Source: Paraphysomonas bandaiensis (Eukaryota; Protista; Chrysophyceae). Taken from it: DNA of 64,000 bases. A program made the position numbers and the translations under genes. The notes below the pieces were generated by a model. That model was given only the letters and a program-made list of their open reading frames with translations. It made no database searches and was not told the origin of the DNA. The DNA is taken from positions 124,001 to 188,000 of the forward strand of contig CBFFRP010000281.1 in the NCBI GenBank assembly GCA_965644295.1, in the 5' to 3' direction. Positions 1 to 64,000 of the stretch are shown here, piece by piece. Position 1 is the stretch's first letter. Each line of letters begins with the position of its first letter.

Positions 1-1900
1 AGTTTACTACTCTTGGATTCAATGAAAGAGATAGAGTTCGACAGGAAAACCGCAGGAAAAAGGCTGAGCATGAGAAACGCATCGCAGAAGAGCAGGCTGC
101 AAAAGAAAAAGCGAAGGAAGATAAACGAGAGGCATATGTGAACTATGACTTCACACATGATGAATTCAGCTCTGCAATGGAAAAGCTAAAATACGCAGCC
201 AGTACTTATGATAGAAATCACCCCTCTGCTGTCAGTCTAGACGGGTTTCAGGGTGCTAGCTTAAGTCCCGGTATATTTCGCGAAATGTTGAAACGAACTT
301 TTAACATCAAGTTGACTCCCGGAGAATTGGGGGCAGCAGTGAAGTTTTTTGACAGCGATGGCGATGGCACTATTGACACTGCAGAGTTCCTTAAGCACTT
401 TTTTAAATTGCAGCGAGTGGAGCGGTCCAATGTGAGACGAAGAAGAATTCAGGCTGAAAGGGAAGTTCAAAAAAAGTTGGAAGATGAAGTTGCAGAGAGG
501 TATTGTTATTTTTATTATAATATGGTATTTTAGTAATATGCTTTTGCAGAGTACGAGCTAAAGCTATTGAGGATGAGCATAAAATGAGTTTCGGACCAGA
601 AGATGAGAAATCACTAATGAAGAAGCTTTCTGCTTTATCGGAAAACTTTGCGGTGGATAGCTCGTCTTTTGTGGGGCCAATGCAGGTTGAAGTAGTTGAT
701 ATATTTGTGTTCTTCATGTGTAATTGTGGTATGTGATTTTGTAGTCTCTGAAGGGTCCTGCTCTTCCACCTATAGCATTCAAAGAGGTTTTCTACAGGAT
801 TTTTCTAGTGCGGTTGACATTCCCTGAGATAGGCGCCTTGATGAGTGTTCTGGATGAAGCTGGAACAGGATCTATTGACGGTACGAAATTTATGAACGCC
901 TTCTTTAGACTAGGTAAGTCAAGATGAAGAATGTATATCTATTTTGTTAGGTTTCATGTCGATAGGTCGACTACAAGAAAAGGCACTCTTTGGTGAGATA
1001 AAGGTCGATATGAGTACGCTAGACTGTCTACGCCCTCAGGCATCATCACCTGGTAGCTTGTTCGAATCCATGGGATCAACATCGAAGTCTCGTGGTTCCA
1101 CTCGTGGCACCACAAGGAGCGGCCGCAGTGACGAGTTTCCAAAATCCAGGTCTGTGGAAGACTTACGGAATACTGGTATACAGGCCTCAGAAGAGGACAT
1201 TGAATCCTTTACCAAGGTCACAGTGGGCCAAAGTTGGGTACTGCCTAATGTGGTGACGAAGAAAAGGCCGACATCTGGCGAATGCAGTGAAGAGGATTCA
1301 AGAGTGAGTAGTGCAAAGAAACCTGTTAAGGTTAATGGAATTGTAGAAGAATCATTCGACGATTTTGAGCCTTTCATTGTTGTACCCCGATCACCGGACT
1401 CTCCATCGAAATTCAGGCCCAATTTGAAGGAGTTCCCAATGCCGGAAACTGGCCCTCCAACAGGAAACAATAAAAAGGCAGCAACATACAAACAAGCTAA
1501 GAAAATGTCAGCCACAGTTCCGCCTCCTAAAAAGTCACGCTCTGTGGATGGATCTGAGGGAAAGAATGTCCAGTTTCAAGGTATCACTCTTAAGAAGACT
1601 ACCTTAAGTAAGAAAGAGGCCAGTCGACTGCACTTAAATAAAGGCGATCGCTCGTTTTCTGATGCCTCAGGATTAAGATCTCCGGGTGACCCTGCTTCTC
1701 CTTACTCTTCCAAGCCGCCCAGTAGACAGCAGAGACAGAGAACAAAAAAACCGAAGCAAGAGGAACCAGAGCGCAACAGTGGAACATTTTACTTCCCTGC
1801 ATTATTATCTAGTGCACCAAGCATAAACCTTGCTCCAGTTGGACAAAGCATAATTGAGGAAGAGAATATGTTACTTTACGAGAGCACGGATTTCTTTTGA
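1..1900 (+). CDS. EF-hand domain protein with long disordered C-terminus (5' end outside window; introns about 500-549, 686-744, 914-965)
   Basis: EF loops FDSDGDGTIDTAEF and LDEAGTGSIDGTKF. GT-AG introns join the ORF pieces in frame. Confidence 0.8.
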
Positions 1901-4161
1901 TTCTGTCTATAGCAAGACAGTATAGTGTAGTTCAGTTTTGTGTTGAATATGTCAATTTTACATATTTATGTTGAAAAGTTAGTGTTGTTGTAATAAATGT
2001 TTAGATAATTGAAATGTACAACCAGTTTCGACTACAGCTACCGGTATTTTTATGCATAAGCACGACTTTTTCTTCATGTTATTCGGCATCTTTGTGGCCA
2101 AAGACTGCGGTAACCCGTCAAACTTTGCTCATGCATGCATGGCAATAGAAAAGTGCGAAAATCTGTTACGTCATACCACACGTCTACCACCTAGTCTCTG
2201 TTTCTCCTGGCCCAGATCATTGAGACTGTAACAAGGCTCTGGCAAAGTGTGTTATCCAAGCATCCAAGCAGTGTGAGGTGTGAGATCATTTTGGTGTTTT
2301 TAGTTACACGTTTCTTAGTTACAATTACAACGCACTCTACATACACATATATGAATATAGCGTCGCACCTTGGTGTTTGTGGCGACGCACAAGCAGTTCT
2401 CGTAGCGCTAAATGGTAGGATATCAGAGCTTGCAGTTGTTAGTAAATGATAGATGTCTATCTCTAGCCTCTGACTAGATTGTTCATCTAGCTACTATAAT
2501 ATGGTTCTGACTCTTGAACACCTATTGCTAAATAAACAGACACCTACTCAGGGTACAAAGACGTCTACACAAGTTACACTTATACTTGTATCTCTTGTAC
2601 CACAAAGAAATTGGGCAGAACGTTATCTGTTGTCTATGTTTGAGGCTCACTTTTTAGTTACCCGAAAAAATCTCCCCAGTGCTTATCCCCCAGAACACCA
2701 CGAAAAGGTGCAAATCAAACATTGTTTCGGGTTGCTCAGTAGGTTTTCATCCGAGCGGAGAAGGTGCAAGATTTTCTACTACCATAAACCATTTGGGAGG
2801 AGAGTTCAAGGTAGACGCATGTACTGGACGAGTGCACACAATGATAGATTTTGGTAGTGCCCAACAGACTGCCTGCTACTGAAAATTGTTAACTCCACCT
2901 TGAAGGGTCTTAAAGATCTGCCGCATATACATATTACGAAGACACGGACCGCAAGTTTTGTAGTGTCAGTACAAGTAGAATAGACAGGACTGTATGATCC
3001 GGCTTGTATGATCCAATGTAGCAAGCAAAACCATGTTGTATAGTCTGTCGATGCCTGCAACAATAACTAGATGAAAGGCATGTTATACCTAGTGTCACGG
3101 GAGTTGTTAAGTTAGATGCGGCAGGGTACCAGCTTGTGCTGCTTCACAATCATACGTTAATACATACTATCTATCATCAACATTACTACTTGTGACAGGT
3201 TTACTACTACTAATAATAATCAATGCGAGGTAAAATTTATTGCTGGATAAATATCTCTTACATATATTGCGTCCCATATAGGCAAAGGGAGGGGGAAATA
3301 TATTGGATTGCAAAATATTACAATTACTTATTTGTGCTCGCTACAGTATATTTTATTTTATTTCAGCAAAATTGTGCCTTGTATTGTATTGATATATATA
3401 TATATTGCACATGCTCGTGTGTCTTAGAAAATATACTAGAATAATCATAGACTACTATTCATAATCACATAACTCATCTACTTTTATAATATCAAACAAT
3501 TATGATAACTAGCTGCAACGTAGTGGCAAATTTAAGAAGCGCTGCTGCTGCATTTGAAAGCCACAGAGCTACCCAGAAGTGACGGCGACAGCTCGATACT
3601 CAATATCGATCGACCAAGATTATTGGCCTTTAAATATTATTATTATATATTGCAATATGTTGTTGTCGCCCCCTGCATATAGGTACAAGACAATAAAAAC
3701 GATTAGCTAGAGTTGGACTGCAAGAAGCAGAGTGTAGACAAATATTCTATGGATAGTACTGTGTAGCTGTCACTTTTCTTTGAGCGAAGAATCTGATGTT
3801 AATGCTTTTCTTACATGACTCAACTAAGACTACTAACTTCAAGCTCCTTCTTACTTACTATTATCCATTTGTTATCTTTTTATCTTAAAGACTCTATAGC
3901 TTATAACTCTATAGTAAGGGTGTGTATCATTTGTAGATGCATATTAGATTTTAAGAATAATGTTTGAACAGTAACGAGGTTTGCGAGTTATACTCAACAG
4001 TGGTACTAGGAGTATTTTATCTGTGTTGGAGCCAGTATACAATTACAAGAAAACTATTGGGAATGGAGTGCCCTACTTCCCCACAATGAGATTTATATAT
4101 AGGAAATAGTAACGAGATGATGGTTAGTTACAGCTCATGGCAATACCGACAACAACTCAAT

Positions 4162-4630
4162 CTAATAGTCGCTTCCGCCTCCGCCGAACATGTCCATTCC
4201 ACCCTCAAGGGCGTCAACCTCTTCCTCAACAGGCTTGGCAGCAGGAGCAGCATCAGCAGCAGCACCGGCATCTATATCATATATTATTATTATTAACAAA
4301 TCATATCATTACATACCAGCAGGTCCAGTTGCAGTAGCAGCAACAGGTGCAGGAGCTGCACCCCCACCACGTGCAAAGATAATCTTTCCACAATCATTAG
4401 CAAGTGTTGCAGCAAACATACTTGGCCAATATGGTTGTACAGTATTATTTGTTGCATGAATTAATGTACTAATTTGATCAGCAGTTATATCAGCCTGTAA
4501 TTATATATATATACATCTATTAGTCACTGTAACTGTGTATATACATATATATACATACCCCTCCATCGAATAGAGCCATAGTGGCTAAACTTGTTACAAA
4601 TTCATCTTTTTCTTCACCTACGAATGACAT
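4162..4630 (-). CDS. RPLP1: 60S acidic ribosomal protein P1 (introns 4495-4558 and 4272-4316)
   Basis: Manual translation: MSFVGEEKDEFVTSLATMALFDGG-ADITADQISTLIHATNNTVQPYWPSMFA, an Ala/Pro hinge, then EEEVDALEGGMDMFGGGGSDY*. Missed by the ORF track because of the introns. Confidence 0.92.
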
Positions 4631-4729
4631 TTCTGGAATCAAATTAAGGCAATGCCGGAAACCAAATTATGTTATCGTATATGTAAGAATTAATGAAGAG
4701 ATGAGGGAGGTGTATGTATATACCACACC

Positions 4730-5115
4730 TACCATACATACATGCGTAGCATCCCTATATACCATACATACACACACATACATACCATACGTACATACAT
4801 ACATATACATACATACATACATACATACATACATACATTCATACCATACGTACATACCATAGCTACACATACATATATACATATATACCATCCATACACA
4901 TACGTATATCCATACATACCATAGCTACACATACAAGGTATATACATATACCTACCTACTACCTATACATACTGTACATACATGCATACATACATACATA
5001 CATACATACATACATACATACATACATACATACATACATACATACATACATACATACATACATACATACATACATACATACATACATACATACATACCAT
5101 ATCGTACATACGTAC
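4730..5115. repeat. (CATA)n microsatellite and degenerate flanks in the RPLP1/LUC7 divergent intergenic region
   Basis: Pure TACA run at about 4986-5096 with degenerate units around it. Confidence 0.97.
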
Positions 5116-5628
5116 ATAACCACACACGTACTGCTGTGTATGTAGTAAGAAAAAACACACAGAACCACATATCTATTCTGGTTTTAATAGATGTGATCTT
5201 CAGTAGTCAAACTGAAAATATAGATTGTATAGAGATACTGCGATACATTACGTAGCATGTACTGCTGTAGATATGCATCCATATATATAGATATCTGCTG
5301 TATGCTGTATGCTGTATGTATATATATGTAGCATACAGCCCTATCATGTACACAGTACAGTAGTAGATGTGTCTATATACATGTATGTATGGATGGATAT
5401 ATATATACATTGCAACATATATCAACACACACTTATATATATATACATATATACACATCATAATAACAATATATCTACAATCAAATATATATACTTTCAA
5501 AATCTCTTTTATATCATATCTATTGTGTATAATTACTGATTATTACTACCTCCATTGCACATAATATCGTCTATTATCATACATATAGTCATCCAATGGG
5601 GAAATTTAGGGACACACCACTATCAGAA

Positions 5629-6966
5629 ATGGTAATAGTCTCATTAATATCAATTACAATAATTAAATTATATTATAGGATTCACAAAGGGCTTTATTAG
5701 ATTCATTAATGGGTATTAATCGTAATCAAGATAGAGAAGATGAGGAAGTTAAGAGTTATAGGGATGAACGTGTATGCAAGTTTTACTTATTAGGATTATG
5801 TCCTCATGGTATATATATATATATATATGTTGTATTGTATATATAATAATGATGATGTAGATTTATTTGGTAACACTAAAATGGATCTTGGATATTGTGA
5901 GAAAGTTCATTCGGATGATTTTAAAGCTGATTTTGAAAAGGACCCACGAGAACGTAACCATTATGAGAGAGAACTGGAAAGAGAGCTGATGTCATATGTA
6001 TCTGAGGCAGATAGGAAGATAAGAAGAGCACGTGAGAGGCTAGAAGACGATAAAGGGAAATCGAGTGAGGTTGAGTCGAACCCTCATATTGTACGGATAA
6101 CAAACGACATTATACGGTTTACAAACGAAGCGGAGGAGGCCGGAAACGCGGATAATATAGATAAGGCCCAAGAGCTCATGACTCGTGTAGAAGGTCTGCA
6201 CATGGAAAGACAAGCACTCATGGTGAGTGCCATTTATATGCATTTGCAGAATGTACTACAACTACGAATTACATGTCACGCACCCCATGTATCCTATATA
6301 TTTCAGAAAGTGTTGATTTGGTTTCAGGCACGTCTTGTGGATGAGCGACAAGCCGCGCAGTTGCGAACAGGGTTGGATGTGAATGACAAACTGAGGGTAT
6401 GCGATGTGTGTGGAGCATTCCTATCAATCTACGATAGCGATAAGCGACTGGCTGATCACTTTCTGGGAAAGCTTCATATTGGATACCAGGTAATGAGAGA
6501 CAAGCTTGATGAAATTGCGAAGCGCAAAGAGGAAGAACGTGCACGACGCAGGGGAAATGAAAGGAGCAGAGACCGTGGTGAGAGAGATACGGGTATATAT
6601 GGGCCTTCTGCAACTAAAGACAGAGATGATAAGGACAGAGGAAAGTCTGACAGGGACAGAGAAGACGGAGAAAGAGGCAGGTCAGACAGAAATCGGTCGA
6701 GAGACAGGAGCAGGAGTGGGCGAGCGAGAAACGATAGGGACAGGAAGCGATCCAAAGACAGAGATAACAGACGAAGTAGACGGGAACGAAGCAGAAGTTC
6801 TAGCGCAGGAAGCGCAAGCAGTGCACTTGCTCGCCGTGAAGAGCGACGTCGAGCCAGAGACAAAGACAGAGGACGGGACAAGGACAGAGGGCGAGACAAA
6901 GGCAGAAGTCGAAGTCGTAGTAGAGGGAGTCGTAGACGGCGCCGTGACAGAAGTTACTCTCATTGA
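5629..6966 (+). CDS. LUC7: LUC7-like U1 snRNP splicing factor with RS/RD tail
   Basis: Spliced N-terminus M-DSQRALLDSLMG...VCKFYLLGLCPHDLFGNTKMDLGYC; second zinc finger VCDVCGAFLSIYDSDKRLADHFLGKLH. Introns at about 5632-5678, 5809-5860 and 6223-6327. Confidence 0.93.
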
Positions 6967-7162
6967 TAGGAGGTATATGTGTGAGGACCATTTTCTACAT
7001 GGTGAAATGCCTTTCCTGACTGAAAGCTATTACTCGTTGCATATTCATGTGATAATGAAGTACCAGTCTTTCTGCTTTTGTAACATTTAATTCAAATGCG
7101 CTATGTTATCGTGATTGTTACTTAGTTTTTAGTTCAGTTAAGACTCTCTACCTATTACCTGT

Positions 7163-7255
7163 CAGGGCCTGGTAACCGTTAATGGTAATGCCATTATAAT
7201 TACCGGGAACGCACTGGACTACCATTAATGGACCATTAACGGTTACCAGACCCTG
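7163..7255. mobile_element. 93-bp hAT-like MITE
   Basis: TIRs CAGGGCCTGGTAACCGTTAATGGT / ACCATTAACGGTTACCAGACCCTG. Flanks TTACCTGT / TTACATAT match 6/8, consistent with a decayed 8-bp TSD. Confidence 0.7.
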
Positions 7256-7575
7256 TTACATATGCACTTGCCTACCACCTACTACATGGCATACTACATA
7301 TACTATTGACAATTCAACATATTGTTCTTGTTCCCTAGCCGTGCTATATATTTCTTCATTTTCCATGGTCGATGAACTGTACCTAGATTTGTATCCATTT
7401 GTACGTATGTACTATTTGTAGCTTTGAGTCTAGAACGAATCTATCTGCATAAAAAAAACAACTCGACTTTTCAACAGTAGTTAAATAATAATAGGCGCGT
7501 GTAGTGCGATGTATTATTAGAGTCTTATAACAACACTCACAGTACTCTCAACACGTTACGAATACGTCAGTAACG

Positions 7576-8364
7576 TTAGTCTTTCTTTTTGTTCTTCTTG
7601 CCAATAATATAGGATTCAATGAAGAACTTAATGAAGAAAACCGTGTACACTGGCACCATGCCGTATGGAAGTAAAAATTCAATTAAGTGATTTTTCGGGA
7701 AATCAATATAGGCAGGACAAGAGGATGGAGATATGTGCCATATATAGGTTACGGTTACCAACTGCACAATCTGCGCCGCTGTGATTAGAGGTCTCATCAC
7801 TTTCGGAAGTCGAAATGCATAATGGTAGTACATTAATGTATGCACAAACCCATTGAATAGCATACCAGATTTTTCTGTTCCTGGGAAATTTTCAACAAGA
7901 AGAAACAAGAAAAAGGTTGTTGCATGATGATAGCAGTGCAGGAATCCAATTTGATTAACAGATCTTCCCTTCCATATATCAATCGCTGTATCTCCCCACT
8001 CCCATATTTTAGAAAGAATAAATGATAATGATAACAAACGTAACCATTCAGGTAAAGGATTACAAAGATACGCTTGCAAATTATGAATTTCTCCAGATAG
8101 AAATAAATAATAAAGTGTTGAAAAACAGCATATAGCTGAATAAAAACACAACAAACAAAAATGAATTTTAGCATAATATTGTAATTTTAATTTTCCTTTA
8201 TCAGATATGGGTCTCATTGAGGGTAAAATGATGTATATAAGTAGTGTATAGATGAGGACTGATCCACATGCAAGTATAGCCGGATAAGGGCTCTGAAGAG
8301 ATATATGCCAGTTAATCCATGGTACATGAATGTCTAGACTGTTGAAAGTAAAAGAGTAATGCAT
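7576..8364 (-). CDS. ELO/GNS1/SUR4 family fatty acid elongase
   Basis: Motifs SKIWEWGDT, FLHCYHH, NGFVHTLMYYHY and TAAQIVQ; several TM helices; lysine-rich C-terminus. Confidence 0.92.
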   Translation of the reverse strand: MHYSFTFNSLDIHVPWINWHISLQSPYPAILACGSVLIYTLLIYIILPSMRPISDKGKLKLQYYAKIHFCLLCFYSAICCFSTLYYLFLSGEIHNLQAYLCNPLPEWLRLLSLSFILSKIWEWGDTAIDIWKGRSVNQIGFLHCYHHATTFFLFLLVENFPGTEKSGMLFNGFVHTLMYYHYAFRLPKVMRPLITAAQIVQLVTVTYIWHISPSSCPAYIDFPKNHLIEFLLPYGMVPVYTVFFIKFFIESYIIGKKNKKKD

Positions 8365-8454
8365 TTTTTATAGTGTTTAATAGGATTGGAAAGATTTGTA
8401 ATGTGTTTATATAAACCTCATACTCATATCTATCATATACTTATATCTGCATGC

Positions 8455-8455
<1 letters not shown>

Positions 8456-8485
<30 letters not shown>

Positions 8486-8830
8486 TGTATGTATGTATGT
8501 ATGTATGTATGTATGTATGTATGTATGTATGTATGTATGTATGTATGTATGTATGTATGTATGTATGTATGTATGTATGTATGTATGTATGTATGTATGT
8601 ATGTATGTATGTATGTATGTATGTATGTATGTATGTATGTATGTATGTATGTATGTATGTATGTATGTATGTATGTATGTATGTATGTATGTATGTATGT
8701 ATGTATGTATGTATGTATGTATGTATGTATGTATGTATGTATGTATGTATGTATGTATGTATGTATGTATGTGTGTATGTATGTATGTATGTATGTATGT
8801 ATGTATGTATGTATGTATGTATGTATGTAT
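8456..8830. repeat. (TATG)n microsatellite, about 370 bp
   Basis: Near-perfect tetranucleotide run. Confidence 0.99.
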
Positions 8831-8989
8831 ATCTCTGGTATACCGTATATGTATGGGGTATAGTCTCCTTGTCTATTCTTTGAAGGGCATATCACTATAA
8901 CCACATTCACCCCCCCTCTATATCCTCATCATCCAACCCTATCACCTCACCTCTTTCTATATCTTCTCATAATAACTATACAGATAAAC

Positions 8990-10649
8990 ATGGCTCATGT
9001 ATCAGTACGATGTGAAAGAGCACGTATACTTGCTGGAAAACGTCATATACAAACATCTGAAGTATTAGAAGTAATGCGTAAACATGATTTAATGGATATA
9101 TTACGAGTAAAGTGTGATGGTGATTTAGGGCAGGTAATGAACAGAGTTTTTCATAGTTTAAATTATATTTTAATTAGTAACTATATAACGCACTATGTTA
9201 TATATAACGACTATACATACACACTCTGTTAATGTAACTACTATACTCTGTTAGTATGACTACTATACATATACCACTATACTATGTATAACTACTATAC
9301 ATAACTACTATACCCTGTTTATATAACTACTATATATATAACTACTTTGCTGTTTAGATAGCAACTATATATAAAACTACTTTACTCTGTTTATATAGCA
9401 ACTATGTATAACTTCTATACTCTCTTTGTATAACTACTCCGTTTATATGATTACTATTAATTGTTTTTTATGAAATTTTATATTATTTTTGTTTAATTTA
9501 TATGTGTAATATCTTATATTTTAGTTAACATATATGCTCACGTCGACACAAGTAACAGCCCCGAATCAAAATCAGTGTTCTGAAGATGGCGGCATAGAAG
9601 AAGAAAAACGATCCAATAGCAATCTTATGCATGTTGGGAGTGATGATATTCTTATTCAAGATAGAGGTAGTAGTAACAGTTCAAAAGGGGGCTCAGAGGT
9701 CGACCGCTCGAACAGCTCAGACCCAATCGTGGCCCCACCAATGAAGTTCTCTTATGACGAAATGGATATCGCCCAACCTGTAGCTCTTCCTGGCATGGTG
9801 ATCTCTTCTTCTGGTCTTAGTAAACTGGCATCTAATAGCGATAGCAGTCATGGATCAATTGATGAGCGGCCTTCAGAAGGTTTGAAGAAAGGGAAGAAAG
9901 GCTCGTTTTTATCGCGAGCCCTCTTTGGGTTGATATCTAGCGACAGTAGCCACGCTGAGCACGAGAATGAGATGGAGGTAGGCAACACCACACAAATTCA
10001 GCACGATATTGAGTCTGGTGTCGAAGTGGGCACCTCTAGTGCCCCCAGCAGCGAGTTATCATCTAAAGGTGCCGCAGCTCCCCCCTCCGCCACAAGTAGT
10101 AGTAGCAGGCGGAATAGCACAGCGACGACTGAGAGAGAACTAGAAAGGAAGAAAAGTATCACTAGTGCAAGAAATATTGCTAGGGAGGCTATGGCAGTAG
10201 CTAATACGAAGCGCCAGTCGCTCATGTCTCGCCTAGACACGCATAAGCAGGCCGGACAAACAGCTGATAGCCAGGATGCTGACGAGGACCGGGTCAAGCA
10301 TGAAGGTATATCAACAGCGAAGCCACCTTCTAGTATACCTGCGAGAGAGAGAGATAGTAGTATTGTGGGAGAGGAGAAGACGGCAAGACAATTTGGCGGT
10401 CATGGTCAACAACCGGAGAAGCTCCAGGAGAAACCCATTATGCGTTTCTACTCCTATAAGGAACTGCGTCGTGACCCTACAACGAAAGAATTACGAGATA
10501 GCTTTCCTTCTGATGTTTCAACCAAACACCGTGAACAGTATTTGGCTGATGCCGAATTTGAGTCCATATTCAACATGAAGAAGAGTCAATTTAATTCCCT
10601 TCCGGCCTGGCGACAAGCAGAGCTCAAGAAACAGCACCACTTGTTTTAA
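8990..10649 (+). CDS. Villin-headpiece domain protein (intron 9134-9524)
   Basis: C-terminal REQYLADAEFESIFNMKKSQFNSLPAWRQAELKKQHHLF is a villin headpiece. A 144-nt exon 1 splices in frame to 9525. Confidence 0.82.
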
Positions 10650-11075
10650 TTATAAGATTTTGTGTGGCTGTTCTGAAATGCGTATGTATATTGTGTGTAT
10701 CAAGAAATTAACCATGATGAATATGTCGTGAGATATACACCATCTCCCTAGTTGTTTCATATGATAATATTGCCTTTGAGGGTAAGCTGGTTTTCTTACT
10801 TACGATAACTAATGAGTAATTAGCGTATTAAAGATCTGTGTATCTTCCAACGTAAAAGCCACTTTAGTTCAGCGGAGATACTGGATGTTGGAGTGAGTGA
10901 AGTTATAATATAGTGAATGCACATGTGACCTTAAACAATAATTCATGCGACAGTTGAAGCTGTCGTATTCGATATGTCTCGGTAAATACATATCGCCAAA
11001 AGGAGGTATCTCTTCCATTTCCAGTTTTTTAAAATTGTGCGCACATAAAAAACTGTAACAAAATTGATACCAATC

Positions 11076-11419
11076 TGTTGAGTTCTGCAATATGATGTGA
11101 TATATATTGTGCAATTGAAGTGAGTTAACAGTGTGCAATAGGTAAAGTCAACTCATAGGTGTAACGGGTGATTATAGTTACAAAGGAATTAAATTCAGTT
11201 ACTGATGTGTGACTATACAAGATATAGAACTGACTGATGAACATATGATAAACAGGTGTTGCTGGGAACAGATGTTTCAACATATGTTACACGAATATGT
11301 AGTGAAGTGTTCAGAATAATAATTATAATTTCTTACTTGAAAGTGCATTGTGTTCAACAGCAAGGTTACGGTTTACGCGTAGAGCAAAGTTAACTTCAGT
11401 GAAATGTCCTATGTTAACA
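11076..11419 (+). repeat. 5' LTR
   Basis: Identical by eye to 14907-15250. Confidence 0.97.
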
Positions 11420-13820
11420 TGGTAGCGAGTGGTAGCTCTGATGAGGCGATGGAGGACAGCAAGGTGCTGAAGTTTGACAAGTGAAACGACACGTGTGTTG
11501 TAACGATTTGGGAGGCATGTGAACATGACGCAGATGTATTGGAGGGTGCCAACATATACATGGAGGCGACTCCCACATGATGATCCCAATAAGGAAGCTT
11601 TGTCCAATCATATGCTTCAAACGCTTGTGGATAGGTCTAGGAGTGAGTTGGGAGTAGTAGTCCAAAAGACTACAGCGAAATACCAGCTTGTAAATATTGG
11701 CCAATGATATGGACGAAATAGAGATTGATAGGCTGAAATGTATTTTCTACTAAAACTGCCTTCTACACTGAGCAGAGCAGCAGAGCAGTGCAGCTGTTCA
11801 TAGATAACGAGCAGGAGTGCTGAACATACACATGAACAGAGACAGAGACAGAGTTCATCGGCGGAATGGTGCTAATATGTAGATGATGATGTCTCATCTG
11901 GAGGGGAGTCCAATAAGATAGAATCTGATGGTGAAGTGCTTATGACTGAAACAGTAGACCAACGAGTGTATCTAGACAGTTGTGCCGGAAAGCAGCTATT
12001 CATTGTTGTTAAAGATCATAGAGTGCTAGAGAAATATTATGAAGCAGAGCCAGGAGTCATATCTCTGACGAAGAAGGGGTCAGCAATGGAGACTCAAGGA
12101 GTAGGAAGCTTTCAACACTGGCAAAAGAGAAGGCATCAAAGTATGTGAAGATGCGGTGAAGAATATTGTCTCAGGCGGAATGCTGCGGGCACTGGTGTGT
12201 GGATTGGAACTACTTAGAGTTCTGAGAATTGTAGAGTTAAACACTGGTAGAGAGGTGCTGGCTGGAGACTATGATGAGCATGGAGGAATGCCATGGGAGG
12301 CACTATATAATATTATGACGTTTTGAATTTGCCTATTATTACGTCATCATGCCATCATGTAATGGAGGAAAATGCCAAGGAGGACAGTAAAGTTAGTGGA
12401 TGTTGCCTTATGAGTGTGTTCCTGGGAGGAAAGGTGCCCGAGTTATCCTGGTTGATGAGAGGAAATGGGGGTGCAAGGCGTATGTATTAGTCCCGAAGGC
12501 CGATAGACGGAAAGACTGGGAGGAAAAGGCACAAACAGGATATTTTGTGGGTTTCCCAGATGAGCAGATGGGGTATCAAGTGTTGATAGGAGATACAATA
12601 GTCACGTCTGTTCATGCCTGTTTGATGTATCAGTGCCCTAGAGATCGGCTGAATACTACCGAGAAATGGACTAAGCCACGGTGGCAGTGGTTCCTCAGGG
12701 AGGAGTGTTATCGACAAAACCCATGTGAAGATGGCGGCCAACTGTACAACAAGACCACGCGAATATAGATTCGGAAAGAGGTCTAACTGTGGGATATAGA
12801 TCCCTGATGTCAGGTGGTGAGGAGCAACTGGAAGTTAAGACTCCTATTCACATCATCGCGGATGAGTGAAGACCTTGTGACAAGAGTATCTGCTAGTTCT
12901 GGATCTCGTGACGACGGGACCAGCGGACATTTATTACAGCAGTTGACTGGGACGGTTCCATCCCCTTCTGACTTCGTAAGTGCTCCGGGAGAGGAAGCTC
13001 CATCAGATCGCTCAACTAGGGGCAGGCGCACAAGGGCTCCAAGGGTAGCGACGAATGTGTCAGTAGTAGGTGAGAAGCACGTATTACCTTCGTGTGACGA
13101 AGTGGAGTGCAGCCTACTAGAGGAGGCAAATTCCATCTGGTGCTCGTCAGCGGGACCTAAGGTGCCTCAGACATATTCCGAATTCTTGGAGTTGCCGGAA
13201 CGGAAGCAATGGAGTTCAGCCAGGCTGAATGTGACGAACTGGAACGAAGGGAAGTAATGGAAGTTAAGCCCATACCTACCCCAGTGTCACTCCATTGACA
13301 GCAAGACAGGCTGAGCGTGACAGACTGGAACGAAGGGAAGTAATGGAAGTTAAGCCCATCATCCCTACCCCAGTGTCACTGCAATTGGAATCCTGAGTAT
13401 GTCTTTGCTTTGAAACGCAACAAGGAGGGTGCGATTCCACGATAGAAAGCAAGACTTGTGGTACTTGGATGCGGAGGCCATGAGGTTGGTAGAGCCAACA
13501 ATTATACTCCAGTGGTAAAAGCGGTAACAGTAAGATTGCTATTAGCTATCGCGTTTGTTATGAATATGGTGGTGCATCAACTCGACGTATCTAATGCATT
13601 CTTGTATATGCAGATATAAAAGGAGATGTGTGTATAAGTATGCAACACCAGCAGATTTCAAATTGCCACCAGGATATTGCTTTAAACTGAAGAAAAGTTT
13701 ATATGGTCTTCGAAGCTCACCACAGTCATGATGATAATATGCTGAGAGCATGTCGAGATACGAATATTATTTTGGAAATTAAGCGACGAGTATGTGAAAG
13801 GTTTGATATTACAGATATGA

Positions 13821-14762
13821 ATGAGAGTGGCCAGTTTTTTGAACGTGAGAGTGACGAGAACTCCGAATTGTCTCAAACTTGACCAGACAGTGTTCATCAA
13901 AAAGATATTGGTGAAGTATGTGGATTTTCTGGGTGCAAGGGACAAGACGCGGCTATACCCACTACCTAGTGATGTCAAAGTGGGAGTGGAACATGTGCAT
14001 TCAGCTGAGGAGCAGAAGTTAGTTGATAATTTTCGCTATCGTCCACTCCTAGGAGCGTTACTCTATTTATCTATGAATACAAGGCCGGATATCTCATATG
14101 CAGTGGGAGTATTGTCACGATTCTCAACGAAAGTTAATATCACTGTATGTAAGCTCCTGATGTATTTAATGCAGTATGTACGAGGTACTACAGATAAAGG
14201 CATTCATTATAGAGGGAGAGATTTTGATCTTCATATGTTCACTGATGCTGACTGGGCAGGCGATCCGTTGACGAGTAGATCAACTTCAGGTTATGTTATG
14301 TTTGGAGCTGGTGGACCACTATCGTGGGGTTCCAAACTTCAGTCTACTGTAGCTACATCGACTATGCAAGCAGAGTATCAATGCTTATATAATGGATTAC
14401 AGGAAATGATATGGTCTCGGGGGGTGACTGGTGAAGTAGGATTGAAAATTGACGAGCCCACACCATTATTCCTGGATAGTCAAAGTGCTCAGGATATATC
14501 GGAAAATCCAGTGCAACATCAACGATCGAAACATATTGAGATTAAGTATCATATGATTAGAGAGCATGTGGATCCCGAACAGTTTAATACAGCGAAATTA
14601 ATTCATGTGAGCAGTCGACAACAGATGGCTGATATATATACCAAGGCTTTGAGAGGTCCAATATTCATTGAACAGAGGGAGCGAAATCTTGGGGAAAAAT
14701 TTAAGACTACTGAACAAATTATCGCAGAGGTACCCAAGGTAAAGAGAGCTCGTCGTACCTAG
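13821..14762 (+). pseudogene. Copia RT C-terminus and RNase H fragment
   Basis: YRPLLGALLYLSMNTRPDISYAV, FTDADWAGD, QAEY, DSQSA, SKHIEIKYH and MADIYTKAL. Upstream pol is frameshifted. Confidence 0.93.
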
Positions 14763-14906
14763 TTAGGTGTTACTGAATGGTGGGAGCTAGCTATACCAGC
14801 GGAGTCATACGTCCACCAGTGTCCTATGAGGTTCGGTGGTTGCGTATCCGATAGCAATGTTCTTCACATATTTTAGAATGGTTAACTACATCCAATTGAG
14901 TGGGAG

Positions 14907-15250
14907 TGTTGAGTTCTGCAATATGATGTGATATATATTGTGCAATTGAAGTGAGTTAACAGTGTGCAATAGGTAAAGTCAACTCATAGGTGTAACGGGT
15001 GATTATAGTTACAAAGGAATTAAATTCAGTTACTGATGTGTGACTATACAAGATATAGAACTGACTGATGAACATATGATAAACAGGTGTTGCTGGGAAC
15101 AGATGTTTCAACATATGTTACACGAATATGTAGTGAAGTGTTCAGAATAATAATTATAATTTCTTACTTGAAAGTGCATTGTGTTCAACAGCAAGGTTAC
15201 GGTTTACGCGTAGAGCAAAGTTAACTTCAGTGAAATGTCCTATGTTAACA
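14907..15250 (+). repeat. 3' LTR
   Basis: Identical by eye to 11076-11419; followed by TSD CAATC. Confidence 0.97.
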
Positions 15251-15660
15251 CAATCAAACTAACTATTGCACTATATTTTTTCTACCCCTGACATTAGCGT
15301 ATAGACGTATAGTGTATAGTCACATGTATTTAATGCTACTAGTATAGCAAGGAAGAGAGAGTATTGTGAATGGAGACGTTGCAGAGTATTGCATTTCCTA
15401 TTTAACTTTATTATGTTAATGAAATTGAGGACCTCTGCCGTATAACCAAGCCAAATATTAAAGTATATTTATTATGATGTATATTATTAGCATATTTCTT
15501 TTGTATTGGACGGAATGTGCAAATACGATCAGGAGAACGATAACAGGGAAAGATCCATAACAGGAACACAGTCGTCACCACTATGTACACTGTATTCCAC
15601 TTGTCCACTTCATTATCTTCTCTGCTAGAATATCGATTTGTAAATCTTTACGAATAGCTA

Positions 15661-17997
15661 TTAGTATTTATTAGCCAAGGATATAGCATCGCCGTGAGTA
15701 GGACTGCCTATTTCCGGTATGATGCCATCAGATATGATGAGAATGTCAGCGAACCACGAATGATGTAGACATTGCTTCGCAGAAGGTCTTGCACCTTCGT
15801 CAGCAGTTAGCAGAGAAGCGAGGAGATCTTTACAAGGCTGGCTAATCTTACGCCACGCTGGACCATTGAATTTCGCATCTCTCTCCAGACAAGCGGTTGG
15901 GGGTACAAAGGGTAGATTGCCTGAAAGACACTTATAAAGTACAGTACCAATTGCCCACAGGTCCGCCGCGAGGCCATAAGGCTTATGTGCCATAATCTCT
16001 GGTGCCAAGTAACCTTCCGTGCCTCCAGGAGTGTAGGGAGCCTTCCGTACGTCTCCAGTGTGTTTGAAATGCTTCACATCCGGGATCTTCTGGCTAAGCC
16101 CGAAATCACACACACGAACCAGCATCCCATACGGGCACTTGTATCTTATATGGCCTTGGTACCTCTCATCCACCTCTATGCTTCTCCCACTCTCCGACCT
16201 TCCTCTCCCTCCCTTGTGTGTACCCGACTGTTCCTGCGTCTGCTGATCACCGGACTCGCTGTCTCGATCAACAAGCGCAGCTTCTTCAGAAGAAGAAGAA
16301 GAAGAAGGTGTCAGAGCTGGGTTACGTGGTTTCTTGCGCCTACGCAGGTGGTTCCGATGAGCAGCTGATGCGAAGCCCTGTGCTCCTCCGCCCATTGACG
16401 CCTCAAGATTACCAGAAGATCCCCTCCTGGCTTTCACAGGTGCACCACCTACACTTTGGATGTCCGTTCCATGTACTAAGCGCTCTCTCAGGTACGCTTG
16501 CTTCGCTTCGGACACTATCCCGCTCTTACCATTTCTTGCGTCCTCCTCTGCCCGTCCTTCGCTGCGCATAACAGCATCATAATCCACTACTGGTGCCTGG
16601 TTGAGGGATATGGTAAGAGTGCCCTCCCGCTTCTTCTTCTCAAACAGTAGGTCTACCCTGTTCCATGCTGCATCACTTGCCTCCAGCGCCGCAGCAGTAG
16701 GAGGAGTAAACATTATATTTCCCGGTTTAAGATCTCCATGGAGCACACCGTTTTCATGAATGTACGCCAATCCGGAAAGCAGTTGGTAGGCAATGAATCG
16801 TGTCTCTTCCTCATCCAATCGCCGCCGCAGTTGTAGCATCTGCTCTAGAGTACCACCAGGACAATAGTCTAATACCATATAAACACTCTCCGAAGATTCG
16901 TACACATCTCTCACTGCGACGACGTTGTGGTGCCACAGTCGTGATTGATGATCGATTTCTCGCTGAAATCTGGCTTCCTCTTCAGGTGATCCTCCTTTGC
17001 TCTTGCTGATCACTTTAACAGCCACGTAAGTCCCCGTTTCTTTGCAGGTAGCCAGAATTACAACAGCATATGATCCTTCACCCAAAATTTTGTCAGGATG
17101 CAACTCGTACTTATCAGTAAGCACTTGGCGGACAGCGGAGCGAGTAGATCCATTGCCATTGACATAGGCGAATCCCTTCGCACCTTCTTCACCATGCACC
17201 TGCCAAGAACCCTTGGGTTCAGTGAGGTGGAGAGGTTCAGCAGGCTCACTATGAGGTGGTAGAGGGGGAGAAATCCTTTTTCGTCGAGGAGGCGATTTAT
17301 CTCTTTTATCAGAATTATCAGGTTGCCAATGGCGCGTCTTGATTCCTCCCACATGTTTGGCCTTAGCACGTTTAAATTTCTTGATCCTAGATGTAGGAGA
17401 GATCGGAGTCGGGTCTGAGTCACGGTGCACTTGTCCATTTAATTTCCCGTACTTGCGGAGGTTTAACATTCGCTCACTGAGGGCAGTATCTAGGGGGTCC
17501 AACCCTTCCTTTTCGTCGTTCAGTGGAGCGCTGCTACTGCTGATTGCACTAGTGTCACTTGAACACCTTAAAAAAGTGCGTCGCCCAATAATAGAAGAGT
17601 CATCAAATGATCGAGTTTTACCAAATGTAACACGACCATCAACTAATCCATTATATTTTTGCTCTATTTCTCTGTAATAATCATCTGATTCATCAAAACT
17701 ATTAAGTTCAGTATCATTTACACCAGGGGATGATACACGATATTTTCCCAAACCATGAAGATCACTATATTTTCCAGGTGCAAAATGAAAATTTCCTGTA
17801 TATGGATGTAATTTAATTCTTCGTCTTCTTTCAATTTCTTCCATTGAGATCACATTATCAGCAAAAAATAAATTTAAATTACGTGATTGTGTGGGTGAAT
17901 AATGAAAAAATCCAACATATGGACAATGTTTATTAAGTATACCATATACTTGTGGTTGATTTGGTAGAGTAGATTGAATATATCCTTCTAATGTCAT
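15661..17997 (-). CDS. CAMK-like Ser/Thr protein kinase with a large insert in the kinase domain
   Basis: Motifs LGEGSYAVV, VAVK, HGDLKPGN, CDFG, GTEGYLAPE and DLWAIG. Confidence 0.92.
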   Translation of the reverse strand: MTLEGYIQSTLPNQPQVYGILNKHCPYVGFFHYSPTQSRNLNLFFADNVISMEEIERRRRIKLHPYTGNFHFAPGKYSDLHGLGKYRVSSPGVNDTELNSFDESDDYYREIEQKYNGLVDGRVTFGKTRSFDDSSIIGRRTFLRCSSDTSAISSSSAPLNDEKEGLDPLDTALSERMLNLRKYGKLNGQVHRDSDPTPISPTSRIKKFKRAKAKHVGGIKTRHWQPDNSDKRDKSPPRRKRISPPLPPHSEPAEPLHLTEPKGSWQVHGEEGAKGFAYVNGNGSTRSAVRQVLTDKYELHPDKILGEGSYAVVILATCKETGTYVAVKVISKSKGGSPEEEARFQREIDHQSRLWHHNVVAVRDVYESSESVYMVLDYCPGGTLEQMLQLRRRLDEEETRFIAYQLLSGLAYIHENGVLHGDLKPGNIMFTPPTAAALEASDAAWNRVDLLFEKKKREGTLTISLNQAPVVDYDAVMRSEGRAEEDARNGKSGIVSEAKQAYLRERLVHGTDIQSVGGAPVKARRGSSGNLEASMGGGAQGFASAAHRNHLRRRKKPRNPALTPSSSSSSEEAALVDRDSESGDQQTQEQSGTHKGGRGRSESGRSIEVDERYQGHIRYKCPYGMLVRVCDFGLSQKIPDVKHFKHTGDVRKAPYTPGGTEGYLAPEIMAHKPYGLAADLWAIGTVLYKCLSGNLPFVPPTACLERDAKFNGPAWRKISQPCKDLLASLLTADEGARPSAKQCLHHSWFADILIISDGIIPEIGSPTHGDAISLANKY

Positions 17998-19389
17998 AGT
18001 TATCTTATAGTTTTGTTGTTTTGTTTTTTGTTATATTTTGTATTATTGTTTTATTATGGTTTTATAAAATATATATGTATATATTTCTTCTAGTTGAGAA
18101 CTAGATGATAGATATGATAGTAGTGTCATACACATCAATATGTATGTATGTATGTGTATGTATGTATGTATCTGTTGTGATTAATACATTAATGTATATG
18201 AATTCGTATGATAGGAATGAATTATGAATTGAATGATATGATATGCAATTTAATTGCAACAGAGTTAGTATGAGATGGTGTATGTATATATATATATATG
18301 TGTGTGTATATGAATCTATCTGTAGAGTTAGAGTGTGAATCTTCTCTATGTATATACACATACATACATACATACATACATGTACATACACATACATACT
18401 TACACACACACTGCTGTACATACTCTATACCTGCCCATCCCCCACACCCTACTCTATACATATAGCGTATAGATGGAATCTTTTGGTTGTAACAGCAAAG
18501 ATGAAATTTTTACATCAAATATTTTATATTTTTATATTCCAATATATAGAAAAACTGTAAAAAAAAATAAAATTAGTGGCAAATATTACAGATTTTTATT
18601 AAAAATAGTAAAGATTCATTTTTATGAAATGGGACAAACAAGATAGTTGAGTGAAAGATATGAATTGAAGTTCTAGGAATTCCTATTCATCTACAGTACC
18701 AGCAGCAGTGTATACAGTACGTTGTGATATCCAATATCCATAATATTTTAACAAGTAAGCTAAAAAACTGTGCCTTTCTTAAATATTGCTACCAAAAAGT
18801 AGTATATTTATCAATAAAACCCTTATTTTCTTGTAAATTGATATTATGCTATAATGTACGGTGTATGTACACTCGTATATCTACAGTCTACATGTGCAGT
18901 ATAGATACCATTATGATACTACGAGTGATGACATTTAATGGACTATTTCGTGTTAAAATCACAGTATTTTGATTACTGAAATGAAAAAGTTATGGAATTA
19001 AACATAAAAGACACTTTTTCATGATTTTTTTCATGATTTTTGGCCTTTCTATCACACATACTACGAATACTGTATGTGTGTGTATGTATATATGTGTGTA
19101 TGTGTGTGTATGTATGTGTGTGTATGTATGTGTGTGTATGTATGTGTGTGTATGTATGATATTGACTCCCACTATTTCACATTAACAGACCATCATATTC
19201 ATAAGATCATCCATCACATCCATCACATACATATATATCATATTCGGTCATTTAAAAAGTTATTCATATATCACTCTATTTCTATACATAACTTCTTAAA
19301 TAATCGAATAGTTTACCACATCATTCTATACATACATACATACATACATACACATACATACATCATTAACTAGTTCAAACTACTGAGAT

Positions 19390-22300
19390 ATGTCACATAG
19401 TAACCATACACGATTATCTCTATATATTACTTGTAATAAAATAGCACAATATTATTTTAATAATCCATTAATACAATTTTCTGTGGCTATAATTACTGTA
19501 TTAGGAGTGATCAGCTGTATGGGCAGTATATAGATATGTATGTATATGAACTAACACTCTTGCAGATATATTTGGTACATATATATTAACAAAAGATGCT
19601 AATTCATCATATAAAATAGCATTTGAGGTGATGATATGTATATACTACTGTGTATATATGAAATATATATGTAATTGTAGACATGGATGCTTGTGGTGTT
19701 CTTTGTCTTTATCACAGACACACTATGCAGTATAATAACAGCCATCTCAAAGGTTGGTATATGTATTGCTAGTAACACATTATATTGATTGCATATTAGA
19801 TTGGATATATATGCAGCCTCGAGGGTGTTGCTGATGCTGTATCTGTGGTACCTTACATTGGATACCTTTTCCTCGAAGTACACTCCGCGTGGCTTCTGGG
19901 GTTCTTGTGGTGCTTTCGTACTACATATACGTTGCCGTCGTAAAATAAAAGTGCTTGTAGGAGTCTTCGCCTTCTTAAGATAATGAGAATTATCAGATCC
20001 CACCCGAGAACTTTTCCCTACTTCAATGACATGGTGATATACGAGGTTAAGTAGTTCGTGCACATATATGTGGAATACATAATCATCCGACGAGTAGATA
20101 TTTAACCTGGCAATAAGTATCTTGGTTCTTCTGTTAGTTGCTACTGGAAGCGTGTTATGCGTATCTCATTTCTGGAGTGACGAGTTCTATACAAGTAGTA
20201 TCGGCAATAGTGGGGAGTTGACGTGGCACGAGAGCTTCTACTTCGTCGTGGTCACTACAACCACTGTAGGTTACGGAGACATTTATCCAGGTTTGATGGA
20301 GCTCTAAAATGAAATACAATGTAACTCTTCAGCAGTGACTACTCTTTCGCGAATGCTCATGGTTCTGGTTATAATCGTAGCATTTAGCGTCGTACCTAGT
20401 CTTCTGGGGTCCCTGATACAGACTGTATATTCACGCCCGCGGTACTCCGGACGGCTTCGAATACCGCCGGGTTACAGACATGTTTGTATATGCGGCATCG
20501 TTTCTTCTGCGATGCTTCAAAGGGTTCTTCTTGAAATTTCTCTTGGGGAAAAGGATAATTTAGAGAGCTCTTGTCTTTCTCCTGTGCTAGTTGTCATTCT
20601 CTGTCCTGTTTCACCAAACACGAGGATCCAACAACTGCTGCGCTCTCAGGTGCATTCGAGACACATAAAATTTTTAGTCGGATCAAGCCGCGTAACTAGT
20701 GATTTGGAGAGGGTGCGACTGCATGAGGCTATGGCTGTGATCGTCATAGGTTGTGTTGTAGAAGTACATTATACTATACTACACCTTAAGTGATGAGTAG
20801 GTGAAGAGAAAACGAGTTCCATGAGAGTGGAGGAAGATTCGATATTCCTAAGTGCAATGTCAGTTGCGATACACATCGACAGTAAAGCGGGTAGGCTTAT
20901 CCGTAGACCACGACTCATTACTATGCTCACACATACGGCGAAGCTAAAGAAGGTCCTTCATGGGGCTGGGATTGACGTAGTTCTTTCACTTCAAGAGTTC
21001 AAATATAACTTACTCGGGTACGATATATATATGAGTTTGGCATTATAAATGCGCATGCTATAGAGTACCTATATTCAGTGACACTATTTATCAGGGCTTC
21101 GGCTGCGCTACCGGGTTTAATGGCGATATTTATGAAGCTAAACCGCCCAAGATTTCAACCACAACCCCACGTGGATGATCTACCGAATCCGGACAGTATG
21201 TTATAATGAATTTAAAATGCGCAGCTGATGTATATCTGGCAGGTGGAGGAGTGAGCAGTGTTTATCAGATTGATATTAGCGGGTGTTGCGAAGTGGATGA
21301 TATATTCGGTGAGATGTCTTGGGACAGACGTTACTTCTATGACGTGCTCGAGTTGTGTGGCCAAATAGATTTTAGTTCTTTGGCTCTTTGGTTATTTCGG
21401 TTTTCCATGGGGGAAGTGGTTTTGATCGGCGTTATTGCTGCGATATCGGGCCTGGGGCAACATACAAGGGCAGTATTTCTCAATCCGGGGGCAAATCTTC
21501 TGTTATCCTCCTGTGAGTCTCTTTTCATAATTGCGCCCTCGCGGTCCATTGCCATCTATGTATTGCTACAGGTTTGCCAGTTGTATCTATCGGGGGAATC
21601 ACACCCTATATTCTTTCCTGGGGGAAATTGTGTGCACTATGAAGAGAAGGAAAATAATCACGACGATGAAACCATTTTCTATAATGTAGCTTATAGTGGT
21701 GACAACTCAGAGATTAAGGAGGAACGCAAAAGTGAGTACATCGTGTAAAAAGTCTACTCTTTATTGTTCTTTTCTAGATTCCGGCAGTGAATCTTCAAAG
21801 ACCAACAGCAGCCTTCCCACTGTAGAAGAAGAGGTTCCCTTGAGGATCCCCTCACCCCGCATTAAGGTATCGCCTCCCAGTTCTGATGAGACAGTTGAGG
21901 AAAGGCCTCCAGAGCATGACACAATATCACCTGTTGTCCCACTTTCACGTTCTGATGAAGAAGTGACGCAGCACCAGGAAGTGCAGAAGTGTCGGGCTGG
22001 TCATCAAAGTAAACATCGTGTAACGCGGAGTAGACGCTGGCTCTCTGAGAGTGGAGACGGAACCTTTCAGCTACTAAGAAAGAAACCATCCAGACCATGG
22101 TTTATCACTCCTGCATCCCGTTCGACACCTGGCACCAAACTGACACGATATCCGTCCACCGCTGTGCGACTTAAGAAACTGTGTCCTTTTATCCGATTAG
22201 AAGGCACTGAGGGATCGGGATACTCGTCATCGTCTTCAAGTCAAGGACCTACTTATGCACAAAAACTTCGCAGTTCTGATTTGAGCAACCACCTTGTGCT

Positions 22301-23594
22301 GGTACTGTCTTCTAGTGGACAAAAAGATGTGATATCAGCACATAACCTGATGATGCCAGTGGTATACTTTTTACGCTCGTATAGAGCCTATAGAATACCG
22401 GATGATGTGATCATTTTATCAGAACGAGCAGATGAATTAAGTTCTCTCTCAGGTGATATATCGCTCTCTCATCCCGGACTATTGGATGGTGTATCCTTTT
22501 ATGTTGGATTTCCAAGGAATATTGATCACCTACGACTTTGTAGTGTGAATTCTGCTCGTGCAGTAGTCATTTTACATCATCCTACGCCATCCACTCTTTA
22601 CGTGGAAGGAGATGATGATCCCGCTATGTCAGCCCCCTCCAGACTCAATGCTGATAGACACACAATTATAGTGAGTCTTAATCTTCATTTTATACTGGAA
22701 GGAAGGGATAGACCCACAAGTGACCACTCAGTACCCTGCAGCAGCCGTACCTTCACATTAGTGGAAGTTAGACATGAGTCTAACACTTCTTATCTACGAC
22801 GTAGTTATAGCACTATCCTGACTCCCGCATGGCGCGGATTAGAAACTTCTCTGTCTCCTACTTTAGGTCATTGTAGAGAAGGAGAGTCTCTTCCCTCTGC
22901 TCACGCTGAGACATTTTGCAACTGGAATCTTGTGTCTGCGGGTAGTGTTCTTAGCCAACCAGTGTTTGAGTCTCTCCTATTTCAGACTGTACTGAATCCC
23001 GACATTGTGCAGCTATGGGAGACATTGCTCGCATCTCATCAGAGCGGTAGCAGTGAATCATCTTCCCTTCGACGGGACGCTTTACGTGAGGATTTAAGTA
23101 AGGAAAATGTAGTTTGTGTAGATGCTCATAGACGAACTAGCAGCGGAGCTAGCATTCGATCTTCGCACCTTTCTGGTGGATTCTCAGGCACACTGTCCAG
23201 TAAGTTCATGAGACGTTTAAAAACTAATACAGAGAGACAATTAACGGCACCAGCTTTTCCCGCCCACCCTTCATCGGATCGAAAGTGCATCGATCGCATT
23301 CGCTGCCCACCTCGATTTGTTGGTAAGCCTTACTTGCGATTGTTTGAAGCAGCTTTGTTGGATATGGGATGCTTACCTTTTGCGGTATGTCGATGGCTTG
23401 GAGGCTCTGGTATGACTGTGCCCTCAACTTCTCCGATTGTTGACACTTCTGGGGCACCAGATGTATCTATTAGCTCGAAGACGGAGTCGCAGCTGTTACC
23501 GTATGTCCATATTACGCCAGATGCAGAGTTTGTGCTCCAATCTACTGATTTCGTATTTATTGTTCGCACTAGTACTGATACTTCATCGGTATGA
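19390..23594 (+). CDS. BK/Slo-like K+ channel with RCK domains (multi-exon; exon borders approximate)
   Basis: S4-like SLRLLKIMRIIR, pore ESFYFVVVTTTTVGYGDIYP, RCK1 start HVCICG, RCK2 start NHLVLV. Confidence 0.85.
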
Positions 23595-24447
23595 AGTATT
23601 GATGACACAAGTAGAGTACGTAATCTACGTCCACTGTTTTTCGTAAAAATGCGATTTGCACGCACCTAATTATAAAGATCTTACGCTCAATTGCGATATC
23701 ACTATATATATAGCGGCTACCAAATTCAGAATCGACGGATTCATCAGCAACAGTCAGAACCGTATTATTAACGATTATTACATTGTCACCCAAAAGCATT
23801 ACCTTTACAATCCGGAAGAATCAAACATGTAGTATTTCATGGAATGCATTTAATTTAGAAATTAGGGTATTAAAATTTTAGAGCTAGTAGCTCTCGAGTA
23901 ATTATTTCAAAATAACCATTAATTGTCACATTGAAGCCTCCACTATTTATCATTTAAATTTACCTCCACACTACTTTAGCGTATTAGAATATGGATCTTA
24001 TTCTAGTATATTCAGTATGTCACTTGAAGACTATGTACAAGAATACAGTGAAATATAGTGATGTACAAATGCTATGATGATATTGAAAAACTGAAATAGT
24101 ATGATCTTTCAAGATATGTTCAGTAACGAGAGGTTCGCATATGTTGGATATTACAACTTCGTGTAAACGATATTAATTAATCTGTCTAGTCTTACGACAA
24201 TTTCTCTCTGTGATCTAGCTTAAAATTAACAATTTCCAACATAGCGTACTGAGTCTACTATAAATTAAAAAATATATATATAATATGCATATAACTAGTA
24301 TTATATTATAATTCATAACGTTCTAAAGGGTCTATTGCTATACCACTTCCAAAGCAAACTTTCATTCACGCCACATATATAGGAAAGTCTGATTATTACA
24401 TGAGAACGGTTGTGTACAGAAACTTTACGCCACACATGTATAGGATA

Positions 24448-26070
24448 TCATACTCCCCTCTCCATTCTTAGCCTACTTCTACTGCTATCCATATCTACAC
24501 TACAAGCATCACATTCGTCGTCGCTTGGACTTCTTGAAATCTCCTTTGCTGTATTCCTGTTTCTTTTGAAAGAATCAATGATATCTGCTTTAGTATCCAC
24601 GATTATGGAGAGATCTTCTACCACATATCCGTCTGGAGTGTGTACACCAAATGGCATATAGTACCCATATAAAAATATCGGTAACAGCCCTACAATGCTA
24701 AGCACACCATATGCTGTAGAGTAGCTGACTACATCGGCTAAGTTTTCCCCCAGAAGATTACTGAAAGCAGCTCCTAAAGATTCAATCGTTTTGATAGTTC
24801 CCACGATAACACTGAAACGCCCAGTCCCTCTTAATATATATATTACTTTAGCTGACCTGAAGTTAAAAATATTTAATACCTAGACAGGTGCTCCGCGATA
24901 AGAACAGCCACAACACCAAAAATACCTCCCGCAGCCCCGTCCAATACCTAACTCACTAAAGTCAAATCGAAAACATAGAGCACACATAGGAAGCTCGAAT
25001 GTACAGTGTAACAACATATACAGAGGTATGCCTAGAATCACTAGAGAAAATCAAACATACATATTAGCCGATTACCTGAGTGGAAATTAGTAGGTAGATA
25101 TTAGGCTCCGGTGACATGAGTAACAAGCTTAGTATCCATCCTCGTATGGGAATAAATGTAAAGGAAAGCATTAGGAGACCTTTAGTTCCAAAGAAGGTGA
25201 CGTAGTATCCTGCAAGAGCTGCAGATACAATCATGGAACATTGGGCTACCGCCACACTTATACATGCAAACTCAAATCCATGTTGAGCGTTTATGTATAA
25301 GACCTGAGCTAACAGTGGAAGCATTGAGGCATTGGAGAAATGAAAAAGCATCAGAGAGGTGTAGAAAACGATAATCTTCGGCTGAAAAAACAGTGTCAGC
25401 AAAGGCATGGGGGGTGTTGATGAAAGTCCACGAGCCACATTGAGATGTATATCCGATGGTTGGATCATTAGCATTGTGCAGCAGGTTGCAATACACATGC
25501 CTATGCATATATAAAATAGGGCCTTTCCACCTGCATATACAGAGTAAATATCTATTATCTGAGATGTAATTACATTACCATACCTTGAGCAAAATACACA
25601 ACAATAGCTGAGCTAATAGCAAAAAATGCATTTCCCGCATGAATACATGTTTCATTAATAGGTACTTGTAATAATATTCCATTAGAACCAACTATACCTA
25701 ACGTTATACTGTATATAGCTGGATAAGCTAAAGCATATCCTATACCTAACCCTATCATTGATACTATTACAATCCAATAATTTGTATTAATAATTAATAT
25801 CATACATATTATACCAATTAATATATTTGATACTATAATCATTGTACGTTTATATGTAGTTTGATCTGCTAATAATCCTATAGGAGTTTGTATAAGTAAC
25901 GATACAATACAATTAAGAAATAAGACATAGCCAATCTCATGTTCTTTCCATTCATTCATTAAAAGATAAGGTGCAATGAATATTCCTGGTCGTGCTCTAT
26001 TTAAGGTAAAGAAATTAATGAATCCTAATATATATGTGTGTATATGAGGGGTTCTATATGGAGTAGACAT
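24448..26070 (-). CDS. Major facilitator superfamily transporter (multi-exon)
   Basis: QTPIGLLADQTTYKR (motif A-like), LFHFSNASMLPL, many TM segments, short GT-AG introns. Confidence 0.85.
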
Positions 26071-26075
26071 TGTAT

Positions 26076-26201
26076 GATATGAGGGTTTATAGGAGGATAT
26101 GAGGGTTTATAGGAGGATATGAGGGTTTATAGGAGGATATGAGGGTTTATAGGAGGATATGAGGGTTTATATGACAGATATGAGGGTTTATAGGAGGATA
26201 T
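26076..26201. repeat. 20-bp minisatellite (GATATGAGGGTTTATAGGAG), about 6 copies, directly upstream of the MFS start codon
   Basis: Visible tandem units. Confidence 0.95.
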
Positions 26202-27816
26202 ATGTGTATTAGTGGATATATATGAAGTTAGTTGTGAGGTCTAATCATACGATACTTTACTATACGATACTTCAATGAACTTCACTTCACTTCACTATAC
26301 TTCACTTCACTTTAAACTTTGCTGTACTATATACTATACATTACTACCAAACACCATATGCAGCATATGGTATATATGGATCTCACACATGCATCACTTC
26401 TTCTTTAATGGCCACTTTTATGACAATGAAGTCACCTTCCAACATATGGTTCATAATAGCTAATCATAAAGCGTATAAATAGTTTGGGAGGGTTTTATTG
26501 GTTAACAGTTGTATTGGGTGTTATAGACAGACATACTCAAGATCTATATCGACTGTCTGCATCGTAGTTTTCGGGAATGTATTGAAGCAAAAATGCTATG
26601 TATTACTACAATATAACTACGGCTACAATACAGATAATTGCTGACTCAATATTGGAGGCATCTGAACAAAAAAATATAAAGGATGCCGATACTACATCAT
26701 AGCATAGTATGATATAGTGCTACATACCATATACATATATATGTGATAGATATCCTAGAAGTGCTTATTGTAGAACTCAATTATATGAGAAGTGAACCCA
26801 ACGTATGTAGTACGTATCACTTTAATACCGTTCAATGTGTCCCCGTTATTAAGCTCTATATCTGCATATAGAGTGCGTGTGTATACATAGATCTGAAGCC
26901 TTCTGCTGAACCCTTCAGCATTGTAATCCGTGTGATCAGATTTAAACTTACATGCTGTCTGACTTCTTTTCATCGAGTGTTCAGTATCTATATACTATGA
27001 TTCACTTCTTACTTTTACTGTACACAGAACACAGAGTGCTACGAAGCAAGGTTGATTAAATATGTGTAACAAAGAAATGTTCACTTGGGCAGGTGCACTA
27101 TTTTGCCATTGTTAATCATCCATCCGTAGCAATGTATATTAATTTTCATTGATTCACGTATATCTCTTAACGCGTGACTACAACAAGATAATACAATGAA
27201 ATATCAATTGACTGAATAATTCCAGACTATATAAGATATACGACTGTATAAGATAGACAAATGAGTGTGATGCTAATGCTCTATGTAAACATGTCTTGCT
27301 ATTATACTATTAGGCTTTATTCTTCATGTGGAGTTTTTATATAATCTTATAATAATACAAGGTGTATCTTTGCTTCATTAAAATCTAAGATTAGCCATAA
27401 ATCTTTTGTATATAACTAATTACTTTCTTCTTTACCACCGAACCTATGAGTCAGCATTGCAGTTTCGAGTGTTCGGACAACAGTGATACTATTATTAGAA
27501 TATGCATCGTGAAGTAGCGACGAATATAAGCTACCGGGACTAATGAATACACCACTTCTTACGTATATGGTATGCACACAAGATAGTTCAGATCCACATC
27601 CTCTAATAGATCACTGCATATATACACACCTCAAGCTCAAAAGATTCTAGTTCTTATTCCCTGTCGTTAGACTATATATATTGGCACTTCCTACACTTCT
27701 GGCGTATATATATCAAGCCCAAGAAAAGAGTGTCATGGCGAACAAGTGTTATCTTATAAGTATTACCAAGTGCCACATCACATGTAAACAAAATCCAGTA
27801 GAATAGCAAAAACTAC

Positions 27817-29171
27817 CTAAGGATCCAAATTGGGGCGGGCCATCATGTGGCGGGAAATGATAACACGCTGAATCTGACTGGTGCCTTCGTAAATTTGATA
27901 TATCTTAGCATCCCTCATTAGTTTCTCCACAGGGTACTCTGTGTTAAATCCTGCTCCACCGAAAATCTGCAAAACAGGTTGATTAGGTAACATGTATAGC
28001 ATATAGCAATCAGAAAGATACAGATATTACCTGCACGGCATCAGTAACCACTTTATTACAGTGGTCGGCTGCGAATGCCTTGGCCATTGAGGCAAACATA
28101 GTGTTCGACCTGCCTTGATCAATTTCGAAAGCGCTCTTGTACGTCAGCAGCCGTGCCGCCTCAATACCAGTAGCCATGTCAGCCAACATGAAGGCTACAG
28201 ACTGGTGCTGGCAGATTGGGGTTCCCATCGACTTGCGCTCCTTGGCGTACGCCAGGGCTTCGTCCATAGCTCGCCGGGCAACTCCAACAGCCCCAATAGC
28301 AACAGGAGGACGAGTGTTGTCGAAAGCTCCCATAGCAATCTTAAATCCGGCACCCTCTGAACCTAGCACATTCTCCGCAGGTACGACAACGTTATCGAAG
28401 AAGACCGGTCTGGTGTCGGAGCACCGCTGACCCATATTCACAAGTTTCTCTCCAAATGAAACTCCTGGAGTATCAGAATCGACAATAAACCCTGTCATGC
28501 GTCTTCCCGCTCCCGCTCCCTTGTCCGTCACCGCCAGAACGAACATCCAGTTAGAAACACCAGCATTGGTAATCCACAACTTAGACCCGTTGATGACCCT
28601 GCGATAGTTGTCACATACTACATAGTACATAGCAAAAGTACCATGTAACTTACCATTCATTACCCTTCTTCTCTGCAGTTGTTGAGATCCCAGCGACGTC
28701 ACTGCCCGCACCTGGTTCAGTCACACAATATGCGCTCTTCAAGGGAGCTTCTGTCATACGCCCGAGGTATTTTTTCTTCTGTGCAGTGTTACCGGCCAAA
28801 ATAACAGGCATTTGAGCAAGAGTGTTGGCCTCGATAGCTGTTCCAATGCCTGAGCAACCATAGGCAAGCTCCTCACCAATCACACACCCGTCAACGGTAT
28901 GCAATCCCAATCCCCCAAACTCCTGTGGGATATGAGCATTCACTAAGCCAAGTTCCCAAGCTTTCTCAAAGACATCATGAGGAAACTCCATACTCTTATC
29001 ATACTTTGCAGCTACAGGGATAATTTGTTCTTTAGCGAATTGTCTCGCAAGATTCTGATAAGCTTTCTGATCATCAGTCAACTCGAAGTTATATCCACCA
29101 GATGATAAGCATCTGTTTACAGATAAATGACGAGATTTGGATACATTACGAGTAAAAAATTTAGACAACAT
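27817..29171 (-). CDS. ACADM: Medium-chain acyl-CoA dehydrogenase, mitochondrial (2 introns)
   Basis: [56 protein letters not shown]; presequence-like MLSKFFTR. Confidence 0.93.
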
Positions 29172-29740
29172 ATTCTTAAAATGAAGATATGGAATTATAT
29201 GCTGAAGAGGGTGCAATTGTGATGTATATCATGCAGCTGTTATCTGATAGCTTTGTATGCATGCATGCATATATATACCTATATACGGATAAGCAGTACA
29301 GAGGCTACGTATGTATGTACAGCTGAATGTATCTACACTCCTTGTGTGTGTGGCAAAATGCGGTTGCGAGCACCTCAATAAAATACAGTTGTATATCGAC
29401 TATACCTTAATATACTTTTTTACCAATTTTGTCCTTTTCGTCCTAAATTCCTGTAAAATAGATTGGTACTTATCTACATAAAACACAGTATCTATTTTTT
29501 TGCACTTAATGTCACAATTTTTTACAGCACCAAAAATACAGAGTATATGCTGTGTGTATATATGCATATTGGTGGTATGGTTTGCTTGCAACAACCCATA
29601 ATTATTAACCAATCTATTGCATTATATCAGGCCACTAGCCTTACAGAACTAGTCATTTCAGTGTGGTAGAGTCGTGGAGTGATACAGTACCTGGCAGGAT
29701 CATTTTCTTATCTAAATAATCAAGCCTTTTGTTAAATATA

Positions 29741-30812
29741 ATGCTAGGGCTTAGAAGACTAACTGCCACAGCTTTACCCATCTCCAATATTAGCTCGAGA
29801 GCGTTTTCTTCAATAAAATTCAAAAATGTTACTATTGATGGAGAGTACGTTTTAACGGATGTATCATTTTACTCAGAAAAAGGAGAGAAAATTGCATTGA
29901 TGGGTAATAGTGAGATAGGTACGTGTAGTCAGTGTTATGGAGTGTTATGGTTTGTTACTACTTGCAATAGGGAAATCAACATTTTTGAAACTGTTGAACG
30001 GAAGTGTATCTCCTACGCGTGGGGAGATAAATTTTATGGAGGGTAACAGAGTGCTGACATTCCAATCAGCGATTCCAAGTGATGCTAGTATGTGTACTAT
30101 CAACTCTTTTTTGACCAGAAATGTGGCTAACCCGTCTGGATTGAATAAGGATACCATTGATAAGGTATAATATAACTTTATTCAAGTCATTTTTTTTGTT
30201 ATGACGGTGGTTATGCTGCAGATTCTACGGGATGTGAAACTATCAGATGTCCGCCCCGGAAGAGCTGTCAGCACCCTCTCCTTGTCTCAACAAGCTCGTC
30301 TGCAGATGGCTGCGATGCTCCTACAGCAACCAGATATCATTCTTTTTGATCATCCCACTGATGTATCCACTGGTCTCTCACATGATGATGTGGAAGACCT
30401 TAAGAATTTCATTTCACAGTCGCCTACGACTTGTGTTATCCATTCGAATGATGAGGATTTTATGGACTCTGTTTCTACTTCTGTCTTGCACTTTGATGAG
30501 GACGTATCTGTGGGAGAACGCACAGTCTATCTTATAGATAGCCCCTATAGGGAGGCTAAAGCTGCGGTCGAAGAGGCGAAAGTGCGAGATGCAGAATCTA
30601 AGGCAGAGAAAGTACGTCAAGAGAAGTTGGAGGCTCTTCGTCATTCCAGGTCACCTGATGTCGTTGCCGAACTCGACCGTATTGGATTTGAGAATTTGGA
30701 ATCTGCCCGGAGTCAGGAGCAGTATATTCAAGCTATGCTATTGATCATGATCATGCATCCTCCTGCAGCCGTGCTTTTATATAATTTTGGCTTCCTAGAC
30801 GCCATCATGTAG
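29741..30812 (+). CDS. Degenerate ABC-ATPase (ABC-F-like) domain protein with presequence-like N-terminus and hydrophobic C-tail (2 introns)
   Basis: Spliced Walker A GNSEIGKST, signature region LSLSQQ, Walker B IILFDHPT. Confidence 0.75.
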
Positions 30813-31297
30813 CTCTTTTCTCGTAGCGTACATGTAATCCGCTAGCACGAGCATATGAGCGACGTGAGCATATTGGCGGATTGGTGCAAGTGATGTTCCA
30901 TTACATAGCATATATATATTCGCACTAATTAAGATTCCGGTGGTAAATAATATTCTTATCCTTTTGATATCGTAATAGCAAGATGCATCTTACATCTTAG
31001 TACTGTTGAATTCATTTAAGCATTTAAGCCAATAATGCATTAATAATATGATATTAGTGACAAACCCTAATAAAAATTAGTTGAGTACTTGATACACAAA
31101 CAAAATGGTGGTGGATAATATATCTGAATTTAGTTCTATTTATAAGTTAAATTGCAACAAATTACGACGGAAATGTCGTACAGTTATCACTTCTGCAAAT
31201 GGCAACAGCAATTTAATATACTTTGGCAATTTCAATTGGATATGACGATTGTGTAATACAATAAGAGAAAAAATACACACGATACTTTGTGTATTCA

Positions 31298-31882
31298 TCA
31301 AAACATATTGTTGGCCTGATCAGGTATGGTTAGGGTAGTACCTTTGCACTTTTCACTGAAAACCAATTGACATCCTAAGCGGGAAGTGTTGCAAGCACCC
31401 CAAGCATAGTCTAACATATCTAACTCATCATCTTCTGGAGGACTAAATTTATTGTAATGGTCGTCATCAACTATAACATGACAAGTTGAACATGCTGCAT
31501 TTCCCCCGCATGCCCACTCGATGTGTTTACTCAATATCTCCTCATCTGAAGAGGCATCATGCAATGTGTCTCCCTCCCGAATATCAATTTGATTTGATAT
31601 TCCTTCTCTCGGATACTCAACAGTTACTGATACTTTAGGCTTTTCATCTTTAGCTTTTTTATGTTGAATAGAGTCTGCCAAAGCCTTAATTCCACTCTCC
31701 CCAAAATTAGATAAACTACTTGTAGTAGGATTTATTCCAGATTGCTTTAATACAGATATAATTGATGATGATATTTCTTCATTATATCCTTTTGATAACA
31801 GCCAATCTTTTGCTTCTTGTGAAAATCTTCTGGTAATGTATTGTATAGAGGTCTGTATACGTACTTGACTGGATATTCTCAT
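31298..31882 (-). CDS. Adrenodoxin-type 2Fe-2S ferredoxin, likely mitochondrial
   Basis: ACGGNAACSTCHV and SRLGCQ motifs. Confidence 0.92.
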   Translation of the reverse strand: MRISSQVRIQTSIQYITRRFSQEAKDWLLSKGYNEEISSSIISVLKQSGINPTTSSLSNFGESGIKALADSIQHKKAKDEKPKVSVTVEYPREGISNQIDIREGDTLHDASSDEEILSKHIEWACGGNAACSTCHVIVDDDHYNKFSPPEDDELDMLDYAWGACNTSRLGCQLVFSEKCKGTTLTIPDQANNMF

Positions 31883-32481
31883 TATATATAGTAATGGTTA
31901 GATTAGAAGATAAGTCTCATATTACTTGAATAGAATAGAATGGTAGTTGTTTAGTGTAATGGAGATGGAGATGAATGTATTGGAATAGGCAGGACTATGA
32001 CGTGAGTGGAGTAGATTACTATCTATATGCTTCTGTTGTATGGTGTATGTACTGCTGTATATGTACTGCTGTATTGTACTGCTGTACAGCCAGTGGGTCT
32101 ATGAGAGATATAGCGTAGTGTATACTGCTGTATTATATCTTGTGAGTTCAATTCATACATAGTACGACCGCACGTACAATATAGTAGCTACATCATACAG
32201 CACATATACGACGTACAAAGTACGTATATAGCTATAGAGAGATCTTTGTATATTTTTGTTCATAGATGCCTCAAATATTGAGACAACAATTATCTGTATT
32301 CCATCCGTAGTTATATTGCAGTAATATAGAAGAGTTTTGCTTCAAATTACTCCCGAAAAATAAGATGCTGACTGCCGATACGTACATCCATATCTCAACA
32401 TACAAGTGAAGGATCAACCCAGATATCCATATATATATATATATATACAACCTTATCTCAATATATTCATTATTAAACAAT

Positions 32482-33846
32482 ATGTCAACTAATAATAATC
32501 TTCCTAAGATACTTATATTAGGAGGATGTGGATTTATTGGTAGAAATCTTATTAAATATTTAATAGATAATAACTGTGCATTATGGATTAAAATTGTTGA
32601 TAAAACTATACCAGCTATGTCTTATTTACATCCTATGTATGAATCTATATATGAATCTTCAATTGTTGAACATCAACAAGCAGATTTAACAAAGTATAGT
32701 GTATAACTCTCTCTATATATATATGTATGATCTTCTATATTTAGGCCAGAACATGTTGAGAAAGCATTTACTACATCTAAACATATTGAAAATATATCAT
32801 TTGATATAGTATTTAATCTTGCTGCGGAGACACGTCATGGACAACCTGAGTCGTTATATATATCACGTTGTGTAGAGCTGAGCAAACTCTGTGCAGCCAA
32901 GGCTCTTGCTTGTGGCGTGAAGCGATTCGTTGAGGTGAGTTATCATTTCTAAAGTAGTTATTTCTGACGTAGTTTTGTATAGTTGTCAACGGCTTTGGTG
33001 TACCCTGCAAATACTAGTCGCCCGTGCAGTGAGGATTCGAATGTGTCTCCGTGGACAACGCAGGCACGATATAAACTAGAGGCAGAGCAAGAAGTTCTCT
33101 CTCTCTGTGCCCAAGGGTTGGATGCAGTTATTTTACGTCCGGCATTTGTGTATGGTCCTGGCGATTACCACATGCTGATGACGAGGGCTGCGTGCGCTGC
33201 AGCTTATGTTCATCTTGGCGAGAAGATGTCTTTCCTATGGGACGCTGGGCTACGTATCAACACAGTGCATGTACTGGATGTATGTCGGGCAATGGTTCAC
33301 GTTACCGATCGTTCCAGAGTGCCTGCTGGTAGTATTTGGAATCTCTGCGATAAAGGGGATACTAACCAAGGGAAAGTGAACGCAATGCTGAGAGATATGT
33401 TCGGTATCACCTGCGGATTTCATGGATTTGTAATCAGTAACCTTGCCAGGTGAGCCCAAATACACATTCTTACTCTAGTGCTAGCTAATATCTATATGGT
33501 CATTAAAAGAATTCGACTGAAAGAGGTTGTGTCCCACGCAAATGAAAAGCACCTTGCTCCTTGGGTGGAAATATGCAAAAGGTACCGTGTAATACTGTAT
33601 GAAGTTTATTATTTTAATATGGATGCTACGCCTAATCTCTCATTTGACAGGCATAACATCCCTAATTCTCCTATATCTCCGTTCATGAGTCTAGACCTCC
33701 TTCGCGACAACGGCCTTCATGTAAATGGAGAAGCAATAGAGGCGACGGGGTTTCAATATACTTACCCGGAACTCACTGTGGAAGAATACCGAAGGTCCAT
33801 AGAGTTAGCAATCGAAGCTGAAATTTTTCCTAGGATATTAGTGTAG
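32482..33846 (+). CDS. NAD-dependent epimerase/dehydratase (extended SDR; multi-exon)
   Basis: ILILGGCGFIG, YKLEAE, LRPAFVYGPGD and VHVLDVCRA. Confidence 0.9.
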
Positions 33847-34828
33847 TGAAAAATACTTCTTTATTATGTCTAACTGTCTGATATGTGTTCATTAATGTTA
33901 GTACTTCTAAGTACATGGTAATACCGTAGTGGGTTTGTATCTATGATCAGCAGCTATGTTAGAAATTGACATTTCCAGTAACAAGACCTTGATAAACACT
34001 TATATAGAATATTATAATATTATGAGTGATACCATGCTTCATTCATTGACGTTCACCAACTCTTTTTATCTCTACTGCACCAACCATTTCTAGTACGATC
34101 TTACATCGTCACTATCTTGTACAGTGTACAGTCAGTATATTTCAGTTTCATCACTACAATGCCTATCATATTGTTGGTTCTCATTTCTCATAATACAGCT
34201 AGCTACTACTGTATTCCTTGAGTATCGGATATAATTCAAATATCTTGGAAACTACAGCTTTTAATTGCTCACAAACAGGAAAACTCAACAAGCTACAAGC
34301 TATACAGCTTAAGATATGGTCTATTGAATTAAGCCAGCCTATGAATTGGCAACAGTTACCAATAATAATCATTGCAATTATCATTTTTAAACCGTTTACT
34401 TGGCAATTCAACTTTATTGTTACGCAACAGGACTGTTTTTTTGCAATTATTTGTTGTAGCTCGCCTAATTACAATTGTTAATTATTGTCTAATCAAATTA
34501 GCTACTCATTAGAGGCACGAATAGCATCAACTGTACTTATCACGCCATTTGTATTAGGGTGCTTCATGCTAAGATGCTAAGCAGCCCTAAAGCGGCGGCA
34601 GATATCGATAGAAAAATAAATTGAACCGTGATGATGAACATACTTTTTAAGAATCATGAAATTTTTGAGTGAGTTCAGAATAGCTACAAAATACCAGACA
34701 GAATTGCTGATGCGTCTAAGCAGCAGCATGTACACTAGACCCATGTATGCATGTAAAGTCATTGTGGATGGCAAAACAACATACCATACATAGGACCCAG
34801 ACGTGAAACATAAGAACTTGCATAAGGC

Positions 34829-35891
34829 CTATTTATTGCCCTGTACCGCAAACACGATTCCTACAATAATCCCAACAACAACGAGGAAAATAACACACAG
34901 ACAAAGCTGCCTCTTTCTAATGGCCTTAGCGTAATCCACTGCCTGTACCATGTCCATGTTTCCCTCATCAATAAAATCGGATGCAGACTTTACTTGGAAC
35001 TCAATCTGGTCCAATAGTTCCCCCTGCTGTTCCGTGAGCTGTGCAAAGTCCACGAACATTTCATGAAGCTGGGCAACCGAGTGTTCCAGCGCTAGTACGT
35101 CTTGATACTTGTCCTGCACATTCCTGGAGGCATTACGGACCGAGTCCGAGGGTGTGCCTTTGAGGATGACATTCTTGAATATTTCTCCAGATCCACCGCC
35201 GCTCATCATCACTTGATCGATTTCCTCAGGGGTGGCATCCGGCTTAACGATCTGAACTTGGCGCTTCATTTTCTTCTTGATGTCCAACTTAAACTTTTGC
35301 TGCGCGTTTTGGTAGGATTTCATGACATCCACGAACTTTCTCGTCAATGTGTTAATAAGGTTTTCACGAATCCTCAACTCATTAGCCTCTTTCTGAGATG
35401 TAGAAGATGACGACTTAATGCTATCACACTCTTCTTTCAATCGTTGTAGCAGTTGCTTTGCTAAGGCAGCTTTTTTATTAGTTTCCGTTATGACGGGGGA
35501 GAGACCAGAGGTTAGCTCATGTTCTCTTTCAGGAGTTGTTGCCAAAGATACCTACAATATAACCAATTAAATACATATATAGAGAGAATAACAATATATG
35601 ATATTACCGCCTGATTAACTTGATAAATTTCTTTGGTAGTCTCTGATATGCTAACAATATTTTGTTTCACTAATTCAACATCATCAAAAAATGTTTTCAT
35701 AAATTTTGAATCTCCTGATCGAGTATTATTTGCAGCCATATCATGACGGACTAATTTATCTATAATAATATCTATTATTTCAATAGATATATGAGTATAT
35801 GTATATATATGTTACCTTTATCAGAATGAGTATCCTCTTTAAGAGGTCCAGGTGCTGCACCTCTTTTTAAATCAGCTAAACGATCATTCAT
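34829..35891 (-). CDS. Syntaxin-1-like Qa-SNARE (3 introns)
   Basis: N-peptide MNDRLADLK, Habc helices, SNARE motif LEHSVAQLHEMFVDFAQLTEQQGELLDQIE, C-terminal TM helix. Confidence 0.93.
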
Positions 35892-36227
35892 TTCTTTGAA
35901 TAAATAATAATATATTTAATTGATATTGTGAAATTGTTTGCAAGATGTATGCAAGACAAGTATGTTATTAAGTAACTTTAGCTATGAGAGTGTGCTGCAT
36001 CATACAATATCCACATAGACATGTATATACAACCATGTACTGGTATGGATGGATGTATGTATGGATATGTACAGTACTTACCTGCTGGTGCACATATCCT
36101 CATTTGTATAGGTACAAAGTGGGAGTGTAGATGTACAGTACAGCAACGGTGGATCCTAGTGTATGTATTCTGCTGCTGGTGAGGATCATGATATTTAGTT
36201 TGCTGCTTTGAAGAGCAACTCCGACTT

Positions 36228-36416
36228 GGAGACGTTTTTCAACAAAGGGGACCAGTCTGGTCCCACTTTATTTTTTTGTATTGTGTTTTTTCGTATGGAA
36301 TATGAGTGTAGAGCTTTGAAATTGTGGTCAAAATGACCACAATTTTTTTATTTCGAGTGGGACCAAATACAGTCCGACAAGTGGAGGGCTGGTCCACTTT
36401 GTCAAAAAACGTCTCC
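36228..36416. mobile_element. 189-bp MITE-like element
   Basis: About 30-bp imperfect TIRs GGAGACGTTTTTCAACAAAGGGGACCAG / CTGGTCCACTTTGTCAAAAAACGTCTCC. No clear TSD. Confidence 0.6.
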
Positions 36417-36424
36417 TTGTATAC

Positions 36425-39400
36425 CGTATACCACTGTCGGTCAAAACCGTGTCATTCCCTTTTTTTCAGTTTCTCTCTTCAGTTTGTATTTTGAGTGATT
36501 ATTATGATCATATCCAACTTTGTCACTCCGTATCTCTACTGATACAAAACCATCCACACCTATCAGCATATCCTCATGTTTATCTTGCTCTGCTCTTCCA
36601 AATTATCCAAATTGTTGTGGGGTTTGAGCTAAATACCGCTCCGTTCTGTCCCTCACATTTCACCTCTCCCGCAACTGAGATTCCACGATCCCAACCAACA
36701 GAGACAGACTTTAAGTGATGGGAAATGGTGTGAATGATGGGTGTTGTGAAAGTGGCGACATCTTACATCTGCTTGTCACCTCCCGAATGTTTCATTGTTG
36801 TGAATGTCACACTTATAGATCTCTCTGTCGCATGTGTACTGCACATATACACGTCTTAAGTATACATACATTGCACAAACGTATACGTATATGTGCTATA
36901 TATGTACTGCGCACACATATATGTGCGAATTATATGTATATGTTACATATATAAGTCTCTGTTACATACATGCTGCCCATATATATATGTGTGTGTCTCT
37001 GTCACAAATGTACTGCATATATATATATGTGCCATATGAATACTTCACACTAATACACGTCTGTGACACATATATACTTCAAACATCTATGTATGTATGT
37101 CATATATAAACTGCAAGCTTATATATGTCTCTGTTACATATGATGTGCGATATGTAAATATGTCATGTCTATGTTATATGTACACTGCACACATAAAGTG
37201 TATATCAGGGCTAGGGAACAATATATTGCAATACTATTGTGACGTATCGTCCCACCAATACCTAGTTCAATTGTATTTTAAGAGTCTATTGATACTATTA
37301 CAATGTATTGCAATATACATATTACAATATATTGCAATAGCATTAATATATATATAAGTTGTCCGTTGCTAATTACTTACGTTCACTTCATTTCTAGTAC
37401 TGTTTTTTAAGAGTACATGAGCTTATCACAAACTGTAATGCCTAACACCATTCCAATACTCGCATTAACGCCATATTCACAATGTATGTCTTCAATTCAC
37501 TATTATTTGAAAGATGTGTGCATCAGGCCACAAGTGGCGATTAGCTCTTGAAAATAGAATCACATCAAGTGTATCGGGATGAGTGAGCAATGAGTACTTT
37601 TGCGCAGGACGGAGATGATAAGTTTAGCTACGCTGACTAATCTTTCACGTGTATTTGACGTGCAGACAATATTGCTTATATAGTGTCTCTATATCATCTG
37701 TAAAGCGTAATGTTGATTTGGATGCAGACAACATGACAGTATACCTGTACCTTGGTGTCTAACGTTTTTCTTCTTCAGTTTCTGGGAGGCCTGCGTCAAC
37801 CTTTGTCCAACTCCGAATTTTTTATATTTAATATTGTTCTAACTTGCGATTATTATTATATTATGCATGTTGGGCAGTTACGGTTATTCATGGAGGGTAG
37901 GCTGCAGTATATGGTACGCAATAGTTGAGTCTGTACGTGTGTACTGTGCTATAGTAATTCGTAATTCCTACTTTCTATCATCTCTTGACATATTTGGATG
38001 GTGAAATACCTTAATTAACTATTCTTGAAGTCACACAGTAATAAATTAATAAAATTATAATCAACATCTCTCACTATTCACTGATATTCGTTACAATTAT
38101 ATTCTCTCAACTACCAAAAAATATTATCAGATCTTAGAAGCCACGATCTTATACAGTCAAAGTATTTCAGGTTCACTGCTTTTTTCTCATTCTATCTTTA
38201 GTTCAAGTAATACTGTATTCACTACTGCATTCTTCACGTAACAGCCGTAATTCAGATACCTTTGAAATACAGGTTCTACGAACAGCAAAACTCATCTCTT
38301 TCATTCGATGAGTAGTATTAATAATATCGCCAACATCAATGATATTACATTGCAAAAATGTAGACTTAATTAGATCTCTGGTCTTTTTAATTAATAGCAT
38401 GCATATAATTCTCGCGAGTTAGAATAATATTATATATGAAAAATTCTGAGTTGGACACAGAAGGTTGATGCAGTCCTCCCAGAAGCTGAAGAAGCGAAAA
38501 GTTGAGACATCAAGGTATCTATGAGTAAGGCTCTTCTATTATTCATCAAGCTACGGGAGAATAGTGATGAAAAATCTCTAAATTCGTTATATAGTCATGC
38601 GTTTTTCGTGTACACTTCGGTCAAGTAATATAAGTTTTGCAGAATCCACACAAGCTCAGTACACTACACACTACAGACACTATTCGTCACCTTTAATGAT
38701 CCGTCATCTTGGTAAAGATGTTTTGCTGTTTCTAGTACAGTGGTCCAAGAATTGATGCACCACCTACATGATTTCAATCCAAAAGTGATCAACTTTATGT
38801 CATTGTGGAATATCGTCTAGTTGATCGCTACATAGAACCCTATACCTTTAACTATGCTCACAAAATGCATCCAAATCAACATTACGCTTTACAGATGATA
38901 TAGAGACACTATATAAGCAATATTGTCTGCACGTCAAATACACGTGAAAGATTAGTCAGCGTAGCTAAACTTATCATCTCCGTCCTGCGCAAAAGTACTC
39001 ATTGCTCACTCATCCCGATACACTTGATGTGATTCTATTTTCAAGAGCTAATCGCCACTTGTGGCCTGATGCACACATCTTTCAAATAATAGTGAATTGA
39101 AGACATACATTGTGAATATGGCGTTAATGCGAGTATTGGAATGGTGTTAGGCATTACAGTTTGTGATAAGCTCATGTACTCTTAAAAAACAGTACTAGAA
39201 ATGAAGTGAACGTAAGTAATTAGCAACGGACAACTTATATATATATTAATGCTATTGCAATATATTGTAATATGTATATTGCAATACATTGTAATAGTAT
39301 CAATAGACTCTTAAAATACAATTGAACTAGGTATTGGTGGGACGATACGTCACAATAGTATTGCAATATATTGTTCCCTAGCCCTGATATACACTTTATG

Positions 39401-40185
39401 TGTGCAGTGTACATATAACATAGACATGACATATTTACATATCGCACATCATATGTAACAGAGACATATATAAGCTTGCAGTTTATATATGACATACATA
39501 CATAGATGTTTGAAGTATATATGTGTCACAGACGTGTATTAGTGTGAAGTATTCATATGGCACATATATATATATGCAGTACATTTGTGACAGAGACACA
39601 CACATATATATATGGGCAGCATGTATGTAACAGAGACTTATATATGTAACATATACATATAATTCGCACATATATGTGTGCGCAGTACATATATAGCACA
39701 TATACGTATACGTTTGTGCAATGTATGTATACTTAAGACGTGTATATGTGCAGTACACATGCGACAGAGAGATCTATAAGTGTGACATTCACAACAATGA
39801 AACATTCGGGAGGTGACAAGCAGATGTAAGATGTCGCCACTTTCACAACACCCATCATTCACACCATTTCCCATCACTTAAAGTCTGTCTCTGTTGGTTG
39901 GGATCGTGGAATCTCAGTTGCGGGAGAGGTGAAATGTGAGGGACAGAACGGAGCGGTATTTAGCTCAAACCCCACAACAATTTGGATAATTTGGAAGAGC
40001 AGAGCAAGATAAACATGAGGATATGCTGATAGGTGTGGATGGTTTTGTATCAGTAGAGATACGGAGTGACAAAGTTGGATATGATCATAATAATCACTCA
40101 AAATACAAACTGAAGAGAGAAACTGAAAAAAAGGGAATGACACGGTTTTGACCGATGACATGGTTTTGACCGACAGTGGTATACG
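36425..40185. repeat. Large inverted repeat (foldback): arms 36425-37726 and 38866-40185, spacer 1139 bp
   Basis: Mirror-image ORFs in the track. The arms are reverse complements except for an 18-bp duplication near the outer end of the right arm. Confidence 0.97.
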
Positions 40186-41881
40186 CTTGTGTATTATGAT
40201 ACATTGTGAGTATATACGTTTGTTGTTTTATCAAATCATATCGTAGTAAACTTATATCAATAACTCTGATTCGTCACCTGCACTCTATAAGCTAGAAGGC
40301 TCACAATAAAACCTTTAATGAACGTGTATATGTGATGTAAGACTGTGTATATTCACCATAAGCATAGATCTAAGTGTACAGTTAAGTATATCATAAAAAT
40401 TTCACTATAATTCGCCATGGAAATCAAAAGAATGTCCTCGTTAGAGAGGCTAATGGAGGCATTATCTGACAGTGACCCGCACAGTCAAGATACTGTCAGG
40501 AATGCAGTGCATACGGTGGTCGAGTACTAGAAGGAGCACTATACCATATAATGAGAAGAGTTAGAACAGTCATTGTGGCGAACTTATTCAGAATAGTTAA
40601 CTTTTAAAATATGTACTTGAAGTAAATCAATTGAATGCAAATCCACTCTAAGTATATCGTAGAATATGGATATCGATTAGAAGATGACATTATTTGATAA
40701 CTAAAACGAATGATTCCAATATCTCGCCTGACACTAGAATTAAATATTGCAGCCAGTAACACGTTTTTGTTTACGTTTTCGCAAGTGACAATCATCCTGT
40801 GATTGTATGGATTTCGTTCGCCACCGTATTTTATTACATAGATGAGTATAGGAGAATTGTTTGATTTGTACAATACCTCTTTATTTTTATGTAGTGACTT
40901 ATTCATATTGTGTTTTGCAGTATACTAGTATCCTGGTACTGCAATTGATATAGAGACCTCAAATCTCATGCCATTCTCATTGCAACATATAGGTTATGTG
41001 ATGAGTAAAGGTTATTATTGTTACATTTTGGAAGTGTGTAATAAGACCTACGACGACTTTTGCAAAAACAGCATTATACTAAGTAGTATTTATAACTGAG
41101 AACTTTACGTAATCAGTAGTGTCGGTGCCATCAATCCAATCTTGATAACAGAACGTCATCGTCTATATATTACGATGCTACGAGAGGAGTTGGATACCAG
41201 GCTTGTGTAACAATTAAAGGTGAGAGGATGTTTTTATAGAGGTTTTGAGTGTGAGGACGTTGTTATGTTGTTGCTCAGGAAACTATATTTTCTAACTCTT
41301 ATAGCATTAAGTTTGCCACTGATAATGAATAAAGTTGCCACAAAGTAGCTGTAAAGTTGCATGAACATTGTTTAACATTGTTTAGATTTGACTTAGTTCT
41401 ATATATTGAAAGTGATGGTACAACAGAGGCAACATCTGATTGACGAGTGTGGGACTGCGCAACAGCACAAGGGTCATCAATGTCGTGTACTCTGGTAGAT
41501 CTATGCACGAGATGAGCATGATGATCTGGAGAAGAAACTCGGGAGTCCTCAGCTGCTCTTGGTTCCTGTGTTACTGCAGGGAGGTACAGGCTGAGGCATA
41601 GGGTGTGTGCGGAAGAGAGTTGATGGCAATAGCTTGTCCGGAGGTTTTCGAGGAGGTGGAGTGTAAGGTGCGTGTGTGTGATAGTGCAGTGGGGGTATAT
41701 GAATGTTGGATAGGGAGCAAAGGAACTATCTCGTTCACATACACATTCCACATATATGATACACACAGTATGTACCCTATAACATGCCACATTTATCACA
41801 ACATAAGTAGCATAGTATAGGTGGTCAACTGCTTTCCAAAACGTTAGGGATTCTGGGCAAATCTAGGACATTTACGTGCGA

Positions 41882-42400
41882 CAGGGCTGCGTAACAATTA
41901 ATTGCAAATAAATTGCAAATACTTTTAACAATTAAATTGAAATTATTAGTTATAGCTCGCAGTTGCTATAACCTCCTCGGCATTCTTATGTGGTCGGGAC
42001 ACAGTAGCTGTAGCTATTTTTGATTTACAGTTTTCAGATAGTTTTGTACAATTGCAATTCCGATATGTAGATGCTTTGGTTTTCGCCATCGTTTCAAAAT
42101 TTTGAGCCCAGAACGATGTGACCTCCTTCTTATCAGCTTTTGTCATATTTGGATGATGAAATAAACTTAATATACACTCAATGCTTGAATTATAAATTAT
42201 AATCAATAGTACTTATTATTCATTCATTTTCAAATTCATGTTACCTCAACTGCCAATCATTTTAATACGATCATATGTATAGGCACAATCGTAAACAGCC
42301 AATTCATCTCTAGTTAACATTTAATGTAATACTGTGAAGCACTACTCTATTCTTCAAGAAGCGGTTGAAAAGCAGAAGCTTGAGCCGCTGCCGTCTTATA
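41882..42400. mobile_element. Decayed DNA-transposon end and remnant (CAGGGC terminus) at the left edge of the tandem array
   Basis: Starts CAGGGCTGCGTAACAATT with CAATT subterminal repeats. Internal sequence resembles 37980-38300, 45790-46030 and 48880-49130. Confidence 0.45.
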
Positions 42401-42601
42401 GGCAAGTCTATATCATTTAACTTATTGTTGTTTCCAGAACAAGACATCTAATACCAAAGAGAAACACATATAAAACGAGGAATATAAACGACATATCATA
42501 TCATACGAGAAAAATAGTGATTCTAGGATACAAACAATGGTATAAATGGTACAAACATAAAATTTAGGAATCATCAGCAATATCCCAAGAGTATAGAGAG
42601 T

Positions 42602-42794
42602 TCATTTCGGTTCATGTTGTCGCTTGTCGCTCAAGCTACAAAAAAAAAGACTTTCTGAAGAATGATTAGTGACGATGGTAGGAGTAGAGGCTGCGGTGTA
42701 GGGAGTTGGACTTACTGAATTGCATTGAGATGGCGTATAAGATGCACTGAGGGGTTTACATTTTATTCGTAGTGCGGGGTAGTTATCTATCTCG
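42602..42794 (-). pseudogene. Duplicated 3' fragment of the EF-hand gene (part of a roughly 410-bp tandem duplication)
   Basis: Matches 43004-43196 plus the downstream UTR. Confidence 0.85.
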
Positions 42795-43003
42795 GCCGTT
42801 TTATAAGCAAGTCAAAATCATGTAACATATTGTTGTTTCCAGAACAAGACATCTAATACCAAAGAGAAACACATATAAAACGAGGAATACAAAACGATAT
42901 ATCATACGAGAAAAATAGTGATTCTAGGATACAAAACAATGGTGTAAATGGTACAAACATAAAATTTAGGAATCATCAGCAATATCCCAAGAGTATAGGG
43001 AGT

Positions 43004-44065
43004 TCATTTCGGTTCATGTTGTCGCTTGTCGCTCAAGCTACAAAAAAAATGACTTTCTGAAGAATGATTAGTGACGATAGTAGGAGTAGAGGCTGCGGTG
43101 TACGAAGTTGGACTTACTGAGCTGCATTGAGATGGCGTATAAGATGTACTCAGGGGTTTACATTTTATTCGTAGTGTGGGGTAGTTATCTATCTCGTATT
43201 CTCTAAGGACATCAACCAGAGGATTGTCGTATTGCCTTGGGCTGGGAGCATGAATTCGCTCCGTAGAGATACTTAAATTGCGATCAATAAGGCTACTTAC
43301 ACTACTGCTCAAGGATCTGAATACACCTTGAGAGGAATAGTTTGTAGTCTTCATATCTGTTAGCTCTTTCTGTATTGCAGCCAATCTGGAGGATAGTTCT
43401 TGTCTAAATATTATATCTTTATATTTTGAGCTGAGCACCCGTACATAGGATGCCTCCATCTGGTCATTCCTTCTGCCGCGACGATCGCAGATTGTACTCC
43501 AAAAGGCCTCACCACAGATCCGACGGCGAAGAGTAGTCTGTAAAGTTTTAACGGGAGAGCATAGTGAAGGGTGGCCCTGGCACCATTGAGCAAACATGCT
43601 AGAAGTAATAAGGTCGTCGTTACTCAGCAATAGTTCAGAAATAGCATGTAGATTTGCATCGTCTTTTAAATTGTCGCCATGGATATCTACCAGCAGCTTC
43701 CGTATATTTGTAGACGTTAAGGAATTGATATTATCGTTGTCATATACAATGAATATGTAGGGTGCCAGTTCACAGGCCTCCAGTGATAGAAAACACCAAA
43801 CCAGACACACAAATTGAGAGAAATTCACACTCTTCGCACCGGCCACCTGACAGAATCTTCGGGGATTGAATATTCTATGCTCCAACCTTCCGGCCTGTAA
43901 TTCCAATTGTGTAAATATATTATGAATGTCGACACACTCACAGTCCGGAGGAGAAAAGCCAGAGAACACATCAAACAATAGATTGAGCTCAGAGTATGAC
44001 AGTCCAATTTCTTTTAGAAGGACAGAACTGATCGAGTCCACTGAAGAGCTTTGACAAGATCCCAT
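43004..44065 (-). CDS. N-myristoylated EF-hand (calcineurin B/NCS-like fold) protein, copy 1, 353 aa
   Basis: The shared start MGSCQS fits MGxxxS. VNFSQFV, FIVYDNDNINSLT and LQTTLRRRICGEAFW are present; no introns. Confidence 0.8.
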   Translation of the reverse strand: MGSCQSSSVDSISSVLLKEIGLSYSELNLLFDVFSGFSPPDCECVDIHNIFTQLELQAGRLEHRIFNPRRFCQVAGAKSVNFSQFVCLVWCFLSLEACELAPYIFIVYDNDNINSLTSTNIRKLLVDIHGDNLKDDANLHAISELLLSNDDLITSSMFAQWCQGHPSLCSPVKTLQTTLRRRICGEAFWSTICDRRGRRNDQMEASYVRVLSSKYKDIIFRQELSSRLAAIQKELTDMKTTNYSSQGVFRSLSSSVSSLIDRNLSISTERIHAPSPRQYDNPLVDVLREYEIDNYPTLRIKCKPLSTSYTPSQCSSVSPTSYTAASTPTIVTNHSSESHFFCSLSDKRQHEPK

Positions 44066-46248
44066 ATCGTATGTGTGTGTATGAGATCCGCTCCCTTGCT
44101 CTGACCATGTATTGTGATGTGTGGCTGGGTGACTTCCACAACTGACATGTATTTGTCTTGATTTTTTGAGACGAATTTTGTGATGCAATTTTGACACATG
44201 ACACAAATTTGTTTAATTGTCAAAATTGTCTACATAAATTTGCGACGCATATTGTGACGGACTTTGTAACACGATACAAAAAAAAATACGACAATTGTGG
44301 AAGTAATTCATTGAAATGTTTAATTAAGTTATGTTGGATATGAAGAGTAAAGTGCGTAGTAAAGTTTACTCACTTTCACTCTATCTGACAAATAATATCG
44401 TAGCATTGTGAAATAAGGGCCTGTGATTTGCTAAGAAAATCGTAGTACGAAATATGAAAGATGCAGTACAAAGCATGTTTCGCTGTCGTACGATCGTAGT
44501 GTGATAAGTTCCGTCGTATTTTTTTTTGTGTCGTGTCACAAAGTCCGTCACAAAAAAACGACACAAAAGTTGTGGCAGTCATCAACACGTGCACGGGACG
44601 AAGTGAGCTACAGCAAACGGGAGTGGTGGTATATCCGTGATGTACATGTGCACCCCGTATATAGAAACCAGTGCGTGTCCAATGAGAATAGCGGGCTGAC
44701 TGTTTGATAGGTGGAGGTGGTAGGAGAATATGTTGCGATACGGTATCTGCCTTAAAGGTAGTAAAACAGCTGGCGTCACTGAAAGAAGCGCAGGCGCGTG
44801 AGAAGACTGAAACAGTTAGAGTAAAGTGGCATCTGAAGGCCAGTAAGGGGGTAGTGTAGTGTGTACAACATGAGCTAAAGAGGTTTTCATCTGAGTGGTG
44901 ATGGAGTGCAAACATATAGACTGAGTTCGGGGGAGAGGAGCCAAATTGAGGCAGGACCCGCCATTGTGATGCTACCATGCCATGTAGCGTGGTGCTGGGC
45001 TATATTTCAGATCAGAGAATAGAGAATTAGTTCTATATATAGCATATATCGAGATATATTATTCAACCTAGTCAATTCTTAGTCATACTATTGTCGGTGT
45101 AAAAACCTAGTCAAAGCAACAAATGATTCAACCTAGCCAATTATAGTATTAAATCTAGTCATGAATTATTGTACTCGCATATAGCTACGCGTTACAGAAG
45201 CATGAGGTCATAGCAGGTGAAAGAATTTGAATGGACTTGGTGTCTATAAAGGTAGAAAAAAACATAAGTGAGTTATGTTTTCTTCCCTATAACTAATACA
45301 GCATATTATGCGTTGCTTGTTTTTGTGTGTTTTGGTATGTGCATATATATAGGGGTGAAGGGTGCACCATATTGACAGCGTAACTAATCACCAAGTTTGA
45401 TTATCTAGTGAGTGGTGCACCTCTACCTCTGTACACATTGCTTATTTCAGCGCTTTCCTACTCGGGTTCTCACTGCATATTCTATTGTTACTTCCAACAG
45501 CGTTCATAATAGCAGCACCCAGCGCATTTCATTCAGGGTTTGGGTCACGTGCTTATTAGGATTTTGTGCATTATATCATTCGACTCAGTTGCACTAGCAG
45601 AGTTAAAGCGTGACGTACATAAATATGATGATGATAACGATGCCAACGACAATAAGAAGCCTCGCGCAATTACAATTTAATACATTCATCATCACAATAT
45701 GTCATTTATGTGCGAGATTAGATATATTGAAAGTCTTATTAATAGCAATAGGCGTTAAAATCTGCACCAACTAGGTAGCTAGTGAATAGATAACTCACAG
45801 TTGCTATACCCTCCTCGGAATTTTTATGTGGTCAGGACACAGTAGCTGTAGCTATTCACTCATATTCAAATTCATGTTATCTCAACTACCAATCATTTTA
45901 ATACGATCATATATAGGCACAATCGTAAACAGCCAATTTCAGTTTTCACTACTACTATTCATCTCTAGTTAACATTTAATGTAATACTGTAATTCTTCAA
46001 GAAGCGGTTGTAAAGCAGAAGCTTGAGCCGCTGCTGTTTATAACAAGATAAAATCATATAACTTATAGTCGTTTCCCAAAACAAGACATCTAATACCAAA
46101 GAGAAAAACATATAAAGCGAGGAATATAAAACGATATATCATATCATACGAGAAAAATAGTGATTCCAGAATACAAAAAAAAATCGTATAAATGGTACAA
46201 ACATAAAATATTAGGAATCATCAGCAATATCCCAAGAGTATAGAGAGT

Positions 46249-47310
46249 TCATTTCGGTTCATGTTGTCGCTTGTCGCTCAAGCTACAAAAAAAATGACTT
46301 TCTGAAGAATGATTAGTGACGATAGTAGGAGTAGAGGCTGCGGTGTAGGAAGTTGGACTTACTGAGCTGCATTGAGATGGCGTATAAGATGTACTCAGGG
46401 GTTTACATTTTATTCGTAGTGTGGGGTAGTTATCTATATCGTATTCTCTAAGGACATCAACCAGAGGATTGTCGTATTGCCTTGGGCTGGGAGCATGAAT
46501 TCGCTCCGTAGAGATACTTAAATTGCGATCAATAAGGCTACTTGCGCTACTGCGCAAGGATCTGAATACTCCTTGAGAGGAATAGTTTGTAGTCTTCATA
46601 TCTGTTAGCTCTTTCTTAATTGCAGCCAATCTAGAGGATAGTTCCTGTCTAAATACTATATCTTTATATTTTGAGCTGAGCACCCGTACATAGGATGCCT
46701 CCATCTGGTCATTCCTTCTGCTGCGACGATCGCAGATTGTACTCCAAAAGTCCTCACCACAGATCCGACGGCGAAGAGTAGCCTGTAAAGTTTTAACGGG
46801 AGAGCATAGTGAAGGGTGACCCTGGCACCATTGCGCAAACATGCTAGAAGTAATAAGGTCGTCGTTACTCAGCAATAGTTCAGAAATAGCATGTAGATTT
46901 GTATCATCTTTTAAATTGTCGCCATGGATATCTACCAGCAGCTTCCGTATATTTGTAGACGTTAAGGAATTGATATTATCGTCGCCATATACAATGAATA
47001 TGTAGGGTGCCAGTTCACAGGCCTCCAGTGATAGAAAACACCAAACCAGACACACAAACTGAGAGAAATTCACACTCTTCGCACCGGCCACCTGACAGAA
47101 TCTTCGGGGACTGAATATTCTATGCTCCAACCTTCCGGCCTGTAGTCCCAATTGTGTAAATACATTTTGAATGTCGACACACTCACAGTGCGGAGGAGAT
47201 AAGCCGGAGAACACATCAAACAATAGATTGAGCTCAGAGTATGACAGTCCAATTTCTTTTAGAAGGACAGAACTGATCGAGTCCACTGAAGAGCTTTGAC
47301 AAGATCCCAT
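46249..47310 (-). CDS. EF-hand protein, copy 2
   Basis: Near-identical to copy 1, same length. Confidence 0.8.
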   Translation of the reverse strand: MGSCQSSSVDSISSVLLKEIGLSYSELNLLFDVFSGLSPPHCECVDIQNVFTQLGLQAGRLEHRIFSPRRFCQVAGAKSVNFSQFVCLVWCFLSLEACELAPYIFIVYGDDNINSLTSTNIRKLLVDIHGDNLKDDTNLHAISELLLSNDDLITSSMFAQWCQGHPSLCSPVKTLQATLRRRICGEDFWSTICDRRSRRNDQMEASYVRVLSSKYKDIVFRQELSSRLAAIKKELTDMKTTNYSSQGVFRSLRSSASSLIDRNLSISTERIHAPSPRQYDNPLVDVLREYDIDNYPTLRIKCKPLSTSYTPSQCSSVSPTSYTAASTPTIVTNHSSESHFFCSLSDKRQHEPK

Positions 47311-49356
47311 ATCGTATGTGTGTGTATGAGATCCGCTCCCCTGCTCTGACCATGTAGATATGAAGTGAAGTTGTATGTTAGATATGAAGAGTTTGGTGTG
47401 TGGATATGAATGCCCCATTCCACATATTCTGACAAATAATATCATAGCATTGTGAAATAAGGGTCTGTGATTTGCTGATAATATCGTAGTAGGATATACG
47501 AAAGTTGCAGTACAAGGCATGTTATTCTCAATGTACATATGCTCTATACATACATGTATATGGAACAGATGTACCAATATATACGTACCATATGTACCAT
47601 ATGTACGATCGTAGTGTGATGAGTAGTACTGTAGTTTGATGTGTCCATGTACATGTAGTACTGTACATGTATATACGTGTACAAGTGCATGGGACGAAGT
47701 GGAGTATACCTATAGCTAACGGGAGTGGCGGTATGTCCGTAATGTACATATTCACCCCGTATATAGCAACCAGTGCATGTCCAATGAGAATAGCGGGCTG
47801 ACTGTTTGATAGGTGGAGGTGGTAGGAGAATATGTTGCGATACGGTATCTGCCTTAAAGGTAGTAAAACATCTGGCGTCACTGAAAGAAGCGCAGGCGCG
47901 TGAGAAGACTGAAACTGTTAGAGTAAAGTGGCATCTGAAGGCCAGTAAGGGGGTAGTGTAGTGTGTACAACATGAGCTAAAGAGGTTTTCATCTGAGTGG
48001 TGATGGAGTGCAAACATATAGACTGAGTCCGGGGGAGAGGAGCCAAATTGAGGCAGGACCCGCCATTGTGATGCTACCATGCCATGTAGCGTGGTGCTGG
48101 GCTATATTTCAGATCAGAGAATAGAGAATTAGTTCTATATATAGCATATATCGAGATATATTATTCAACCTAGTCAATTCTTAGTCATACTATTGTCGGT
48201 GTAAAAACCTAGTCAAAGCAACAAATGACTCAACCTAGCCAGTTATAGTATTTAACCTAGTCATGAATTATTGTACTCGCATATAGCTACGCGTTACAGA
48301 AGCATGAGGTCATAGCAGGTGAAAGAATTTGAATGGGCTTGGTGTCTATAAAGTAGAAAAAAACATAAGTGAGTTATGTTTCCTTCCCTATAACTAATAC
48401 AGCATATTATGCGTTGCTTGTTTTTGTGTGTTTTGGTATGTGCATATATATAGGGGTGAAGGGTGCACCATATTGACAGCGTAACTAATCACCAAGTTTG
48501 ATTATCTAGTGAGTGGTGCACCTCTACCTCTGTACACATTGCTTATTTCAGCGCTTTCCTACTCGGGTTCTCACTGCATATTCTATTGTTACTTCCAACA
48601 GCGTTCATAATAGCAGCACCCAGCGCATTTCATTCAGGGTTTGGGTCACGTGCTTATTAGGATTTTGTGCATTATATCATTCGACTCAGTTGCACTAGCA
48701 GAGTTAAAGCGTGACGTACATAAATATGATGATGATAACGATGCCAACGACAATAAGAAGCCTCGCGCAATTACAATTTAATACAATATGTCATTTATGT
48801 GCGAGATTATATATATTGAAAGTCTTATTAATAGCAATAGGCGTTAAAATCTGCACCAACTTAGTAGCTAGTGAATAGATATCTCGCAGTTGCTATACCC
48901 TCCTCGTAATTCTTATGTGGTCAGGACACAGTAGCTGTAGTTATTCACTCATATTCAAATTCATGTTATCTCAACTACCAATCATTTTAATACGATCATA
49001 TATAGGCACAATCGTAAACAGCCAATTTCAGTTTTCACTACTACTATTCATCTCTAGTTAACATTAAATGTAATACTGTTAAGAACTACTCCATTCTTCA
49101 AAAAGCGGTTGTAAAGCAGAAGCTTGAGCCGCTGCTGTTTATAACAAGATAAAATCATATAACTTATAGTTGTTTCCCAAAACAAGACATCTAATACCAA
49201 AGAGAAACACATATAAAACGAGGAATATAAAACGATATATCATATCATACGAGAAAAATAGCGATTCTAAAATACAAAAACAATCGTATAAATGGTACAA
49301 ACATAACTTGATAATATATTAAGAATCATCAGCAATATCCCAAGAGTATAGAGAGT

Positions 49357-50418
49357 TCATTTTGGTTCATGTTGTCGCTTGTCGCTCAAGCTACAAAAAA
49401 AATGACTTTCTGAAGAATGATTAGTGACGATAGTAGGAGTAGAGGCTGCGGTGTAGGAAGTTGGACTTACTGAGCTGCATTGAGATGGCGTATAAGATGT
49501 ACTCAGGGGTTTACATTTTATTCGTAGTGTGGGGTAGTTATCTATATCGTATTCTCTAAGGACATCAACCAGAGGATTGTCGTATTGCCTTGGGCTGGGA
49601 GCATGAATTCGCTCCGTAGAGATACTTAAATTGCGATCAATAAGGCTACTTGCGCTACTGCGCAAGGATCTGAATACTCCTTGAGAGGAATAGTTTGTAG
49701 TCTTCATATCTGTTAGCTCTTTCTTAATTGCAGCCAATCTAGAGGATAGTTCCTGTCTAAATATTACATCTTTATATTTTGAGCTGAGCACCCGTACATA
49801 GGATGCCTCCATCTGGTCATTCCTTCTGCTGCGACGATCGCAGATTGTACTCCAAAAGGCCTCACCACAGATCCGACGGCGAAGAGTAGCCTGTAAAGTT
49901 TTAACGGGAGAGCATAGTGAAGGGTGGCCCTGGCACCATTGAGCAAACATGCTAGAAGTAATAAGGTCGTCGTTACTCAGCAATAGTTCAGAAATAGCAT
50001 GTAGATTTGCATCGTCTTTTAAATTGTCGCCATGGATATCTACCAGCAGCTTCCGTATATTTGTAGACGTTAAGGAATTGATATTATCGTCGCCATATAC
50101 AATGAATATGTAGGGTGCCAGTTCACAGGCCTCCAGTGATAGAAAACACCAAACCAGACATACAAACTGAGAAAAATTCACACTCTTCGCACCGGCCGCC
50201 TGACAGAATCTTCGGGGACTGAATATTCTATGCTCCAACCTTCCGGCCTGTAATCCCAATTGTGTAAATATATTATGAATGTCGACACTATCACACTCCG
50301 GAGGAGATAAGCCGGAGAACACATCAAACAATAGATTGAGCTCAGAGTATGACAGTCCAATTTCTTTTAGAAGGACAGAACTGATCGAGTCCACTGAAGA
50401 GCTTTGACAAGATCCCAT
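49357..50418 (-). CDS. EF-hand protein, copy 3
   Basis: Near-identical to copies 1 and 2, same length. Confidence 0.8.
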   Translation of the reverse strand: MGSCQSSSVDSISSVLLKEIGLSYSELNLLFDVFSGLSPPECDSVDIHNIFTQLGLQAGRLEHRIFSPRRFCQAAGAKSVNFSQFVCLVWCFLSLEACELAPYIFIVYGDDNINSLTSTNIRKLLVDIHGDNLKDDANLHAISELLLSNDDLITSSMFAQWCQGHPSLCSPVKTLQATLRRRICGEAFWSTICDRRSRRNDQMEASYVRVLSSKYKDVIFRQELSSRLAAIKKELTDMKTTNYSSQGVFRSLRSSASSLIDRNLSISTERIHAPSPRQYDNPLVDVLREYDIDNYPTLRIKCKPLSTSYTPSQCSSVSPTSYTAASTPTIVTNHSSESHFFCSLSDKRQHEPK

Positions 50419-53002
50419 ATCGTATGTGTGTGTATGAGATCCGCTCCCCTGCTCTGACCATGTAGATATGAAGTGAAGTTGTATGTTAGATATGAAGAGT
50501 TTGGTGTGTGGATATGAATGCCCCATTCCACATATTCTGACAAATAATATCATAGCATTGTGAAATAAGGGTCTGTGATTTGCTAATAAAATCAAGTACG
50601 ATATATGGAAAGTTGCAGTACAATGCATGTTCAGCCGTAGTACGATTGAGTGTAGGGCCCGCACCGCAGGCAGATCTCGCACCCTTGATTTTACACAATA
50701 GCCGCACAGTTGGTGCGCCCATAGTGTGATCCAATTGATTGGTGTGATTGTAGGATGATAGGCTGTGCACATACATATCATCACAGTACCGCGCCTAACA
50801 TGCATCGAGTATATATATATATATGGCGAGATAGCCATATGCAGCACATAAACATTAATGAATGCTTGAATGCTTGGTAATAACAACATGTTCCTATCAT
50901 CTTATTTCATGAACTGTGAGATGAGATATGCAGTTTGTAGACAAAGTTTACTATAAATAAGGCTGTATATATAGTAATGGTAAGGGGCTGTATATTATGG
51001 TATGGTATGGTATGATATGATATGGATAGGGTGGTGTACAGTGTATGATATTGTGGGATGATGTATACATGATTTATACTATATAGTAAAGAAGATGCTG
51101 CACGATGTGGTGGATTAATATTATTATATATCACTGTTGGTCCTCAGTTTGTCTAGATTCATCCAATTGCTTCTTTTATTTTTCGTATGATAGGCTAAAT
51201 ACCTAAAATGCAGGAATGTCATACACTGGAGCGATATTTATGACGGACAGGCATACGCAGTAAAACACACATGAATGCCAGGTAAATGCATGCTCCCCTC
51301 ATCTTATTTACAGTGTCAGATATGCAGGCGGATGACCAGTGATACAGGTGAAGGAATAGAAGGCTTTATATCATGATATGATATGGATTGGATGGTATAA
51401 ACTATGATGAATGTACTACGTTGTGTGATAGTATATGATTTGATTGTACATGATATGAGATGCTGAATGGTGTAATGTTTATACTTACCGGTGCAAGAGG
51501 GATGCCTAAGCGGCACAAGCGCCCGGTTGCCCCTGTTCTTTCTTACAGTAGTGAAGAGGTACCATGTTATGTAATGATATTCAGTATGGCTGTATGTGAT
51601 AAATTTTTAAACGATGTGTCATATAATATAATATTGTGTAATGCTAAGCCGTACGAAAGAAATGGCTGTGTGATATGACTGTATATGATAAAATGCTGAA
51701 CGCTGTGGCGGTTTATTATGTTGTTGTATGCTCTGTTAATAATGGTACGATGTATTACAAGTGCTAAGAAATCATTAATTATAAGAGTACAGTATAAAAG
51801 TTGATGGAGTGATTATAAATGAATACATATAGGCATTTTACAGATTTCTAACACCAGACTGAACTTTTCTTTTCTTTGACCTAGGAATAATGTTACCATC
51901 GCTGTCCCTTCCTGCACTCATTGCATCATATATACTGTTAATGTATTTCTTAGAGGCTTTCTTTTTTGGGTGAAACTTTTCGTTATTTTCCTGACCAAAT
52001 AAATCAACAATAACACGCATTTCAACCTCTTCAGCTAGGCATTTTAAATTAGCCTTCCATTCTCTGTCTGTAGGAAGTAGACTGACTTGCCATACAGGGT
52101 TTTGGCTCAGCAAGAAACCCTCCTTCGTAATACCACATGCTCACTTATCATCAGCACTTATATAGTTAGGCACCGTGGTGCGGGCTTCAGGGTACGGTAC
52201 CTTCCACATTTTACAGAAAGTGTGAAGGGGATGTTCGAGTGGAGTGGGGAGGAGGGTAGTGAGGTGGAGTATACCTATAGTACAGCAACGGGGGTGATGA
52301 TACGTCCGTAATATGCGTATACACCCCATATAGAAAAACCAGTGCGTGCCCAATGAAAATGGTGGGCTGGCTGCTTAATAGATGGTGGGCCGGTGGAGTT
52401 GAGAGTGTTTGAGCTGATATGCATAGAAAAGTCCGTTGATTAGGGTTAACGTTGATATAGGGCTCGTGTGGATGCTATTTACTGGAGCATTTTTAGGACT
52501 TGAGGGGATTGGTAGGAAAGAGTAGTGATTGGAGTCCAGGGTCTGAGATAGTACATACCTTCTTCGAATAAGGTGGTAGGAGAGTATGTAGTGATTGATA
52601 ATGGGGAAATGAGATGCGGTATCTATCTAAGAGGCTAAGAGATAAGGTAAAAGAGATGGCGTCACTGCAGAACGGCAGGCACGTAATAAAGCTGAAACAG
52701 TTAGAGTAAATTGGCATCTTAAGGCAGGTAATGGGAATGTAGTGTGTACAACATGAGCTAAAGAGGTTTTCATCTTAGTGTGGATGGAGTACAAACAGAG
52801 ACTGTGTCCGGGGGAAAGGAGACAACCATGGAAACAACAGAGCCATGGAGCGGGGTGCTAGCAGAAAGGTGTAACTTTTTGGGTTATATTTCAGACCAGA
52901 GAACAGAGAATTAGTTCTATATATAGCATATATCAAGTACCAGTACATCGTTGATGGGATGTCATTGATGGTATTCCAGTTCCTGGCAATTGTAGTGACC
53001 AT

Positions 53003-53782
53003 CAGGGATAGGGAACAATATATTGCAATATATTGTAAAATATATTGATTGGTGGACTGGTCAAATATTCCATCAATAGTGTTTCTGTTAAAAGAGCTCA
53101 CAATACTATTGCAATACATTGCAATCAATATTATGATAGTCATATTTGAGAAGAATCTTAACTGTAGGGTGCAAAATGGATATAAATAACCGAGAAATTG
53201 ATTACAACATTACAAAGGATAATGAAGCTGATGTTGACAATGCGACTAAAAATCTTCAGTCAGCTCAAAAAATTAAGAAACGTACAGATCCACGAGTCAT
53301 TAACGGTTGCCTGGCCCTGGTATGTACTTCCAATACATGGAAACGTCTGTTCAGCACAGCTAAACATATTATATCAGTGTTGCGCAAAAGTATCCATCCT
53401 ACTTAATATGCTGTTGTTTTAGAAAGCTATTCGGATACTAGCATATTTCAATTAATTCTGTGGATGAATATTGTGATGTTGACCTCACCGATGATGGCTC
53501 AGAGGATGAGGACGAGGTGGATTTTTAGTAGCTATAAGCAGCAGTTGGTTTGGTTGTCATGTGATCTTAATGACTAATACTAAAAATGAAATCTATGGAT
53601 GTGTTTACCTACTGAGTAGTCATACTAATATATTGCAATACATTGACAATATATTGCAATACATTGACAATATATTGCAATATATTGTAATTGTATTGTA
53701 GGACCGGTTTAAAAATTCCAACAATACTATTGATGGAACGCTATCTAACAATAGTATTGCAATATATTGTTCCCTATCCCTG
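53003..53782 (+). mobile_element. Non-autonomous hAT element A (780 bp) with a transposase C-terminal dimerization-domain remnant
   Basis: 28-bp TIR CAGGGATAGGGAACAATATATTGCAATA, ATATTGCAAT subterminal repeats, and TSNTWKRLFSTAKHIISVLRKSIHP resembling the hAT S-x-x-x-ER-x-FS motif. Confidence 0.88.
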
Positions 53783-54162
53783 CTCATCACTATGCATGAC
53801 TTTTATATATGCAATTCGCGCAGATTCTAGTAGGAGCATGTGTACCTTCCCATTATTACCTAACAAAGGTTACGCGGGGATTCTCGTGACCATTCATGAC
53901 TCAGTATAGGTCTAGTGTGACATGACCACCTCCCCCCTCCTCTAGAATGCGCGGGGTTTCTCGTAATCTCATATAGGCTATGCAGGTATAGTGTAGATCT
54001 AGCTAGAGCTTTCTTGATGACAACACACGAATAATACGCTGAGATTTTTATTAATAATCTATACGTTACTTAGCTTAGTCAACACTAACACTTCACTAGG
54101 GTACGCTCTCAGAATGGGGCAAAAATAAACTACTAAAACGAAACACATTACTAAAATAAATG

Positions 54163-55269
54163 CTATATCATACCCATTCTCAGAAGACTAGCCCTCAACT
54201 CTGTTATCTCCTTTTCCTTCTCAGCAAGTATGCTATCCTTCTCTGCCAGTTTGCTATCCTTCTCTGCCAGTTTGCTATCCTTCTCTGCCAGTTTGCTATC
54301 CTTCTCTGCAAGGGTGCTATGCAAACGTTCAATGGTTCGCTCCTGTTCCCGCTGTTTCTCCAATGCATCAAAAAATGACGTTATCTTACCAGCTATATAA
54401 CTATCAAACATAGAATAAGATGCTTGCATTTTCTCTTCTGTAATTGTTCCAGATAAATTCGGAAATATGGCACTGAATAGATATTCCACAACCACCTTGG
54501 AATTAAATGTGGCTTTGTGATTCATACGAAACATCAGTGGTTCAGCCAACTCAATATCAATGCCGGACATCAAATCAGCTCCTTTAGACTTCGCACATGC
54601 AAATATCCATGTGTATCCATCCGTGTAAGCCCCCCACACATCTTCAAATGAACCTTTCAATCGATTATTTTCCACACTCACACTAAGCTGTGCATAGAAC
54701 TGATATATTTCATTATTTTCATATGAATCAAATATTGATTCTGATGATATCAGCTTATGCTTCACTTCTATCACTGATGTGATTACACCATCTGGTTTCG
54801 ATGGTCTTTGATAAGACGTCACAAATTCCACAGGTCCGTTGGCAGTCTTCGACTCATTTGACAACTGCATTTCATGATGCACATATGCAGAAACATCTGC
54901 AATATCTACTTTGCCACCATCATAATCGTCATCATCGTCGAATCGTATTGAAATTGCGGCACCCTCAGATTTAACTTTATCAAAAGTTGCGACCAGCGAT
55001 AGCAATTCATACACTAGAAAGTACATTGTTTTCTCATTTCGTTTGACTACACAACTATCAAATCTAATCTCCAAAGGAATAAAGCGATTCATAAAATAAT
55101 CAAATGCGTTATTATCTAACTGTACACGCGGCGATAGCGATGGATGACATATCCGAACATGCGGAAATATGTTTGAAAATACAATCGAAGATCGAAATTG
55201 GGAGAAGCCACCACAGTGACCCTTTCCAGATTCTCTACTCCCAGAGGATTGGGTCTCAATATCATCCAT
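54163..55269 (-). CDS. PD-(D/E)xK restriction-endonuclease-fold protein with C-terminal heptad-repeat coiled coil
   Basis: Intact 368-aa ORF with motifs IAD...VIEVK...YQFYAQL...WGAYTDGYTWIF and an (LAEKDSK)n tail. Possible 43-nt 5'UTR intron at 55295-55337. Confidence 0.72.
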   Translation of the reverse strand: MDDIETQSSGSRESGKGHCGGFSQFRSSIVFSNIFPHVRICHPSLSPRVQLDNNAFDYFMNRFIPLEIRFDSCVVKRNEKTMYFLVYELLSLVATFDKVKSEGAAISIRFDDDDDYDGGKVDIADVSAYVHHEMQLSNESKTANGPVEFVTSYQRPSKPDGVITSVIEVKHKLISSESIFDSYENNEIYQFYAQLSVSVENNRLKGSFEDVWGAYTDGYTWIFACAKSKGADLMSGIDIELAEPLMFRMNHKATFNSKVVVEYLFSAIFPNLSGTITEEKMQASYSMFDSYIAGKITSFFDALEKQREQERTIERLHSTLAEKDSKLAEKDSKLAEKDSKLAEKDSILAEKEKEITELRASLLRMGMI

Positions 55270-56179
55270 ACTATTAAGTTGTTAGTTCTTATATCTGTCA
55301 AGAGAATGAACGACAGCATCAGAGACTACTGGCATACCCTGATGGCACCCAATAAAATGCCCATTTTAGACCCATGGAATATAATATCCCCATTTTCTAG
55401 ACCTCAAAAACCCGATTTAAAAAATTTCCGTAAAAAAGGGACACATCATTATTATGAGGATCATATACAGCAGTGTGTACCAGCCACCATAATACACACA
55501 CCATATCCACCTTTTCACAGTCATATTCTACAAAATGGCTTCATACAACATAATCACACTCGGTTACCAATAGAGCATGCTATTATGGATGATGCCCCAT
55601 ACTGACAGCGTAACTAATCACTGCATGCGGCCCTCTAGTGTGTGCGGCTGAGTGTTGCGACCGCACACCTCTACCTATGTACACATTGCTTAGTTCAGCG
55701 CTTCCCGACCCGGGTTCTCACTGAATATTCAACGCTAAATACCGTGTGATAATGATGTAGCTAGTTGGGTTCAGTAGCTAGCAAATAACAAGAGGATCCC
55801 AACTTGCTTCTTAGATTGTAATTGCTTTCCTATCAAATTCAGTGTTATGATGAGTGTGAGCCCCTTAGATTAACAAGGCACATATGAGAGATCAATTACT
55901 CTAAAAGATGTGATAATAACAAAGTTGAGATTGTGAAATTTATTGCCGGATACGTTGATAAACCGTCGAGAAGTGTGTATTGATTATTGCCCCATTCCGA
56001 GGGCGTGGCCATAGTGTAGGCTGGCTGGTGCTCCACCTAAAACACCGAGATATAGCACTGATTCTACTACCCACCCACCCGTGTACCAACGTAGCTGACC
56101 ACATAGATCACGTGCAGATTCTGTTGTTCCCCCCAACCTGTGTTAACCTTTGCTGAGATTACGCGGGATTTCTCATCAC

Positions 56180-56589
56180 CAGGGAGAGGGAACAATATAT
56201 TGCAATATATTGTAAAATATATTGATTGGTGGACTGGTCAAATATTCCATCAATAGTGTTTCTGTTAAAAGAGCTCATAATACTATTGCAATACATTGCA
56301 ATCAATATTATGATAGTCATATTTGAGAAGAGTCTTAACTGTAGGGTGCAAAATGGATATAAATAACCGAGAAATTGATTACATCATTACAAAGGATATG
56401 ACTAATACTAAAAATGAAATCTACGGATGTGTTTACCTACTGAGTAGTCATACTAATATATTGCAATACATTGACAATATATTGCAATATATTGTAATTG
56501 TATTGTAGGACCGGTTAAAAAAATCCATCAATAGTATTGATGGAACACTATCTAACAATAGTATTGCAATGTATTGTTCCCTATCCCTG
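56180..56589 (+). mobile_element. Non-autonomous hAT element B (410 bp), an internally deleted relative of A in the same orientation
   Basis: Same termini. Colinear with A except for a roughly 349-bp deletion, one missing 21-bp repeat and about 10 substitutions. Confidence 0.9.
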
Positions 56590-56909
56590 GTGACCATTAA
56601 TGGCCCATTAATGCAATTACCATAATCGGTTAACTCGCCCTGATCCCGGTGATATATAAATTAATGATTTCATTAATGATCTGTTTTCAACATGTTTAAA
56701 ACTTTCATTATTATGCAGAGGGCTGTATATTAGCGAAAGGGATTTTAGTAATGAGCTGTTTTCGACATGTTTAAAATTTACATTATTATGCGGAGGGCTA
56801 TAGGGAGGTCTAAGCAACCACATTGAGGAACAAACAATAATCTAACAAACAGAATAATACTCAATACAAAGAACAGCGGCCGCAAAGGAATTATATAAAT
56901 ATCATGAAT

Positions 56910-57332
56910 CTATTTGCTATCCCATTTCGAAAAGTTTTCATCCTTTTCTTTGGTATCATCTTTGTAACTGCTTTTGATGTCATCGTCACTATCACTATCT
57001 TTACTACCCCCATGCTTGTCAAAGGATTTACAGTGTGAATCCACCTTATCATCATCATCACCATTGGTGAAATTCGAATCAGGTATAGACTCTTCCACCC
57101 AAGGGGATGATGTTATGGGAATTTCACCACAATAAGGAGCTACTAATCGCTTGGTGCCGTGGAATTCAATATCTCTAGCACGGACTTCTCTGTTCTGCTG
57201 AGCGAGTAGTACATCAGCAGTATGCATTTCTCTGTGAGACCGGATTACTAATCCTGATTTCGGCAGGGCTATAGAATAATCATGCAAGTCCTCATTAACT
57301 TCAGCATCTGTGTGTTTGCTGAGTTTATCCAT
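56910..57332 (-). CDS. Hypothetical protein with acidic/lysine-rich tail
   Basis: About 140-aa ORF divergent from taxilin; no motif recognised. Confidence 0.5.
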   Translation of the reverse strand: MDKLSKHTDAEVNEDLHDYSIALPKSGLVIRSHREMHTADVLLAQQNREVRARDIEFHGTKRLVAPYCGEIPITSSPWVEESIPDSNFTNGDDDDKVDSHCKSFDKHGGSKDSDSDDDIKSSYKDDTKEKDENFSKWDSK

Positions 57333-57969
57333 TATATTAGGCACATTAAGAGGCCCAAATACTGGTTATATAACAAGAATTATAATTGAATAATGTCAAC
57401 ATCATAGGATAGAAATAGTAAGTGATATATGCATCAATGTGTGCATGTTAGCAATGAAGGTGTATATATATGGAGCCGTGCATATATAGCAGTGTATGAT
57501 ATATGCAGTAGTATATATACATATGTAAGCTATGTCTTGCCTTCTATACATTACTGTACTATATGTATTCCAGAATATACCAGAAGGGTACTATGTCTAC
57601 ATACTAAACGTACACATTCACACATACAGCAGTCTATACTAGACCATGGCATACATACCATACTACAGTCCAACATTCACCATACGAATCGTAGTAGGAA
57701 CCACACACCATACTACAGTCCTACCATAGTAGCAACTACTAGACTATACTAGACCACACATACCATACCAGGCATTCTATACTACAGTCCTACAGTCCAT
57801 AGTAGGAACGAACTACTAGACCACACATATATATGCATACCATCCAACAGATTCTATACCACCACACACATATATATACATAACTTCCATACCATTTCAA
57901 TACAAGAACTTCATCTATAACTATCACATTCTTTACATATATTTCATTCTATTTTTCATATTTATTATT

Positions 57970-59091
57970 ATGGGAAAGAAAACGAAATCAAAGAAATCAA
58001 CTAACACTATTACAGATGATAGAAAACTAATTCATAAAACTGAACATCATCATAATAAATTCATTAAAAAACAACAATTAAATGATAATAATTTATTATC
58101 AAAAGTATCAAATTTAGATGAAATGATATTATGTAAAAAATTTGATTCACAAATATCAATTGAATCATCAATGCCTGAAGAAGGTATACAAGCTGCAAGA
58201 GATATATATACTGATGTTGTAAAATGTGAATTATTAATGAGAAATCGGTTGGAATATCTTATAGAACGTAAAAATTCTTTAATTACTACGAATGAAGAAA
58301 TGAAAAGAAGTTTAACAGATGAGAAAGAACAAGTGAAATCTCTTGAAATGCAAGTTGCACGTCTTCGATCTCTTTCTGAGGACTTAAATAAGAAGAAAGA
58401 CAGTTTGGTAGCTGAGTGTGAGACGAAAACTGATGAACAGCGATTGCTTCGTCAAGAAAAGAGTGATGAGTTTATGGCCCAGGTGCAAGGTATATCTGTG
58501 AAACTGGAAGAACAGAGCGAAGCCCGGACTAAACAAGCCGCCGAACACGAGGAGTTGAAAACTACTTTGCGGAACTGCCTCGACCGGTACCAGTCTTCCG
58601 AGACCGATTTCAATGATCAGATGGCTTCATATACGAGTAAGATCGAGGAAGCACTTAAGCAATATGAAACAGAATGTGCGGCTTGTGAAAAGGAGCGGAC
58701 AAAGTGTGCGAAATACGAGAAGCAGGTCCAAGGAATGCTTGACGGCGAGCGGGCTCTTCGCGGACAGGTAGCGCAATACGCGGATCGATTCGAACAGTTC
58801 CAGGAGGCGCTGAACAAGAGCAATGATATGTTTAGCAGCTTCAAAACAAGGATGGAGGAGATGACGCGTACCATTCGCCGGCTGGAGAAAGAAAATGCTG
58901 AACTAGAGAACAAGCGTGGCAAGAGTCTGGAGACAATAGATGACATGGCCGCACAGCATACTAGTATGGAGGGTGCAATAGGAAGAGTACAGAAGCAGAT
59001 TGGCACACTGAATGGTCTTATATCCACGCTTACGGAAGATATTGATAAGAAAAAATTAGAAATCAGCAAGCACGAAGAGCACCATGAATAG
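57970..59091 (+). CDS. Taxilin-family coiled-coil protein
   Basis: LRGQVAQYADRFEQFQEALNKSNDMFSSFKTRMEEMTRTIRRLEKEN matches the taxilin core. Confidence 0.85.
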   Translation: MGKKTKSKKSTNTITDDRKLIHKTEHHHNKFIKKQQLNDNNLLSKVSNLDEMILCKKFDSQISIESSMPEEGIQAARDIYTDVVKCELLMRNRLEYLIERKNSLITTNEEMKRSLTDEKEQVKSLEMQVARLRSLSEDLNKKKDSLVAECETKTDEQRLLRQEKSDEFMAQVQGISVKLEEQSEARTKQAAEHEELKTTLRNCLDRYQSSETDFNDQMASYTSKIEEALKQYETECAACEKERTKCAKYEKQVQGMLDGERALRGQVAQYADRFEQFQEALNKSNDMFSSFKTRMEEMTRTIRRLEKENAELENKRGKSLETIDDMAAQHTSMEGAIGRVQKQIGTLNGLISTLTEDIDKKKLEISKHEEHHE

Positions 59092-59595
59092 TTCGCGTAA
59101 CTGCAACTCTTAGAAAGTTGAATTAATAAAAACTGTTTGCTGCAAAATGGATTCATTACATCTTACAATTGAAAAATTATTTTGATAAATGACTAAGTTC
59201 TTCACTGTATCTGACCTAAAACTCGCAGAATACTGAGCTCATGTGTAATACTGAGATACTGACCCTAATTGCATTTAGGACATACTAAATCTATCATCCT
59301 CAGCTACAATAATCAATCAACTAGCTATCTAGTAACATGTTGTACATGGGTTTTTTTAGGCTAGTTTGCACAGCGGCGCAAATCCGCCCCAGTATGCTGG
59401 TACCTATACTAAATACTAGTGGGAAAAATAACAAATCGTTCATATATCTATACAAGTGAATCCTTGGGTTTGATGTTCAGCAGTATACCATTAGTATAAC
59501 TTTTGTAATGCTGTAAACACAATTTATTAAATCAATACGTTGCCCGACAGCACACACTATCTGATAAAATTTTCCCAGTTCGCAATATATAACTA

Positions 59596-62500
59596 TTATT
59601 GAAAATTAAAGTGATCCAGTAGAGGCTTCCTTTTCACTGGCGATACTGAGTCCTCTACTCTGTGTAACAACTTGAACATACCTGTCCCCAAAGGGATTGG
59701 TACACCCATAATGATACACTCTGAAACTCCAACTATTGAATCTTGTCTCGCATGAACAGCTGCATCGAACAAGTGGTCTGTGGTCTTTTCAAAAGATGCC
59801 AACATAAGAACACTCTCCCTCATTTTAGCTACACCAAATCTGGTAATCCCAAGTATTTCGCCTTTAAAGGTCATGACGTCCGACAGAAGCATCAAGTGGC
59901 GTCTATCCACAGTAATTCCATAAGCGCTCATGATATAACCCATTTCGGATGATATCATGGTTCTCGCAGCCTCTATCCCCAGCACATGCTGGACCTCTAT
60001 GATGTGATTTGACCTTGTGTCACGACCGTCCACTCCAGGTGTTCCCATCACATCTGATAAACCGTAGCCTTCCACAAGAAGATAGTACCGCGGTTTACCG
60101 TCATCTCCACGCTCCTCGTTAATTACTGCTCGAGAAACAGAGGGAATGCCCTGTACAATAATGTGCGGTAGAGCAGCTTTCATGGAATGAATTGTAAATA
60201 ACATTTTCTGGCTCGATGATATTCCCCTGCTAGTGTCCTTCGCCTCGGGTGGAATAATGCGAAGTGTACTACACTCACCATCCTCATTCATAACCATTAC
60301 ATGTTTATCTTTAACTGCACGGAGTCCAGGAGGCTTTATTTTGGATCCGTAGAGGATAGCATCCCTAACGGTCATCGCATTGATATTCAGGTGAAGGTTA
60401 CGAACAGCATCCATATCGAGCTTGATCGCAACATAACTCATTTCAGAGGTGTGTACCTCACGGATGTACTCGGCTATCTGGCCAAGAGTCGTTTTCTCAA
60501 TCTGAGCCTTAACAATTCGTGCAGATGTCTTGTTGTTGTTTTGAACTAAATTAGCTGTGATGATTGGTGTTGATATTACTTTCGAGGCATTAATAATCTC
60601 CTTCAATCGTGGCACACCGAGAGTCACGTTCATTGACGCAACACCGGCAAAGTGAAATGTTTTCAGCGTCATCTGCGTGCCTGGCTCCGACAAAGATTGA
60701 GCTCCAACTGCACCAACGGCCTCTCCTGGCTCTATGATTGACTTGTTGTACTTCCTCAACGCCAGCTCCAAAACACGATTCACTTGCGTGGCCGTAATCT
60801 TCATGACATTATCTTTCATGATATAGATGGCCTCCTTCTGTTCACGTGAGGGCTTACCCTTGATTTCACTTTTAGTTGCGATCTCTCGCCACTGGTGTAA
60901 CGCATAAGGATCCATTGCCTTCAGTCTCTCACGAATATCAGAACACTGCTTCACTTCATTCACGAGGATATCTCTATCCAACAACTCCGAGTTATATTCC
61001 TCATGTTTTACCGCACCAACTCCATCAATGATCATACTCTCAAATTTCTGTAAAACAACAGCGATGTCATTAAAAAATTTCGCTGTTTCTTTCAAAAATA
61101 ACCCCCCCTCAGGTAGCAGTGACTGAAACCCCTCCTGCTCGAGGGTGGAACTGACAAGATCCATAAGTTCGAAAGACAAAAGTGCTTCCTCCTCTTTACA
61201 AGGCATTTGCGACCTGACGTTCACCAGAAGGCGCGTGTAATCTACAGGTCTGTCTCCCCCCTCCATGACCTGTGGGTTCAGACCGTCGTCACCATAGCTG
61301 AACTGTACCACCGTCAGTTCAGAGTTGCGTACAGTCTTGTCATATTGCATTGACAGATCTTCAAGTGCCTTCATGAGTCGTCGGGCCATGTAACCCGTTT
61401 CGGCGGTTTTCACTGCTGTGTCTACGAGTCCCTCTCTACCACCCATGGTGTGGAAGAAGAACTCCGTTGCCGTCAAGCCGGAATGAAAGGAGTTTCCAAC
61501 AAAGCCTTTCGCTGCTGGGTACAATGCGCCCAGTGGAAAGTGTGGCAAAGTACGATTGACGAATCCATCCTGTATACGTGCGCCACCAACAGACTGCTGA
61601 CCCAAACAAGCTATCATCTGGGATATGTTAAGCTGAGACCCCTTCGATCCACACTGAGCCATAGTAGTAGGAGAGTTGGTGTGGTGCAAAACACTCATTG
61701 CCTCCTTCCCGCATTTCTCCCTGATCTTTCCCAAGATTCCATTAAGCTCACTCTCAAGTGATTGCAGCGCATCACAACCTGGCTTTAGCTGAATGCGGTC
61801 GGTTTTGTACAATTCAATGAACTCATTCGTTTGAGCTTTACCCTCTGCCAGAATTTTCTGTTTGACATTTTGCATTGCTGGGGAAGGGGTAACGTCATCA
61901 ATCCCAATTGAGAATCCACGGCATCCTAGATACCGGGCACAGAGCTTTGCCAGTCGACTCATACATCGCGTTGCCTCCTGAGGTCCATAGTCGCGAATAA
62001 GGACGTAAAATAAACCATGTTTAGAATCTCCACCAAGAGTTTTTTTCCCCAGATTGCCACATATCAGCTCTCCTTCTTTGAAGCAAGCATACCCATCGAG
62101 GTGGCAGAAATGTTCGCCATCAGTGTAGAACTTCTCTTTAGACACCACATTTACCATAGTCTTCACAGAGGCGTTCGGCCGAACCAGTACCGATATAACT
62201 TGCTTTCCTGTCCACAGCCTTCTCGGCTTCCATATTGCTGGCGGCGGCATGTCAATGTGCTCGTTGGCGTCAGAGAGGTGGGCTATCATCTGAGCGAACT
62301 GTTCCTTGGTAAAAAAAACGTCCTTGCGGGTGATCAGGTGAGCTCCAGTGAGAAAGTCTTGGGTCGCTGCAACCAAGGGCTCGCCGTTACGAGGAGTAAT
62401 GAGGTTGTTCTGGATATTCATCAGTTCTGCTGCCTCAGCCTTAGCTTCCTCTGTTTGTGGAAGGTGTAAATTCATCTCATCTCCATCAAAATCGGCATTG

Positions 62501-64000
62501 TATGGCGTACATGCACACTCATTGAATCTGTACACGAATACAAGTAGAATATGTAAGTTTTATGATTTAATGGCCATATTAAACTTACCTAAAAGTACGC
62601 CAAGGTACTACTTTTACTCTGTGAGACATGATTGACATCTTGTGCAGCGAAGGTTGTCGATTGAATAGCACAACATCTCCATCATCCATGTGTCTCTCAA
62701 CGATGTCACCTATGCGCAGGCTTGCAGCGACCTGATTTCTATCTCCGAAGGCCAAAGATTTAACCATTCCGTTAGAAAGTCGCAGCATATTTGCTCCTGG
62801 GTGCACGTCGGGGCCATTCACTATCCGCTGTCGTAACTTCTCAATGTTGTACCGGTTCACCTTTTCTGGATAAGTCATCACTTTAGCTACCAGCTGTGGA
62901 ACTCCAATTTCTTCAACCTTCCTATTTGGATCCGGGGATATAACAGTACGTCCTGAGAAATCAACTCTTTTTCCGGAAAGATTTCCTCTAAAGCGGCCCT
63001 GCTTTCCCTTGAGTCGCTGACAGAGGCCTCGTATGGGCTTTGGTCCGGCCAGTAGTCGCGGTATGCCAGGTACTTCTCCATTGACAAACTGGGCAACTTG
63101 AATCTGCAGAAACTCCCAGTCTTCGATGATCATCTTTATTGTGGCACCGTTCCGCAGGGCCAATTTGAGGGCATTATTAACATCTATAATCTCCTGTAGT
63201 TTCACCGTGAGGTCGTCCTCGTTACTGCCTCCCCCGACATCCATTGGAACTGATGGTCTGATGGGTACAGGGGGCACGGGAATCGACCAGGTGATAAGAG
63301 TTTCAGGTCGGCTGTAGGCCGGACCAGTCCAGAGCAAAATAGCATCCTCATCAGATATGCAGGAAAAGAGCTCATAGGCACGAGTCGGTGTCAGCAGCTC
63401 CTGCATAAATATAAGACACTCGTAATAACAACAGCGAAGTCGTATATACCGTATGCTTGATGTTAACTCCTTGTAACTCAGGATTAGCTCGACCTATATC
63501 CTCCATCATTGAGCGAAATCTGTCTTCTTGGTCTTCTGCTTGCTTAGCCCTAAATACTTCATGCACAATCTTGAAAAACGACCCTGACATCTTCTTCACA
63601 ACTCCTACATAATACCGACAAGTACAGATTATTGCAGAAAATTACAAGTGAGGAGCAAATACCATTTGCATAGCCGCAATGGGGGCACCTCGAAGCTTTC
63701 TTGCAAATGTCTGTAATTCGCTTGGATAGCAAAGACTTGGCAAAAGCATCCGACTTGGGGCTAGTCATTTTATTGAGGTATGATTTTCTGTCACTGATCG
63801 GAAGCAGCACACGACTACAGTTTTTGCATATACACTGAAGTAACTGAAGAGTATGTCTAAAATATCCCGCATGGAATACAGGAAGTTCTAGTTGAACATA
63901 TCCAAAATGTCCTGCACAATCACTCATCTTCTTCCTATATACATACATATAAGTATGACTGTATTGATAATATCCTTCACAAACCTGCATGTTTGACAAG
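59596..64000 (-). CDS. POLR3A: RNA polymerase III largest subunit (5' end outside window; multi-exon)
   Basis: CAGHFG, GNLSGKRVDFSGRTVISPD, LFNRQPSLHKMSIM, FNECACTPYNADFDGDEMN and TQMTLKTFHFAG; no CTD heptads. Confidence 0.96.

Follow-up and report, generated by a model that had tools for sequence, protein, structure and literature searches.

An inside-out LTR-like element between two hAT copies in Paraphysomonas bandaiensis: a probable hAT macrotransposon

We analysed a window of 64,000 nucleotides from Paraphysomonas bandaiensis and observed a 3.6-kb composite unit in which two hAT elements in direct orientation, hAT-A and hAT-B, bracket a cargo with an intact gene. We consider it probable (about 0.6) that this unit is a hAT macrotransposon, which would have come from a donor in which an LTR-like repeat, R, carrying the hAT was iterated.

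From direct reading and alignment, the order of the parts was GTGACCAT, hAT-A, CTCATCAC, cargo, CTCATCAC, hAT-B, GTGACCAT (Table 1). Both hATs lack a private duplication, and a single 8-bp duplication of hAT type encloses the entire unit. The preliminary description of this DNA had proposed just such a composite with swapped 8-mers, and it was borne out to the base. The chance expectation is 1/65536 for the GTGACCAT pair and the same for the CTCATCAC pair. The termini of the two elements, CAGGGATAGGGAAC and GTTCCCTATCCCTG, form short Ac-type terminal inverted repeats (in hAT-B, the 5′ terminus has a single T>G substitution), and their targets conform to the consensus nTnnnnAn.

Table 1. Positions of the parts of the composite unit in the window
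Feature	Positions	Strand	Remarks
Outer 8-bp target-site duplication GTGACCAT, left copy	52995..53002		T at 2, A at 7
hAT-A, non-autonomous hAT, 780 bp, both termini intact, CAGGGATAGGGAAC...GTTCCCTATCCCTG	53003..53782	+
Inner 8-bp duplication CTCATCAC, left copy, belongs to repeat R	53783..53790
Repeat R (LTR-like), 3′ part, ends ...GAATGGGGCA	53791..54121	+
Internal region of the R-internal-R element	54122..55987		Colinear with C298, C461 and a Tara Oceans metagenome contig
Intact 368-aa ORF, restriction-endonuclease-like (PD-(D/E)xK) fold, C-terminal coiled coil	54163..55269	-
Repeat R, 5′ part, starts TGCCCCATTC	55988..56171	+
Inner duplication CTCATCAC, right copy	56172..56179
hAT-B, 410 bp, internally deleted sister of hAT-A, both termini present	56180..56589	+
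Outer duplication GTGACCAT, right copy	56590..56597		Junction bridged in X1 and X3 read-derived contigs

If the two 8-mers had flanked most copies of the family, they could have been taken for element sequence or a fixed target, as the preliminary description had pointed out. Instead, 28 of the 29 other family copies in the genome have perfect 8-bp duplications, all different, and the remaining copy matches at 7 of 8 positions; therefore, GTGACCAT and CTCATCAC are neither, and they are true target duplications. The target consensus of the family is nTnTAnAn (of 28 duplications, 24 have T at position 2 and 19 have A at position 7), and both 8-mers fit this pattern. Inside hAT-A, a relic ORF (53146-53406) had PF05699, the hAT dimerisation domain, in 73 of its 100 nearest language-model clusters, which is a lead only, and a Pfam search of this ORF gave no match. 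When the genome was searched with PF05699 no match was obtained, but the controls were equally silent, and an intact hAT transposase gene was not identified.

Two read-derived contigs, one of 1584 bp from run X1 and one of 14.8 kb from run X3, span the right outer junction (the end of hAT-B, GTGACCAT and the flank) with no mismatch. Among the read-derived contigs listed, none was seen across the left outer or the two inner junctions. The hAT and R families are both high-copy, and a misjoining of their repeats during assembly might produce a false composite of which the right outer junction alone is bridged. However, the same inner junctions are found at two independent loci, window-specific letters of the cargo occur at single-copy depth in run X1, and misjoins do not yield perfect reciprocal 8-mers; we regard such an artefact as extremely unlikely. 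The empty site for GTGACCAT, which had been suggested as a check, was searched for in the assembly and its pattern is absent.

The cargo runs up to 56171. Its ends are the two halves of one 523-bp repeat, R (TG...CA), which is uninterrupted at more than 20 other loci, and copies of R enclose an internal region of 1.87 kb. The cargo consists of the 3′ part of R, the internal region and the 5′ part of R, that is, it is a circular permutation of R plus internal region. We observed 19 solo copies of R, which start with TGCCCC and end with GGGGCA; 6 of the 19 are flanked by perfect 5-bp duplications and 5 more by duplications matching at four of five positions. A copy of the element on contig C298 has the arrangement R(part)-internal-R, is 99% identical to the cargo and has no hAT; it lies at the contig end and breaks off inside the element. 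In the hAT-free R of this copy CTCATCAC is single and uninterrupted, and older solo copies have CTCATAAC at that site. From the C298 and solo copies, R is a terminal direct repeat with TG...CA ends, solo repeats and 5-bp duplications, within the 4-6 bp typical of LTR retrotransposons. Comparison of these copies shows that the hAT inserted at the single site CTCATCAC of R, which occurs to either side of the internal region. A search for R copies bearing an excision footprint at CTCATCAC found none. A reading of the gene as enclosed by CACTA-type inverted repeats (54094-56016) was rejected on account of the 19 solo copies with their TGCCCC and GGGGCA ends; what looks like such repeats is the pair of R termini, inverted relative to each other and viewed inside-out.

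We call the parent of the cargo LTR-like only, because neither a primer-binding site (TGG/tRNA-type or self-priming) nor a polypurine tract was found next to R, and neither gag/pol nor an autonomous partner was found. No reverse transcriptase was found for R, there was no reverse transcriptase ORF in two other R-bounded intervals, and the cargo ORF is by Pfam not a reverse transcriptase, integrase or gag. Non-autonomous LTR elements of the LARD/TRIM type have TG...CA terminal direct repeats, 5-bp duplications and many solo repeats, and lack reverse transcriptase. The parent of the cargo resembles them in all these respects, but it differs in having no recognised primer-binding site or polypurine tract and in coding for a conserved protein of restriction-endonuclease fold, which is unusual in retroelements.

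Besides the C298 copy, the search for other copies of the cargo, as had been recommended, revealed a second composite on contig C461. It is partly decayed: its outer 3′ end is deleted, its inner junctions are identical to those of the window composite and its outer flank is different. One of its inner junctions reads ...CTTCAGT+ATGAG+TCATCAC, in which the first base of the duplication is changed from C to G with a 4-nt palindrome beside it, as in a hairpin-type hAT footprint. A tree of the three copies of the cargo is star-shaped. Paralogues of the ORF on C68 and C89 are older and decayed and have no flanking direct repeats. The junction patterns between the hAT and CTCATCAC occur at no third locus in the genome and in none of the metagenome contigs, and a search for a donor (R with hAT, with R on both outer sides) found none.

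We propose the following origin. A non-autonomous hAT inserted at CTCATCAC inside R, the step to which the copies described above testify. R with hAT would then have come to lie on both sides of the internal region, either by a round of retrotransposition, which copies DNA nested in one LTR into both, or by spread of the hAT from unit to adjacent unit within an (R-internal)n tandem array. Finally, the transposase would have treated as one transposon the stretch from the 5′ end of the upstream hAT to the 3′ end of the downstream one, and hAT-[R 3′ part-internal-R 5′ part]-hAT would have been excised and inserted at GTGACCAT. We infer this last step because the outer 8-bp duplication is perfect and the outer termini are intact; its outcome would be two hATs that lack private duplications and a cargo turned inside-out. 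The C461 composite may represent the same event repeated or the unit moved again, later altered by a transposase-type cut and repair at its inner end and by the deletion at its outer 3′ end.

Of the three models offered in the preliminary description, this one corresponds to composite excision from a tandem array, which fits best; the array may be no more than the LTR pair of a single element, or else adjacent units of an (LTR-internal)n series, as the cargo consists of the LTR 3′ part, the internal region and the LTR 5′ part. According to another of the three, the inner ends of hAT-A and hAT-B were excised by reversed-ends transposition, the segment between them was circularised and the ends were reinserted at CTCATCAC, thereby permuting the circle. 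This would give a second 8-bp duplication inside the macrotransposon, and the footprint in C461 indicates that inner ends can be cut. However, the cargo is colinear over its full length with the C298 element, an ordinary LTR-internal-LTR copy, and with the Tara contig. It shows no rejoined junction or footprint, so that no internal rejoining took place, and its permutation is fully accounted for by R as a terminal direct repeat. We have therefore rejected this model as highly improbable.

The kinship of the flanking hATs bears on the remaining models. Relative to hAT-A, hAT-B lacks 349 bp and 21 bp, and the two differ by 11 substitutions in the ∼425 bases that they share. The two have in common three derived substitutions and a 27-bp deletion which occur in 0/29 family copies, hAT-A differing from typical family copies by 6-8%. 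The two hATs of C461 have two other derived substitutions in common, and the changes shared within either pair are missing from the other composite as well as from the 29 family copies. In the tree, hAT-A groups with hAT-B (support 99/96) and the left with the right hAT of C461 (91/87); by these sequence comparisons the two hATs within each composite are each other's closest relatives. Such sister pairs are expected if each pair was copied from a single hAT, which fits macrotransposition from an iterated R-with-hAT donor and speaks against crossing over with a resident hAT of other descent. The divergence of hAT-A from hAT-B is ∼4 times that predicted by the branch of the window cargo (8 unique changes in 2389 bp), and either faster evolution of the hATs or a history blurred by conversion would explain the excess. 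The earlier argument from their differences against a simple duplication is valid only in part: the divergence exceeds the cargo's prediction, but hAT-A and hAT-B are nevertheless sister copies.

The third of the earlier models holds that a 2.39-kb circle (one-LTR, or an episomal R-internal form) gained a hAT at CTCATCAC and crossed over with a resident hAT at GTGACCAT, so that two chimeric hATs would surround the linearised circle. A single crossover would indeed give the duplication pattern X-A-Y...Y-B-X, the cargo is an exact circular permutation of R plus internal region, and a small multicopy circle could explain the ∼30 extra near-identical R-internal units in the reads. However, this model predicts 5′ parts of hAT-A and hAT-B from different elements, at odds with the derived changes that they share and that are missing from the 29 family copies. 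Moreover, the hATs of C461 independently show the same sister relationship, and neither a solo hAT at GTGACCAT nor a circle was found. Given the shared derived changes in both composites, we disfavour the model as quite unlikely.

The sisterhood could alternatively result if gene conversion acted on these direct repeats, which lie 3 kb from each other. On this basis one might suppose a single ancestral composite, which reached the second locus through macrotransposition or a segmental duplication, in which conversion later made the hATs sisters and whose donor was a multimeric circle or tandem array and not two LTRs. The identical inner junctions of the two composites and the star tree of the cargo copies favour this reading. 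The excess of C298-type sequence in the reads, together with a C298 contig that ends inside the element, fits a collapsed array, and the maize Wc macrotransposon is likewise in a tandem array (10.1101/082677). However, conversion would be required in both composites and neither an array nor a multimer was assembled; apart from the nature of the donor, its predictions in the present data are the same as those of macrotransposition from an iterated donor. We consider it rather unlikely.

The 368-aa ORF of the cargo is intact, as had been claimed, and its AF2 model, built on 26 sequences (pLDDT 86.5), is nuclease-like in fold. A restriction-endonuclease-like domain with the PD-(D/E)xK alpha-beta-beta-beta-alpha-beta core spans residues ∼20-275 of the model and is followed by a long C-terminal coiled coil, coded in part by 21-bp repeats (54215-54319). 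By VIA-align, the model matched the BpuSI nuclease domain (Z 11.4, 152 aa, rmsd 3.5), DrdV (Z 10.7, 138 aa, rmsd 2.6) and mitoribosomal chains of the mL37/mL65 type (Z 15), while Foldseek weakly matched MGME1, lambda exonuclease and Cas4. Across 26 homologues, conservation is 90% or higher at E79, E133, E148 (within PVEFV) and K170 (within E-V-K). No significant Pfam family match was obtained with the ORF and nine distant homologues, and in a search for homologous proteins most matches beyond the first three were to the AEKDS coiled-coil repeat only. By fold, the product is a predicted nuclease-like protein.

In bacterial IS-flanked composite transposons such as Tn10, two copies of an insertion element mobilise a cargo, with one duplication round the unit. 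The composite described here likewise has two copies of one element bracketing a cargo gene and a single outer duplication, but it differs in the hairpin cut-and-paste of hAT, in that both flanking elements are non-autonomous and in having no evident selectable cargo function. Its presentation as a novel eukaryotic analogue of a composite transposon was overstated, since macrotransposons of the Ac/Ds type and Tam3L have been described in maize, where pairs of hAT elements have been documented to macrotranspose and leave a matching 8-bp duplication (PMC3260210; 10.1101/082677). As with Ac/Ds, two direct hATs would have acted as one transposon through their outer ends and carried the intervening DNA, with one 8-bp duplication round all. 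In the maize system (Huang and Dooner 2008, as cited in PMC3260210 and 10.1101/082677), the cargo is mostly retrotransposons, up to 100 kb, and donor and target are known genetically; the present unit is known from its product alone, involves two MITE-size sister copies and a single permuted LTR-type cargo, and occurs in a marine protist. At maize White Cap (Wc), Tam3L, a natural and fixed hAT macrotransposon, moved the intact gene Ccd1; a matching 8-bp duplication at the two outer junctions confirmed it, and it is associated with tandem amplification (10.1101/082677). The present unit resembles it in its intact gene and its matching outer duplication, but in contrast to the host genes and tens of kb at Wc, the cargo here is a mobile-element unit, and the inner junctions have a second duplication in common because the hAT sat in the terminal repeat R.

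These results probably provide a clean natural case, outside plants, of paired hATs moving foreign DNA, by a process that is itself known from maize. They also suggest a simple origin for hAT pairs, as a MITE inserted into a terminal direct repeat is automatically there twice, at equivalent sites and pointing the same way, on either side of whatever the repeats enclose. In this way a MITE would turn an LTR-type element inside-out and give its gene to a DNA transposase. By its sequence, the window composite may still be mobile, as both outer termini and the ORF have been kept intact. Judged by read depth, ∼30 near-identical cargo units are missing from the assembly, and this ∼30-fold excess points to a tandem or extrachromosomal form. 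It is a speculative and, in our view, unlikely extension that the 2389-bp R plus internal unit persists as a small circle or long tandem array, for which the hAT MITE would be a second, DNA-level route into chromosomes. If a multimeric circle or array was indeed the source of the macrotransposition, the hAT transposase would be giving a ride to an LTR-like or episomal element.

Direct reading of the window agreed to the base with the layout that the preliminary description gave for the 3.6-kb unit, a cargo between two hAT elements with one 8-bp duplication around the whole and another around the cargo (see the table). hAT-A and hAT-B are direct repeats; hAT-B lacks 349 bp and 21 bp relative to hAT-A, and the two show 11 differences over ~425 common bases. 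The source assembly is eukaryotic (62.5 Mb, 669 contigs), nearby ORFs correspond to an RNA polymerase large subunit, a protein kinase and taxilin, and the runs containing the stretch are of marine origin. The left flank (52911-52997) is part of a dispersed repeat with ~30 matches and ends in ...CAATTGTAGTG, whose reverse complement, CACTACAATTG, is a CACTA-type terminus. The right flank (56593-56642) is the start of a different dispersed repeat with nine matches. As these two repeats are nowhere else adjacent, the hAT target GTG/ACCAT spans an older repeat boundary. Upstream of the composite, a ~300-bp segment has three local paralogous copies, ~85% identical (52640-52937, 44756-45050 and 47858-48152).

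Features of the composite and of the LTR-like repeat R (window positions)
Feature	Position	Basis
Outer 8-mer GTGACCAT, left copy	52995-53002	direct reading
hAT-A	53003-53782	direct reading
Inner 8-mer CTCATCAC, left copy	53783-53790	direct reading
Cargo	from hAT-A's inner 8-mer to 56171	direct reading
Inner 8-mer CTCATCAC, right copy	56172-56179	direct reading
hAT-B	56180-56589	direct reading
Outer 8-mer GTGACCAT, right copy	56590-56597	direct reading
R, 523 bp	55988-56179 joined to 53791-54121	

In a genome search, hAT-A had at least 40 near-full-length relatives at 89-94% identity among several hundred candidate matches. A perfect 8-bp duplication surrounded the element in 28 of the 29 copies fetched, all 28 being distinct, and in the remaining copy it agreed at 7 of 8 positions. 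T at position 2 (24/28) and A at position 7 (19/28) make up the hAT target pattern, to which both GTGACCAT and CTCATCAC conform. Since these 28 copies have their own, all-different duplications, neither 8-mer is an element end or a fixed target, and this concern of the preliminary description is removed. Many main-subfamily copies (loci L004, L007, L008, L010, L020 and others) are identical across the first 290 bp, which indicates that this MITE family expanded in a recent burst. The relic ORF of hAT-A (53146-53406) was not recognized by Pfam; its closest language-model neighbours were mostly hAT dimerisation-domain clusters, a lead only.

Searching the genome with a 2397-bp cargo query, we observed that the final ~190 bp of the cargo adjoin its initial ~335 bp, with an 8-bp overlap, at dozens of loci, which identifies the ends of the cargo as two halves of a single repeat, R. 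This repeat runs uninterrupted across a single target copy in more than 20 fetched loci. It starts with TGCCCCATTC and ends with GAATGGGGCA, and of 19 solo copies, six are flanked by perfect 5-bp duplications and another five by ones matching at 4 of 5 positions. In its termini and duplications R is thus built like an LTR that a retroviral-type integrase has inserted. A primer-binding site (tRNA-type or self-priming), a polypurine tract and an RT were looked for in R and its parent and none was found; R is accordingly termed LTR-like here, and its parent is not classed as an established retrotransposon.

Contig C298 has a hAT-free cargo copy. After its internal region, 99% identical to that of the cargo, comes a complete R with one CTCATCAC; before it lies the 3' portion of a further R, at which the contig terminates. 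This makes R-internal-R the parental arrangement, of which the cargo, R(3' part)-internal-R(5' part), is a circular permutation. The hAT target reads CTCATAAC in older solo copies of R; CTCATCAC at this target is confined to the young family (C298, the window and C461, the contig with a second composite), as expected if the duplication arose within that family. R has three internal repeats of ~26-30 bp (53867-53892, 53944-53969 and 56156-56181), one of which contains the hAT target. The outer 8-mer also occurs once within R, at 53886-53893, probably by chance. The internal region holds another dispersed repeat (55593-55790), very deep in the reads and often beside R copies elsewhere (contigs C128, C133 and C395).

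The proposed search for further cargo copies yielded the C298 copy and a second composite; within the genome, the composite junction patterns, with up to three mismatches allowed, were confined to the window and C461. The latter reads hAT-cargo-hAT, and its right inner junction, TACGCGGGATTT-CTCATCAC-CAGGGA..., is the same as the window's, whereas its outer left flank, CCGCATTG, is unlike it. Only the first ~285 bp of its left hAT are present, joined to the cargo as ...CTTCAGT+ATGAG+TCATCAC; here G replaces C as the first base of the duplication, and immediately before it stands ATGA, the reverse complement of TCAT. hAT chemistry involves a hairpin-type cut on flanking DNA, and this junction may represent the pattern expected from such a cut and its repair. 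The right hAT is truncated after hAT-A coordinate ~53429 and abuts unrelated DNA, so that this composite has lost its outer 3' end; the truncated element adjoins (locus L063, 6080-6500) the 3' end of a minus-strand ORF, SPFH/stomatin-type by eye.

The three cargo copies diverge by 1.0-1.4%, all keep the 368-aa ORF, and form a star tree with 7, 10 and 8 private changes when rooted with a Tara Oceans metagenome contig. All four flanking hATs have subfamily markers in common with loci L002, L003 and L021. Within this group, hAT-A and hAT-B share three derived substitutions (53146, 53147 and 53159) and a 27-bp subterminal deletion, and the C461 pair shares two other derived substitutions; a maximum-likelihood tree of the 5' 290 bp supported (A,B) at 99/96 and (C461L,C461R) at 91/87. 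Crossover of a circle with a resident hAT copy, as suggested earlier, predicts chimeric, non-sister hATs and is disfavoured by the sisters found in both composites. Reversed-ends transposition, also suggested, predicts that the cargo should contain a rejoined junction, and it has none. Sisterhood could be mimicked by gene conversion between hAT-A and hAT-B, so that either one or two macrotransposition events may have occurred. The divergence of hAT-A from hAT-B is ~4 times that predicted from the window cargo's private branch, and the distance from hAT-A to the C461 hATs is inflated to the same degree; hence the hATs seem to change faster than the cargo.

In the simplest account, a single hAT would have inserted at CTCATCAC within R, R-with-hAT would have come to flank the internal region on either side, and the outer hAT ends would then have acted as one transposon, producing the perfect GTGACCAT duplication. 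The second step would be automatic if R were a terminal direct repeat regenerated from one template in each replication cycle, or if sequence passed between neighbouring array units; either would make the two hATs of each composite sisters. The layout, both duplications, the permuted cargo, the second composite and the sister relationship of the hATs are shown by the sequences; this order of events, the role of the transposase and the nature of the donor are what we infer.

Read evidence came from assembled contigs of public runs over a 5001-base stretch. Run X1 carries both flanks exactly as in the window (depth 27-34), and in it a 1584-bp contig bridges the hAT-B end into the right flank, a junction also bridged in X3, which has a different organism label. 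The summed depth of the cargo-internal region (54300-55470) was ~40 times that of the single-copy flank in X1 and ~15 times in X3. At copy-distinguishing sites in X1 the abundant letters are those of C298, and window-private letters stand at single-copy depth. This excess points to ~30 near-identical R-internal units absent from the assembly. Either a tandem array collapsed where contig C298 ends or a small circle present in many copies would fit. In X9 and X14, where the window flanks are absent, the ratio of internal region to intact-R junction is ~1:2, the value for a single ordinary element.

For the 368-aa ORF, a profile search against 1.8 billion representatives yielded 47 matches, ~20 spanning the N-terminal domain; E79, E133, E148 (PVEFV), K170 (E-V-K), N202 and G213 are nearly invariant in a 26-sequence alignment. 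The ORF's AF2 model (pLDDT 86.5) matches type IIG/IIL nuclease domains (BpuSI, Z 11.4; DrdV, Z 10.7), mitoribosomal mL37/mL65-type chains (Z 15) and several smaller restriction-endonuclease-like proteins, and Foldseek returned MGME1, lambda exonuclease and Cas4, all weakly. The model supports a predicted nuclease-like fold with a plausible E...ExK site and a coiled coil; of the intact nuclease gene described earlier, the reading frame and modelled fold hold, and the activity is putative. The 21-bp tandem repeats at 54215-54319 encode AEKDSKL heptads of the coiled coil; their letters vary among the three genomic copies, and a Tara homologue has fewer units.

Paired-hAT macrotransposition is established for Ac/Ds, carrying up to 100 kb of nested retrotransposons, according to a passage in PMC3260210 citing Huang and Dooner 2008, and the natural macrotransposon Tam3L moved Ccd1 at the maize Wc locus, as a matching 8-bp duplication confirms (10.1101/082677). 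In a full-text literature search, the term macrotransposon returned only maize and rice work and a review of fish Teratorn. The window composite resembles Ac/Ds and Tam3L in its paired hAT elements and in the single outer duplication; given these precedents, it is a further case of a known process. What is instructive is that the hAT pair was probably born by nesting in a terminal repeat, that a mobile element with its gene intact is carried inside-out as the cargo, and that the second copy carries a transposase-type scar.

Follow-up and report, generated by a model that had tools for sequence, protein, structure and literature searches.

A gene-bearing block between twin hAT-like elements in Paraphysomonas bandaiensis, probably moved as a macrotransposon

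How does a cargo lying between two copies of a small transposon come to look circularly permuted, with two ends that rejoin into a repeat unit? This question is raised by a locus in the stretch of 64,000 nucleotides of Paraphysomonas bandaiensis DNA analysed here and referred to below as the window (contig CBFFRP010000281.1, positions 124,001 to 188,000). The first-pass annotation had proposed that the cargo ends were once contiguous, as a circle or as a tandem unit opened at the target-site duplication, and that a cluster of repeats near the joint could be an origin-like or protein-binding array. The window contains a Taxilin gene and a gene for the largest subunit of RNA polymerase, has a low density of ORFs and matched no family in an Rfam scan. 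The composite and its immediate flanks occupy positions 52911-56642, with E denoting the transposon, R the repeat divided between the two cargo ends and S the recipient repeat:

52911-52994, no strand: S repeat, left part, the recipient of the composite; about 85% identity to more than 20 other loci
52995-53002, plus: outer 8-bp target-site duplication GTGACCAT, left copy; identical to 56590-56597 and fitting nTnnnnAn
53003-53782, plus: E1, a 780-bp non-autonomous hAT-like element with both termini present, start CAGGGATAGGGAAC
53783-53790, plus: inner 8-bp duplication CTCATCAC, left copy; contig C298 has a single copy at the corresponding position of its intact R
53791-54121, plus: repeat R, right 331 bp (R positions 193-523, end GGGGCA); 88-99% identity at more than 40 loci, where it lies directly 3' of the left part of R
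54122-55987, no strand: internal region between the two R copies, 1866 bp; 98.5-99% identity in C298 and C461
54163-55269, minus: intact 368-aa ORF whose C-terminus is a heptad-repeat (LAEKDSK) coiled coil
55583-55789, plus: fragment (207 bp) of a second R-like repeat, start TGCCCCATAC; 84-87% identity to stretches near R copies
55988-56171, plus: repeat R, left 184 bp (R positions 1-184), start TGCCCCATTCCG
56172-56179, plus: inner 8-bp duplication CTCATCAC, right copy
56180-56589, plus: E2, 410 bp, an internally deleted version of the hAT-like element E1, with both termini
56590-56597, plus: outer 8-bp target-site duplication GTGACCAT, right copy
56598-56642, no strand: S repeat, right part
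53870-53901, plus: intact internal copy of a 32-nt sub-repeat resembling the joint
53791-56171: the cargo, made up of the right part of R, the internal region and the left part of R

We found that the two octamers flanking the elements are swapped. E1 is preceded by GTGACCAT and followed by CTCATCAC, E2 has the same flanks in the reverse order, and neither element has a duplication of its own. The inner octamer is present once at the corresponding position of R, and E1 and E2 would therefore descend from one insertion into R. The 3.6-kb block of E1, cargo and E2 (53003-56589) is bounded by the second 8-bp duplication, GTGACCAT, within S. Its outer flanks are two parts of one S repeat in the proper order and orientation, and these parts are contiguous in other, paralogous S copies apart from a 5-nt indel near that point; the block was therefore inserted as a unit. 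An allelic empty site for the composite was not found in the assembly. S ends in CCAGGCCCTG and has variable internal duplications in its other copies; it could be a small hAT-type element in its own right. Immediately to the left of the composite, positions 52647-52937 share about 78% identity with 44761-45053 and 47863-48155, suggesting a local repeat or a small gene family.

The element E belongs to a large family, with 930 first-look candidates in the genome when E1 was used as the query. Ordinary copies carry their own 8-bp duplication, perfect at 28 of 29 and matching at 7 of 8 positions in the other one. Their strand-symmetrised target sites show T at position 2 and A at position 7 in 42 of 56 cases (75%); both octamers of the composite, CTCATCAC and GTGACCAT, fit this consensus. 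The short terminal inverted repeats consist of CAGGGATAGGGAAC and its complement at both ends, giving CAGGG...CCCTG, and these termini resemble the CAGGG start of Ac. The 8-bp duplications, the target consensus and the termini together are hAT behaviour, and on these sequence features E is classified as hAT-like; no transposase remnant was detected by Pfam in the short ORFs of E1. E2 corresponds to E1 minus about 370 bp from the middle, with a deletion joint at about 56398 that is unique among the candidates scored, and the two otherwise differ by 11 substitutions. Ordinary family members are 89-94% identical to E1.

The joint itself was examined by bringing the cargo end (56159-56179) to its start (53791-53801), which gives a 32-mer that matches the intact internal sub-repeat at 26 of 32 positions (17/21 on the left side and 9/11 on the right). 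Among 500 shuffled junctions compared with the cargo, the best score was 22 and the mean 17.4, and the score of the right-hand 11-mer alone was equalled in 2 of 2000 shuffles. The uninterrupted junction, which the annotation had suggested searching for in the assembly, was present as an exact copy at C298:687109-687142, complete with CTCATCAC. A pattern search of the whole genome returned 21 exact uninterrupted joints, of which only the C298 copy has the octamer CTCATCAC; the remaining 20 loci are collinear and carry variant octamers such as CTCATAAC or CTCATAAT. Former contiguity of the cargo ends, at the outset an inference, is now an observation, seen directly in intact copies elsewhere in the genome.

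These copies belong to a dispersed repeat. Placing 55988-56179 before 53791-54121 rebuilds R as a unit of 523 bp in which the CTCATCAC site occupies positions 185-192, and in a search of its own genome the last 184 bp and the first 331 bp of the cargo adjoin, in that order, at more than 40 loci. Removal of E and one octamer restores an R that is collinear with 17 R copies and gap-free at the joint. The cargo is thus the inside of an R-internal-R unit, both R copies of which are cut at the CTCATCAC site by E copies in the same orientation, and it appears permuted because both were cut at the same site. The proposal of a circle or tandem unit opened at the target-site duplication was half right, in that the joint lies within a direct terminal repeat present on both sides, but a circle is not required, and none was seen. 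The closest relative free of E, in C298, is collinear with the cargo and continues through the joint into the remainder of R.

The related motifs noted around the joint were borne out as a set of six copies of about 21 nt, each matching at 13 or more of 21 positions, in the rebuilt repeat, against an expectation of 0.17, with starts near 56108, 56159 (the joint), 53814, 53870, 53947 and 54034. The idea of an origin-like array found no support, the motifs being sub-repeats within R that were found in all 17 aligned R copies. Their conservation (0.92-0.98, with an R mean of 0.93 over the 17 copies) is slightly better than that of the rest of R, and regulatory protein binding by these sub-repeats is possible. 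The outer target GTGACCAT and its flanks (52985-53002 with 56598-56609) resemble the R sub-repeat at 53879-53898, which contains the octamer GTGACCAT, at about 15 of 20 positions; the likeness of the octamer could be due to chance (about 7% for the octamer alone) or to a target preference of E.

R looks like an LTR-like terminal direct repeat, having hallmarks of an LTR without the full set of features of that class. Like LTR retrotransposons and their solo LTRs, R has TG...CA termini (start TGCCCCATTCCG, end AGAATGGGGCA), 5-bp duplications, many solo copies, neighbours in the same orientation and one near-identical pair. Among 12 full solo copies, 4 have perfect 5-bp duplications and 2 more match at 4 of 5 positions, with a chance expectation for a perfect duplication of about 1 in 1000 per copy and flanks that are otherwise unrelated. 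The 5' terminus has 200 matches genome-wide at three or fewer mismatches, and neighbours within 13 kb form at least 12 pairs in the same orientation versus 2 in opposite orientation; these pair statistics rest on coordinates, and the pairs at C288, C128, C200, C457 and C378 were judged from coordinates only. In C298 the order is R (partial, at the contig end), internal region and R (whole), and the two R copies show 1 difference in 324 positions, the other R copies being 83-95% identical to the rebuilt R. Unlike LTR retrotransposons, R lacks an adjacent PBS-like or PPT-like tract, whichever way it is read, and could be tied to neither gag nor pol; the internal ORF contains no such domain. R also has a terminal inverted repeat of about 19-28 nt, which looks long for an LTR. 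No match to the R terminus was obtained in a metagenome scan.

Two candidate links between R and a retrotransposon class were rejected. A copia-type Gag lies 370 bp from an R copy (L017), but at that locus a nested element, which brings a primer site of its own, TGGTAGCGG, truncates R; for an integrase inside or near R pairs (C378 and C65), the coincidence is one that chance would produce, and the strands are incompatible. The copia-type element, which has a Gag with a zinc knuckle and the TGGTAGCGG primer site, is apparently nested at R position 97 (L017:1932-3335), and another R copy (L018, near 1939) stops at position 91, almost the same point. Relatives of the second R-like repeat, the start of which, TGCCCCATAC, is like the R terminus, lie head-to-head beside R in C133 and about 0.75 kb from R in C395, and further matches to 55583-55789 were located near R copies in C128 and C338.

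Between the two parts of R, the 1.87-kb internal region carries the 368-aa ORF, which each of the three cargo copies preserves intact. Outside R there are two decayed paralogues, in C68 and C89, and in C68 the homology to the ORF begins within about 5 nt of an R end. A word-index protein search of public data returned three relatives, all unnamed, the other matches sharing only the LAEKDS tail. Pfam and NCBIfam gave only coiled-coil noise and no Rep-like or other replication protein, all scores in a protein atlas were below 0.9 and serve as leads only, and an AlphaFold2 model built on a 4-sequence alignment was unusable (pLDDT 44). The identity of the product as a PD-(D/E)xK nuclease was considered but found no support, there being no match in Pfam or NCBIfam and a profile comparison with PDDEXK_2 aligning only the C-terminal heptad tail; there is a conserved D...EVK pattern, which proves nothing for a nuclease. 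The LAEKDSK heptads (54163-54330, minus strand, with a DNA period of 21 bp) are nearly identical to those at the C-termini of unrelated public proteins. Proteins sharing this tail carry PDDEXK_2 or PF27881 domains, and their remainder does not align.

The composite is present at two sites in the genome, and only the window copy is complete. At the second site (C461:50245-52616), the same cargo, at 98.5% identity, has the same two inner joints. Its left E abuts unrelated DNA at the outer end (flank CCGCATTG) and is cut off after position 232; the right E runs only to about position 427, and the right terminus and a second CCGCATTG are absent. The same inner joints, with the left E against unrelated DNA, are counted as evidence of mobility. 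E/R joints occur only in the window and C461: an E inside an otherwise whole R was not found in the assembly, nor was a two-E donor locus collinear with the cargo, and a metagenome scan with the E/R joint gave no match. The non-permuted donor and the hAT excision footprint that the annotation had anticipated were not found in this assembly, the R copies showing no footprint. In C298, the right R is free of E and the contig ends in the left R, 8 nt downstream of the CTCATCAC site. The last bases of this contig (L052:9495-9505) include five, CGGCG, that match neither R nor E, and at this key site the contig break could be masking an E copy, a rearrangement or a footprint.

Comparison of the copies gave some indication of their history. 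The three cargo copies form a star, with 10, about 17 and 12 private changes, and at all five C298-private sites amenable to polarisation the derived state is that of C298; hence there is no shared branch uniting the two composites. E1 and E2 have in common a 27-nt subterminal deletion, a C-to-T change and two neighbouring A-to-T changes, none of which occurs in the C461 pair or in 29 other copies; the C461 pair has two other shared private changes. Private changes that group the elements within a composite thus amount to five substitutions and one indel, versus none that group them by position. This likeness reflects either gene conversion between the paired elements or the separate building of each composite from one E. 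Over its 410 bp, E2 shows 8 private substitutions, in addition to the private 370-bp deletion, and E1 has 5 in 780 bp.

The data are probably best explained by E1 and E2 having moved the intervening DNA as a natural hAT macrotransposon. The arrangement that is diagnostic of such a transposon was found here, namely bounding E copies without duplications of their own and outer junctions that share one, GTGACCAT. By this account, one E would have inserted in one R copy and generated the CTCATCAC duplication, and the insertion would then have been copied to the other R by LTR regeneration during retrotransposition or by unequal exchange or gene conversion between the two R copies, which are almost identical; the retrotransposition route is without support because neither a PBS or PPT nor a gag or pol gene could be linked to R. 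A hAT transposase would subsequently have treated the outermost ends, left in the upstream E and right in the downstream E, as a pair and moved everything in between, making the GTGACCAT duplication here, with a second insertion at C461, and separate later internal deletions would have reduced the E copies. Several points count against macrotransposition. Neither an E in a whole R nor an excision footprint is present in the assembly, the private changes within each pair require gene conversion or separate origins, and the 8 private substitutions of E2 exceed the prediction from the 0.4% branch of the cargo. Together with the 370-bp deletion, these substitutions might be the trace of error-prone gap repair.

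Some of these points would be accommodated if E and the cargo spread through a circular or tandem intermediate with one E (a 1-LTR-type circle or a multimer) that re-entered by dimer macrotransposition or at a resident E. Every new composite would in this case be reconstituted with one E in duplicate, which would explain both why kinship is closest within E pairs and why a chromosomal two-E donor is absent; we nevertheless regard this route as rather unlikely. An event with no macrotransposition at all, in which a circle comprising the internal region with a single R and a single E (a 1-LTR circle hit by E, for instance) recombined homologously with a resident E at GTGACCAT in S, would give exactly the swapped duplications and the permuted cargo, needs no two-E chromosomal donor of the kind that was not found, and would have had many resident targets among the 930 first-look candidates. 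However, E1 and E2 would in that case be a resident and an incoming element, yet they share private changes absent from 29 others in a family whose ordinary members are 89-94% identical to E1, and since the C461 pair shares different private changes, the coincidence would be needed twice; such integration therefore appears improbable. A donor with a single E could also be imagined, in which sister-copy ends of one E, lying in one R, inserted at an unreplicated site and the re-replicated flanks were joined by recombination between R copies. Composite insertions arising from alternative Ac transposition and re-replication, with an 8-bp duplication and homologously fused flanks, sometimes fused by repeat recombination, are documented (PMC4270019), and both E copies would start identical, in keeping with the similarity within pairs. 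C298 would allow such a donor, since its right R is free of E and the contig breaks off in the left R at 8 nt from the E site, but the left R cannot be read past the contig end. The Ac insertions resemble the present composite in having transposon ends and an 8-bp duplication outside and fused flanking donor DNA inside, but differ in using the reversed ends of two elements, not one, and in containing a point where two re-replicated flanks meet; here none can be seen because the cargo is collinear with C298 throughout. In addition, the private changes of the two composites are mutually exclusive, so that a single linear donor does not explain both, and we give this scheme only a small chance.

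Three other explanations carry far less weight. Independent insertion of two E copies at the same octamer and in the same orientation in both R copies is conceivable in that the site fits the E target consensus, but the consensus is weak (two positions at 75%), and the identical site, the identical orientation and the shared private E variants make a double event very unlikely. An autonomous circular replicon, present or former, with the motif cluster as its origin would account for ends that close up and for a motif repeated six times; the joint and all six motifs, however, belong to a dispersed repeat, R, whose terminus has about 200 matches and which shows 5-bp duplications, and with neither a replication protein nor an RNA family to point to, the cargo is most improbable as such a replicon. 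An assembly artefact, a loop through the abundant E repeat, might be suspected because E is highly repeated and the C298 contig breaks near the E site, but the 370-bp deletion and 11 substitutions separating E1 from E2 indicate two physical copies, and C461 has the same composite with different deletions, so that an artefact is scarcely credible.

Macrotransposition by hAT elements, our preferred reading, has precedents in maize. At the White Cap locus, the Tam3L macrotransposon has bounding elements without duplications of their own and outer junctions that share one (10.1101/082677), and Ac/Ds pairs move intervening DNA (PMC3260210). The present composite, so read, shares with these systems two hAT elements in direct orientation that move the DNA between them and an outer 8-bp duplication held in common. 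Unlike in maize, the bounding E copies lie at the identical site of two copies of a terminal repeat, the inner duplication is shared as well, and the cargo is a permuted LTR-type unit; moreover, the block is 3.6 kb, versus tens of kb in maize, the host is a unicellular eukaryote, and the donor locus was not found in the assembly. Our literature search yielded no description of this arrangement. In bacterial composite transposons of the Tn5 and Tn10 type, two copies of an insertion element likewise bracket and mobilise unrelated DNA, but the enzyme family and the domain of the host differ, and the likeness is architectural only. In our best reading, the locus represents a known mechanism in a new and tidy form, with both ends provided by twins of a single insertion into a duplicated terminal repeat.

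If so, the composite would provide a clean, natural, non-plant example of hAT elements moving a gene-bearing block, with the swapped duplications recording both the first insertion and the later move of the composite. It would also suggest a simple route from one small transposon to a cargo-carrying pair, namely landing in a terminal repeat that is present twice. For genome annotation, a cargo that appears circularly permuted between transposon copies can signal a split terminal repeat, not a circular replicon.
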